A DNA stretch of 64,000 bases, from contig CAIIXF020000001.1 in NCBI GenBank assembly GCA_903813345.2, positions 4,650,001 through 4,714,000 of the forward strand, given 5' to 3'. The notes beneath the pieces were generated by a model. It did no database searches and had not been told where the DNA came from. It saw only the letters and a program-made list of their open reading frames with translations. Position 1 is the stretch's first letter, and each line of letters opens with the position of its first letter. The translations under genes were made by a program, and so were the position numbers. Positions 1-64,000 of this stretch are shown here, piece by piece. The DNA is from Owenia fusiformis (taxonomy: Eukaryota).

Positions 1-664
1 ATATTGTTGGGTCTATCTCCCAGGCTAATTATGTTAATTACGACTGTATATACAGGATATACCAAAGCGGTATTGCTCACCTGCATTGGTGGTAAACAAA
101 ATACAATACAATACAATACAATACTACACCAGCTTCCTGAGGTGATATATCATCATGGCCTTAACTTAATGAAGTGATATATCATTATGGCTTCAACTTA
201 ATGAGGTAACATATTATTATGGCCGCAACTTATCAAGTGTGCATTCGTTATATCCCATATATCGACCCGTCAGCTGAAATAATGGTTATCCAATTAGCAT
301 TTGAATAGATTTCATTGCCTACTGCTGAGAAGTTTGGTAGGCACTGTTTACATAATCTTTAAATGACAGAAAATGAGGGGTATCATTCATAATACCAATA
401 GGTTATCCTGAACTCTGTTGCTTTAATAGGTTTATTGCATGATAACCATCTCAAACTACAATCAAATGACAACATGTTCGCTGGAAACCTCTTAACATAT
501 CTTGTACATGATCATGATATCATATCACCAATAGGTGGAATATTTTCTAGCGAACACGCACCTAGTGATATATCATTGTGGCTTCGATTGAATGATACTT
601 ACATATTTTTAGACCTGTATAGTCAATGTAGAGACAATGTCATAAACGTGTTCAGATACATAAG

Positions 665-838
665 CAGGGGTTTCATTAGCAGCAGGCAACAGGCGATTTT
701 CACCGATTGTTTTCACAAAATCGCCGTTTTTTTTCAGGAACTTTTCAAACTTTCCAGATTGAATTTATGATTTCCATTAATTTTGCCTGTTGTTTTCATT
801 TATCTAGCCTGTTGTGAGAAATTCTAGTGAAACCCCTG
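665..838. mobile_element. hAT-like MITE with 6-bp TSD
   Basis: TIRs CAGGGGTTTCA(T/C)TAG...CTAGTGAAACCCCTG; CATAAG on both sides (659-664, 839-844). Confidence 0.7.
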
Positions 839-1280
839 CATAAGGTTTGAGTCTCTAATTCTGTTGCAACCAGGTGGTGACATCTTGTTACTATGTAACC
901 ATGTTCAAGTTATAATTCTGTTGCTATAGTTTCATTAATGTTGCATATTTCAGCCCCAACACTGGCACAATGATAAACATGTGGTAATAATGATATCAGT
1001 CAGTTATGATTATTTAATTAACGCTTCATATCCTTTAGTGATCAATGTCTCTTTGTGCAGAATGTCTCACATTGCTGGAAATCCTTCAGTGGTCACCAAT
1101 ACCCCCCTCACCCCCAACCCAGTGCAGAATGCCCCATATAACTTGACACACTCCAGTTGTAATCTATGCCCCCAGTGCAGAATGTCCCACATTGCACATA
1201 TCCTCCAGTGGTCAATGTCCTCCAGTGATCACTATTTTCTAATAATAATAATCATAGACATCCTAAGTTGTCCTTATATC

Positions 1281-1518
1281 GACAATGCTGAACCATCTAG
1301 TTAAACCATCAATGCAACTTAAAGATTCGACATCGAGATTAATTAAGATACGACATCAAGATTATTTAAGATAGGCCTACGTCAAGATGATAAATTGTCC
1401 CAATATAGATAAGTTTATTATGAATGCTTTTGCTTTATTTATTTAACGAATATTTAGCTGCATGGTGCATGATTATTGCTGGATCCATTGCCAAATGTGC
1501 TGCTTGCTGTAATAAAGA
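1281..1518 (+). repeat. Interspersed repeat; uninterrupted copy of the sequence split by the LINE at 8819-23958
   Basis: 1281-1299 (GACAATGCTGAACCATCTA) matches 8800-8818, and 1299-1518 matches 23959-24157 apart from an internal segment. Confidence 0.8.
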
Positions 1519-2436
1519 TGCATGCAATGAAAGGTAATTATAATAAATGTTATTTTGATTTTCAAACCAATAGGGCCTTATTTCTTTATTTTAATCAGGT
1601 TTATAACAAGCAAATGCAGTGTTTAACATGTCTGATGTAAATATATAGCTAAAGGTTTATGGAGAGGTGTTCTCATTAAGAGATTCTCAGGGAATATCTA
1701 ACAAATGTGACTGAAAATGAGTGTTTACTTGATAGAGGTAGTCACATGCACAAGTTTGACTGTACATCAAAAGGAATCTTCCATGTGCCATATAAGAGGA
1801 GATGAAAACATAATTATAGATGTGATTATGTCCAATATGGATATAGGCAACTGAACCATTACATGTTTAGAACTCCTCTGTATATTCTCAATTCCTTAGT
1901 CCATTTCTTGGCATTTTACAAGTAATAATATGACTATTATGACATGCAACTCTGTCTACATGAAAAGATTTGGAAAGAAATCTGCCTTGCCTCCCTGCCA
2001 ACCAATATTTATCCATACTATCAAAAGTATTCTTAGAAAATATACATGGCAAAAATTATTACAAGATGTGGAGTCAAGTATTTTTAGGGATGAACAGGTA
2101 TCACGTTTGCTGTTAAATGCATGAAATTTTTCAGTGACCTATTTCAGGTAATGCTTAATATGTAATAATAGTGGCGTAATTTAGTGTTGAGTATATACAT
2201 ATATTTATTGCTACATTCTCTACCCTTTCTGCAACTCAAAAAAACATGTGTATGTAAACCATATCTAATAGAATTTTGTGAAGGTGAGATATATGCATGA
2301 ACATGGATGTACTCATGAATGGAATTGTATTGTCAGTGCTGTGTCATTCTATAAACCAGCAAAACATTTTATCATTATACACTGAAATTACAAAATGTTA
2401 AAAAAAGCTTTAATTTAGATATGATTTTGATTGCAG

Positions 2437-5020
2437 CTACTGCTGAAGACAGAATCATACAATGCCAACACAACTACAAAATTCAATGCTAGTGCTCACT
2501 TCCATCTCGAATTTATATCCATATGCCACATCAACAAGGTCCCTGTAATCATGCTGGACCCAGCCCTGGTGCAGAACAATGTTACGACTTCATACAATCT
2601 GAGGCTTGGCCTGTTCAACTCATCCCTAGTGTCATATGGCATCAAAAGTGATGATTTGACTCAACCTTTAATGGTAAGACTCTCATGATCGACATCATCT
2701 TTGCACACTCGGCCTTCCCTGGGACCAACAGAAGCCGAGTGTATGAAGATGGCTAAACATGGTTCATCCTTCCATGATAATCATATGTGTACAAGGAAAC
2801 CACATATGCTAAACATCTTAAGATACATGCAGGACATGTATTCAATTTTCCTACCCATGCAGAGGACTAGGCCACATGACTTTTGAGAGGCAGTCTTCCC
2901 GTGTATGGTAAAACACAAAAATCATATGTATATGTCTGTATGTACACTATATGAACTTTAATCTGAATCTACATTTGTGTCATAATCAGCATTTATCAAG
3001 TTGTTTATTGAGAATATGTATATACATTATACATGTATTCAGAGCTGACATCTTGTCATGTTTTCTTAGATTGTAACTTTGCTGATATGAGTTGAACGAT
3101 GGCATCCATAGCAATACACTCATACCCACAAAATATTCTATATTTTTCTATTTTAGGATAAATTGTACCACGCTCTAGCTGTAAACAACTACAACATTAC
3201 CCTACTAAAAGGTGTCGATAAAAAAGGAGAACATTATCTCTATCATGTATTCCTAAAGACTAAAGTATCAAATACAACAGCACCATCTATAAAGCAGTGG
3301 ATTCACATAGCAATCATACACCATAGACATGGCAAATATTATTGGATAGGGCCATTGCTAGAGGGAAACCATGCCAAGAAACATCCACCAGTAAAGAGCA
3401 TTAGCTTTCCAGCAGCATTTGATAGGTAGGGGAGAATTACTTGTGTATAGGACCTTCAATAATTAATAGTATATAGCATAACATCTCTTAATTATTTGAC
3501 AAGGTCTTTAAGCATGCATGGGCATAAATAGAGTGCAGTAAAACCTGGCTCATCCAGATGCCACTGAGACTGAGTCAAAGATGTTCAGATTAGCAGGTGT
3601 TCACATTTGTAGGCTTTCTAAATAAGTGAGTCATTGGAAGATAACAAATTTGGGAAAGAAAAAAGTGTTCAGTTGAAAGGTGCTTCAATGGCATTCAGGA
3701 CTGTCAATAGATGACGAAAACTTTGTGTAATAGCATACTTTAACATGTAAAAAATGTTATCTTATCTTAATATACATGTAGTTCCGATTCTTCATAAAAT
3801 TATCTTAATATTTTCAGTTTTGATGTTACGACCAGTGATATTCCTGGACTATACGTACCTTCATCTCCCTCCAAATATCTCTCCAATTTAAAACATTCCA
3901 AGTTCATCCCGTGCAACAGGACCCGGGCTGATGAATTCAATGCAGCCAATAGCAAGCAAACAAGCAAACATAATGCAGACACAACTGCCAAGAAAGCACA
4001 GCAGATTCTGCAGGCGACTAAAGCTGTGTTTGATGAAGTTGGAATGAAATACTGGCTTGTTGGAGGTACCCTTTTAGGTAAAGCATTTTCTTTCTCACAC
4101 ATGGGGTTCTATCAAGATAAGGTATGTGGGATAAGAAACTCAGGGAGGGACTGAGTCATACAGGTTGTCAGAATTGACATAATGTTTTATTGGTTTATAG
4201 GTTGGTATAGACAGTGTGGTTTTATTGCTCACACTACTGATGTAGATGTTGGTGCCTGGATTGCAGATCTTAATCCAGAACTGGAGACACTCCTCAAACG
4301 CAAGGGACAGCCCATCAGGCTGATGTACCATTTTGGCAAGGTAAACTTACTCACCCAGGTTGAACATAATTATCCAGATTTGCTATAGAGCCTCAAGAAG
4401 GGGGTTTGGGCACTTTTAATTGGTTCATGAGGTGCACCTATGGGATTGCTCACTCCAAGTTGTGGAGCTTAGCAATATATATCATCTACAAACGTATGCA
4501 TTTCATCATTACAATGAATGGCAGACACAATAATGTGTTAGAAAGGAGGCTTCAAATTCTGTATTTCAGGTTTATTTTCAATTTATTTGTTTGAAATATA
4601 CATAAAAACAGTTTTCAGTTTACAATGCCAACATGATTAACGAGTGAAAACTTATTGAATTATTTTTCATCATTTTAGCCTGAAGATGGTCTAGAGTTTG
4701 CAGTTCAGGGTTTTGGTATCAAAATGGACATATTCTTTCATTATATTGAGTCAAACTACACATGGGTCGGTGGAATACGTAGCTGGTCACTAGAAAAATT
4801 ACGCTGGCTTTACCCCACCAATATAACATTATGCTCTGCTGAACTATTTGAAGATCTCTATCTTGTGCCATGTGACTCCCAGGCCTATATAGAGGCTGAT
4901 TATGGACCAAATTGGATGCTCCCTGATGATAAATGGACATGGGATAGGTCTGCACCAAATATGGTTGAAGCGGGAAAGTTTGCAAAATCTGAGAGAAGCA
5001 AAGTTGTGCAAATACTGTAA
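2437..5020 (+). CDS. FKTN: Fukutin-like (LicD-family phosphotransferase), copy 1, 5'-partial
   Basis: Phase-compatible GT-AG exons 2437-2673, 3157-3425, 3818-4077, 4201-4340, 4679-5020. Motifs YWLVGGTLLG|WYRQCGFIAHTTDVDVG (DxD), HFGK|PEDGLEF, KMDIFFHY, VPCDSQAYIEADYG and WTWDRSAPN match the fukutin catalytic domain. The signal-anchor exon lies upstream of the window, by analogy to copy 2. Confidence 0.9.
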
Positions 5021-5138
5021 CACATGATTTTGTTTTACTAATTAATATTAGTTTTTTCCGTTCTCGAGTACATGTGTAACTTTGAAGAATAATGTCTGAT
5101 GAGAGTAAATCAGAATCTGGCCATAGTATCAGAATTAA

Positions 5139-5285
5139 AGGCCCACCTTGGGAATTTTCAACATTTTTGGGCAAAATAAAAACTTACATTTAAATTTCAT
5201 AGCATGTCCAATGTATTGATAAGAGAACCTTATCTTTCATTTGACACCAATAACTTTTTTCTTCTAAATTAAGTATAGTGTGCCT
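5139..5285. mobile_element. Short TTAA-targeting MITE (Kolobok-like AGG...CCT ends)
   Basis: TTAA|AGGCCCAC...GTGTGCCT|TTAA; absent from the paralogous site near 39905. Confidence 0.7.
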
Positions 5286-6128
5286 TTAATGTGTTTTTAT
5301 GATGGGATGATAAATATTTTGGTTGTTTATGCTTTTTAATAAGCCTTAAGTTTGTGTAATTTAGATTTACCATTTTGATGTCAGGCAATTAGGCAAGTTT
5401 ATGATGTCAAAAATCAACAAGAATCAAATCATCGAATCATTGTTAGAAGCATCAGTGATTTCACAAAATTGAAATCTGATGTCAAATCATTAACTAAGAG
5501 CTTCCATTTTAAAAAATTGTCACGAAAGTTAAACGAGTTGTTGATTTGAAAAGCATATCTTGGAGAATGCTTTTAAACTAATAAGGGTATGTGTTCAGTA
5601 TTTTCAAAAAGTATTATTTACAGATTCTTTGAATAATATTCAAATAATGTTCAATATTTTATTGTAGTTTTAACAACATGTGCATATTCTTAGTTCATTA
5701 TCACCCTCTCCTAGTGATCCATTTATATGCACTGGGTTTATTGACATTATAATAAAAATTAAATCCCTTGAGACTGTTCGCTGAACTATAACACGCTGAA
5801 GTAGCTGTGAAACATCTCCATTTTTATACGGTGAGGTCACCAGTTTTACTGAAACGATCAGTTATAGCCCATAGTAATGTCAACAAACTGAATGCCACAG
5901 AATGGATCACTTGGAAAGGCTGTTATATAATGGAGTGAAACATGCTACAGAGTACAATGCCTTGATTGAGGTATTGTTGCTAATTTGAGGACAATTTGAC
6001 TCTAAAGCAGTGATAGCTGAATTAATTCCTCACTTCATTGAGTGCAGTTTCCACCAGTCACTAATCACTGAGCCAATATTGTAATCAAGAACCCGCTAAC
6101 TCCTGTAGCATATTTTAAACCATTCTAA

Positions 6129-6816
6129 AGGAGTGGTATCGATATGGAGAACTGAATCCAACAATGTTTTTCTCTTAAACCAATCATTGAAAACATTCTT
6201 TAAAACACGGTATTTTATGTAATGTTGACTGATTGACAACAATTTAATGCAAAAATTATTTAGAAATAATTTATATAACTGATTTTGTTAACATTTTTTG
6301 TTTTTTTAGTGCAATTGTTTTTGCTCCTTTCTACCAATTCTTGAGAATGAAATACATTTGTCTTTCCGAACCTTGTTGGAAGAAAATAGCATATACAACA
6401 TGTTTTTAGACCTCCCAATAGTATAGTTACACAAAGGAATTTTTGGTTGATTTTAAAAACGTATTCAAAAAATTAAAACAAAATCCCCCAAAATAGATAA
6501 AAATCAAGATAAACCTTTAATTTCATTAACAAGATATTTTTTAAAATCAACTAAAATTTCCTTTGTTTTGTTCCAATGAGGTTCGGAAAGTTGTTTCATT
6601 TCACTCTGGAAACATGATACCAAGAACAAAACAAGTGTTTGATGTGTTTTCTAAAACAATACGTATAGATGAAAGTATATATATATATTTCAAATTATAT
6701 TGTTACCATTCAAAAGATGACCATTGAATTGACGATGTGTTAAATTTTTAGATTTTTTTATGACTGATGTAAGAGAAACGTGTGTTCAAAAAGTTCTCCA
6801 TATCGATACCACTCCT
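6129..6816. mobile_element. Kolobok-like non-autonomous DNA transposon
   Basis: 25-bp TIR AGGAGTGGTATCGATATGGAGAACT; flanks CTAA/TTAA; a related 5' end occurs at ~62640. Confidence 0.75.
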
Positions 6817-7798
6817 TTAATATTTCCACAAGATGCCAACATTGTTACTCCCTGTTTAGGGATGGTGTTATAGCTGACATTTAATGTTAATTTGATGACG
6901 AGGTTTAGTTTACTATACCTTTTGAAGAGAGCAATTATCAGGTATTTATTTAAAGGTATTATTGGGTTTTGTCCTTTTAAAGGCTAATGCTTTATGGACA
7001 TAGGACCTCTCTTGAAGAAGGAATTTCTAAAATGTTTTCACATCACTTAATGTCATCAGTGTAGGTTCTTCTGAAAGAAGTACTAGCGATGGAGTGATTT
7101 GATAAATTATGTTTTGTTTGATGGGCCAGATTTGCTACTGCAGTGAGTTATTGTTTTTCTAATTTTTATACATGACATGACACATGATTACAATGCATAA
7201 TGTTTTACAATGTAGACATGCAATCTTTTGTAGTAGATATCCTTCTAGTCATGTCCTATTAGGTGCTATCCTTCTAGTCATGGCCAATGAGGTGATATGC
7301 CTTGTTATAACCTATACATAGATGGAGCATCTATTGAACAGTGGTCATAATTGATAAATTTAAATGTCTAGAAGTCTTCCTTTTGACATATTTTTATGAA
7401 CATTATATACAATTGAATTTTTTTATGTGGTGCCTTGTTAAAGGAATGTAGAAGGAATAAAGAGTAGAAGTTGGAAGCTATCTTATTTTCCAATTCATCA
7501 GATTGAAGGATTTTTGAATAAGATTGTTTTGAAATAATGTCTGACCCGTTGAAATTTTAGAAATGGGTATGACATTAAATGATGTAAGCCAAAAATATTG
7601 TAAGATTTCTAAACATACTTTCAACTCTATCTCTTCTACTCCCTTTAATGTACACTACTTGTATACTTCCAAAATAAACTAATACTATGACTACTGAAAA
7701 CTTTTTACTGTATTTTTATGGCATATTTTCAAATATGTGGCTGCAAAGTGGCAAGTGCCTCAGAGTGAGCCATAAGTACACAAACATTTTTTATTTAA

Positions 7799-8190
7799 AG
7801 GACGATTCTCGGTTTGGAGAACGAAGTTCATCAATCTAAATGAGCATTATCCCTGCTTCGGACAAATTTGATTTTTTTTACATAACATAGATTTGAGTGT
7901 CTTCTTTTGAATAGTCATAATTTAATTTGGGTAATATTTCTAGATTTTTTGCAAAAAAAATATTAGCGCAGCACACTGATGAACTTCTTTCCTCAAATCG
8001 AGACTTGTATTTTATTGAATCGGTCTAATTGAGCGTTATCCCTGCTTCAGACCAAGTTGTTATTTTTACATCTTGTAGATTTAAATGTCTTCTTTTGAAT
8101 ATTCATAATTTAATTTGGGTAATATTTCTATATTTTTCATGAAAAAAATTATTAGCCCAGGAGACTGTTCTCCAAACCGAGAATCGTCCT
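7799..8190. mobile_element. Kolobok-like MITE with internal tandem duplication
   Basis: 24-bp perfect TIR AGGACGATTCTCGGTTTGGAGAAC at a TTAA-like site; internal ~135-bp direct repeat (7840-7975, 8030-8160); absent from the paralogue near 41170. Confidence 0.8.
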
Positions 8191-8497
8191 TAAACAATTT
8201 GAAAATAACTAATAAACTTCCCTATTTATATTGTTATTTTGTAACATATTTTTATAAGCTTGGAACGTTATAGAAAGTCAATGTTTGATATGACCCCTCT
8301 TTATCCGAATTATACGTTTAAGCTCGGCTCTGCGTTTCAAAATAATTATCTTAATGTGCTATTTGTTGGTTTGGGCCAAGCTATCTTGATTAAAACTAAC
8401 TTGGCCAAACTTCCTATATATATTATTTGCCTTGTAAGATCGAATATGGTAACATGATCCACATTTTGTATCCAAATTGATTGGTATCAAGTAAACC

Positions 8498-8628
8498 TTT
8501 TATGTCACCACCTTAAGGGCTGACATATTGTTCAAGTCTCCAATTTTTCATGGACGTTGGTTGGTGTTCGTCGTTCGGAGTCTGTAACAAATGGCACATC
8601 GTGACATTTTGTTTGTTAATGCCTTGTT
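8498..8628 (+). mobile_element. Very short non-autonomous Helentron-type element (HINE-like)
   Basis: Starts TTTTATGTCACCACC-loop-GGGCTGACATA (hairpin), carries GTGACAT near the 3' end and ends GCCTTGTT. Copies at 41547-41672 and 27372-27482. Confidence 0.6.
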
Positions 8629-11089
8629 TAATATCTTATAGGATGTGCTTAAAATTGGGTCATAAAAGCTTTTCAAATGACTGATAGTTCAGTTTTTGCC
8701 TTTATTAAAAAGTGGAAACCATGCTAACTGCTCATAGCAGGGGGTAAAACGAAAGAAGATATTCTGGATTTTGAAGCCCTGTGATCGGAGGATGTTATAG
8801 ACAATGCTGAACCATCTATTTTTTTTATTTATTTATTAAAATCATATAAACATTTATACATATCAGTGATAATGACACCCTAGAGCGTGTATGTCTTATC
8901 AGAAGCTAAAATATTTGAAAAATGGCATATTGTTAGTTACATTTATTATTGATGTTACAAAGTATCTCAAAATATAAATTATGTAAGCCAAACTGGGAAA
9001 CAAATAAATATGATGTAAAAAAGACATCATAAAAACATTTTAATGATGTAGAAAAAGGTGCATCCGTTAAAAATTTGTACAGGGTACTAATCATAGAGAC
9101 TAATTACACGTCTTTTAAAGGCTCACTTAAAAATAAAAATGGTTTTTGAAGTTTTGATAACATCTGGAGTTGAATTCCAGATTATTCCCCCTTGAGTTCT
9201 AATACTTCGTTTGCGGAGTTGAATTCCAGATTATTCCCCCTTGAGTTTTAATACTTCGTTTACCATAGTTGGTTCTAAATTTGGAAATATGAAGACTGTC
9301 AGTCTGTCTTGTATTGTGGTCGTGTACCTGCACTGATTTGCTGAAAATAATTGGAAAATAAGTCATTTGGAAAATTTTATGGAAGTTTGATGCATTTGTA
9401 GGTAAAGATAAGAACATTGAGTTTTTAAATATCATTTATTTTAAGTATATTTAGTTGTTGAAATAAGGGTGATGATGGTGCTTTATTATATTCACTATTA
9501 GTAACTAACCGGGCAAATCTTTTCTGCAACTTTGATAAGATATCAATATGTGTTTTTCCTGTCCCATCCCAAGCTGGGATGCAATATTGTAAGTGTGAAT
9601 AAATAAGTGAGTAGTAGATATTCAATAATGATTTAACACTGAGTTTGTGTTTTATTCGAAAAATAGTACCTATGGTTTTTGAATTTTGGTCAATTATAAG
9701 CCAAGGAAATTTGTTGAAAAAGCACGAATAATGTAAGAGTCTCTAATTTTGATTGAAATATTATCTGGTACCCTATTTTGGGAAGTTGTAAAGACCATAA
9801 AGTTGTTTTTATCAATGTTCAATGAGAGTTTATTAGCACAGAACTAATCATATACAGTTTTTAATTCATTATTCACTACATCGATTAAGGAATAAATATT
9901 TTTGCCAGAGCAAAGAATATTTGTATCATCAGCAAAAATTAGATATTTGAATGAATTGCTAGTAGAGATTAGGTCATTTATGTAAAGGATGAAAAGTATG
10001 GGGCCTAAAATGGATCCCTGAGGGACACCACATTGTATTGCTTCATACCCGAGTATTCATGTTCAAAAGTTATATGTTACTAAGATAACTTTTGAACCAA
10101 TCCAAGAATTTACCCTGGAAGCCTTAAAAATTCAATTTAGTAAGTAAAATATCATGGTTAACCTATCAAAGGCTTTACTTAAATCCAAAAAGATCCCTAA
10201 ACTGTACTGTTTATTCTCTATAGCTTTCCTTAGGTTTTCTAGGAAAGTTAAAATAGCTAAGCAAGTAGATCGATTCCTTCGAAATCCAAATTGATTGATA
10301 CAGATTATTTTGAATTTTTCAATGAACTCAACAACTCTATTATACATGATTTTCTCAAAAATTTTAGAAAAAACTGATAAAAGTGATATCGGCCTATAAG
10401 TACCTCTGATCATTCTTTTTGAACATTGGAATAGTTTTGGCTATTTTCAATTGATCTGGAAAGACACCAGTCGAGAGAGATAAATTGGTCAAATGGAGCA
10501 AAGGAGGATTGAATATGTCATTTGAATTCTTAACTGTTATTGGTTTAATTTCGTCATACCATGCTGCTGAATCTTTTTGACTTCTTTAACTGTTACACGT
10601 CTTAACAATATACTTTGATTGAATGAATCTGTCAATTTGCTTTTAAAAGTAATTTTTTAGGGAAAAATCAGCATTTGTTATATTATTTGCAAGATTAGGT
10701 CCTACTTCAGTAAAATAATCATTAAAAAGATAAGCAATTTGTTTATGGTCTTCAATCAGCTTATTATCATAAATAAATTCCTTGTTTGTCAGATTTGAAC
10801 GTTTGTCGCTATTAAGAATATCATTTATGTTTTTCCATGTTTCCTTTAGATTACCCGAACAACTGTTGAACTTGCGTTTATAGTAAAATCTCCGAATTTC
10901 GTATTACTTGCCTTAAAATGTGTTTAAAAGTTTTATATTCATTGATTTTTGCTGATGTTGGATGCTTAATAGATTTTACATACATAGAGTTTTTTTTTGT
11001 TTAATTGATGTAATTATACCTTCAGTTAGCCATGGCTTTTTATTATGTCCCCACCACATAGTGTGGGGCCATATTGTCGGCCTAGGCGC

Positions 11090-11146
11090 GTCCGTCTGTC
11101 CGTCTGTCTGTCTGTCCGTCTGTCTGTCTGTCCGTCTGTCTGTCCG
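11090..11146 (+). repeat. (GTCT/GTCC)n microsatellite in the Helentron 5' end
   Basis: Tetranucleotide run just after the 5' hairpin, as in DINE-1/HINE elements. Confidence 0.9.
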
Positions 11147-11627
11147 TACGTCCGGCAGTTTTCTCCAAAACCGCTACAGATATCACCTTCAAATTTTCAG
11201 GGTTAACTTATGAGTGCATACAGATGTGGATGAAAAAAAATTAACTCGATACCTACTTCCTGTCGGCCATTTTGAAGTCAAATGCTAAAATCCTTGTCTG
11301 CAAACTTTAAGAAAAACGGCTTCACAGTTGCTTTTAAAACTTTAACATCTTGTTCAGCTCACTTCATTCTAGATCTGATTAGGTTTTGGACCTGTTAGCT
11401 CAGTCATGTCAGCCATTTTGAATGTTTTAAGAAAAGTTAGCGCACGATAATACTTTGTATCATATTGAATGGTGTTTTTCAGTTTTCATACTTTAACTTT
11501 TTAGTAGCTTTATAAATAATTTCAGGTGTACTTTGTTGTAAAAGCCTATGTTATTGTTAACAGTAGTTATATGTGATAATTTTGTAAAAAGATTTCAGCA
11601 AAAACTCATAATCACTTTTTTATTGTC

Positions 11628-12135
11628 GGCCATTTTTGATTTTTCCGTCCTAAAATCTTGTCTGTAAAGTCTTGTCTACGCGTTTTCAGGTGAACCGTTT
11701 GGTAGATCAATTTCAAATTTTCAGGGATGATTCTTAGTATGAAAATCTAGAACTGATTAGTTTTTGGGCATTCTGGGTAAATGTCAAGGCAGCCATTTTG
11801 GATTTTCTGTCCTAAAATCTCGTCTGTAAAGTCTTGTCTACACATTTCCAGGTGAACTGTTTGGTAGATCAATTTCAAAATTTCAGGGATGATTCTTAGT
11901 ATGAAAGTATAGAACTTTTTTATTTTTTCGGCATTCTGCATAAATTCTTAAGATGGCCATTCTGGCTTTTCTGTCTTAAATTCATGTCTGTAAAGGCATG
12001 TCTACTCATTTTCAGGATAACAATTTGACGGATTGATTTCAAAGTTTCAGGGCGATTCTTAGAAAGAAAATCTAGTACTGATTAGTTTTCAGCATTCTTG
12101 GTAAATGTCAAGGCAGCCATTTTGGATTTTCTGTC
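11628..12135 (+). repeat. ~163-bp tandem repeat (about 3 units) in the Helentron 5' region
   Basis: GCCATT(T/C)T(T/G)G(A/C)TTTT recurs near 11628, 11790, 11955 and 12114; the first three are followed by TGTCTGTAAAG-like sequence. Confidence 0.75.
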
Positions 12136-13559
12136 TTTACAAAACTCCCCTGATTTCTTAAAAATAGACTGAACTGGTAGACTCACCTGGAGCCACCATG
12201 TTGTTTTTTTTATATGTTGTGGGCTCGCAAACAATTTTCAAGGCTGACCTTACAGTTTATGGTTATGTAGTATATATTGTTGATATATTTGTGATGAATG
12301 CAATCTTAATCACTCTGTGTTTTATATTATTTTTATTTTATTTTTCAGAAAACTGAAGAATGGAAAGACATTCAACTCCAGTTTCAAAAATATGGCAAAG
12401 CAATAAAGGAAGGGATTCCAAATGTTAATTGTGGAATGGCCCTGTGGTCATTGCACAATTAATTTTTTTATTGCTTTGCTATATTTTTGTAATTATTATA
12501 GAACAGCATTGAAATGTATTCATAAAAATGGTATACAACTACCTTTAACTATTCTATAGATTAAGACTGATGTAATTGAGAGGATAACACAAAATGCTTC
12601 CTTGTACATCTAATTGATTTATTATTGTTCTGCATTAGAAATACTAAATCAGTACTTTAAGAAATTCTTTTTTTATACCAACTTTTTAATGTTTTTGCAT
12701 ACTTTTATGTTATCCTCAAGAATAAATCTGTTCCTTGTTCAAAATATTTTAAGGTTCTTGCATTCTTTTTTTTACATTTTCAATACTTTGATTTTTGTTA
12801 TCTGTTTTCATGATTAATAATTTGTTAATGTTTATTACTAATATGTCAGAGACCTTAAGATACACATTCATGGCGTAACCATGTACCTGTTTTTCTCATT
12901 AGCATGCAGGTTCATGAAATATGTCCCTGCATTAATAAGATATCCATAAAGTTAACAAGTTATACATTCATACTTGTACAAAAATGCACATTTATTCTGA
13001 TAGATTACTCACACATCTTGCAAACTTAGGATTACGATTTTCAACATGTAATTCTTTTCACTCATGTCAGATGTCCTAAATCATCTGTGTATCAGTGGCA
13101 CTTGTAAAACTTGAAAGACCAAATAAATGTGCTTAAACTTTTATATGAATCCATGTACCTGCCATGTTTCACTTACAGGTTTTGCTATTTGGTGCAATCT
13201 TAAGGTCTTTAATAAACAAGTACTAAAGTATGAGTATATTACATAAGGACTACAGTGACCAAATTTGTCTACTTTAAAAGTTTATAGAGAGTTATTGGAA
13301 CAGTACATTTGCTGCAATTTAGGTATGACAAACGATAGTATTTAATTTTATATTATCCTATATTATTAGATATTCAATAGACACTTGAACATTATGCAGT
13401 ACATAAACAATTTCCGAGGAAAATGCATAAATAATGATGAAAGTAATTAATTTGGTGAATTTGATTCAGAAATGAAGTACAATTGATTTTAAAACTTCTC
13501 AAAATTCAATCCATAATTGTGAACTTTTATTTCAGATGAATTGAAGAATTGATGCAGAA

Positions 13560-15068
13560 ATGAAGACTAAAACAAAATCACATAAACAAAGACAAGTTAT
13601 AGACAGGAAAAAGGTAAATTCTTTATTTTAGGTCCATCTTAAATGATTAATTGTAGATTAAGAGAAACTAAGCCGTTGTAACAATAACCGCAGACATGAT
13701 GTTTTGGATAATCCATCATTTCAAGTATATGTATACCTTATTGTATATCATTGACAAGATGCTATACAGATGCTCTTTCTAAATGCTCTCTTTTGATTCA
13801 ATTCTTTAAAACTTAATTTAGAAACGTGACAAGAGAAGTAATGACCTGAGTAATCCTACCTTGAATACAGATTCTACTTCTTCCACAAAACCAGACAATT
13901 CAGTGATAAAGGTATGTTTATGAATATCTTAGATTTCTTTTATTGTTTTTTATAAAGGTGAAAAATGTGTATTTCAACTATTCATACGTGATCTATATTA
14001 ATTTTAGAAACGTGACAAGAGAAGTAATGACCCGAGTTATCCTACCTTGAATACAGATTCTACTTCTTCCACAAAACCAGACAATTCAATGATAAAGGTA
14101 TGTTTATGAATATTTTAGATTTCATTTTTTTTTTACAAAGGTGAAAAATATGTATTTTAACCATTCATATATGATCTACAAACCTTCATAATATTACCTA
14201 ACATTTCAGGTTTGTTTAAACCAAGTCACCTTAGGCAGATTACAATTACTGATTCCCAATGAAAAACTAACATAGAAATCAAAAAACAACACCAGATGCT
14301 TTCACATTGAGGCATACCATTTATGTTATATTTAATTATATTTTAAAAAATTTTCCTTACCTCTAAACATCAAAAGATAAAGGTCTGACACTTTCCATTG
14401 AGTCACATACATCATTTTTCAAATACATTTTACTGAACCTTTTTTAATTTATGAGTACATAATTAAGTCATTGCCTATTATAGTATTTTTTTAAAAATTT
14501 ATGAGTACATAATTAAGTCATTGCCTATTAGTATTTTTAATGTTAGATGTGACCCATCGTTGCTTTTCAGAAAGATGAAGCTAGACCTCCTGTAGAAGCG
14601 AATCCATCCAAGTCTGATTCTATTTCCAATGCTAGTCTTTCTCAAGAAGCAACTCAATCAAAGTCCAGTCTTAAGGTTCCTAGCGAAGCTACTATATCTA
14701 AGTCTCACTTCACTACAAAGAAAGTTCCCTCCAATGAGGCTACTTTCGCCAAGTCTTATTCTGCAGTTAACTCACCAGGACCTCAATCAACATCTTGCCT
14801 CACTGTAGGTAATGTCATAGAAGCTGCCAAGACAATGTCTGATTGTTCAATTCTCTGTGATGACTGTGATGACAGTAGCAATCAAATGTTTGCGCATTTC
14901 CCCTTACAGATTAAGCAAGAATTTTTAAGACAGTCGAGATTAAAAAAATCTCAGCTTCAGTCATCAGCTTGTAAAAGAAATATTAGCAATGAGAAGAACA
15001 GAAAAATGGACAAATTAAGAAAAAGAATATGGAGGGAATCAGAACTGTTGAAGAAAAATGAGAATTGA
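13560..15068 (+). CDS. Predicted spliced 5' exons of the Helentron gene, ending at an in-frame TGA
   Basis: Phase-0 GT-AG exons 13560-13613 (MKTKTKSHKQRQVIDRKK), 13822-13911, its duplicate 14008-14097, and an exon from 14571 in frame with the 15078 ORF. TGA at 15066-15068. Confidence 0.55.
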
Positions 15069-15077
15069 GCACAAAAA

Positions 15078-18000
15078 ATGTCTAAAAGGGAAAAAAGAAA
15101 AGATGAGGAGTATAGAACAGTTGAGCGTCAAAATGAGAAGACATTGAAGAAAAAGAAGAGAGAAAATGAAGAGTATAGAACAAGTGAACGAGAAACTCAA
15201 AAGAAGATCATCAAAAAGAAGAGAAAAAATGAAGAGTATAGAACAAGTGAACGAGAAACTCAAAAGAAGTTTAACAAAAGAAAGAGAGAGAACGAAGAGT
15301 ATAGAACAATGGAGCGTCAAAATGAGAAGACATTCAAGAAAAAGAAGAGAGAAAATGAAGAGTATAGAACAAGTGAACGAGAAATTCAAAAGAAGATCAT
15401 CAAAAAGAAGAGAGAAAATGAAGAGTATAGAACAAGTGAGCGAGAAATTCAAAAGAAGATCATCAAAAAGAAGAGAGAAAATGAAGAGTATAGAACAATT
15501 GAGCGAGAAATTCAAAAGAAGATCATCAAAAAGAAGAGAGAAAATGAAGAGTATAGAACAAGTGAACGAGAAACTCAATTGAAGTTTAACAAAAGAAAGA
15601 GAAAGAACGAAGAGTATAGAACAATGGAGCGTCAAAATGAAAAGACATTCAAGAAAAAGAAGAGAGAAAATGAAGAGTATAGAACAAGTGAGCGAGAAAT
15701 TGAAAAGAAGATCATCAAAAAGAAGAGAGAAAATGAAGAGTATAGAACAAGTGAGCGAAAAATTCAAAAGAAGATCATCAAAAAGAAGAGAGAAAATGAA
15801 GAGTATAGAACAAGTGAACGAGAAACTCAAAAGAAGTTTAACAAAAGAAAGAGAGAGAACGAAGAGTATAGAACAATGGAGCGTCAAAATGAGAAGACAT
15901 TCAAGAAAAAGAAGAGAGAAAATGAAGAGTATAGAACAAGTGAACGAGAAACTCAAAAGAAGTTTAACAAAAGAAAGAGAGAGAATGAAGAGTATAGAAC
16001 AAAGGAGCGTCAAAATGAGAAAACGTTCAAGAAAAAGAAGAGAGAAAATGAAGAATATAGAACAGAACAACAACAGGCTCGAAAAAAACGTATGCAGGCT
16101 AAAGATATCCACCAGATCATCAAGGACTTTCAGAAAAAGATTTCTCATGGTCCTGAATATGTATGTTACAGTTGCAATCAACTTTTCTACCGACATTCGG
16201 TAGTAACAAATAGGACTGACTCTGAGAACAACTGGGTTTGTAATACATGTAATGCATATTTGAAGAAAGGTAAAATTCCACCGTGCTCCATCAATAATGG
16301 GATGGGATTTCCCCATGTTCCTGAACCTGTCAAAGATTTAACACCTCTTGAGTGGAGACTTCTGTCACCTAGGCTGGCTTTTATGAAACTGCGAGCAGGA
16401 CCAAGTGGTGGCCAAAAAAAGTTGTTAGGTAATGTTGTTAATATTCCCTGTGATGTGGCAGACACCGTAGCTTCTCTTCCAAGATTACATACTGATACAC
16501 AAACAATACATTTGAGGTTGAAAAGGAACCTTAAATATAAAAGTTTCGTTAGCTCTGAAAATGTAAGACCAGAAAAAGTAAGACATTGTGCATCTATCCT
16601 GACAAAAGCACCTCTATATAATTCTCTTGGTGTCAAGGTAGATGCTGCATGGTCATACCAAGACCCTCACGATGAATCTGCTGCGAATGAAACAGATGAA
16701 AATGAAACTGAAATAAGGTCATCTAAACATATCATAAGCAGCAGTGATCAAAATAAAACTGATATAAGTGGCTCCTCTGAAATTATTCCAAGTGACAATG
16801 ATCCAAACAACAACCTTCAAAAGGAAAACACTGATGAAGATGTTTGGGAGGAAGAATGTACTAACACAAGTCAAGGGTCAGAAGACACAATGTTGACAGC
16901 ACCTGACTTCATAGAACCAACTGAAAGAGATTATGTGTACAACATAGCACCTGGCCAGCATAGTACTCCTGTAAGCATATTTCAGGACATTTATTCTGAG
17001 GAACTAGCATTTCCTGATATATTTATTGGAAATGCTAGACCTTCAGAAAGGAAGGTCAACGTTCATTATAGTGACATAGTGAAATCAGAGCTTCGTAATG
17101 TTGACAGAAGAGCTGCCAGCAATGTTGAAAATATATTTTTCAAGGTAAAGAAACTCCAAATGAAGCAGTTGATTGACAAAACTAATATTGCAGTCAGGAA
17201 ATTCAAGAAAGGAACCATCACAGCTGGAAGGGCAAAAGATCCAGAACAAATGAAAAATTTTGTAAGTCAAGATAAAGGCTACAAAGTGCTCTCAACAATA
17301 CGAGGCTCTCCACCATACTTTCAAAAAGCACATAAGGATTTGTTAGCTATGCTACGATATCTTGGGCCACCAACCTTATTTGTCACACTCTCTGCTGCAG
17401 AAACACGTTGGAACCATCTTCTGAAAATTCTGAAGAAAACTGTTGACAAAGAAGATGTGTCTGATGAATACATTGACAACCTAACTTGGAATGAGAAGTG
17501 CCGTTTGATTCAGAGTGACCCGGTCACTTGTTCTCGACACTTTGATTATCAATTTACAGTACTCATCAATGATGTACTAAAATCTAGTGCATGTCCTCTT
17601 GGAGTCCTTTCTGACTACTTTTGGCGAAATGAATTCCAGCAACGTGGATCAGTCCATAGTCATGGTTTAATGTGGTTCAGAGATGCCCCAAAGCTGCCAC
17701 TGAACCCTGTTGCTGAAGACATTGCTGAAATTTTACAATATGTAGATGCCAACATAACATGTAGTATGCCCAGCGAGGAAGAGGACCATGAGCTTGCAGA
17801 TTTGGTTAAACTCCAGTTGCATCGCCACTCACACACATGCAGAAAAGGTGGTAGAGCTGAATGTCGTTTTGGATATCCCCTTCCTCCAATGCGCACAATT
17901 CAGCTATTAGAACCACTAGATGAAGATGAACCTGATTTGGAAAAACACAAAACAAACTGGAAGTCAATTCATAAAATATTAGTGGACATGAAATATGGAG

Positions 18001-21000
18001 AAGATATCAGTTTTGATGAATTTCTCAAGAAGATTGATATGACTGAGACAAACTACATCCTCGCTGTTAGGTCAAACTTAAAGAGAAAAGACATATTTCT
18101 GAAACGGTCCCCTAATGAAATTCGAATAAATGCATACATTCCATTCCTAACTAAATTGTGGAGAGCAAATTCGGATGCTAAGTTTTGCCTTGACCCTTAC
18201 GCGATAGCTATGTACATATCATCTTATATCCTCAAAGACCAAAAAGGCATGAGTGAAATACTGAAATCCTGCTGCGATGAGATAATTCAGGGTTCTAAGT
18301 CCTTGAAAGAGCAGTTGAGAATAATTGGAAGTAAATTTGTGAACACAGTAGAAATATGTGCACAAGAAGCTTGTTACTTAGCACTACAATTACCTTTGAA
18401 AAGAGCATCCAGACAAGTGAAATTTGTGAATACAAGTGAATCTGAAAAGAGAGTTGTTCTTCTTAAACCTACACACATGTTAGAGAAGATGGAAGATGAT
18501 GATGAAGATGTTAACATTAAAGATCAAGTTACAAAGTACACTGAACGTCCAAAGTCCCTTGAGCACACTTCTTTCGCAGAGTTCAATGCTTACTATGACA
18601 TCAGATCATCAATGAAAATGGAAGAGAAAAATGATGATGAACCTGATTTGGATGACAATGTAGCAGATGCTGTCACTAAAGATGTTCTAAGGAGAAAAAC
18701 TCCATACATATTGAGAACAGTGCATTTTAACAGAGACAATGACCCAGAGAATCACTTTAGAGAGATGATAATGTTATATACAGCTTGGAGAAATGAAGCT
18801 TCTTTAATTGGGCATTGTAAGACATTTCAAGAAAGATTTGATCAGGTCAAAGAATCTGTTCTCTTGGAAAAAGCAAAATTTGAACCATATACAGACTTGC
18901 TTGATGAAGCCATTGATGCTGCACAAAATGATAATATTCAAACTGAATATAATGATTTTTCCCCATCTACTCAAGCAGAGAGTTTGAATGATGCTCAAAA
19001 AGAAAAAGAAATCCTTGAAAAACTTCAGGATGATATCCCTCAATTTGAATATAATTTCACAGATGCTCCTAACATCGAAGAACAACTGAAACTCTCAAAG
19101 GAGATGCAAGATGAAGATTATAGAATGCTAATGCGTTCATTGACACAAAGACAGATGGAATACCTGAATGAAATCGTCAACCATATCAAGACAACTGACG
19201 AACCAATCTACAGATTCCTTAGTGGAGGAGCGGGAGTTGGGAAAACCTTGGTCACTAAAGCAGTTTTTCAAACTCTTCTGAAATTTTTCAACAAGAGATT
19301 GACTCAAAACCCTGAATCATTGTATGTTTTACTCGCAGCACCAACTGGAAAAGCAGCATTCCTGATTGAGGGTAACACACTCCATACTGCTTTTAAAATT
19401 CCTATCAATCAACAGGGATATATAAACCTTACGAATGACCAGAGAAATACTTTACAGGTAAAGTTACAGGATCTGAAACTAGTGATTATTGATGAAATAT
19501 CAATGGTTGGAACTAATCTGTTTCATTACGTCCAAACAAGACTTCAGGAAATAACAGGTAGTTCTAAAGATTTTGGTGGTGTATCGGTACTCACTGTTGG
19601 AGATTTTGGTCAGTTGCAACCAGTTTTCGATAAATACATATTTGAATCAGCAAAAAGTGGATATGCAGTTCTTGCAAAGAACTATTGGGAAAAATTCAAA
19701 CTGATGGAACTGACAGAAGTCATTCGCCAACAAGATACAAAGTTTGCTGAATCACTTAATCGCTTAAGAGTGGGACAGCATACCAAAGATGATATAAATC
19801 TGTTCAAAACTAGACTTGTTACAAACGATGCTGAATGTCCTACAGATGTTCCATATCTTTTTCTTTCAAATGCAAAGGTTGACTCACACAATGAGAAAGT
19901 TTTCCTCCAGTCAAAAGGAGAGAAGTGTCAGTTTCTTGCCAAAGACAGTATTGTTGGTGCTATATCACCTGAAATTAAAGACAGAATCTTGAACTCTATT
20001 CCAAATGACCCCAAGAAAACAATGCAACTTGCAACCAATCTTCAGGTAGCCACTGGGCTGCAGTATGACATATCTGTCAATATCGATGTGGAAGATGGAT
20101 TGACTAATGGGACTACTTGTGAACTTAAAAGCTTTATTCACAACAAGACAACAGGCACAGGAATATGCTGGGTCAAATTCAATGACTCAAAAGTGGGCAG
20201 AAATGCCAGAAACAACAACAAGGGGTTAAAGGGCCAGCCAACAGAGAGTGGTTGCACTCCTATTCTACCAGTCAGTCGGCAGTTTAGAGTTGGGAAGTAT
20301 AAGTCCTGCAGTGTCATGCGTAAACAAATTCCCCTTAGACCAGCATCAGCAAAAACTGTATGGCGTTCACAAGGGGACACGATGGATCGAGCTGTGATAG
20401 ACCTAAGTGGAAAAACAACACCACATGTTTATTATGTTGCTCTCAGCAGAGTGAGATCTTTAGAGAACTTATATCTCATAAATTTTGATGAGAAAAAAAT
20501 CAAAGTTAGTGAAGATGTATTACAGGAAATGTCCAGATTAAGAGGTGAAACTGAACTGACATACAAAGGCATTCTTTCTCAAAACTCCAACATGATAATC
20601 ACATATCTGAATGTACAGAGCCTACATGCACATATAAGTGATGTTCGAGCACATACAGCATTATTATCTTCGCATGTGCTTCTTTTAAGCGAGACTCGCT
20701 TACTCCCAACGGACACTGACATTGGCATTGCAGAATATAGTGAATTTCATAACATGGCATTTTCCCAAAGTGACAAAAATCGCCCATATTATGGGACAAG
20801 CATATATCACAAAACCAATAATGATACACACAGTGTTTCATCAAACAACATGAATGGCATAGAGGTTACTATCATCACAGTTATCCACAGTGGCAGCCTT
20901 ATTGGTGTTTGCGGAGTGTACAAACCACCTAAATGTAGTGTTCATTTGTTAACATCTGCTATGGAAAATGCACTAAACAGAAGCAAGCAAATCAAGAACT

Positions 21001-21230
21001 GGATCATCTTGGGTGATATGAATACAAACATTAATGAAACAGGTTACCACATGCTACTGGAAGCTATGGAGAGGATTGGCTTTAAACACTGTCAAACATC
21101 TTGCACCACTGATGGAAGAACAACAATTGACCATATTTTCACAAAACTGCCACTATCTCTAGAATTTGTTGTAGGGACAGAGGAGGTATATTATTCATAT
21201 CACAAAGCAATATGGTTGTCATTCAAATGA
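15078..21230 (+). CDS. Helentron Rep-helicase-endonuclease protein (2050 aa)
   Basis: Zn finger CYSC..CNTC. HUH Rep motifs GPPTLFVTLS, EFQQRGSVHSHGLMW, YISSYILK. PIF1 helicase motifs GGAGVGKT, IIDEISMV, GDFGQLQPV, RSQG, YVALSRV. C-terminal EEP/APE-like domain LNVQSL, LSETRL, VYKPP, GDMN, IDHIF, YSYH. Confidence 0.95.
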   Translation: MSKREKRKDEEYRTVERQNEKTLKKKKRENEEYRTSERETQKKIIKKKRKNEEYRTSERETQKKFNKRKRENEEYRTMERQNEKTFKKKKRENEEYRTSEREIQKKIIKKKRENEEYRTSEREIQKKIIKKKRENEEYRTIEREIQKKIIKKKRENEEYRTSERETQLKFNKRKRKNEEYRTMERQNEKTFKKKKRENEEYRTSEREIEKKIIKKKRENEEYRTSERKIQKKIIKKKRENEEYRTSERETQKKFNKRKRENEEYRTMERQNEKTFKKKKRENEEYRTSERETQKKFNKRKRENEEYRTKERQNEKTFKKKKRENEEYRTEQQQARKKRMQAKDIHQIIKDFQKKISHGPEYVCYSCNQLFYRHSVVTNRTDSENNWVCNTCNAYLKKGKIPPCSINNGMGFPHVPEPVKDLTPLEWRLLSPRLAFMKLRAGPSGGQKKLLGNVVNIPCDVADTVASLPRLHTDTQTIHLRLKRNLKYKSFVSSENVRPEKVRHCASILTKAPLYNSLGVKVDAAWSYQDPHDESAANETDENETEIRSSKHIISSSDQNKTDISGSSEIIPSDNDPNNNLQKENTDEDVWEEECTNTSQGSEDTMLTAPDFIEPTERDYVYNIAPGQHSTPVSIFQDIYSEELAFPDIFIGNARPSERKVNVHYSDIVKSELRNVDRRAASNVENIFFKVKKLQMKQLIDKTNIAVRKFKKGTITAGRAKDPEQMKNFVSQDKGYKVLSTIRGSPPYFQKAHKDLLAMLRYLGPPTLFVTLSAAETRWNHLLKILKKTVDKEDVSDEYIDNLTWNEKCRLIQSDPVTCSRHFDYQFTVLINDVLKSSACPLGVLSDYFWRNEFQQRGSVHSHGLMWFRDAPKLPLNPVAEDIAEILQYVDANITCSMPSEEEDHELADLVKLQLHRHSHTCRKGGRAECRFGYPLPPMRTIQLLEPLDEDEPDLEKHKTNWKSIHKILVDMKYGEDISFDEFLKKIDMTETNYILAVRSNLKRKDIFLKRSPNEIRINAYIPFLTKLWRANSDAKFCLDPYAIAMYISSYILKDQKGMSEILKSCCDEIIQGSKSLKEQLRIIGSKFVNTVEICAQEACYLALQLPLKRASRQVKFVNTSESEKRVVLLKPTHMLEKMEDDDEDVNIKDQVTKYTERPKSLEHTSFAEFNAYYDIRSSMKMEEKNDDEPDLDDNVADAVTKDVLRRKTPYILRTVHFNRDNDPENHFREMIMLYTAWRNEASLIGHCKTFQERFDQVKESVLLEKAKFEPYTDLLDEAIDAAQNDNIQTEYNDFSPSTQAESLNDAQKEKEILEKLQDDIPQFEYNFTDAPNIEEQLKLSKEMQDEDYRMLMRSLTQRQMEYLNEIVNHIKTTDEPIYRFLSGGAGVGKTLVTKAVFQTLLKFFNKRLTQNPESLYVLLAAPTGKAAFLIEGNTLHTAFKIPINQQGYINLTNDQRNTLQVKLQDLKLVIIDEISMVGTNLFHYVQTRLQEITGSSKDFGGVSVLTVGDFGQLQPVFDKYIFESAKSGYAVLAKNYWEKFKLMELTEVIRQQDTKFAESLNRLRVGQHTKDDINLFKTRLVTNDAECPTDVPYLFLSNAKVDSHNEKVFLQSKGEKCQFLAKDSIVGAISPEIKDRILNSIPNDPKKTMQLATNLQVATGLQYDISVNIDVEDGLTNGTTCELKSFIHNKTTGTGICWVKFNDSKVGRNARNNNKGLKGQPTESGCTPILPVSRQFRVGKYKSCSVMRKQIPLRPASAKTVWRSQGDTMDRAVIDLSGKTTPHVYYVALSRVRSLENLYLINFDEKKIKVSEDVLQEMSRLRGETELTYKGILSQNSNMIITYLNVQSLHAHISDVRAHTALLSSHVLLLSETRLLPTDTDIGIAEYSEFHNMAFSQSDKNRPYYGTSIYHKTNNDTHSVSSNNMNGIEVTIITVIHSGSLIGVCGVYKPPKCSVHLLTSAMENALNRSKQIKNWIILGDMNTNINETGYHMLLEAMERIGFKHCQTSCTTDGRTTIDHIFTKLPLSLEFVVGTEEVYYSYHKAIWLSFK
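15100..16065 (+). repeat. 63-bp coding minisatellite (15 full 21-aa K/R/E-rich units)
   Basis: GAGTATAGAAC recurs every 63 nt from 15108; protein unit such as SERETQKKIIKKKRENEEYRT. Confidence 0.95.
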
Positions 21231-21785
21231 TTTATTAAACTGGAGGAGCTATCAGTTTTTACTGCTTGGACTTACATTTTACCTGTCCAAAAATGCTGGA
21301 AATGCATTGAAATTTCTTATGATTGCTTCAAATCATGAATACTGCAACTGATACAAATTTCTTTACATGTAGATGTCAAGATAATGTACAACAGTACATG
21401 TTACAATCAATGTATTGGAATGCAGTTTCCAAGTTTACATGACTATGAAGCACTTGATGAAGAATGTCAGGACATTATAATGCTTCATGGATCAGATTGT
21501 TTATATATGTCACTACTTGAACCAAACAGGTTCTGGTACATCTGGAAATCTCATCCAGTATGGAGCATGATGGTGAAAGAATGTCAAGATAATTTAATGC
21601 ACATTTGTGCATATTACAATCAAAGTCCTAAAATGCAGTTTCCAAGTTTGCATGACTATGAGTATGAGGAGTTCTTGGTAATGAATATCAAGACATTATA
21701 AAGTTACAATATATGGTAGCAAATTTGTGAACAATACAGGAATATGTGAGAAAAAGCTTATCTTGCATTGGATTTAAAAAAGATC

Positions 21786-22310
21786 ATCCAGACAAGAGCT
21801 GTTCTTCTTAAACCTACAGTGGCTACATGTTGTACAAGATGGTCACAGAGAACACTGAATATCCAGAATTACTTGATCACACATCCTTTGCAGAGTTCAA
21901 TGCTTACTATGACATCAGTTCATCAATGAAGATGAAAGAGAAAAATGATGTTGAACCTCATTTGGATGACAATACAGCAGATGCTGTCACAAAAGATGTT
22001 GACTAAAGACTAAGAACAGTTCATTTTAACAAAGACAGTGGCCCAGAGAATCACAAAAGGGAGATGATAACTTTATATACAGCATGGAGAAATGAAGCTT
22101 CTTTAATTGGGCAGTGTAAGACATTTCAAGAAAGATTTGATCAGGTCAAAGAATCTGTTCTCTTCGAAAAAGCAAAATTTGAACTATATACAGACTTGCT
22201 TGATGAAGCCCTCGATGCTACACAAAATGATAATATTTAAATGATGATTTTTCTAGATCTTCTCAAACAGAGACTTTGAATGATGCTCAACAAGAAAAAC
22301 AAACAATTGA
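21786..22310 (+). pseudogene. Decayed internal duplicate of part of the Helentron ORF (~18406-19020)
   Basis: Near-identical blocks such as GCAGAGTTCAATGCTTACTATGACATCAG and GATTTGATCAGGTCAAAGAATCTGTTCTC, with deletions and stops. Confidence 0.85.
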
Positions 22311-25300
22311 AAGACTTTCTTATAACACTACTTGATGAAGAAGATAATATTATATATATTATTTGCTAATTCAAAAGCACTATCACCTACAGTACATACT
22401 ATTTACTGTATATACATTATCATCAATGGAATACTTATGATGACAGCTAAAGATCAACAGGTGCATCTCTATCTGACGAAATCGGATATTGATAATAACG
22501 TTGCTTGAGATTACGTCAAACATGTAGAGGGTGTTTTAACATCTCATACAAACCTAAACATGCCTTGGATGTCCTAGAGTTGTTAATACTGGGATGGTTT
22601 TTACAGTGGAGTATAAGCTCTTAATGCCAGGTATGTAAATTCATTAAATTTATTCTGAAATCATGTTTTTTAAGTTTTGTCCTTTGCTAAATTTTGGAAT
22701 TTCCTTACTTTTTGGTTAGTTAATGAGCTTAGACAGGTTTCTCGGGCATCTGTCCATCAATATGTCCCAAGTCAATATATACTACTTCTTAGTTAATCAT
22801 GTCTATCCATAGTCTGTTTCACCTGTCATCACTATTTTCCAAGTCCTCTCAGTTTTTCAAGAAATCTGCCAGACTATTCAATGGATATATTTGATTTGTA
22901 TAAATCTAGAACTGAATGATTTTAGTTTCAAACATCCTGAATTCTCTGTTTGATCCAGCCAAACTATTTGATGGATCCATTTGAAATTTTTAGGGGTTCT
23001 TTTGATGTGAAGATAAATAATTGACTTGATTCTGGGCATGTCAGCGACTTTGGAATTCATGTCTTTGTATCTAGGTGTTTCCAGCAGTTTAATAATTTTG
23101 TTTTTAATTTTTAGGTATGCTTTGTGGTATGAAATATAACAGCTGATTATTACATTTTGGGGAAGATTGGTAGATTTTAAGGTTGCTGTCTTTAAAATCT
23201 TGTCTCTTCATTGGTGGGGACATGTTGTACACTTTTGTGTTCTTGTTGTTAAATCTATATGTCATATTTCTATTCATATATGGGAAGCATTCATCGTAAA
23301 CTATCAAAATTTTCTGAATAAATAGGTCATACCCAATGTTCACATCTGTACACTTTAATACATCATCAAAATTAATGTTTTCTAACTTTGACTTATAGTC
23401 ATCATGATTTTGTTTTTTCATTAAACGAAAATATTTTTTTTCTGTAATTTGTAAATTAAAGGGCAACTCTTTTACTGCAAAAATAGGAAAATGATCTGAA
23501 ATACCAATCATTATAATTCCTCATTATTTATTATTATTTATTAATGTTAAATGAGTTTGTAAAAATATTATCTATAAGTGTGGCTGTTCTTGATGTTACT
23601 CGAGTAGGTCTATAAATGGTAGGATAAAGTTTAAAGGAATACAAAGTGTTCAAAAAACTGTCCGTTCCTGCATGGTCTGTGTTTAGCTAATTGATATTAA
23701 AATCACCCATAAGAAAAATATCTTTGTTTTCCTGTGAAAGTATTCCTAAAAATTGGCTTAATTCGCGATTAAATATTTCAAGATCGACATCCGGAGGTTT
23801 GTAAACAACTGTTATTAAAGTATTTCTATCATTCTCCTTATTAATTTCAATAGTTATTGCCTGCATATCCTTTCTTATAAAATCCAATAATCTCTCGTTT
23901 CGTTTTATATACAATATTATTCTTAATATAAATGGCCAACTCCACCACCTGTTCGTGCAGTTAAACCATCAATGAAACTTTACCTTGTGATATCTCAGAC
24001 TCGCTCCCTCAAAGTTAACGTCAAGATGATAAATTGTCCCAATATAGATAAGTTTATTTTGAATGCTTTTGCTTTATTTATTTAATGAGTGTTTAGCTGC
24101 ATGGTGCATGATTATTGCTGGATCCATTGCCAAATGTGCTGATTGCTGTAATAAAGGTAAAATGGAAATTGCAAATTTTATTGACGTATTATTTATTGAT
24201 TTATTATTAGTATTTTTCTCAATAGATGTTTCCATTTTTCATACAGGGAGCAACTTCAAAATGTTTCTTAACAATACGGTGATTTTACCTCAAAATTTCT
24301 TTTATTTTAGGAAGATAAGAATCTGTATGGTAAGTGAACACTTTATCTTATGTTTTGAGAAGTTACAGCTTTAAGCTAAAGTGAAAAAGGATGAAAAGTG
24401 CCAAAGAAAAAAAATTCAAAATATTTGATCACGGCAATGTCGGCATATTTTCATTTGAGAAGTTGAGTTGACGATCATTTAGAGTTCTTCCCATAAAGCA
24501 GGTCACTATTTTCGTTGCTTGGGCGGCATGTTGCTGGGTAACGATTTTGGAAGTAACGAATCGTTAATTCCGCAACGCTAATTTCGAACCCTGTCTACAT
24601 GTAAAATAACATCAAATCAACTTTGAAAATTAAATTTTCTTTGAAAAGATGACTTCTAGGTCGGGGAGATTCCCCATAGACCCCATGTTGTAAAATCACA
24701 AAAAGGGAAATATATTTTCTTCAGGTAATATTTTCTTTTACAGGAAATATTTTAATTTGTATAACTATCAGATTCGTAAGAGTGATATGAAAAGTGAACC
24801 ACTATAACTGATGATCATTCAAGTTTCAGGGAATTTTTTAATACCCTGCCATGTTATTTCCCCCGAATCAGCCACCTTGTGGCGAAAGTGGTAACTACCT
24901 ACTCGCATCTAAGTTATTGAACTACACAGTGCATCTAATGTTCCAGTATGACATGGAGAATGATTAATAATTCATTATAATTGGGTTTTTTGGTTTGTAA
25001 AAACTATATTTCAAGAATAAAACATATATACAATTATACATTATACATAGGCCTAATTACATTGTTTAATTTCTGTACAGTTTTTCTTTTTCAAAATAAG
25101 CAAGTATATTTCCAGTTTTGTCGATATTGAAGATTTGTATTGCCCTCCTGGCTATTAACACTTCTTTATAATTCTTATACTTATTAATTCCTATAATTTG
25201 TTCAAAAGTGATATCATCAAAAAATTTCCATATCCCTTATTTTTGTACACTCATAAAAATTATGGGGTTTACGGAAAAGACCGACCCCACCGACCACCGA

Positions 25301-25795
25301 CCGGTCGGTGTTTTCCATAGGTAGCCTCAAAACAGGGTTTGAAAAAATATGTAAAAGACCGACCACTATGTAAAAGACCGACCAAAGACCGTTTCCGGGC
25401 ATTAACTCCAATACCGTTGTCCCAATATTGGCTACAGTAACAAGGCCCCCAGAAGAGAAAAATTCTAAATTCTTAATCACATTCCCGGTCCGGGCAAGTC
25501 CATGAAGTTCGTAAAGTTGTAGCTACGTTCATCCAGTTCGGACACAGTTTAAAACCAGTTCGGCAACGTTTTAAAGAACGCAGTGACAACTTGTTTGGTG
25601 TGATAGCTATATTTGTTAATTAAGCTGCAAACGGAACAGGTTGGTGTACTCACGACCTGAATTTACGCCTGACTGCACAACGTCGTAATACGTTTCTAGT
25701 AGGATTGAAGTTCGCCGTGTGTCCAGATCGTTCTGCGTTCTTTAAAAACGTGGTCACTCGTTCTGATTACTAAGTTCTGGATGACCTACTCGTTC

Positions 25796-26019
25796 CAGGG
25801 GCGGATCTGGGAACCAACAAGAGGGGGGCTCAAACTTCTGGTCTGAGAAAAAAACGTCCTAAAATTTGGCCTAAATTAAAAAATAAGGCCTTAGAAGGCC
25901 CATTTATGACCAAAAAGCCCACTTTTTGGGGCAACAAGGCCTTTTTTGGCTCAAACTTTTTTGGGCCCAATTTTTTTTTCTGGGCCAACCCGAGCCCCCC
26001 CCCCCCAGATCCGCCAGTG
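25796..26019. mobile_element. GGCGGATC-type MITE
   Basis: CAGGGGCGGATCT...AGATCCGCCAGTG; flanks CGTTC/CATTC. Confidence 0.65.
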
Positions 26020-27593
26020 CATTCGGGTAGTTTGATAATGGAGAGGTTAAGCAATGCATATAAACGTATATGTACACAACTTGTACGTATAAATCATCCT
26101 ATACAAATGCATGTAGTTTTCTCACATAAACAATCGTTCAGTTACAGTGTTTACTAATAGTCCGTTACTTAGGGTACACATCCTCGTGTAATACGTTATT
26201 GATAGTTATATAGCTGGTTTTGTATGATGCATACTTTAACAAGCTCGTGTCGTAAAATATTTAAAGCTAAAACATGTATGACATTCATTTTCTTCAGAAA
26301 GCATTTAAGCCAAGCTATTTTGGCCTAAACGCATGTTCGAAGTTATCTTGCGTCAGAAGCAATTAAAAAGATTAATAAAAAGGTATCAACTTTCAGCTGG
26401 CTAGTATTCTCTAACACAGTGGCGTGACCTTACATGACCTTTTAATGTTAATGCTGAGAGCTTAATGTTCAATTATATAGATAAGTTTAATAAGGGAGCT
26501 ATATGATACTGTGCATCGAAATCAAAATTGCCAGCATAGTACCCAATAAACATGAGTATAATGATTCCCGTTGACACCAACGTAAAATTGAAAATCTCCC
26601 GTTGTAAACAGGAAAATAAAGCTGATCTGATATCTGAAGTAGACTAAGTAGCGATTGCTTTTTATGCGTGTGTGGAAGCCCAAGTATACTTGGCTACCCA
26701 ACTATTCTGACTCTTGCCGAAGTGTTCTTACCTGACCCAAGTATTCCGAGTTTGCTAATTTTTTCAAATACACTCGATAGATGTCTTGTTTTTTATTGTG
26801 GTTTGTAACTTTGTACAATCAGCCTCCTCGGTCTTGCTTTGCAGCACAGGTTTCTCATATTACACATGACCTTAGATCTTGTGTCTCATGTTTCCAGTTG
26901 CAAAAAATCTTGATCTATTAAACAGACATAAACATGTTTTCAACTATGTTTTAGAAGTGTTAATGTACTAGTATAGATTATAGTATTAAGCTTTCTCTAA
27001 TCCCGGCATGTTTGTGTTTATAGACTAATAAGAGACTTCTAACATAGATACAGATGAATTCATTTGGTGTATAGGAAAATAAACTACATAAAGAGCGCTG
27101 AGCAGGCTGATATAGTGACCAAGATTTAAATATTGAAAATTCATGTAGCCATATTTACTGAAATTCAAACATATTTTATCTGATAAATTCAACGCTAATT
27201 GAATATTTTTTTGTAGACTCTGACCTTCTCAGGTTTGATGTTTTTGTCAAGCTCAGCCGACTTCTCCTAGAAAGTTTACGAATTACATATGTATTTGCTA
27301 AATGCCAGCGAATAGGTGCACGTTATGGTTAAAGATTTAATTGAAACGCATCAAGGAGTGGGAGTCTACAAGTGGTGACATATTGTTATAGTCTCTAACT
27401 TTTTGTGGACGGCATTCTGTGGTTGGCGTTCGGCGCCTGTAACAAATGCCAGGGACGACATTTTGCATGTTAATGCCTTGTTAAAATATATTGCTGTCAC
27501 TAGCAAAGATGTCATAAAATCGTAACGAGGAAATCATTTTATTACTATTGGATTTTTGTTTTCAGGAATACTCTCATGTTTATTTACACGAAT

Positions 27594-28368
27594 AAAGGAT
27601 CTAGTGCGCCCTCCATTATGATCTCCCCATGAACAAAAATAAATTCATCTGAATTTTCGAAATGAATATACTGCTTTTATTATTACATTTATATGTACAC
27701 TAGTATCCTGTTGACCTATATTCAGCACTGTATTGATGAATGGGCCACTTATTAGGGCCAATATTCAATCATAAAGTGTACAGGGGTAGAGATGCCAAAT
27801 CAGGAAGTATTTTTGTGTCTGTCAAAATCCATTTGCATCCTACACATCCCTACATCTTATCCAAATATGTTATGAATTAATGAAACATAACAGTATAATC
27901 TTTGGATTTACAAAGTTATATGGCATTTCATAAGTGTAAAAGTTGCTTTTGAAGCATTTTTCTATAGCCATTTTGTAAGAAAAAATGATGAAAAAATGTA
28001 TAATCTTTTCATTTGAAGTATCACCTGAATCGATTGCAAACTTTATATTTGCACATCTGATGTGATATACCAGTTTTGTCATATTGTGAAATTATTTAAT
28101 TTGCAATCGATTCAGGCCATAGTGTATTTTAAGTATTTTTGTGAAAATCAATAGAAACCAATGACCTTCATTGGAATCTGATGAAATCAACATCTCGATG
28201 AAACACATACACCCTTGCTGAACTCAATGACCTCAACCTCAGCCCATGTGGGTCCAAATGCTTAGATATTTTCCGAAGTATTATGTGACATTGTGTTCTT
28301 TATGTTACACCTAAAATGAATAATTTTGTTCATGGGGAAATCATAATGGAAAGTGCACTAGATCCTTT
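27594..28368. mobile_element. Kolobok-like non-autonomous TIR element
   Basis: ~50-bp imperfect TIR AAAGGATCTAGTGC..CCATTATGAT.TCCCCATGAACAAAA; TSD not preserved. Confidence 0.65.
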
Positions 28369-28438
28369 GGTCCAAATTTACATAAAAAGTAAAAAGCGCA
28401 CAGAAGATATACAGTGGCTGTAAAAAATACTTACGTTC

Positions 28439-28700
28439 CAGGGACGGATCTGAAAATCAAGAGTTGGGGGTCCTAAATCTGAAAATTTGAGCCCAGTTTA
28501 TAAAAACAGGCTCAACATTAAAATAAATCTTGCTCAGTAATGCCGAGTTGTTACCTTAATTGCTTAATTTATGTGGAGAGGGAAGATTTTTTGCCCTATA
28601 CGTTTTTTTGGCCCTCACTGTTTGGGGCCCTCCAAAGGGGAGGGTCGGGCCCCTCCAAAGGGGAGGGTCGGGCCCCTGTCCTCCACCAGATCGACCATTG
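28439..28700. mobile_element. GGCGGATC-type MITE (diverged)
   Basis: CAGGGACGGATCT...AGATCGACCATTG; flanks CGTTC/CGTTT; internal 22-bp tandem repeat GGGCCCTCCAAAGGGGAGGGTC-like. Confidence 0.55.
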
Positions 28701-30318
28701 CGTTTTACCTTATGTATGATACAACACGCATATTCAATAATAGGGTCCTCCGCCCTTGTTATTTTTCTTAAATCAATGATAGTATGTTTTACATACCGAG
28801 CGGAGGTAGTCATTTATATCATTTATAAAAACATGAGTGGTTTCCAAATTAATTTCAGGAGCCATCTTTTGAATATACGTGGAATCCATTGACAAATGAT
28901 TAAAAAACTAACGCAGACATCTATTGAGTGTATTCGAAAAAATAAGTAAACCCAGAATACTTGGGTCAGGTCAGTATACTTCGGCAAGAATCAGAATAGA
29001 TGGGTAGCCAAGAATACTTGGGCCTTCACATGCGTGCTATATACATTATTGTATTAATTCATTGACTTTGCGTTCACGGTTACGTTGCGAAAAACATCGC
29101 TAGCTTAACCTCTCCAAAGTTTAAACGGACCCTAAACGGTTCTTAGTACGTCAAATCCGTTCGTGCACAGTTAAAGGAGAGGTTAAGCTACCGTATAAAA
29201 TCCAAAACGCAACTTAAACGTATCAATCGCCCCTATACAAATACATGTAGAGTTCACACATAAATAGCCGTTCAGCTCTAGTGTTTGTTTAGACTACACC
29301 ATAGCTTGTAATGATTACATAGTATGCCATTGATGAAGTTCAATAGCTGGTTTTCTAATACATATTTTAAACGAGCTCGTTTCGTAAGATTATTGGAGTT
29401 AAATCATGCGTAACATACATCATCTTCTTCAGAAAGAATTATACTCTGCATCGAAATCAAAATTGCAAGGATAGTATTCAATAGACATGAGTATAATGAC
29501 TCCCGTTGATAGCAACGTGAAATTTAAAATCTCCCGTTCTAAACACGCAACTTTGAAGTTGAACGGGTATCTGAAGTAGACTAAAACGATACAATTCTAT
29601 GTTGATTCAATGTACTTTGCGTTTACGTATACGTTTTGAAAAACCGTATTTGCTTAACCTCTCCAGTGTCCGTTTTCGAGAACGTAGTGAGAACTAGTTT
29701 GGTGTGATAGTAGGGTAAGAGGAGTCCCACTTATTTGAAAAACGAACGCAACTAGTGATTGTGTAAAAAACCGAACGCCGACCAAGCACCGACCTCTCAC
29801 CTCATGGACCCAATTGTGGAGAGTGACTGGTCGGTGGTCGGTGGTCGGTATTTTCCGCAAACCCAAAATTATGTCTTACATTGTCAATAACATTACAATT
29901 CTCGCAAAATGAACTATCTCTAATTCTAAAACGATTTAAAATCTCATTACATGGATATATGTTTTTCCAGTGAATAATTAAGAGTTTGGCATCTACTTTG
30001 CACTTGAAAGCTCTAAGCCAAGTTGCACATGAAATATCCTTACCATTATACTGTAAAATCAATTTTCTTTTATCTGTACATAGTTTTCATTATAATTGGT
30101 GAACAAACCTCCTAAAGTGATTCAATATCCAAAAGTGTTTTCTATCACTTTATTGTTCTGATCAATGAACTCCTCTTTAAAAACTGATGTCTAATGTCTG
30201 TATACAAAAGGTGCAAAAAAACATATTGCGGGTTCTACTTATGGGTAAAAAACAACATATTTGACTTTTGACCATTGACCAAGCAACGCATTGCAAATTA
30301 AAGATATTTGACTGTAAA

Positions 30319-30542
30319 CAGGGCTCTCAGCAGGAAATATTTAGGGTGAGGTTCAAACATCTTCAATATAACAGTTCAATCATGATAAATCATATTTATG
30401 TTATATTTTATAATTTCTACATGCTATTATTGTATGTTGTGCAAACAATCACTATTTGCCAGCTATTTTGCTATTTGGTTGTGGTGCCAGCTAAATAGAC
30501 TGTGGTCCTGTGCCACAGTCTAAAAGCCTGGGGAGAGCCCTG
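30319..30542. mobile_element. hAT-like MITE
   Basis: CAGGGCTCTC..CAGG...CCTGGGAGAGCCCTG; flanks GTAAA/GTACA. Confidence 0.6.
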
Positions 30543-30776
30543 GTACATTATCCTTGAGTTGAAGGATATTTAAAAAATTGTCTTCAAAATGTGCCAAAAA
30601 AGCGTTGTGAAATAATAAGTTGGTGGTGTACTGTACCTTAGTCTTTACATTTTTGGGATAATTTTAATCAAACACTGGAGAGGTCAGTAATGACAATATC
30701 ATGTTTTATTATTTTGATAATAAAAACCTTTAAACCTTAAAACACTATAATCTAATTTGGTATTTTTTCATTTCAG

Positions 30777-33700
30777 GCACGACTTCTTTATAAGATCAAC
30801 ATAGCGCTGCTATTTCTGGTGATCATAGCGCTATGTCTCAACTTCAAGGTGGGGGACTTTCTCACTCGGATCTTCACCAAACTTGAAATTCCTACAGATA
30901 TAGATTCTGAAGAGGTACAGGGTGTCCGGAAAGTAAAGATACAAATGCTCTAATTTTAAGAGATTTACTTGTTTTGAGATTAAATTGCTCCAGAATGTAG
31001 AATGACATTATAAAAATATATCCTGCAACTGTCATGACTTTTAGTTTCAAAATGAAAAAGTTATGGTTGCTATGGTTACAGGAGTCGAGGGTATGTGGAG
31101 CAACGTCACTATAGTGCTTTACAAATCTCTTTCCTGCTCATATAATATTAGCACTACACCATCTATTCCTATGTTATATCAAATTATGTACCACAACAGC
31201 ATCACTGCTACCCGCCTAATTACACAGACGTATCGTCTGTGTATCATGGCGGAACTTCCTCCGGGACTAGGTTTCGGTAAGATTTTTTTATTTCCCGATT
31301 TACACCTACTTATAAGTCACGTTGTAGATAATAATTTGGCTCGAAGTTAAGGAAGATAGTCTAGTTTGAGAATGTGTCGATGGTTTTAGGTTTTATATGT
31401 TAACAAAGACACAATTCACGTATTTAGTCCCTCGCTTTTCTTACACTGACGATCGGCATTAATATTGCCAATATTACACTGATATTGGTCGTAAAATAAT
31501 ATTGGTCTTAAAATAAGAGTATTTGTATCTTTACTTTCCGGACACCCTGTAAGTGAAGAAATATTGTTTTAGAGATATGCACATAGTACCTCCTCCCCCC
31601 ACTGGAGTTCCCCATTATGCCTGCTAATTAATTGTGGTCCCATCCATTAAATTTTATATTTCAAAGTATGATTCTAACCCAGTGAATGCACTTTATTTGC
31701 ACTTAATGTGTCCTGAAATTGGCCAAGTTTCGGAAACTAAAAATTGATCAAGTTTTGTTGAATACCTCCCCAACCAGTTGTGATTATGCATGTGTGTAAT
31801 ACTAAATTGTTGACATTGTTTGTTTATTAGTTATAGCTCAAGTTAAAGTTTTTGTAATGACAGTACTAGCTGTTTTGTTTATTCGGTTCTATGTCCCTAC
31901 TCAAAAAGTGGTGACATATTGTTGGGTCTATCTCTCAGGCTAATTACGTTTATTACAACCGTATATATATACGGGATATACCAAAGCGGTATTGCTCACC
32001 TTCATTGGTAGTAAAATGGTAAACAAAATACAATACAATACAGGATGGGTTAAAATGTGAATATAAAACTTCTGTAATCTATTAGCAACAATCTTATGTA
32101 AAGATTAGTCCATAGAATCTCAGATTTTGGCCTTTTATGGCTCCATGACTTATACAGGGGTCTATTTCACAGACTCGAACTCCCACATTGGATGCATGCT
32201 ATAACTTTTGAAATAAGGGAAATCAAGGTCTAATTTTTCAGATCTTCCGAAATGGTTGGTTTTAAGTATTATGTATTTTATTAAAAAGAAGATCTTGTTT
32301 TTCTCAATTTAAACATATCGAAAGTTTCCTATACACAATATTAACAATTTCTGAAAAGGGATGTATATTGAAATGTGTTAAAGTTAAAAACCACATATCC
32401 CATGTTATTTTCCCATAGGGAAAACTCATGATATCCATTGTTTTCAGCATAATTTTGGTCATCGAAAACTGATATCTTCAAAATAAGACTTTCAATACCA
32501 TTATATTTTTGAAGCTGTTCTAGACCCCTTGTTGAATAATCTTTTCGTGCAATAAAAATCAGAAAAGCGAGATCCTCTTTTGAGTAAATAGGTTCAATAT
32601 TCTGAAAAAAATGTTGACATGAGGTCCCTATTCATGATATTTAGAATTATTCGATTGATATTTTTATCATCATGGGTACTTCACTTGAAAGAAAACATAT
32701 TGTTTTATAAAAAAACACTGTATTTATTCCCAGAAAGTACTCATGGTGAGAAATATGACCGTCTAAAATCACTTGCCATACTGCACGTGGTCTTTTGGGT
32801 CCATTGCCATACCAAATATCAAAAGTCCCCCATCCGAGCCAAGGATCCCCCTCAAGGTCTTTGTATAAAAACCTCCTACCTCATACCCACCTACCAACCT
32901 ACGTGGGACATGATACAGTCATTGATGGGTTCAATTTTAAAGATTTTTAAATCTCAAAATAGCTCTAATTATTAACATTTCTACAATTCCGGCTTTATTT
33001 TATGACTAGACGGATGACAGATCCATAAATAAAGGCATATGGGTGCATAGTAATGTGTAATGACCCGAGGGCGCCCCAGGGGAATAACTAACTAACGACC
33101 GCGAGCATAGGTCCAACAAGCCAGATAAAGAAATCGAAAGAAAGTGTGCTAAATTCGATGCCCCGAGTGGGGATCGAACCCAGCTGGGATGTAGTAGCAA
33201 CTTGCTATCAAGGGTCGTTACAAATGCATCATTCTATAATTCATCATAAATTAAGATTTAATAAACTAAGATCTTTAAAATTGAACCTTTCAAAGACTGT
33301 AGGAGGTTTTTATACAAAGCCCCCCTCAAGGTTTATATACAGTGAACTCCCTGGGAGACTGGAGGGAATGTTTCCACTTCCACATATAGGTTTTGTCATT
33401 TACCTTCTTTAAATGTTGTAATGAGCAATCATTACAAGGTGGAGGAGTTCAGCGTTGGCCCCAAAGTAATTCATTGCATTACATTAGCTGCTATGAAAGC
33501 AGTGATGGGCCGATCTTGAAAGATGGGAAGAGTTGAAATGTCAACACCTCCATAATTGAGGGCAACAGTGTTATGTTTTGGAGAATATCTTTTGTGAAAC
33601 AGCTCATATCATAATTTATTGATGTCGGTTACAAATGTATTTTTGTAATTCTGTTCAACTTAGTATTTATTGTGTCAGGAATCTCTATATTGTTTCCTCT

Positions 33701-36700
33701 TGAAGAAGACATCCTTAAGAACCTCAACTGATGTGAAATCTGTCCCATTAGATATCAGAGGCTCAACCAAGCCCTGTAGCTGCAAAGGGCGAAGTACTGT
33801 GTGAAGCTATATTAGCCTTCAATGTGTTTACTGGATCAGATTCCACCAGTTCTTTTCTGAACAAAGGAAAAATAAATCAACGGAAGACAAACTATTCTTA
33901 AAGTTGCTTTCTTCAATAGGAAACAATAAAGAAATTTCTGATACCATAAATTAAAAGTTGAATTGTTCACCTGCAAAAGTACAGCAGAATTACAAAAATA
34001 ACTGCCACTAGGCCCCTAATAGATTACGAGATGAGCTGTTTCCCATGAGATACTAGTATTCTCCAAAACAGAACAGTTCTGCCCTCACTTATGAAGGTGT
34101 TGACATATCAACTCTTTCACATAAGAAGAGGGTGAATTATCATGTATGGAAACATTCCCACCAGCCTAAACCCAGCTCTACCAAGCCCATGCATGAATGA
34201 ACTGTGAATTTCCTGAAGAACCCTTAACACAAGAATGGTCAAGAAAATCCTTCCAATAGAAATTGATATTTTTGGAATTAAGAGGCAATTGAGGACGATG
34301 AAAAAAAGATGAGTAAATACAAGTTAAGAGTGTGAGAACCCGTAGAATGTAATGAGGCTATACTGTCAGACATACAAGTAAAAATGCTGAAATTAAGAGC
34401 AAAATGATAGTTTTGAGCAATTTGCTAATATGTTCTCAAATGAAGGTAAATCTGACATCAAAAATGAAGTTACCAAGACAATGAAACATGGTTACCATGG
34501 CAACCAAGTAAGTTCTAACCTCCAATGTCTAATACAATACACAAATCTAATTATTTTTTTAAGATCTAAAAGATGATACCTGTATCAATTGTGGTGGTCC
34601 AAATTTCAATAAAACCCTAGTTACCATGTTAACCAATCAAATTTCAGCTCGCAAAGTCTGACTTAATACTTAAAATCAACCATTTAGGAAGATCTGAAAA
34701 AATGAGACCTGTATTTTTTTTATTTTTTTTATTTAAGCAATTTTTTCTTGGCTGTGTCCATATAGACATTAATACCCAATTTTTTACATGGTATTAATAG
34801 GCAAATTAAGCATTTGTTAACTTCCCATGTGTGACATTCCCAGGAATGTTAGCTCCTATCGGTCTCTGACAGCCATCTCCAGATATTTACAGCTAAGCTG
34901 TAACAAGGAAAAGTTAGTTTCGGGGGGGGGGGGTAATATTTGGAGCCATATAGGAAAGTATATATCTTACACGTTTGATTCATATCTTTGAAATGAAGTA
35001 AAGGGTAATTTTTGGACAATATTTCTATTAACTGATTGATGAATGTTTTAGTGAGATCACATCTAAATAGGAAGTGTCTTGGTGTTTCTGACTCTTTTCC
35101 ACAGGCACAGGTAGGAGTAGGATGGGTGTTAAAATTATGTGAGTGGAGTTGTGAGTTTAGAAGCAGATCACATTTTAATTTATTTAAAAACATTTCTTGC
35201 TTTCTGGTAATTTTCAGAGAAACGGTTGATATAATATTATTCTTAGAGGCGAGACTTCGAATTTTTGATTTAAAAAGTTCAATGGTTTCAGATTGCTTTG
35301 TATCAGCAGAAATGTTATTCCATTCTGTTATACACTTAGGTACACAAGATCTAGACAATATAGTGCCACGTGCCCTTGGTAGTTTAAAGTCAAATCGGTT
35401 CCTGAGGTCTCTGCGATGGTCGACCTGTATCTCCATTATTCAAAAAGTTATAGTATCCATCCTATGTGGGGGCTCGAGTCTGTGAAATAGACCCCTGTAG
35501 AAGTCATGGACCCATATAAGGCCAGAATCTGGGATTCCGTGGACTGCTCTTTACATAAGATTGTAGCAAATAAATTATAGAAGTTTTCTATACACATTTT
35601 AACCCTTCCTAACACATAGGTGACAAAATAAGCATGAAATATAGATATAACACTAGAGGCAAATCAAACTTTACCCTTCCTAAGGCAAAAACCGAAAACT
35701 GGCAAAAAACAATAGCCTTAAGTGGTTCATCCATATGGAACAGTCTCCCAAAAGAAATGAAAAAGTCAAATTCAAGTTATTTTCTTAAATCAAAACTGAA
35801 GAAACATATTCTCTCAGCTTATTAATCATTGGTTGACTGTGTCACTTCTTGTTACTTCTGTAAAAAGTTAGGGTAGGCTCTCAAGGGAGGTACATGGGCC
35901 GACAAATATACCAATATACTTTACTAATTTGGAAACATTCCACGGAGTATTTTTTGAGGGTAAAATAGCCACAAAATCTAAAAGCTGAAAAACTAAGATT
36001 TAATAATCCATATATAAATGTAAAATCAAACTGGCAACATGAAGAATTATTTCCCATAAAATCTCCCCGAACGCACGCCTAAACCCCCATTTTAATACTT
36101 AAAATCAATCATGGTCTAAGATTTGAAAAAATGAGACATTATCACCCTTATTTCAAAAGTTATAGCATCCATCCAATGTTGGGGTCAGCATTTCCCTAAA
36201 ACCATGGTTACCATGGCAACCAATCATATACCAGCTCCCAAAGTATAATACAATACTATACAACCAGTCATTTACGAATATCAGAAAAATGAGACCTGTA
36301 TCTCCCTTGTTTCAAAAGTTACAGCATTCATCCAATGTGGGGGTTCGAGTCTGTGAGATAGGCCCCTGTATAAATCATGGAGCCATATAAGGCCAAAATC
36401 TGAGATTCTGTGGACTGATCTTTACATAAGATTGCTGCTAACATATTATAAAAGTTTTCTATTCACATGTATACCCTTCCTAACACACTGGTGACAAAAT
36501 ATGCAAGAAATGAATCATTCCTGAAAAATTGGCCTGGAAATTGACACCCGAAGGGTATGTTTTATCCATTTCCATGGCAACCACTTAACCATGAGATTTG
36601 AAATTTTTATGATATATTCAGTTAACCTATACCAATATACCACAGGAATTTGGAAACATTCTACTGAGTATTGTTTAAGTTATTGCCTACTTTTTATAGT

Positions 36701-39700
36701 AGGGGTACAAATTATAGCCCATGGGAGGTAAAATGGCCACAAAATCTAAAAGCTGAAAAAGTAGGATATAATAATCCATACATATATGAAAAATCATACT
36801 GGGAACATGACAAATTATGTCTTGTAAAATCATGATCTGAACGCACGCCTTGAGGCTCATTCTGACTCCACTAAAAGTACATGTGCATGTAAACCATATC
36901 TTGTAGAATTTTGTGAAGGTGAGATGTATGCATGAAAAAGTCTGCACTCATGAATGGAATTGTATTCAGTGCAAAATGTTAAAAAAGCTTTAATTTAGAT
37001 ATGATTTTAATTGCAGCTACTGCAGCTGCTGAAGACAGAATCATACAATGCCAACACTACAAAATTCAATGCTAATGCTCAATTCCATCTCGAATTTATA
37101 TCCATATGCCACATCAACAAGGTCCCTGTAATCATGCTGGACCCAGCCCTGGTACAGAACAATGTTACGACTTCATACAATCTGAGGCTTGGCCTGTTCA
37201 ACTCATCCCTAGTGTCATATGGCATCAAAAGTGATGATTTGACTCAACCTTTAATGGTAAGACTCTCATGATCGACATCATCTTTGCACACTCGGCCTTC
37301 CCTGGGACCAACAGGAGCCGAGTGTATGAAGATGGCTAAACATGGTCCATCCTTCCATGATAATCATATGTGTACAAGGAAACCACATATGCTAAACATC
37401 TTAAGATACATGCAGGACATGTATTCAATTTTCCTACCCATGCAGAGGACTAGGCTACATGACTTTTGAGAGGCAGTCTTCCAGTGTATGGTAAAACACA
37501 AAAATCATATGTATATGTCTGTATGTATATATAAACTTTATATGAATCTACATTTGTGTCAGAATCAGCATTTATCAAGTTGTTTATTGAGAATATGTAT
37601 ATACATTATACATGTATTCAGAGCTGACATCTTGTCATGTTTTCTTAGATTGTAACTTTGCTGATATGAGTTGAACGATGGCATCCATAGCAATACACTC
37701 ATACCCACAAAATTGTTAATAAATAGGCAAAATTTGGAGACAGCTGTTTAAATATTCTATATTTTTCTATTTTAGGTTAAATTGTACCATGCTCTAGCTG
37801 TAAACAACTACAACATTGCGCTACTAAAAGGCGTTGATAAAAAAGGTGAACATTATCCCTATCATGCATTCCTAAAGACTAAAGTATCAAATACAACAGC
37901 ACCATCTATAAAGCAGTGGATCCACATAGCAATCATACACCATAGACATGGCAAATATTATTGGATAGGGCCATTGCTAGAGGGGAACCATGCCAAGAAA
38001 CATCCACCAGTAAAGAGCATTAGCTTTCCAGCAGCATTTGATAGGTAGGGGAGTATTACTTGTGTATGGGACCTTCAATAATTAATGGTATACAGCATAA
38101 CATCTCTTAATTATTTGACAAGGTCTTTAAGCATGCATGGGCATAAATAGAGTGCAGTAAAACCTGGCTCATCCAGATGCCACTGAGACCAGTCAAAGAT
38201 GTTCAGATTAGCAGGTGTTCACATTTGTAGGCTTTTTAAATAAGTGAGTCATTGGAAGATAACAAATTTGTGACAGAAACAAGTGTTCAGTTGAAAAGTG
38301 CTTCATTTAGAGAAGTTCAGATTTCATAAAATACAGATTTCACTGTACTTTCTGTTTGCGGCATAAATAGATTGCTTGAACTCAAACTATACAGAGTTTG
38401 CATTTTAATATAGTTCCAATTCTTCATACAATTATCTTAATATTTTCAGTTTTGATGTTACAACCAGTGATATTCCTGGACTATACGTACCTTCATCTCC
38501 CTCCAAATATCTCTCCAATTTAAAACATTCCAAGTTCATCCCGTGCAACAGGACCCGGGCTGATGAATTCAATGCAGCCAGTAGCAAGCAAACCAGCAAA
38601 CATAATGTTGACACAACTGCCAAGAAAGCACAGCAGATTCTGCAGGCTACTAAAGCTGTGTTTGATGAAGTTGGAATGGAGTTCTGGCTTATTGGAGGTA
38701 CCCTTTTAGGTAAAGCATTTTGTTTCTCACACATGGGGCTCTATCAAGTTAAGGTATGTGGGATAAGAAACTCAGGGAACTTTAACTGGCGAGGGACTGA
38801 GTCATGCAGGTTGTCAGAAATGGCAATGACATAATGTTTTGTTGGTTCCACCGAACAGCAACTTTGTGATCTCAATTTTGTATATGGGAACTGTATCGAA
38901 ATAGCTTGGTATGTAGCTTTATTCTCATTTTGGTATAGACAATGTAGCTTTATTTATAGGTTGGTATAGACAGTGTGGTTTTATTGCTCACACTACTGAT
39001 GTAGATGTTGGTGCCTGGATTACAGATCTTAATCCAGAACTGGAGACACTCCTCAAACGCAAGGGACAACCCATCAGGCTGATGTACCACTTTGGCAAGG
39101 TAAACTTACCAAGATTGAACATAATTATCCAGATTTGCTATAGAGCCTCAAGAAGGGGGTTTAGGCACTTTTAATTGGTTCATGTGGTGCACCTATGGGA
39201 TTGCTCACTCAAAGATGTGGAGCTTAGCAATATATATCATCTACAAACCTATGCATTTCATCATTAAAATGAATGGCAGACACAATAATGTGTTAGAAAA
39301 GAGGCTTCAAAAAGTCTGTTTCAGCTTTATTTTCAATTTATTTGTTTAAAATATACATAAAAACAGTTTTCTGTTTCCAATGCCAACATGATTAATAATA
39401 ATAATGAGTGAAAACCTATTAAATTATTTTTCATCATTTTAGCCTGAAGATGGTCTAGAGTTTGCCGTTCAGGGTTTTGGTATCAAAATGGACATATGCT
39501 TCCATTATATTGAGTCCAACTACACATGGATCGGTGGAATACGTAGCCAGTCACTAGAAAAATTACGCTGGCTTTATCCCGCCAATATAACATTATGCTC
39601 TGCTGAACTATTTGAAGATCTCTATCTTGTGCCATGTGACTCCCTGGCCCATATAGAGGCTGATTATGGAGCAAATTGGATGCTTCCGGACGATAAATGG

Positions 39701-39784
39701 ATATGGGATAGTTCTCCACCAAATATGGTCGAAGCGGGAAAGTTTGCAGAGTCTGAGAGAAACAAAGTTGTGCAAATACTGTAA
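30777..39784 (+). CDS. FKTN: Fukutin-like, copy 2 (462 codons; start-codon exon not located)
   Basis: Exons 30777-30914 (ARLLYKINIALLFLVIIALCLNF, type II signal anchor), 37017-37256, 37776-38044, 38450-38709, 38960-39099, 39443-39784. All are GT-AG, in frame and stop-free; DVD motif intact. Confidence 0.9.
30918..31549. mobile_element. Tc1/mariner-type MITE inserted in a splice donor
   Basis: ~44-bp TIR CAGGGTGTCCGGAAAGTAAAGATACAAAT...; TA TSD at 30916-30917 and 31550-31551. Confidence 0.9.
33000..33190 (-). mobile_element. Possible tRNA-derived SINE remnant
   Basis: B-box-like GGTTCGATCCCC with a T-stem-like context on the minus strand at ~33169-33182; no clear A box or cloverleaf. Confidence 0.35.
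34715..35421 (-). mobile_element. 5'-truncated LINE 3' end with A-rich tail and 9-bp TSD
   Basis: ORF with CACGKESETPRHFLFRC; T-run at 34715-34733; TSD GACCTGTAT (34706-34714, 35422-35430); uninterrupted host unit at ~36290. Confidence 0.85.
35634..35825 (+). mobile_element. L2/CR1-type LINE 3'-end fragment
   Basis: YNTRGKSNFTLPKAKTE...SGSSIWNSLPKEMK...LKSKLKKHIL is a typical C-terminus for this group. Confidence 0.7.
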
Positions 39785-41793
39785 CACATGATTTGGTTTT
39801 ACTAATTATTAATATTAGTATTTCTTCCTTTCTCAAGTACATGTGTTACTTTAAAGGATAACGTCTGATTAGAGGAAATCAGAATCTGGACATAATATCA
39901 GAATTTAAAATGTGTTTTTATGATGGGGATAATAAATATTTTGGTTACTTATGCTTTTTAATAAGCCTTTGTGTAATTTAGATTTATCCATTTTGATGTC
40001 CGGCAATGTCATCACAGTTTTTGATCTCAAATATTACCAAGAATCAGACATTGTTAGAAGCATCAATGATTTCACAAAAGTGAAATCTGATGTCAAATCA
40101 TTCACTAAAAGCTTCCATTGTAAAACATTGTCACGAAAGTTAAACGAGTTGTTGATTCGAAATATGCTTCTATGAAAAGCATATCTTGGAGAATGTTTTT
40201 AAATTAATTAGGGTATGTGCTCAGTATTTTCAAAAAATATTAATTACAGATTCTTTAAAAAATATTTAAATAATGTTCAATATTTTATTGTAGTTTTAAC
40301 AACATATACATAACTACAATATGTCTTCGGGCTTCGTGGAATATCATTCCCTTGAGACTGTTCGCTGAACTATAACACGCTGAAGTAGTTGTGAAACATC
40401 TCCATTTTTATACGGTGATGTCACCAGTTTAACTGAAATGATCAGTTATAGCTCATAGTAATGTCAACAAACCCAATGCCACAGAATGGATCACCTGGAA
40501 AGGTTGTTATATGTGAAACATGCTACAGAGTGCAATGCCTTGATTCAGGTATTATGACATGACACATGTTTTCAATGCACAGTGCTTTACAATGTAGACA
40601 TACAATTATTTGTAGTAGATATCCTTCTAGTCATGGCCAATGAGGTGATTATAACCTATACATAGATGGAGCATCTATTGAACAGTGGTCATAATTGATA
40701 AATGTAAATGCCCAGAAGTCTTCCTTTTGACATATTTTTATGAACATTATATACGATTGAATTTTTTTATGCGGGTGCATGAAAGGAATGTAGAAGGAAT
40801 AAAGAGTAGAAGTTGGAAGCTATCTTATTTTCCAATTCATCAAAACTGTTGCCAACCTAAAAATTGAATAAGATAATTTTGAAATAAAGTCTGAACTGTT
40901 GAAATTTTAGAAAGTGGGTATGACATTAAATGATGTGAGCCAAAAATATTGTAAGATTTCTAAACATACTTTCAACTCTATCTCTTCTACTCCCTTTAAT
41001 GTACACTACTTGTATACTTCCAAAATAAACTAATACTATGACTACTGAAAACTTTTTACTGCATTTTTATGGCATATTTTCAAATATGTGGTTGCAAAGT
41101 GGCAAATGCCTTACTGTGAGCCATAAGTACACAAACACACAAACCAGTAATCTTAACAAACCTTTTTTATTTAAATTTAACAATTTGAAAATAATGAATA
41201 ATCTTCCCTATTTACGTATATTGTTATTTTGTAACATATTTTTATAAGCTTGGAACGTTATAGAAAATTTCTTTCTCTACTATAATACATCTTGCTGTGT
41301 TTGTAAATGCTGCCTATTAATGGGTTAAAAAAGTCAATGTTTGATATGACCCATCTTTTCCTGAATTATACGTTCAAGCTCGGCTCTGCGTTTCGAAATG
41401 ATTATCTCAATGTGCTGTTTGTTGGTTTGGGCCAAGCTATCTTGATTAAAACTAACTTGGCCAAACTTCCAATTTATACTTGCCTTAAGATCGAATATGA
41501 TAACATGATCCACATTTTGTATCCAAACTGATTGGTATCAAGTTAATTTTTTATGTCACCACCATAAGTGCTGACATATTGTTAAAGTCTCCAATTTTTC
41601 ATGGACGTCGGTTTGTGTTCGTTTTCTGTAACAAATGGCACATTGTGACATTTTGTTTGTTAATGCCTTGTTTAATATCTTAAAGGAATATGTCTCCCAA
41701 AATACTTATAATATATGTGCCTAAAATTGGGTCATAAAAGCTTTTCAAATGGCGGACAGTTCAGTTTTTGCCTTTATTAAAAAGTGGAAACCA
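36875..41793 (+). repeat. Segmental duplication, copy 2
   Basis: Colinear with ~2240-8722; lacks several MITEs present in copy 1. Confidence 0.9.
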
Positions 41794-42557
41794 TTTGTTT
41801 TTGCTGGAGTAGCTTTGTGGGTTATGTAATTGACCACTTCTGACATATTGCTTCTTTCCTGCTATTAAATATGTATACTAGTAATCATCTTGGAATTACG
41901 TAATTACTCAGTAAAGTGGTGAATTTTTTAGAAATGAATGATCTACATACCCTTAACAAATGTTCCATTTTTGGACCACTCTGTATTAGCCCAGCATGCC
42001 CAAAAACGAATCATTTTTTATATTAAGGAACATGGTTGAACTAATTGAATCAATCCTTCAAGCAGTTTGGCAGCAAATGCCCAGACGAGAAGACTGTGAC
42101 GCCGCCACCCGCCAAGCTGACGTGAATAGTGTACTTCTTTTAGGTACGGTAATTAAGAAGTCATTTGTTTGTGCGCTGCTTAGCATAGCATTTCCTAATT
42201 ATCGTTTGATTAATTGTGATTTGTTTCATTAACTTAAGATATACCATTTTAATCAAACTAGTTAAATGTTGGTTCTCTTTACTATATTCCATCACTGAAG
42301 TTCTCCAGGATGTACATCTTCAGAGATCCTGCGTCTGTACCTCGATCTGTCTCCTTTAGGGTATAGGAGTCCAACGCAATTTTGGTGGAGATTTTTACAA
42401 TATATTTGTACGTAAGAATATTTGTAATGCTATATATCTATGGTTTTAGTGCAAAAATATTCAACACATAGCTTTTGCTCCGCACTTTGAACCATATACC
42501 TTTGTCAATGGTTAAATTGCTTATTTTACCCAGAATGAATCCATTTTTTACATGTTA

Positions 42558-43073
42558 CAGGGGGGTGGTTGATGAGGGTGAGCCAAAAAGGTAACCCAAA
42601 CATGATTTAATAACCCAAATGTTGGGTTTAAATCACATTTGGGATTTTATTGAACCTTGTTCAATGTTCTTTCATTCTACTAAATTTCATCGGTCTATTC
42701 AACGGTCACGATTTTATGGGCATTTTACAAAACGTGCTCCAAATGCTGAAACCTGCCAAACGATTCACCTGTTATCTTTGTTGCTACTTATTTCAAAGAT
42801 GATGTCTACAGGAAGATGCCAGTCATGTGAGCGCGTAGTCACTAGTTAGAACAACTTCACCAGATGCGTTCAAGTTTGCCTCCAAAGACGAGATCGGTAT
42901 TTTGAGCATGTCTTGTAAAATGCTCATAAAATTATGACCGTTGTAATTAGACCAATGGAACTTGGTAGAATGAAAGAACAATAAACGAAGGAAATATGAC
43001 TTTGAACCCATAGTGAATGACTGAGTTACTAATATTTCTTTGGGTATGGGTTACATCGTTTTTGCCCACCCTG
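42558..43073. mobile_element. Old Tc1/mariner-type MITE with long imperfect inverted arms
   Basis: TA|CAGGG...CCCTG|TA; arms 42623-42745 and 42898-43010 are reverse complements. Confidence 0.6.
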
Positions 43074-44195
43074 TACATGGCATGAGTGACATAAACACAA
43101 ACAATTGAATTATTTATAATTTTATAACACATTTTTATTGCATAATTTTTCAATCCACAATTGCTATGAACACATGAAACAAAACTATCCAACATATAAA
43201 ACAGTATGTATTCAGTTGATTTTTGACTCTTAGAATATGAATATTCAAATACTAGAAGCAGTAATAGTATGCGGCGGCAAGTTCGTGCATTTGTGCTAGT
43301 ATTTTGTAAATGGCGAATTGGACTTCTCAGAGTTGTGATTGGCGTTGGAATGAAATCCTCGGGTATATACAGATGTAGGTTGAACAATTGCTTAGAAATG
43401 ATGATCATTTAAGCAGCATTCTATAATCTACAGTGTTGATTGTTGTTGTGACAGGCCAGTAAATGCAGTTATGTACAAAACTTACAAATGCTCGCACAAT
43501 TATATATTTACATCATACGAAACCATATAATTAGGACGCTTGTAGTCCAAATCACCTTTTCTGTATGTCAATCAAACTTAAAAATTAACTAATCGAAGGA
43601 CCACAACCGTGCAATATCATAAACAAAAATACATGCTTATTTTTCATATTATTTTCATTTGCTGTAAACATCGTGGCCTCCTGTGATTTAGGGAATTTTC
43701 GAAAATAAAAAAGGAAGCAGGAAAGCATCAAAATCCAAGATATAAAAAAGTTTTGAGATTAAAATTTGAATGCTTTTTCCATGTAATATTGCACCATGGT
43801 CCTTTGACTGGTTATATTTTGTTGACTGATGCACAGAACAAGTGGTTGGGGCACGTACTGAGATCAGTTCCAATACATTGAAATCCATTACTTACTGCTA
43901 TAATACAAGTAGTCGGGTTTATTTTATTTTCAAAGGCTTTCAAAAATCAAATAAATTCCGACTACGACAGATTTATATATTTTAAGCCATGGTCTACAAG
44001 ATGGAAGTTTAAATTTGAGATAATGTGGGGTAGTTCATAATCACCAAGGGTTATTTCAAATCTTGATGAAGCTTGGAACAAGCAAAGGGAACCATGTTTT
44101 TGTTGAATGACGTTAGTCCATGACTTCCATCGGCCGTGCCTTATTGCGGTGGATTACAAGAGGCATTGTCTGGTTTAGAAGTGACCACGAATACG

Positions 44196-45983
44196 CTATC
44201 CCCCCATAACTGGAGGTGTATCTTTCATAATAGCTCCATATACAACCCAATATACAATATTAAACAGCAGAAAACTACATGGAAATATTTTTCTTGAACG
44301 TTTATCTATCATTCGTGCTTTTCTTTTACCGTCCCAATCGGGCATTGTCGCTTTCATTTGTTTTGTACTATTTCCCGAGGATTCCTAAAATACAGAAAAC
44401 AGATATTCACCATACTTCGATCAGAAATCAATTCAAGACTGTAATGTGATGGTGATGGTAAACATATGGTAAAAGAGAAGGCCGACACGATAAGTTTCAA
44501 ATGCATATGCACATGTTAGCAATACTACAATATACAAACTATTCTAACGTACATCACCAGATCCCATATTGTCGGCCTTTCTGCTACCAATCATTCCGGC
44601 AAGTTGTTTTCTCCTCATCCTCATGTTCATGTTGAAGCTTGTACTCTGTGTCTGCTTCCGGGACATAACATTCACCACTGCATATTCCAATAGAGATGAG
44701 AATACAAAGATGAGGCATACGCTCATCCATACATCTATTGCCTTGATGTAGGAGACACGAGGCAAAGAGGATCTGGCTCCTGAACTTTGTGTGGTTGTTG
44801 TTAATACAGTCAACAAACCTTCAAGTAAAAGTTATATTAATGTGAATTCGTAAAAACCATTTGTCCAATATTTCAAACATTACCATTATTTAAGTAAGTA
44901 AATATTATATATTTGCAAAACAATTTAATGAGGACAATACATACATGTATACCAGAACTTTTGGGTATGACTGTTGCGAATGTCTGAATGAATGGAGGGT
45001 GTGTGAAAGTGATTTAATATTTTATCTTTGCCTTGTGTATTATTTCATGTTTGATTTAATAAAAAAATTATTTAAGAAAGTCATGTTTACAGAGAGTTCT
45101 TGCTCCAAAGCCCCGTACCTCATATTCCCCCGCTCTATGACAGAGAGGGTATGGGGTTACAAGGCCTCGAAGAAAAACTAAGCATAGAGCTACTCTATCG
45201 ATTAAGTAGACGTTATATACTTAATCAATTTATTTATGTGTGTATGTTCATGCTCTTGAAAGCCCATGGTTTCATCAAAATGTTGTTTCTAAGACTTTTT
45301 TAATTGTTCATTTGATTAGTGTTTTGAGATATTGTGCAGGAAAATACAATATTGATGCAATTCTCCTCCATGCTTTAACTGCCACATGCTTTTAAACATC
45401 ACATTGGAAATATGCAATACAGGTAAACGTATGTACCTATAGTGACTCTGGCTGGTACAGCATCAACATTAATCCAGAATCCAACCCAGGAGAGAATTAC
45501 AATGAGCCAACTGGGCATATAAATCTGAATTATGTAGTAGCCCAAGTCCCGCTTCAGTTCGAAGTTGATCTGGAGACAAGGATAAGCACCTAAAATAATG
45601 ACAGCATATTTATTTGTTGCGGACCAGTTTTACAATTGAACTCCATAAACTCTCTAATCGTGCATATGCAAGCTCGTATATGTGAATATGTTAATCATTT
45701 TCAGACACTGTTTCTTTGTACATTATTTGGGATATTTGAGATTTGTTTCCTTATACCCAGTCGTACTCTTAATATGGGTGTTTAAACAATCCCTTCCTAT
45801 CTGTGTTTATAATGCTTTTTTGTGAGAGTTGTGGTTACATATTTTCCCTACCCGTGCTATAGTTTTGTGAGCAGTCAATGAGATGGGATTTGATGAGACG
45901 AAACTGTGGCATCTCCAGATGATCCTCGGTTGCTACAGGGGTATCCCACCAATTAAAGTAAAGTGTGCTCTTGGTGTAACCAA
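44196..45983 (-). CDS. 3' cassette B (loop B to M4 and stop)
   Basis: Exons 45983-45852 ([18 protein letters not shown]), 45589-45437 ([14 protein letters not shown]), 44818-44553 ([12 protein letters not shown]3), 44384-44196 ([21 protein letters not shown]). AATAAA on the minus strand at 43923-43918. Confidence 0.92.
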
Positions 45984-48900
45984 CTACAAAAAAAATATTG
46001 TATGATAAAGATATATCTGAAATATTTATCAACATATATTTTAAATGGTAATCACTGCCTCTTTAAAGCTAATTTTGATTCTGTCGAGTGTCATCATTTA
46101 TTGAAATACAACATTACACATACATTTACTCCGATTTTAATGGTCAGGTTCATTGAGTTGCCTGATCACGAATCAATACATTGAAATATCTGATATCTTC
46201 TTACCTTCGTTTGTTGAGTATTTCCTCTAAAGTACAACACTAATATTTCATCACATGATACATCCGTACATTGGATAGTTAAAATCCCAAATATTATATA
46301 TTTTATTATTACTATGTATATTTATTTAAACATTCATACAAGTAATAATTTTAGTTGCATTCAATGAATGAAAATGATGTCTATAATGAAATAACATGAA
46401 TAAAACGAATGTTGTAATACTATGCAATATTATGATTGTTCTCAACTGAGCCATTTGTTTTGGGAGTATATGGAGAACAAGATGCATCAATTGAAAAAAT
46501 ATCTGCTGATACAAAGGTAACCGCAGCGTCAGATATTATGTACATGTTCTCTTTCAAGAAATTCTACATTATGTCTTATTTACAAATATGTACAATATTC
46601 CTTTCCTATATGAATGATTGGAAATAGTTTGAAGATATTGTACAGACATAACATCTATATATAAAATTGTCTGCAAGCAAAGTAATTAACCCCCCATAAC
46701 AGGGGGACTGTCTTGAATAATAACACCATAAACTATCCAATACACAGCATTAAATATTAAAAATGATGTTGGGAATATTCTCCGACACATTTTGTCAATC
46801 ATTCGTGCTCGAAATTTACCATCCAAATCAGGAATTTTAGGAGCATCTAAGAACTCATCATGGGACTCCTTTGTTTCACCATCCTAAAACAGAAATCCAA
46901 ACATCAACACTAATTGAAGTAGCGAATATTATTTTCAAAGATTGGTGGAGTTTTCATCGATATTGTGGAATTCCTACCTCGCTGTCGCTCCCTGAGCTCT
47001 TTTTCCTAAACCGAGAACGTGGTTTCGCTGGCTGAGCTCTCATGAATGGAAGAGGCATTTGTTTAGCCATAAGTGCTGGTGTGATGCTTCTCACTTGCTT
47101 CCTACTAAACACATTCACCACAGCAAACTCTAATAGAGATGCAAAAACAAACAGCAGACAAACACTCATCCAAACGTCTATGGCCTTGACATAAGATACC
47201 CTGGGCAGGGAAGATCTGGCTCCAGAGCTCTGGGTGGTCGTGGTCAATACGGTCAGTAAACCAATAGACACACGAGCAGGAATGGCGTCTACACTAATCC
47301 AGAACGCCACCCAGCTTAGGATGACAATGAGGATGCTTGGAACGTAGATCTGAATGATATAGTAGCCTAAATCCCGCTTCAATTGGAAATTCACTTGCAG
47401 ACAAGGATAGGCACCTGAAACAAAAACCACCACGCCATTTTGCTACACAATCATCTTCATTTACAACAAATAGAAGCCACAAAGGAAAACTACATGAAGC
47501 TGAATATACTTTCATTGAACATACCAGTAGTGTAGTTTTGTGAGCAATCTATTAGTTCTTCGTTGATAAGCCTGTACTGAGGCATCTCGAGATTTTTCTC
47601 TTTATCGACAGGGTTGTCCCACCAACTGAAGTAAACTGTATCCATTGTGTACCCAACTGTAAAAGCAAACAACCAATATACATGTGCAATACATCTAAGG
47701 CGTTATTTCTATCCTATCGCAAGTTACACAATCCGAACACATCATGGTTAAAGTACTACAGTGATTTACTTTATTGATCATTGACGTGCAATGCTTTTGC
47801 TATGGACGACAACATATTTTGACATTACACGTGAGACAGTGGGATTTGACGTTGCACTGGTGACATCGAGTTTTTGACATAGTACATGTGACATAGGGGG
47901 TAGCTACTGATAAAAACATGTTTGGCGCATGATGGATTGGCCAGACACCTGATGAAATCTAATGAGCTTTCTGCGCTAGATAGTGAGGAAAAGATAGATA
48001 TAGGCAGACTTACAAGCATGCAGACGGCACTGCAGCATGCACAAAGAAACAACGAAGTATTAGTAAATAGAATAACTGTAAAAGTTTTACATTCTTATAC
48101 CATTACCATAAAGTTAGCTTAAGAGACGTACAGATTTTAGCAAAGGATTCTAAGAGAATAATTATGATTATAGCTAGCATATGGTTTCACTATGGTTCTA
48201 ATTTGGGTATTTTTAAAATTTAAATAAACATAAAAAAGAGCAAAATAAATTATGAAGTTTACGTACCGTAACGCTGCGCGCAAATTTTGATTTTCAACCC
48301 CTTCACACATCTTTGGACTTTATAAATCGTCATCTTTTATATCATCTTCCTAAACTTAGACCCAAATCAGTCTTTCAAATTGTTTACATTTTGTGAGATG
48401 ACATGCAGTGCTTGTTCTGTCAATACACATAATGCATATGAAACAAATCTAACTGGGCTATCAAAGTGCTGAAACCAGTTCATGGTCGGGTGTTAATGTG
48501 AAGGGGTTCATGAACAGTCGGAGTTGTATACTGTGAGATAAATGCAGAGAGGTTTGCAAACCGCCCATTGCATCTTGCATATCTTGGGCTCCAGGGGCGA
48601 TACCTAGTGCAGCACAAAGATGTGAGTGTGTGTACAGTAACTCGTGGTAGACAGGTGAAGATAAGCCTGGATATAAGACAGTGACAGGCGCGAGATTTAC
48701 ACACAGGTGGATGCTAGTCTAAAGTACGCACAATGCTGATGTTAGTAGAGACATACATATGGTTTGGCACACCTAACTGGACGATACTCCTAACAATAAA
48801 CCTGCTCTAATAGATATAGGTTGTTAGTAGAAATACAGAGTGTCCATAAAGTCTCTACAATTACAATACAAAATTCTGTGTAAGGTGTAAAGGGACATAA

Positions 48901-51900
48901 TGGACACCCTGTATATTCAGAGAGAATAGTGCTAAGATATAGGTCCAACGCAAAGGAGTCAGCAGTTAATCCTTGCTTCGATTTATTGCCATGATAATCC
49001 TTAGCATATCTGAATTAGTTGGTATATCACTTTAGTTAAGCATGCATTTCATTGCAAGTGCACATTAGGTTAGTTTTAGTAAGTATAACAATGTGCAAAA
49101 CACACTTTAACATACGCTTGCAATCAGTGCATTAGTCACACCATCTGACTGTTTTATTTGGTGTTTTGTTATAAATAAGCAACTGAGTTCCTTGATTCAA
49201 TTGTTGTTTTGCCCATCGGCTCTTGGAAGAAAAGACAATTATTTTCTAATTATATCAAGCGATAGCATTTGCTAGATTTTAACACTGCATAAACTACTTT
49301 TTCAATAAATGATGACACCTCACTAAGATTTAGACTGTGTTATTTAATCAGTATCATATATGAAGCAAAATGTGTAATAAAGAAGTTAATATTTGTAGTA
49401 TAGATAGACTATGTCAAATCAATTTAAGGCATTATTATGAAAGATCGATTCTTCTTTTGTAAATTAGGAAAATTGCACTTACAACTCTCTATCATGATGG
49501 GACAGAACTGTGTGTCCATGGGATATTTTGCCAGGTTCATCGGACACGACAATGTAACAGTCAATCTGGAAAACAGTTTCATGATTCAATACCTTTAAAT
49601 CAATTATGTTGTATAAATCAAAAAACAGTTTCTTGCAGCCTTCAACTTCCGGCAAATTATAATGTATTAGTTTTCAATTCTGGGAGGTTCTTTGCAACTA
49701 TAGTGTTACAATACTCACATCTCATTTTGTGGATTTGCAATTTATCGTTTTTTTGATTAACAGCGGCAACGTATCCAACCAAGATTTCTCTTGTATAAAC
49801 TACTGAATTATACTTTCTTGTTGTTAATGACATAAACTAGTTTAAGACTCTGGATCTGTGCTATCTATCTTAAAGATCAATACGATATACAGCTTTTCAG
49901 TTACTGGAACTCTTTAATGGTGTTATATGGCCATTTCTTATGATCTATAATGCAACAGATAATGATCCATGTCACAAATATCACTCTAAAATACTCAGCA
50001 ATGTTATTCAGGAATAAAAAAACTCATAACCCTTCATATTTGAACAGTAAAATATATTAAGTGTCCAAACTATTGTCTGTTAAGGATCATTTTAAACAGT
50101 TGATCCAATAAATTGATATTAGTGTCTGATATATTATGACTGGTGTACTTCCTAAGAGTTGATATATAATGTTAGTGTTATAAATGTATATAAGTAATGA
50201 CATTGCACTCACTTCATTGCATACCATATTTTGCCATCGTCATATAATCTCATTAAACGATTGGGTATTGTGACGTCATGAAATGCTGCTTTCTTTTCAT
50301 TTCTAAATGTGGTGTCAGGTACCCAAAGCTGACTCCACATCCCATCAGCCAGTTTTATCATACCCGATTCACCCTTTTTCCTTTTGTCCTTTTTAGCTAA
50401 TCGTGGCTCATACCATGTTTGACGAAAGTATATGTTCACCGAATAATCCTGTAATTAGAAAAAGGAATATTTATGTACAAGTAGCCTACATCTATAGTAA
50501 GGTTATACTTACTCAGTTTTGAATTCTTCATATTTACATTCACAAAAGTTATTAAAAAAATTACCACAAAGTGTGAATGACTGCACTAAAATGATGATGG
50601 ACCCATTGCTTTTCTTCTGGCATTATTTTGGAGTGACACCTATCCCACTTATTGTCATTTAGCTCAAGTGACAGATAATCGACCTTTTTGTGTATAGAAA
50701 CTAAGTGTTCATGTTATCTCATTTTCAAGAAAGGATAGCTCAAATTAAACCTGTGGATTTCAATGACACTTAATGCCTCAGTCAAATTTGCTACAGCAAC
50801 CGTAGTCCTAAACGAAACAGTTATAACTCCAGATTATAATATTTCACAGCGAACATACGGCCTGTAAAAATGGGATGCACGACATGGCGACAGACGATTT
50901 GTATAGTCGCCAATCGATCGTGGTCTACAATCGTCGTGTGGTCGCCATAGAACGAATGTGACTTAGGCGTAAATATTCACCCTTGATGTTTCCCTCTAAT
51001 ATTCAAGAAAATGCCAAAGACGTGATATTTAGGGCCCCTTGGCCTAGAATTGACCATATAATGAACTGTACGCAGTCTTCAATTTTGAGAGGGGGGCTTC
51101 CTTGCTCTTTCGTGTTATGAAAAATATGTTGTCTGAAGAGGATAAGTGAACTAGATAAAATCTAATCAATAATTCTTATTGCATGAATATATAGTTAATC
51201 ACATGTCTTATTGTACCAGGTTGTTAGAATTCAATAGTCTATTGTTATCAAATGGGAATTAGATATGCCACTAAGAATTCTTAACATGGTTTTTCGTTTA
51301 TACATGTATATCATGATCGATTTCTATGCACTTGTAGATCTTTATCTGATAATAGTGTTTGATAACAAACTGACAAAACAATGATTTTTTACTTTTAGTA
51401 GTATGTGTAGGACCGGAATATACGTACACTTACCATTGTTTGCTCACTGATTGAATAAAATGTGTTTATATATATTCCTATTTTGACTTCTGTTGGATCA
51501 GACCCATGTGGGGAGTCCCTTTTGTCATACTTAATGTCCTTTCCTCGAATCTTTATCGTCCTAAAGCACAATATAGCATTTGATTATAAAAACTATTCAT
51601 TATACATGAAATATTGCTTCATTAGTTGATATTGTACATCAAATTTGGATACTATTTTACACTATTAAAAACAAATAAAATGTTCAGGAAAATTATGATA
51701 ATAAATTTAAAAGATATAATAAAAATATAAGAAGCATCTAAAATAAACTAACATATAGAGAGCAGAAAAGGACAAAGTGAAATAGCAAAGTGTGAAGAAT
51801 CATTTTGAACAAAATAGACGGATGAAGGGAAGTGTAAACTCGGAAAACAAACGTATGTATTATATAAATAGAACTATTGGATTTGAATTGTGTGTTAGGA

Positions 51901-53748
51901 ACATTCTCTTGGAAACTATTGTTTGATCATTCAAAAATCATAACACAATTAAAGTGCAACATGCAACCAAAGAGTAAACATTATACACACTTTCTTGACA
52001 CAAACGTTCTCATCTAGAAAAGAATTGGACAGATACATTTGTAAAATGCACATACATATCACGACCAGGTACTATAAGTGATATGGGCATTCAGCATACC
52101 TGTAAAAACGTGATAAATGATGATGTTCACTAAAAGGAAATATTAGATCAACACGTCAAAAATGACGCCATGCTACATGAGTCCCGGGTGAGTGGCGTGC
52201 AATGATGTTCCAATCTAAAGGGCCTCCAACTACAAACATACCTAGCTTTTTCAACTCTAGGATCATCGCTGCATTAATATAAACATAATCCATAATATTG
52301 TCAAAGATTATATCAGGTACCTCTATTATTTAACACATCCACAATTTCCGTAAAATGTCCTGTAAACAGGGATGCCAAGGATAAGTATTTGTGAAGGGTA
52401 GAGGTGAAAATCAATTTTGTTAAACTGCAGGCAAAACCTATATTAGTATTTTTAATGTATAGATAAGAGGAAGCCGGCACGCGTTTCATAAAGCAAAGCG
52501 TTGGATAGGTATATTGGTATATTTGAGCGCGCTAAAGCTGTGTTTCCTGCTACCTTTCTCCAAGCCAATTAGGCTTAGGCCTACGGCCTCGGGAACCCTT
52601 CCTCCTCTTTACAGTTACATTTCTACAATATAAAAAAGTATTGTGAACAGTTTGAGAAATATACCAAGCGGATCTCAAACATAATAGGATCCATGAATTG
52701 ATTATATGAATCCGGATCCAAAAAATCCAATCCGAGGTTTATTCACGACCAACCTTAAAACGGAGTATCACAAACATGAATCAGATTACATAGTACAAGT
52801 TATTAGTTGGTTGAACTATTAAAATTTAAATTGTTAGGTGAACAATAGCATGCTTTTTAAAAGGATTGCTTCAAACATGTTCTTTATTATTTTGCTGCAA
52901 TATTACGTTTACCTGTAAAGTACAAAAGATTTTATTGAATGATGGAGTCAATAATGTCAATCAATATTTGCAAATATTTGCAATCTTAACATTTTCAACG
53001 TTTTTTGAAAGCGACAATGTATATCACTGGAATTAAGTATGTGCATTTTGGAATTTAGGACTAAGGCAAAATTGGAAATAAAAGAATGAATATAAGCCAA
53101 CAGTCTCCACGCACGATCTGACTCAAAGTTCAAGATACACAGAGCCGACGATAGACCATTATCTTATTCCTAAATTGCCATATTTGAACCAAGGGACAAG
53201 GAAATATTGACAAGGAAACGTCATATTTAAGAGAATGGAGTTTGCATTAATTTATGTTAATCCCAAGTTGAACATTACCATAGTTACCAGTCAGTAAACA
53301 GCTGTTTTATTACTTTTCAAAATCGTATATTTTATTCTCAATGAGGCACAATTGTGCGATTAAGAAAAATAACGACTTAAATATATTTTAATCTTGTCAG
53401 GAAAAAGTTCACGATTTTTATTTAGTATTACATAATTGTATATCATTTATTCCAGAGGGATAAATCATAGAAAGATTCGCCATCGGCTCTTCCGATTTAT
53501 CAGAGACACATAATATTTATATGTCTCTGGATTTATGTATGTCAGGATGAGAATGATAAATATATATAATAACTAGGTCTCCTTTTTCTAGATAGAGTGC
53601 TTATAATCACCCCGTTATTTATTTTTATTATGAAAATGGATGCATGAACTTACCGATCTCCTCCCCTTGCATCTAGATCTTTGGCGTAAATAGCCAATGT
53701 TTCTATGACAACCAGAAGCAGGATGTATATGTCAGTTTCAATCCACAT
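44196..53748 (-). CDS. GlyR/GluCl-like anion-selective Cys-loop (pentameric ligand-gated) channel gene with two alternative 3' cassettes
   Basis: Shared exons plus cassette A give 435 aa; shared exons plus cassette B give 426 aa (each +9 aa if the microexon is used). Cys-loop [15 protein letters not shown], second disulphide in loop C, PAR motif, four TM helices. Confidence 0.92.
46686..47656 (-). CDS. 3' cassette A (loop B to M4 and stop)
   Basis: Exons 47656-47525 ([18 protein letters not shown]), 47414-46978 (AYPCL..M1, [21 protein letters not shown]3, loop), 46883-46686 ([21 protein letters not shown]). AATAAA on the minus strand at 46326-46321 and 46307-46302. Confidence 0.92.
48836..48911. 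mobile_element. Tiny Tc1/mariner-type MITE
   Basis: TA|CAGAGTGTCCAT...ATGGACACCCTG|TA. Confidence 0.6.
49483..53748 (-). CDS. Shared 5' exons of the Cys-loop receptor (signal peptide to Cys-loop)
   Basis: 53748-53654 ([23 protein letters not shown]..., least certain), optional 52268-52242, 51560-51434 ([28 protein letters not shown]), 50448-50213 ([32 protein letters not shown]), 49565-49483 ([27 protein letters not shown], phase-1 exit). Confidence 0.88.
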
Positions 53749-55230
53749 GTCAAAGTGTAGTCATCCCCTCAGTTCACATCATCGCCTACAAGCACATAAT
53801 GTACCCCACTAAATTAATGGAAAAATCGGACATTTTCTCGTGACTCGTGTCTCTGGGCGACTTTCCTTTTAATTTTGTGACAGGTTATAAAAGTGTGGAA
53901 TGATTAACTTTTGAACTAGCTCATAAATATTGCATCCCTGCTTACATTGTTCAGTCAGATTGATTGCACACGTTTACACGTCCTTTATCGTCATTTGACA
54001 CATAATATTGCCTGCTGATACGGTGACTGACACTGTGGTTATTTTGGTAATTTGCAGTAAATGCTAAGTTACAATATACTTTACCATCACCCTTATTCAA
54101 GAAAATGCTTATTCATCAACTCCTATAGAAAAGTCACCATTAGCTCAGCAAATTGGCAAGAAGAGTCTTAATGAACTATCTTGTCCTATATTGTAGCTAG
54201 ACAAGATTTACTATTTAATTCCCTTAAATATTTCTTTCATCACGCACTTCAATTTCACGTTTAAAACTGTACTCCGGCTCAATGTACAGAAACTGTCATA
54301 ACATCCTCATATTCAGCCAAGAGTAACCCATGTCAGTGTTCCCCTAATATACCTTATCCACTTACATGTACATTCTCTGTTATTTGCCGTAACCTGGTAT
54401 GATAGAGATATAATTACAGTAACTTATAGTGAAGCTTCTTATCGACTTTGCTTTTTATAGTCTAGCTAGGCATATGAGAAGTAAGTCGTTTGTTTAATCG
54501 GCGTGCTTGTCTCCGGATGCATTTGGAAACGTTGACAAGCTAATTCCAGAGATTTACAACTTGTTACTTGAACGCCAATTCTTAATCCAGTATGGACCAG
54601 TGTATGCATTCTGATATTGTTGATGGAACTCTACCTTAATAGCCAACAATAACCTTCAATGGCAACTAAATGTTATAAGTTAAATAAGAATCTGAATTAA
54701 CAGAACCCTATGTATTGAATTCAGTCTTTTACATTCACTTGTCATAGAGTTTCATTGTGGGAACTAACTCTTTGGAGTTTATTTGCATTTGTGTAGAATT
54801 ACTCTTTTTTCTGTAATGTAAATAAAATTTGTTTGAATAAATATTGTCATTAACAAATGTATTGAGATAAGGTTCGTCTTACGGTTCACCATGTGGAATG
54901 CTTAACCAGATTTTGTATAGAATTCCAATTTGTAAACTATTACTTATATGCTGAATAATTTTGTTATCCCTCAAAAGCAATTTTGTATCATGGCACAGAT
55001 GCCCTTCTAAATCAATAATTAATTGATTTAGATTAAGAGATTAGTACAATTTTATTGTCCTTATTGTACATTTAAAATAAGAAGAAGACTGTTTTATTCA
55101 CAGCGGTCTGAAAATGTTCGAAGGACTGGTGAGCCTCAAAGGTTAATCTTTATTTGAATTTACTTATTCCCTCAGATTCCCCAAATTCTTTATAATAGAA
55201 GTTAAGTTACATTTATATATAAATGATTTA

Positions 55231-55815
55231 CAGGGTGGTCAAAAAAACGGAAACCCTGCATTTTCCTCATATCTTCGTCATTTTGGGTAATTATTCCCTG
55301 AAATTTGACACACATGTACAACATTCAATTTCCTACCAGCTAACCATATTTCATGACCATCAGATTGATAGTCACAATGGTACAGCACTTTGAACAAGAT
55401 GCCCCAGTGTGGCCACCATTGGGCTATTGGCAAATCTGAACAGGTTGTCAATGATCTGACTACATTTTTCAGCAGATAAGGCCTGAATGACATGGATGAT
55501 CTGCTTTTTGAGGTCTGCATTTGTCCTGGGGTCATTCTCGTACACTCATTTATGGTGTATCACCACAGGTTGAAGTTAGGTAGGGACATTTTGGATGATA
55601 GGTGCAGGTTTGCCGAAAGTGCAATATTGGCCAATGGAGCATGTTGTTTAAAGTGCTGTAACATTGTGACTATCAATTTGATGGTCATGAAATATGGCAG
55701 GCCGGTAGGAAATTGAATGATGTACAAATGTGCTAAATATCTGGGAGTAATTTCCTAAAATGACAAAGATATGAGGAAAATGGCGACAGGGTTTCCAGTT
55801 TTTTTGACCACCCTG
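55231..55815. mobile_element. Tc1/mariner-type non-autonomous element with ~180-bp TIRs
   Basis: TA|CAGGGTGGTCAAAAAA...TTTTTTGACCACCCTG|TA; long imperfect inverted arms. Confidence 0.85.
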
Positions 55816-58800
55816 TACATACTAATTATGGTTTTCTACTTAACTCGGAGCTTATATGTATTTTCGTAGATAAATTGTTTATTTGATATGATGGGAAAAT
55901 AATACTTTTGAATTATGGAAGCTGATGAAGGTTAATTCCCAAATGCCTCACATAATATGTATACCATGTGAATAATGACTTTGAAACCCAACCACTCTGA
56001 ATTTTCCGGAAAGCTGAATATGATTATATAGTTTAAGGTCACATATTTAGCAGTACTTCATTGCCGCTATTAATGAAATCTACTAGGATATAAATTTTTA
56101 TACTGGATCCCCATATCCACAGACAAAACATATACTAGTAAACATTCTGTGAACTTTGAATTTCAAAAAGGCAATTAACAAAAATAATTAAATTTAAATT
56201 TGGGCCAATCAATTTTTGATGACGTCATCAATAATGTCAATGTTTCATTCTATATACAGTAATAACTCAAGAATGTTGTCTTTCAATTCTTTACTATACA
56301 TTAACTTTCTTTTGATCAAGTGAAGATACATGCAATATTAGTTATTGATATTCTCTAAAATATATTGTATGTACGATACACAGCTGTATATTTGGTATTT
56401 GCCATTTATTATTTTACATTTCTCTCTATTTGTACAAATGGAATACAAATGTCACATGTTATTTTGAAAAGACAAAAATAAAATTAATCCTGATGCATCG
56501 AAGTAATGTTTTGACGTATAGACTAAAATCTGCCCAGTATGCATTAGTTTCGAATATAGACTATGGTGGAATTAGCTTCATTCGAATCTCGACAGACATG
56601 TGGAATATTTAACTCAGATGTATCAATGAATAGAGTCAATGAACCATATCGAACAGATCTTTTAGTGCTCTGATTACGTATAATTCATTAATATTTGTAC
56701 CCAACTTTACAGGATATATCATATGCAATACAGGAAATGTAAAGATGCACCCATGCTCACATCTAGCATATGGTATCCTTGGCAAAACCCCAAAATGCAC
56801 CAAATGAATAATTCAACATTATTGGAAAGAGCTTTATGTTACGTCAGGTTACACAAAAAAGTCTACGTTTAATGCAATCAAACAATATTGCCATTTCCCA
56901 AAATAATAATCAGATCTATATATAACAGTAACATTAACCCAAAGCAGAATTATCTTTTAAATTAAGTTGACTGTTAGCCTCTGGTATCGAATATCTGTCT
57001 TGTTATCATTCCCCCGCATTCAGTAATTCTTAAAAGTTTTGAACGATTTATAATGAAATAAATACAAAGCTGAAGGGATGATTTTGTTTTGACAAGAGCA
57101 TGTGTCTAAAAGAACCAATAGATTGCCCAGCTTTATATGGATGTATCCCCAATCGAACTCTTCAACTGACACACTGAAGCACATTATAAAACGTATATTA
57201 GTTTGATAACATCCCAGAGGGCATCTCGGATGATTGTAACGAATAAAATAAAATACTGCCCGAAGCATTGCTAAGACGGCCAAGACATCCTAATAAAGTC
57301 AACTGAAATTTCCTGATTTGAAATAATAAATGTTATTTATCTAAAATATAGCCTGAAACACGGACATTTTCCAATTCAAGTTAACGTGTTTATTGTTTCG
57401 CAGCTATTGTTATAATATGGTTCATTCCATTGACAACAGATGTCCAATTTGTATGTATAAACTGTTTGTGGTAGTGTTCTATAAATCAACCTAAAGGCCT
57501 TATCAACAATTACCATATGTGAATCGATTGTGATCTTCAGTTGGATTGGATGAACTTGTTTTTCTCATTAAATCCGAATATGTAACTGGTAACGTACACG
57601 TGACTTCAAATATCACTTACCATCAACTCATCCTGAAAATATATTCCTTAAATAGGAATAATTCTAGGTTACGCAAAAATTATTACTTTTCATATCATAC
57701 TTTTTGTAAGTTGTAATAAACTCTTCTTCGGTTGAGATCTTTCTCTGTAGCTATATTACTAATACAAGCCCATTGTGTGATATAATCCGGTCATATTATA
57801 CCATACCCCTAAAACGTAGTACTACGAGTCCAGTAGCTAATTCATTGAATGAATAATTGATACCAACACTGTAACTCACGAATGGAAGAACTGAATTTCT
57901 AATGTTAACCTGGATATCATTTGAATGTGTGACTAATACATATAAAATAGGATGAACCGCCAAAACGATTATATGATTACAAGCAAAATGAGTCAGATGT
58001 CTACTAGTCATCAGTATTCATAAAAATGCCGACTCGGAGCCTACTTTAGGTACACAAAGCTTTCTTTTGAAGATTCGAAATCTAACTATTAATAAGCGTA
58101 AAAATTTCACTGTCATTTGACATATTTAACATATCCAGATTTCATTTTATACAATGGTCTGCAGAATAAGAGGAAATATGCATATATTGTATGATGAGAC
58201 TATCAAGATAATGATTAACACAGTACAACCTTTCAAACAGTACAACCTTTCAAAGTTACTACAGCAAAACTACAGTGTAACTTTACTTATGCATGATGTC
58301 AATCTACATACCAACTAAGGCGACATATAGAGGAGTTTGCAGGGTCTGTCCTTTGTAGAGTTCTAAAACGGACCCCTGATAGCGATCCTATACTCACAAT
58401 TCGTAAAAAGGATATTTACCATGTAAACCCCTACCTCCAAGAGGTCTCGAGTCCTTAGAAGACCTTGCGTTTTGTGATTGACCCCGCAACGTAAAAAATC
58501 CCCACATCGTGTCTGAAAGACTCGTTAACCACCTCACAACGTTGCTCTCGTAAGTGCAGTGTGTCTGTTTCAATGGGACGTATATATACACTACCAAACC
58601 AGTATATAATATAAATAAATACAAATGTAACGTCTAATTAGTGTAGTTTTTAGGGTAGTTTTTGGGGATACACTTAAGATTTCAGTTGTAAGAAAAATAT
58701 CAAACGCAGCAATTGAGGTACCATTGCTGAATATCCAAACAATTACAGAAGATAACGGAACCAATTATAAAACTCAAGGATAATATTACTGAAGATTAAA

Positions 58801-61800
58801 GACTATATTGATTTGTTTCAGGATATGTGAAGGGGCCCTACATGATACAGGCAATAGATCTAAATTCAAACAATTGATCCAGATCACCTCTACATTACCC
58901 GATGATAATTTAGTATATATTTGTGCTATTACAATTAGATTTTCAATTTGGTATAAAGTGTTCGTACTGTTTTGTCTGACATAGTCGTGAAGACAACATT
59001 ATTAATTCTAACTATTATCGATATCGTTATTCTAGATGCCTTAGATAAATAGACATACTTTCTATTTTCAGTTGTTTTATCTTTTCTAATATTGCAATAA
59101 AACAGAGATCATCATTATTAAGTATGTGTCTGGCCAATCAATAAAGCAATAAATACTTCTGGTAATGAGAAGTGGCTTGATAGTTATTGAGGTTAATTCA
59201 ATGCTGGGATAACTATTTCATGATTTTTACTCAGCGATGCATGCAACAAATAAAACACTGGTTTATTGGGCCAATATAATAATGGGGCAAAAATGCTATG
59301 TTTCCATTCTGATTTAACAGATTCCCTCTTTATCCATCCTACAAGATAGGACGTCACTGATATACAGCAGCTATGTGCATGTGGAAAGAAGTGAAATACT
59401 CTTGGACCAAAGATGTTTTTATCTAATACATAAGAGTATATTCCAAGGGATCAGCTGTGGATCCCATAATGCAGTATTTCTAGATATAAAAATATTTTTG
59501 CTATGTTTGGTGGGTTACGTTACGCACGTTATATTACGTAACGGTAAACTCTTCATATTGTAATCAGAATTCATTAAAATCAAAAATGCACTCATAACCC
59601 CACCAAGCCATATCAACTTAAGCTAACAATATCAACCTGTGTATGTAGCACAGAAAGCAGAAATAAACAGATTTGAAGAATATTCTTATTACATTCCAAC
59701 GTTGATAGATAATCAGTCATAGATCCACCCTACTTAACACCGTTGTTACCGAGCTGGACCAAATTAATTGCATCTGTCTAACGAAATGCGTACATAGGGA
59801 TTCGGTTGAATTGTTATTCTTACCACATACTCACAATGAAATTAAGTTGAAACCAATATTGCCTTGCATACGGGATTATCTAACATTATCCCACTCAAAT
59901 ATATATCCTCCATGTTATAACTAGCGTCTAACAATTTCTTATGCGATCCCACTGGTACACGGAGATCTTTATAAATACTTAGAATGTCTCTAATGCTAAT
60001 ACAATCCCTCTAGGGTTTACAAGATAATGCAAAGCAACTTTTCTGGTCGGAACATTAATCCTTACCTGACAACATCAATTTAATGGCTGGTTGCAGCAAA
60101 TGTATGCAGTATTCAAAGCAAGGCTGAGAAATATAAAATGATCATACATTTATCATTATCAGGTTACACGATTCAATCATTTGCTGATTACTATATCGCA
60201 TTTCAGAATTATATATTTTTTATATTTTTCTGTTTTTGGATTTCTGTTTTTAGTCTAATGGATTATATATTCCTTTAAGTGTCTTTACATAGAACTGATT
60301 CCAATTTCAACTTTTCCTTGCCTAATATGTTTCATATCTTTGTGTAACATCCCTAACTCTGTAATTGGTGGTATATTATCATCCACAAACAAATGGACAA
60401 GCGGAAAACATAAACTATGATTCTCTAAACATGTCTTGAAGAGTAGATTTGACAATTATCTAAAAGCAGAGTTAAATGTAATTTAAGAACATAAATAAAC
60501 AATAAAACCCAATGCAACATCTACTGAAAATACAAAATCGAAACCTTTTAGATAGATCATTATGTAATGATCAATTCCCATAAATCATTTGATTTTGAGT
60601 TCATTTAATGGACATGGAAATTAAATTAAATTAAATGTTAAACTTCATAAACTAACTACCATTTGCATTCGTTTGACTCGCCATCGCCTTCATCATTAGT
60701 TAAGGACTCAACTCTGTGTTCACTACTCAGGATACAAAACTGATACCTCGTGGTTTTAAGACCAGCAAACGCATACTCTTGGATTTGATCATTACAATAC
60801 AAAAATATACATATGAATACAAACTCTGCGATGATGCATATCACCGAGTTCATTATGTACGAAACTGGTTTATTTTACATTTAACTAAATGTGCATTGAT
60901 ATTTGTGTTTGGTACTTATTTCATAAAGACTATTCCAGGGAAATATTTTTCATGCTCCTGGTTTTGAAATCATTGCGTATAGATTTAATATGATGTTTCC
61001 CATAACCCTCGAGTTGAAGATCATTATTATTAGAGACTGAACTCGTTGAGATTATAAACTAAATGGTCCCAGATCAGAGTCAATATTTAAATAAGTGTAA
61101 ATAATAAAGTGTCTCTTTGCAGCTATATTCGTTGCCATGATCTTCAATCATACTTATACAGTGTAAATATATAGTTATAATAACCTCGATGGGGTTCTAG
61201 CAGTTACCATTGTTCCTATTGAATCAGATCATGTCAATACAGAGCAACTCCACTACAACCCTATGAATAAATGATGACCACAGCAACAGCTTGGTCCGAT
61301 GCTAAAATCTCAAATACGATCATGCAATTTTCCTGAATTATGAATTAACAAGTATGCAGTATTGTTTATGACTCCCAGAGTACTATAAATATAAAATTAG
61401 TCATGCGCATGGTATATACATGTCTTATCTATTTTACTCTATGGCCCTCTATGTATGCTACCATTGCATTTTGCACTGTTGCATTTCTTCCAGAGAGGAT
61501 CCCTTTGTAGAAATCAATCATAACTAGCCTAAATGAAAGCAATAACAATCATTCCCCCAACAAACAACGTCATTCAGGCACAACGAATGATTGTGATATA
61601 AGAACAAATATTGAAAAAGCAAATGGCGTATAGCCCTTTGGGATGAGAATTAACTAACTCTATAACGTTTTATACGAAGGTATTAGCATCGAGCCTCTAA
61701 GAAAAATCAATCTGGAGGAATCAATTGCAATTGGTGGATTAGCCGCGAGGAGTACGTCACTTGTAGAGTCAGATAGATAAATCTAGCACTCAGTCAATAC

Positions 61801-62639
61801 TCAATTTCCTGATTAGTAGAAACACCAAGCGTGGGGAATGATCTCTTGATTCCAACTTGATGGAGATGGTGGATTGAACCTCATACACCGGATTCAGTAG
61901 TAAAACGCAACATGTAATATTATCCTATCTGGACAACTAGTTGTTAATTTTGCTAACTTCACTGTTTCAATATAATGTGCCTTGGTACATTTAGGCTAAT
62001 TAGAATTAAGAGTATGATTTAAAGATGATATGCTTCATTGAAGAGCATACCATGGGGAGTAAGTCATCCCTCCCTCTTTTATTCTCTATATTAGAATATT
62101 AGACGAGAAGGGATGGCTTACTCCACATTGGGCATACAATGAAAATATAACTTTTCTTACCCATCTAATTATTTAATGATTTTATCATGTTGTTTATAGT
62201 GTGCCATTTCAGCAATTTCTGAAAGTACAATTTAAAAGATCAAATAAGATCGGTATTTCGTCGAAGTTTAACTGCTGCATTGATGAATCAGTTCCGCACT
62301 CACTAGGACTATGTTATACGATTTTGTGACATTTTGTATGCAATCGCATGGACTGAACGCCTATAAACTTGATATATAATACATTAGAGAAATCATTGGT
62401 TGGATATACAGAAGTGCTCTGAGAGCCATCCATCATATCAGTTTAGCTGTTCATCTAAGGGAAGTGAAGCGTTGCAAAGTTTAGTGGCTGCTTTACTGAA
62501 CATTGATATATTTTATTTGAAATTGATAAATATCATTTGCGATAAAGACATTTCTTGTATGGTAAAAACTGATATAACAGTATGAGCTTATCATCAATAG
62601 ATCAAATATGATTTGCAGCCCGATGACCAATTCGTTATA

Positions 62640-62800
62640 AAGGATTGGTATCGATATGGAGAACTGAATTCAGCAATGTTTTTCTTTTAAACCAATTGCT
62701 GAAAATATTCTTTGAAAAAACACGATCCTTTATGTAATGTTGACTGATTGACAGCAATTTAATGCGAAAATAATTCATACATATTTTACGTAACTGTTTT
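62640..62800 (+). mobile_element. 5' part of the Kolobok-like family seen at 6129-6816
   Basis: AGGATTGGTATCGATATGGAGAACTGAAT..CAATGTTTTTC..TAATGTTGACTGATTGACA matches 6129-6250. Confidence 0.7.
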
Positions 62801-62820
62801 TTGTGCCTTTTTTTGTTGTT

Positions 62821-63420
62821 ATTGTTCGAGTCTCCATTTCAATTGAATTTTGAACTGATGAAATTATAAATAATAGGTCAAATATTATTCGTTGTTTGAG
62901 TCTCCATTTACATTTGAATTTTGAACTGATGAAATTAAACATAATGGGTCAAATATTATTTGTTGTTTGAGTCTCCATTTACACTTGAATTTTGAACTGA
63001 TGAAATTATACATCATAATGGGTCAAATATTATTCGATGTTTGAGTCTCCATTTACATTTGAATTTTGAATGAGTCTCCATTTACATTTGAATTTTGAAC
63101 TGATGAAATTATAAATAATAGGTCAAATATTATTCGTTGTTTGAGTCTCCATTTACATTTGAAATTTGAACTGATGAAATTAAACATAATCGGTCAAATA
63201 TTATTCGTTGTTTGAGTTTCCATTTACATTTGAATTTTGAACTGATGAAATTACAAATAATGGGTCAAATATTATTCGTTGTTTGAGTCTTCATTTACAT
63301 TTGAATCTTGAACTGATGAAATAACCCATTTGGGTTATCTATCTTACATTTGAATTTTGAACTGATGAAGTTATACATTGGGTCAAATATTATTCGCTGT
63401 TTGAATCTTCCTTTACATTA
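62821..63420. repeat. ~71-bp minisatellite, about 8 copies plus a 29-bp partial unit
   Basis: GAGTCTCCATTTACATTTGAATTTTGAACTGATGAAATTA...GTCAAATATTATTCGTTGTTT repeated from 62828. Confidence 0.9.
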
Positions 63421-64000
63421 TCAATTTAACTGATGTATTTATACAGTGCGTATCAAAAAACAAACAAATAGTTTTCTTAGAAAAGCATAAAACCAGTGTA
63501 ACAGCATTGATTTCATTCAATGTACCATAAAGCCACGTGTCTCCTCTTTCCAGGTATGTTATTTATTGACATTGGGTCATGGTTGGGCGAGTAATTATTC
63601 CTTTAGCAAAGTGGGCCAAAATTAGTTTTGGACCAAGTTATAAATATTGCGAAAGTCAGTGCACGTGGCCAGGTGCTATTGGAAGAAAACATAAAACCAG
63701 TGGTGACTCCATCCTTTTCATTCAATGAACCACAAAGCCACATTTCTTTGCAATGGTATGTCATTCATTTACATGTGTTCATGGTTGGTTCAAATAATCA
63801 CTGCTCTCGCAAAGTGGGGCAAAACCAGCTCGGGACCAAGTTTAAAACATTTCAAAAGTCAGCAGTGCATAGTGCATAGGGGCTATTTGAAGAAGATGTG
63901 GCAGGCGTGACATAGACAGTTAAGTTTTCATACTCATACTCTTACAAGAATACATCCTATACCCCCTCCAAATTGCAACACACAAAGATGCGCTCATCTC

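Follow-up and report, generated by a model that had tools for sequence, protein, structure and literature searches.

A single gene of the annelid Owenia fusiformis very likely makes two different receptor subunits by choice between two 3'-terminal cassettes. The locus, on the minus strand of the window (the 64-kb stretch of DNA analyzed here, in whose coordinates all positions are given), is, judged by its sequence, a GlyR/GluCl-like anion-selective Cys-loop receptor gene. One set of 5' exons ends just after the Cys-loop at donor 49483 and is joined in assembled transcripts to acceptor 47656 (cassette A) or to acceptor 45983 (cassette B). The evidence supports the locus as a real, convergent member of the unc-49 kind. 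To our knowledge, the design of one N-terminus with several complete C-termini has been regarded as peculiar to nematodes (unc-49 and avr-14), and we found no account of a shared N-terminus with alternative C-termini for annelids or molluscs in the open-access literature and bioRxiv, searched without supplements.

Gene organization

Exon boundaries were compared with contigs from three public runs (X8, X14, and X7), which represent three studies and were assembled with a 31-mer graph; the runs are labelled RNA by guess only, and their RNA nature is inferred from splicing and empty introns. The gene, all of whose features lie on the minus strand, opens with a 5' untranslated exon (54366 to 54589), which an X8 contig covering 54365 to 54589 joins to 53784/53785 (CT..AC on the plus strand); inspection of the sequence finds gtaag after 54366 and ag before 53785. 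The first coding exon (53654 to 53785, coding 53748 to 53654) has its ATG at 53748 and a signal-peptide-like N-terminus and ends in phase 2, and its join from 53654 to 51560 is present in X8 and X14 contigs as well as in four raw reads of a further run, X18. Two optional in-frame exons, both bounded by ag and gt, can be inserted at this point. One of 69 nt (52554 to 52622, 23 aa; X8 joints 51559 to 52553 and 52622 to 53654) is included in the annotated isoform P0003, and the other, a 27-nt microexon (52242 to 52268, 9 aa; X7 joints 51559 to 52241 and 52268 to 53654), is absent from all three public isoforms.

The first half of the ligand-binding domain is encoded by three shared exons. The first (51434 to 51560; family profile E of 4.5e-10, contig joints) runs from YDKR to SEQTM and covers the beta1 and loop G region. 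The second (50213 to 50448; profile E of 1.2e-34) carries loops D, A, and E, with loop A reading TTFRNEK, and matches PF02931 (Neur_chan_LBD) with an E of 1.7e-12 and 47.7 bits against a Pfam cut-off of 26. The third (49483 to 49565; profile E of 3.9e-12) carries the Cys-loop, C-x13-C, and ends ...GAG AGT T at the phase-1 donor 49483, the fork that is joined to both 47656 and 45983. All 10 introns of the shared part and the two cassettes are GT..AG, the frames of isoforms A (435 aa) and B (426 aa) contain no internal stops, and the full public protein P0001 has both PF02931 and PF02932.

The two cassettes

Cassette A begins with a 132-nt exon (47525 to 47656) encoding loop B (FGYT), loop F, and loop C up to NYTTG. 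A single exon, the second (46978 to 47414; PF02932, E of 2e-32), takes in the final part of loop C, then M1, M2, and M3, and the beginning of the intracellular loop, and the third (46686 to 46883, from contigs) encodes the remaining intracellular loop, M4, and the tail ...PPVMGG, followed by the stop TAA. The joints 47412/47523 and 46882/46977 occur in three of three contig runs. In the 3' UTR (46270 to 46685), AATAAA is found at 46326-46321 and 46307-46302, with another beginning at 46102 in the spacer beyond. The A contigs stop at 46269 (X7) and 46379 (X14), beside the AATAAA at 46326-46321, in line with a 3' end predicted near 46300. Stop A and acceptor B lie 702 nt apart; the remainder of this spacer (45984 to 46269) is uncovered in X14 and X7, and one X8 contig, contiguous from 45850 to 46882, reads through it.

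Cassette B likewise begins with a 132-nt exon (45852 to 45983), which encodes loop B (FGYT), loop F, and loop C up to NYSTG and is present in the public isoforms P0001, P0003, and P0004. The end of loop C, M1, and the PAR motif follow in exon 2 (45437 to 45589; PF02932, E of 3.2e-09; contigs), and M2 and M3 follow, along with the first part of the intracellular loop, in exon 3 (44553 to 44818; PF02932, E of 2.2e-18; contigs), which is preceded by an intron without counterpart in cassette A. Exon 4 (44196 to 44384, from contigs) encodes the remaining loop, M4, and the same ...PPVMGG tail and ends with the stop TAG. AATAAA begins at 43928 (43928-43923) and again at 43139, and the end of the 3' UTR (43550 to 44195) is not fixed: a 3' end near 43900 had been predicted, but contigs extend to 43817 (X7), 43718 (X14), and 43550 (X8). 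The structural statements of the original prediction, namely, the phase-1 donor, the cassette coordinates, the 132-nt exons, the stops, the AATAAA signals, and the spacer of ∼700 bp, were all reproduced.

The first exons of both cassettes start with TTGG(G/T)TAC, which completes ES-F-GYT, and the cassettes are 69% identical in protein. Both have PARV(S/T) before M2 and DCSQNY(T/S)TGAYPC in loop C. P-A-R before M2 is the anion-selectivity motif, and, as in GlyR and GluCl, loop C carries a Cys pair besides that of the Cys-loop; by alignment, PARV and C...C are also present in GlyR alpha-3, with which the M4-bearing last exons of A and B align as they do with each other. The cassettes had been proposed to swap binding loops B, F, and C, the pore, and the intracellular loop. 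Loop F and the intracellular loop do differ, but the proposal was overstated for the remainder, since loops B and C are almost the same (one Thr/Ser difference) and the aligned M2 stretch has one Ser/Thr difference, just after the PAR motif. A and B would then have the agonist site and the pore in common, and their divergence would be concentrated in loop F, in M1 and M3, and in the intracellular loop, a distribution suggestive of differences in how the subunits are gated, modulated, targeted, or anchored.

All three public isoforms end in cassette B, P0001 (CAH1772521.1) being letter-for-letter identical to isoform B as deduced here, and we found no cassette A protein among the public Owenia proteins. 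As a consequence, one subunit, the product of the slower-evolving cassette of the pair, is lost from receptor inventories and expression atlases that draw on this annotation, and these credit B alone with reads that map to the shared exons.

Transcript evidence for both joins

The original prediction called for junctions from the shared donor to each cassette, and both exist in assembled transcripts: 49483 to 47656 in contigs of X8, X14, and X7 (three of three runs) and 49483 to 45983 in contigs of X14 and X7 (two of three). These joins are assembled contigs and not counted reads, and the sides of the A join measure 83 letters in X8 and 26 in X14 and X7, the latter being the shorter side at the fork in these two runs and below the 31 advised for "bridging." In X14 and X7, the contigs of both cassettes break exactly 26 letters into the shared exon. 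A 31-mer graph of a run that contains both joins is expected to break at this point, since 31 letters less the four that the cassettes have in common (TTGG) and the first one that differs leave 26. The contigs extend across two A/B differences that lie within 11 letters, and a single read error therefore cannot produce the joins.

Each of the three contig runs has all five introns internal to the cassettes spliced out, with zero depth in most intron bins. Contig depths, which are a poor measure of expression, were 10.5 for A and 10.4 for B in X14 and 22.3 for A and 39.1 for B in X7. From ∼6% of the raw-read run X18, 58 reads were placed, mostly on intron repeats near 48830 to 48871 and 44900, and none of them on the fork.

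Selection on the cassettes and alternative explanations

Over 244 aligned codons, A and B differ with a saturated pS of 0.80 and a pN of 0.22, falling to 0.117 in M1 to M3; pN and pS are given instead of dN/dS because dS is saturated. A saturated pS with a low pN means that the open frames are not due to chance. Both cassettes are under long-term purifying selection, as had been suggested from their freedom from stops despite synonymous divergence.

These values bear on the alternative that only one cassette gives a working subunit, with the other tolerated as a by-product in the form of a still-spliced relic or of 3'-UTR exons in read-through transcripts. Read-through does occur in X8, where one 3,294-letter contig runs through exons 2-3-4-6A-7A-8A, stop A, the spacer, exon 6B, and the spliced B exons, and where the join of 49483 to 45983 was not seen in the contigs, so some of the B-exon signal can stem from transcripts of this read-through kind, whose B part is untranslated. 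The public annotation has B forms only, and in C. elegans UNC-49A is described as barely detectable (PMC11296113), a precedent for unused cassettes. We nevertheless consider a single working cassette improbable, given that both cassettes keep ∼245 to 255 codons open while synonymous sites saturate, that X14 and X7 contigs of similar depth join each of them directly to the shared donor, and that the unannotated cassette A has a shorter branch than B (0.17 versus 0.39 in a tree of 64 rows and 0.27 versus 0.37 in a tree of 13 rows).

Far less probable still are two separate genes, with an overlooked promoter or 5' exons belonging to B. Tandem arrays are frequent in the family, and the long predicted proteins P0014 and P0019 of other species are fused neighbors, but a second set of ligand-binding exons was not found in the window by tblastn with both isoforms, which gave one noise match (E of 0.5) beyond the listed exons. 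A profile built from the N-terminal halves of 79 homologues and run against all six-frame fragments of the window returned three significant pieces, which are the known exons, with all others at an E of >1. Both searches bear out the earlier claim of a single set of signal-peptide, loop D/A/E, and Cys-loop exons. Moreover, the spacer of 702 nt speaks against a separate gene, and X14 and X7 contigs as well as the public models link B straight to the shared Cys-loop exon.

An assembly artefact, either in the genome between 45983 and 46686, where misassembly had been raised as a concern, or in transcript contigs, which from a 31-mer graph can be chimeric and over two genes show no single transcript, merits next to no credence: the X8 contig crosses 45850 to 46882 unbroken (two other letters and one gap relative to the genome) and bears out the genomic order with a separate data set, identical joins turn up again in runs of three studies, the junction path requires 31-mers with two B-specific letters and 20 shared-exon letters, and the B join exactly matches the public protein, although it is possibly not independent of the annotation in that the contig runs may include the data behind it.

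Origin of the cassette pair

In trees of 64 rows (164 columns) and 13 rows (258 columns), A and B were sisters with support of 99/94 and 96/93, respectively, and together with the Owenia paralogue P0022 they formed an Owenia-only clade (100/90 and 98/98). On these trees, the cassette pair arose inside the Owenia lineage. The sister relationship of A and B within this clade is favored but not proven: the whole-cassette identities of A to B, A to P0022, and B to P0022 are equal (0.69 to 0.70), and constraining A with P0022 in the 13-row tree costs 10.4 lnL (p-AU of 0.051). The Parastrongyloides cassettes fall outside the Owenia clade in the 64-row tree, in another clade with an insect sequence. 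The separation of Owenia and nematode cassettes in the trees speaks against descent from the nematode loci (orthology) and agrees with the independent origin originally proposed; the data support the same design with a separate, convergent origin in Owenia and nematodes.

Proposed mechanism

In the favored reading of one gene with two alternative 3' cassettes, transcription would begin upstream of 54589, and the shared exons would supply the signal peptide together with the ligand-binding domain's first half, which contains the Cys-loop and loops G, D, A, and E. Splicing of donor 49483 to the proximal acceptor 47656, with the transcript ending at the cassette-A poly(A) signal near 46320, would yield subunit A of 435 aa. 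Splicing of the same donor to the distal acceptor 45983 would remove the whole of cassette A in a 3.5-kb intron and yield subunit B of 426 aa. Each cassette would add loops B, F, and C, M1 to M4, the intracellular loop, and the conserved ...PPVMGG tail. The choice may depend on how splicing to A, with polyadenylation there, competes with skipping to B.

One gene might also supply both subunits of an A/B heteromer, the one observation that bears on this being the occurrence of both forms in the same two runs. A broader scenario, which we regard as tentative and rather doubtful, is that the intron after the Cys-loop is a recurrent fork, at which nematode unc-49 and an early-branching annelid independently duplicated everything downstream and a nemertean the next exon only, and that A and B are coexpressed in the same cells and coassemble, making this single locus a complete heteromeric glutamate-gated chloride channel. 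If so, the two Owenia subunits would have half of the binding site and the pore in common and different intracellular loops for anchoring or regulation.

Receptor class and putative agonist

The best solved relatives of the Owenia protein are GlyR alpha subunits (E of ∼1e-108). In loop A, TTFRNEK, the arginine is also found in a protein (FRNEK) that one source calls Aplysia gluClAc2, as well as in most of the clade, and GlyR alpha-3 has FFANEK at the same place. A loop-A arginine is given by Lynagh et al. 2015 as the glutamate determinant of lophotrochozoan GluCls, while ecdysozoan GluCls are described there as relying on a loop-G arginine (PMC4338433); we matched the loop-A position by alignment and not from the figure of that article. 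At the loop-G place, Owenia has Asn, read by eye. FRQ in loop D, FGYT in loop B, and NY(T/S)TGAY in loop C, which bear on the motif for amino-acid agonists (Arg in loop D, an aromatic residue in loop B, and a hydroxyl and an aromatic residue in loop C), are present as well, but these are common to GlyR and GABA receptors and do not discriminate between ligands. The agonist of the Owenia receptor is probably glutamate because the shared half has the loop-A arginine of lophotrochozoan GluCls, the one motif behind this call.

Comparison with known loci

In unc-49, a common N-terminus is spliced to three downstream parts, giving UNC-49A and UNC-49B as well as UNC-49C, so that, as in Owenia, one promoter and a common N-terminal half serve alternative complete C-terminal parts and distinct subunits (as described in PMC11296113). 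A 1,064-aa read-through model from Strongyloides papillosus (P0018), which we take as an unc-49 orthologue, allows the fork points to be compared: its similarity restarts at ...IES|YGYD, ...SIS|DGYT, and ...ILN|AYTT, within one residue of where Owenia forks (ES|FGYT), immediately past the Cys-loop. Each unc-49-like cassette would thus have loops B, F, and C and M1 to M4, as in Owenia. The two loci differ in the number of cassettes (three versus two) and in subfamily, Owenia being related to GlyR alpha with the lophotrochozoan loop-A Arg and not orthologous to unc-49. Moreover, UNC-49B/C heteromers are documented, whereas an Owenia A/B heteromer is hypothetical.

The avr-14 (gbr-2) gene encodes GluCl alpha-3 and yields AVR-14A and AVR-14B by alternative splicing, with a common N-terminal part and a different C-terminal channel and intracellular region (as described in PMC8841521). 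Its product is a glutamate-gated anion channel, the same ligand class as the one proposed for Owenia. Laughton et al. 1997 reportedly found that avr-14 shares the whole ligand-binding domain and swaps the channel part only. The Owenia gene, in contrast, forks earlier, inside the ligand-binding domain, and has the loop-A Arg instead of the loop-G arginine on which ecdysozoan GluCls are described as relying (PMC4338433).

The closest non-Owenia protein to the shared exon, at 69% identity, comes from the nemertean Lineus longissimus, whose RefSeq isoforms X1 to X10 contain three versions of the segment FG(Y/H)T...NYSTG, equivalent to the 132-nt first cassette exon of Owenia, and also two versions of the Cys-loop segment. 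Diversification thus also takes place at this intron in the nemertean. In Lineus, single exons alternate before one M1-to-M4 region and one 3' end, whereas Owenia duplicates the whole 3' half with stop and poly(A) signal. Insect RDL and GluCl also diversify a single anion-channel gene through mutually exclusive exons in the ligand-binding domain, but these are internal exons with one 3' end and not terminal cassettes. A convergent annelid case at the same intron suggests a general route to subunit diversity, and possibly to heteromers, from one promoter, and the Owenia locus offers a second system, far from nematodes, for testing the purpose of the design.

A scan of 131 proteins gave no pair with an identical N-terminal half and a different complete C-terminal half. 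A siboglinid candidate for a shared-5' locus, Ridgeia P0015 (409 aa, with two transmembrane cassettes and no ligand-binding domain), is more likely a truncated or fused prediction. Its accession adjoins that of a complete subunit, P0033, and the orthologue of its first cassette, Lamellibrachia P0062, comes with a different ligand-binding domain of its own (57% identical to P0033 overall). Alternatives of single exons were seen among the 131 proteins in Lineus and in Owenia P0028/P0030/P0031 only.

Gene structure and public annotation

Joining the exons by script gave a minus-strand gene, in a window of ∼35% G+C and no N, with shared coding exons at 53748-53654, 51560-51434, 50448-50213, and 49565-49483, cassette A at 47656-47525, 47414-46978, and 46883-46686 (exons 6A, 7A, and 8A), and cassette B, beginning with exon 6B, at 45983-45852, 45589-45437, 44818-44553, and 44384-44196. 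All 10 introns are GT-AG, including the one at 45436-44819, which B has in addition to those of A. The last shared exon, 49565-49483, encodes the Cys-loop (C-x13-C), its phase-1 end at 49483 being the donor at the fork; the first exon of either cassette is 132 nt long and supplies the rest of the split Phe codon in ES-F-GYT. The reading frames come to 435 amino acids with A and 426 with B, and a Pfam search matched the shared part to Neur_chan_LBD and each of A and B to Neur_chan_memb. AATAAA lies downstream of both stop codons, and 702 nt separate the stop codon of A from the acceptor of B. These exons, introns, and open frames confirm the original observation of a shared 5′ half followed by two complete 3′ cassettes.

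That there is one 5′ half only was also borne out. Using tblastn, we compared both isoforms with the whole window and obtained matches confined to the exons listed here. From 79 homologues, cut to their N-terminal halves, we built a ligand-binding domain profile and, with every filter disabled, ran it against all six-frame fragments of the 64 kb; three matches were significant, all to known exons, and the rest had E > 1.

The shared exon 50448-50213 is 100% identical to the 426-residue Owenia fusiformis protein P0001 (CAH1772521.1), which is exactly isoform B. Two further public isoforms are also B forms, P0003 (449 residues) carrying a 23-residue insert and P0004 (353 residues) being N-terminally shorter. 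A protein search with the shared exon found two matches among nine candidates, the P0001 cluster and one nemertean protein, and with the M1-M3 exon of A as the query, none of the 427 relatives retrieved (proteins of 253 to 2000 residues) was an Owenia protein above 85% identity. Within the reach of these searches, cassette A thus has no annotation.

Transcript evidence at the fork

From 20 listed runs, we compared contig runs X8, X14, and X7, which come from three studies, and the raw RNA run X18 with positions 43000-55000. All contig joints listed read CT..AC on the plus strand, that is, GT..AG for the gene, and coincide with the scripted exon borders. Depth is zero in most of the intron bins, which indicates that the contigs derive from spliced RNA, though the "RNA" label of the runs is a guess. 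Both predicted junctions were found at the contig level, 49483 to 47656 (A) in X8, X14, and X7 and 49483 to 45983 (B) in X14 and X7; X8 contigs contained no direct B join. X18 placed 58 reads on 43000-55000, the bulk of them in intron repeats, with no read at the fork.

In X14 and X7 the contigs of both cassettes break 26 letters inside the shared exon. Cassettes A and B begin with four identical letters and differ at the fifth, so that the first path-unique 31-mer holds exactly 26 shared-exon letters, and the break is thus the signature of an assembly-graph fork, with both joins present within one run. They differ again at the 11th letter, and a single sequencing error in an A read therefore cannot make a path into B.

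In X7 the A contig stops at 46269 and in X14 at 46379, next to the AATAAA at 46326-46321, and the remaining spacer has no coverage in either run. In X8, one contig of 3294 letters runs through exons 2, 3, 4, 6A, 7A, and 8A, continues unbroken from 46882 to 45850 across the stop codon of A, the A 3′ untranslated region (UTR), the spacer, and exon 6B, from where it takes the spliced B exons as far as 43550. It looks like read-through beyond the poly(A) site of A or like a graph path via pre-mRNA; a read-through transcript may carry B as 3′ UTR. Coming from a separate data set, this contig also confirmed the order of A and B in the genome, for which a misassembly had been a concern.

The contigs also extend the gene model. 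A 5′ UTR exon at 54589-54366 (minus strand) is joined to 53785, and two in-frame optional exons lie between the first two coding exons, directly after the signal peptide, each seen in a different run: one of 69 nt at 52622-52554 (minus strand; X8 and P0003) and one of 27 nt at 52268-52242 (minus strand; X7), the latter missing from the three public isoforms. Combined with the two cassettes, these optional exons could give up to six protein forms. An upstream open frame of two codons, ATGATGTGA, sits in the leader of the first coding exon at 53783-53775 (minus strand), 27 nt ahead of the start codon. At the intron stretches 48828-48872 and 44900-45010, many contigs and raw reads align partly and continue into unrelated sequence; these loose ends behave like fragments of interspersed repeats that are expressed at other places in the genome.

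Divergence between the cassettes and candidate ligand

Over 244 aligned codons, A and B share 69% protein identity (168/244) and 65% DNA identity, with a saturated pS of 0.80 against a pN of 0.22, so two frames of ∼250 codons each have been kept open and conserved for a very long time, as had been proposed, neither being open by chance or a dead copy. By region, pN is 0.117 for M1-M3 and 0.585 for the intracellular loop. The cassettes had also been expected to swap the pore, which did not hold, as the PAR motif and M2 are the same save for one Ser/Thr difference. Loop B (FGYT) is unchanged, loop C has one Thr/Ser change, and the C-terminal end ...PPVMGG is common to both; the differences cluster in the loop-F stretch, M1, M3, and the intracellular loop, the last of which can hardly be aligned. 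Judged from these residues, we infer that A and B would share agonist and conductance and would differ in gating, modulation, or intracellular partners. As first proposed, the two may assemble into a heteromer.

Of the relatives with solved structures, GlyR alpha-3, alpha-2, and alpha-1 score best (E of about 1e-108). Loop A reads TTFRNEK in Owenia versus FFANEK in GlyR alpha-3, and its arginine is also found in a protein named Aplysia gluClAc2 and in the majority of this lophotrochozoan clade. Lynagh et al. (2015; PMC4338433) describe an arginine in loop A as the glutamate determinant in lophotrochozoan GluCls and note annelid subunits with the loop-A arginine motif. Our best guess from the sequence is that glutamate would be the agonist.

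Origin of the two cassettes

In a 64-row tree spanning loop B to M3, A and B are sisters (99/94), the Owenia paralogue P0022 comes next (100/90), and other annelids follow; the three cassettes of a Parastrongyloides model fall in a separate clade with an insect sequence. With A and B as sisters and the nematode cassettes in another clade, an origin independent of the nematode design, as first suggested, is upheld. A 13-row whole-cassette tree also joined A with B (96/93) and both with P0022 (98/98); forcing A together with P0022 in this tree cost 10.4 lnL with a p-AU of 0.051. Over the whole cassette, A, B, and P0022 are equally identical to one another (0.69 to 0.70), so the A/B split is nearly as old as the separation from P0022. 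The shorter branch is that of A in both trees. P0022 lies on the same chromosome as the A/B gene, hundreds of accessions apart.

Comparison with known designs

[quoted passage not shown] P0018, a 1064-residue Strongyloides papillosus model named GABA receptor subunit beta by one source and taken to be an unc-49 orthologue, resumes similarity to Owenia three times, at ...IES|YGYD, ...SIS|DGYT, and ...ILN|AYTT, and these restarts fall at the same place as the Owenia fork. A homologue in Lineus longissimus has three versions of exactly the segment encoded by the first cassette exon in Owenia, as well as two of the Cys-loop segment, but just one M1-M4. Taken together, the Lineus isoforms, the P0018 restarts, and the Owenia fork indicate that the same intron serves diversification in three phyla; among these, the whole downstream part is duplicated only in nematodes and Owenia. 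The evidence, which for splicing is at the contig level, supports the gene as an annelid representative of the unc-49 kind that evolved independently and one of whose cassettes the public models lack.

The ten RefSeq isoforms of the Lineus gene (P0002 and P0005 to P0013) mix two Cys-loop and three loop B-F-C versions with small N-terminal and loop variants, and isoforms of this single gene bear the names "alpha-2-like" and "beta-like." The Ridgeia piscesae protein P0015 begins inside the Cys-loop segment, without a ligand-binding domain, and has two transmembrane cassettes; its accession adjoins that of the complete Ridgeia subunit P0033, and the first cassette of P0015 has as its orthologue Lamellibrachia P0062, in which no M4 is recognisable. 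In the predicted proteins P0036, P0037, and P0049 of the rotifer Rotaria and P0016 of the psyllid Diaphorina citri, two or three M1-M3-like stretches follow one another; these could be concatenated alternative exons or cassettes, or prediction artefacts. Owenia P0028, P0030, and P0031 (CAH1772225-27), of neighbouring accessions, form a mosaic of long identical blocks (the first 239 residues, the first 198 residues, and the last 232 residues), as expected for alternative exons at one region of another Owenia paralogue.

Other features of the window

A single open frame of 2053 codons at 15069-21230 (plus strand) contains DUF6570, Helitron_like_N, a PIF1-like helicase, and a C-terminal endonuclease/exonuclease/phosphatase domain and resembles a Helitron-type transposon gene that is apparently intact. 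Within its first part, a Glu/Lys/Arg-rich 63-nt (21-residue) unit is repeated in tandem 15 times at 15096-16064, which explains the strong AT skew of that stretch. A further tandem array, of ∼7 copies of a 71-nt repeat matching at 92 to 93%, occupies 62822-63322.
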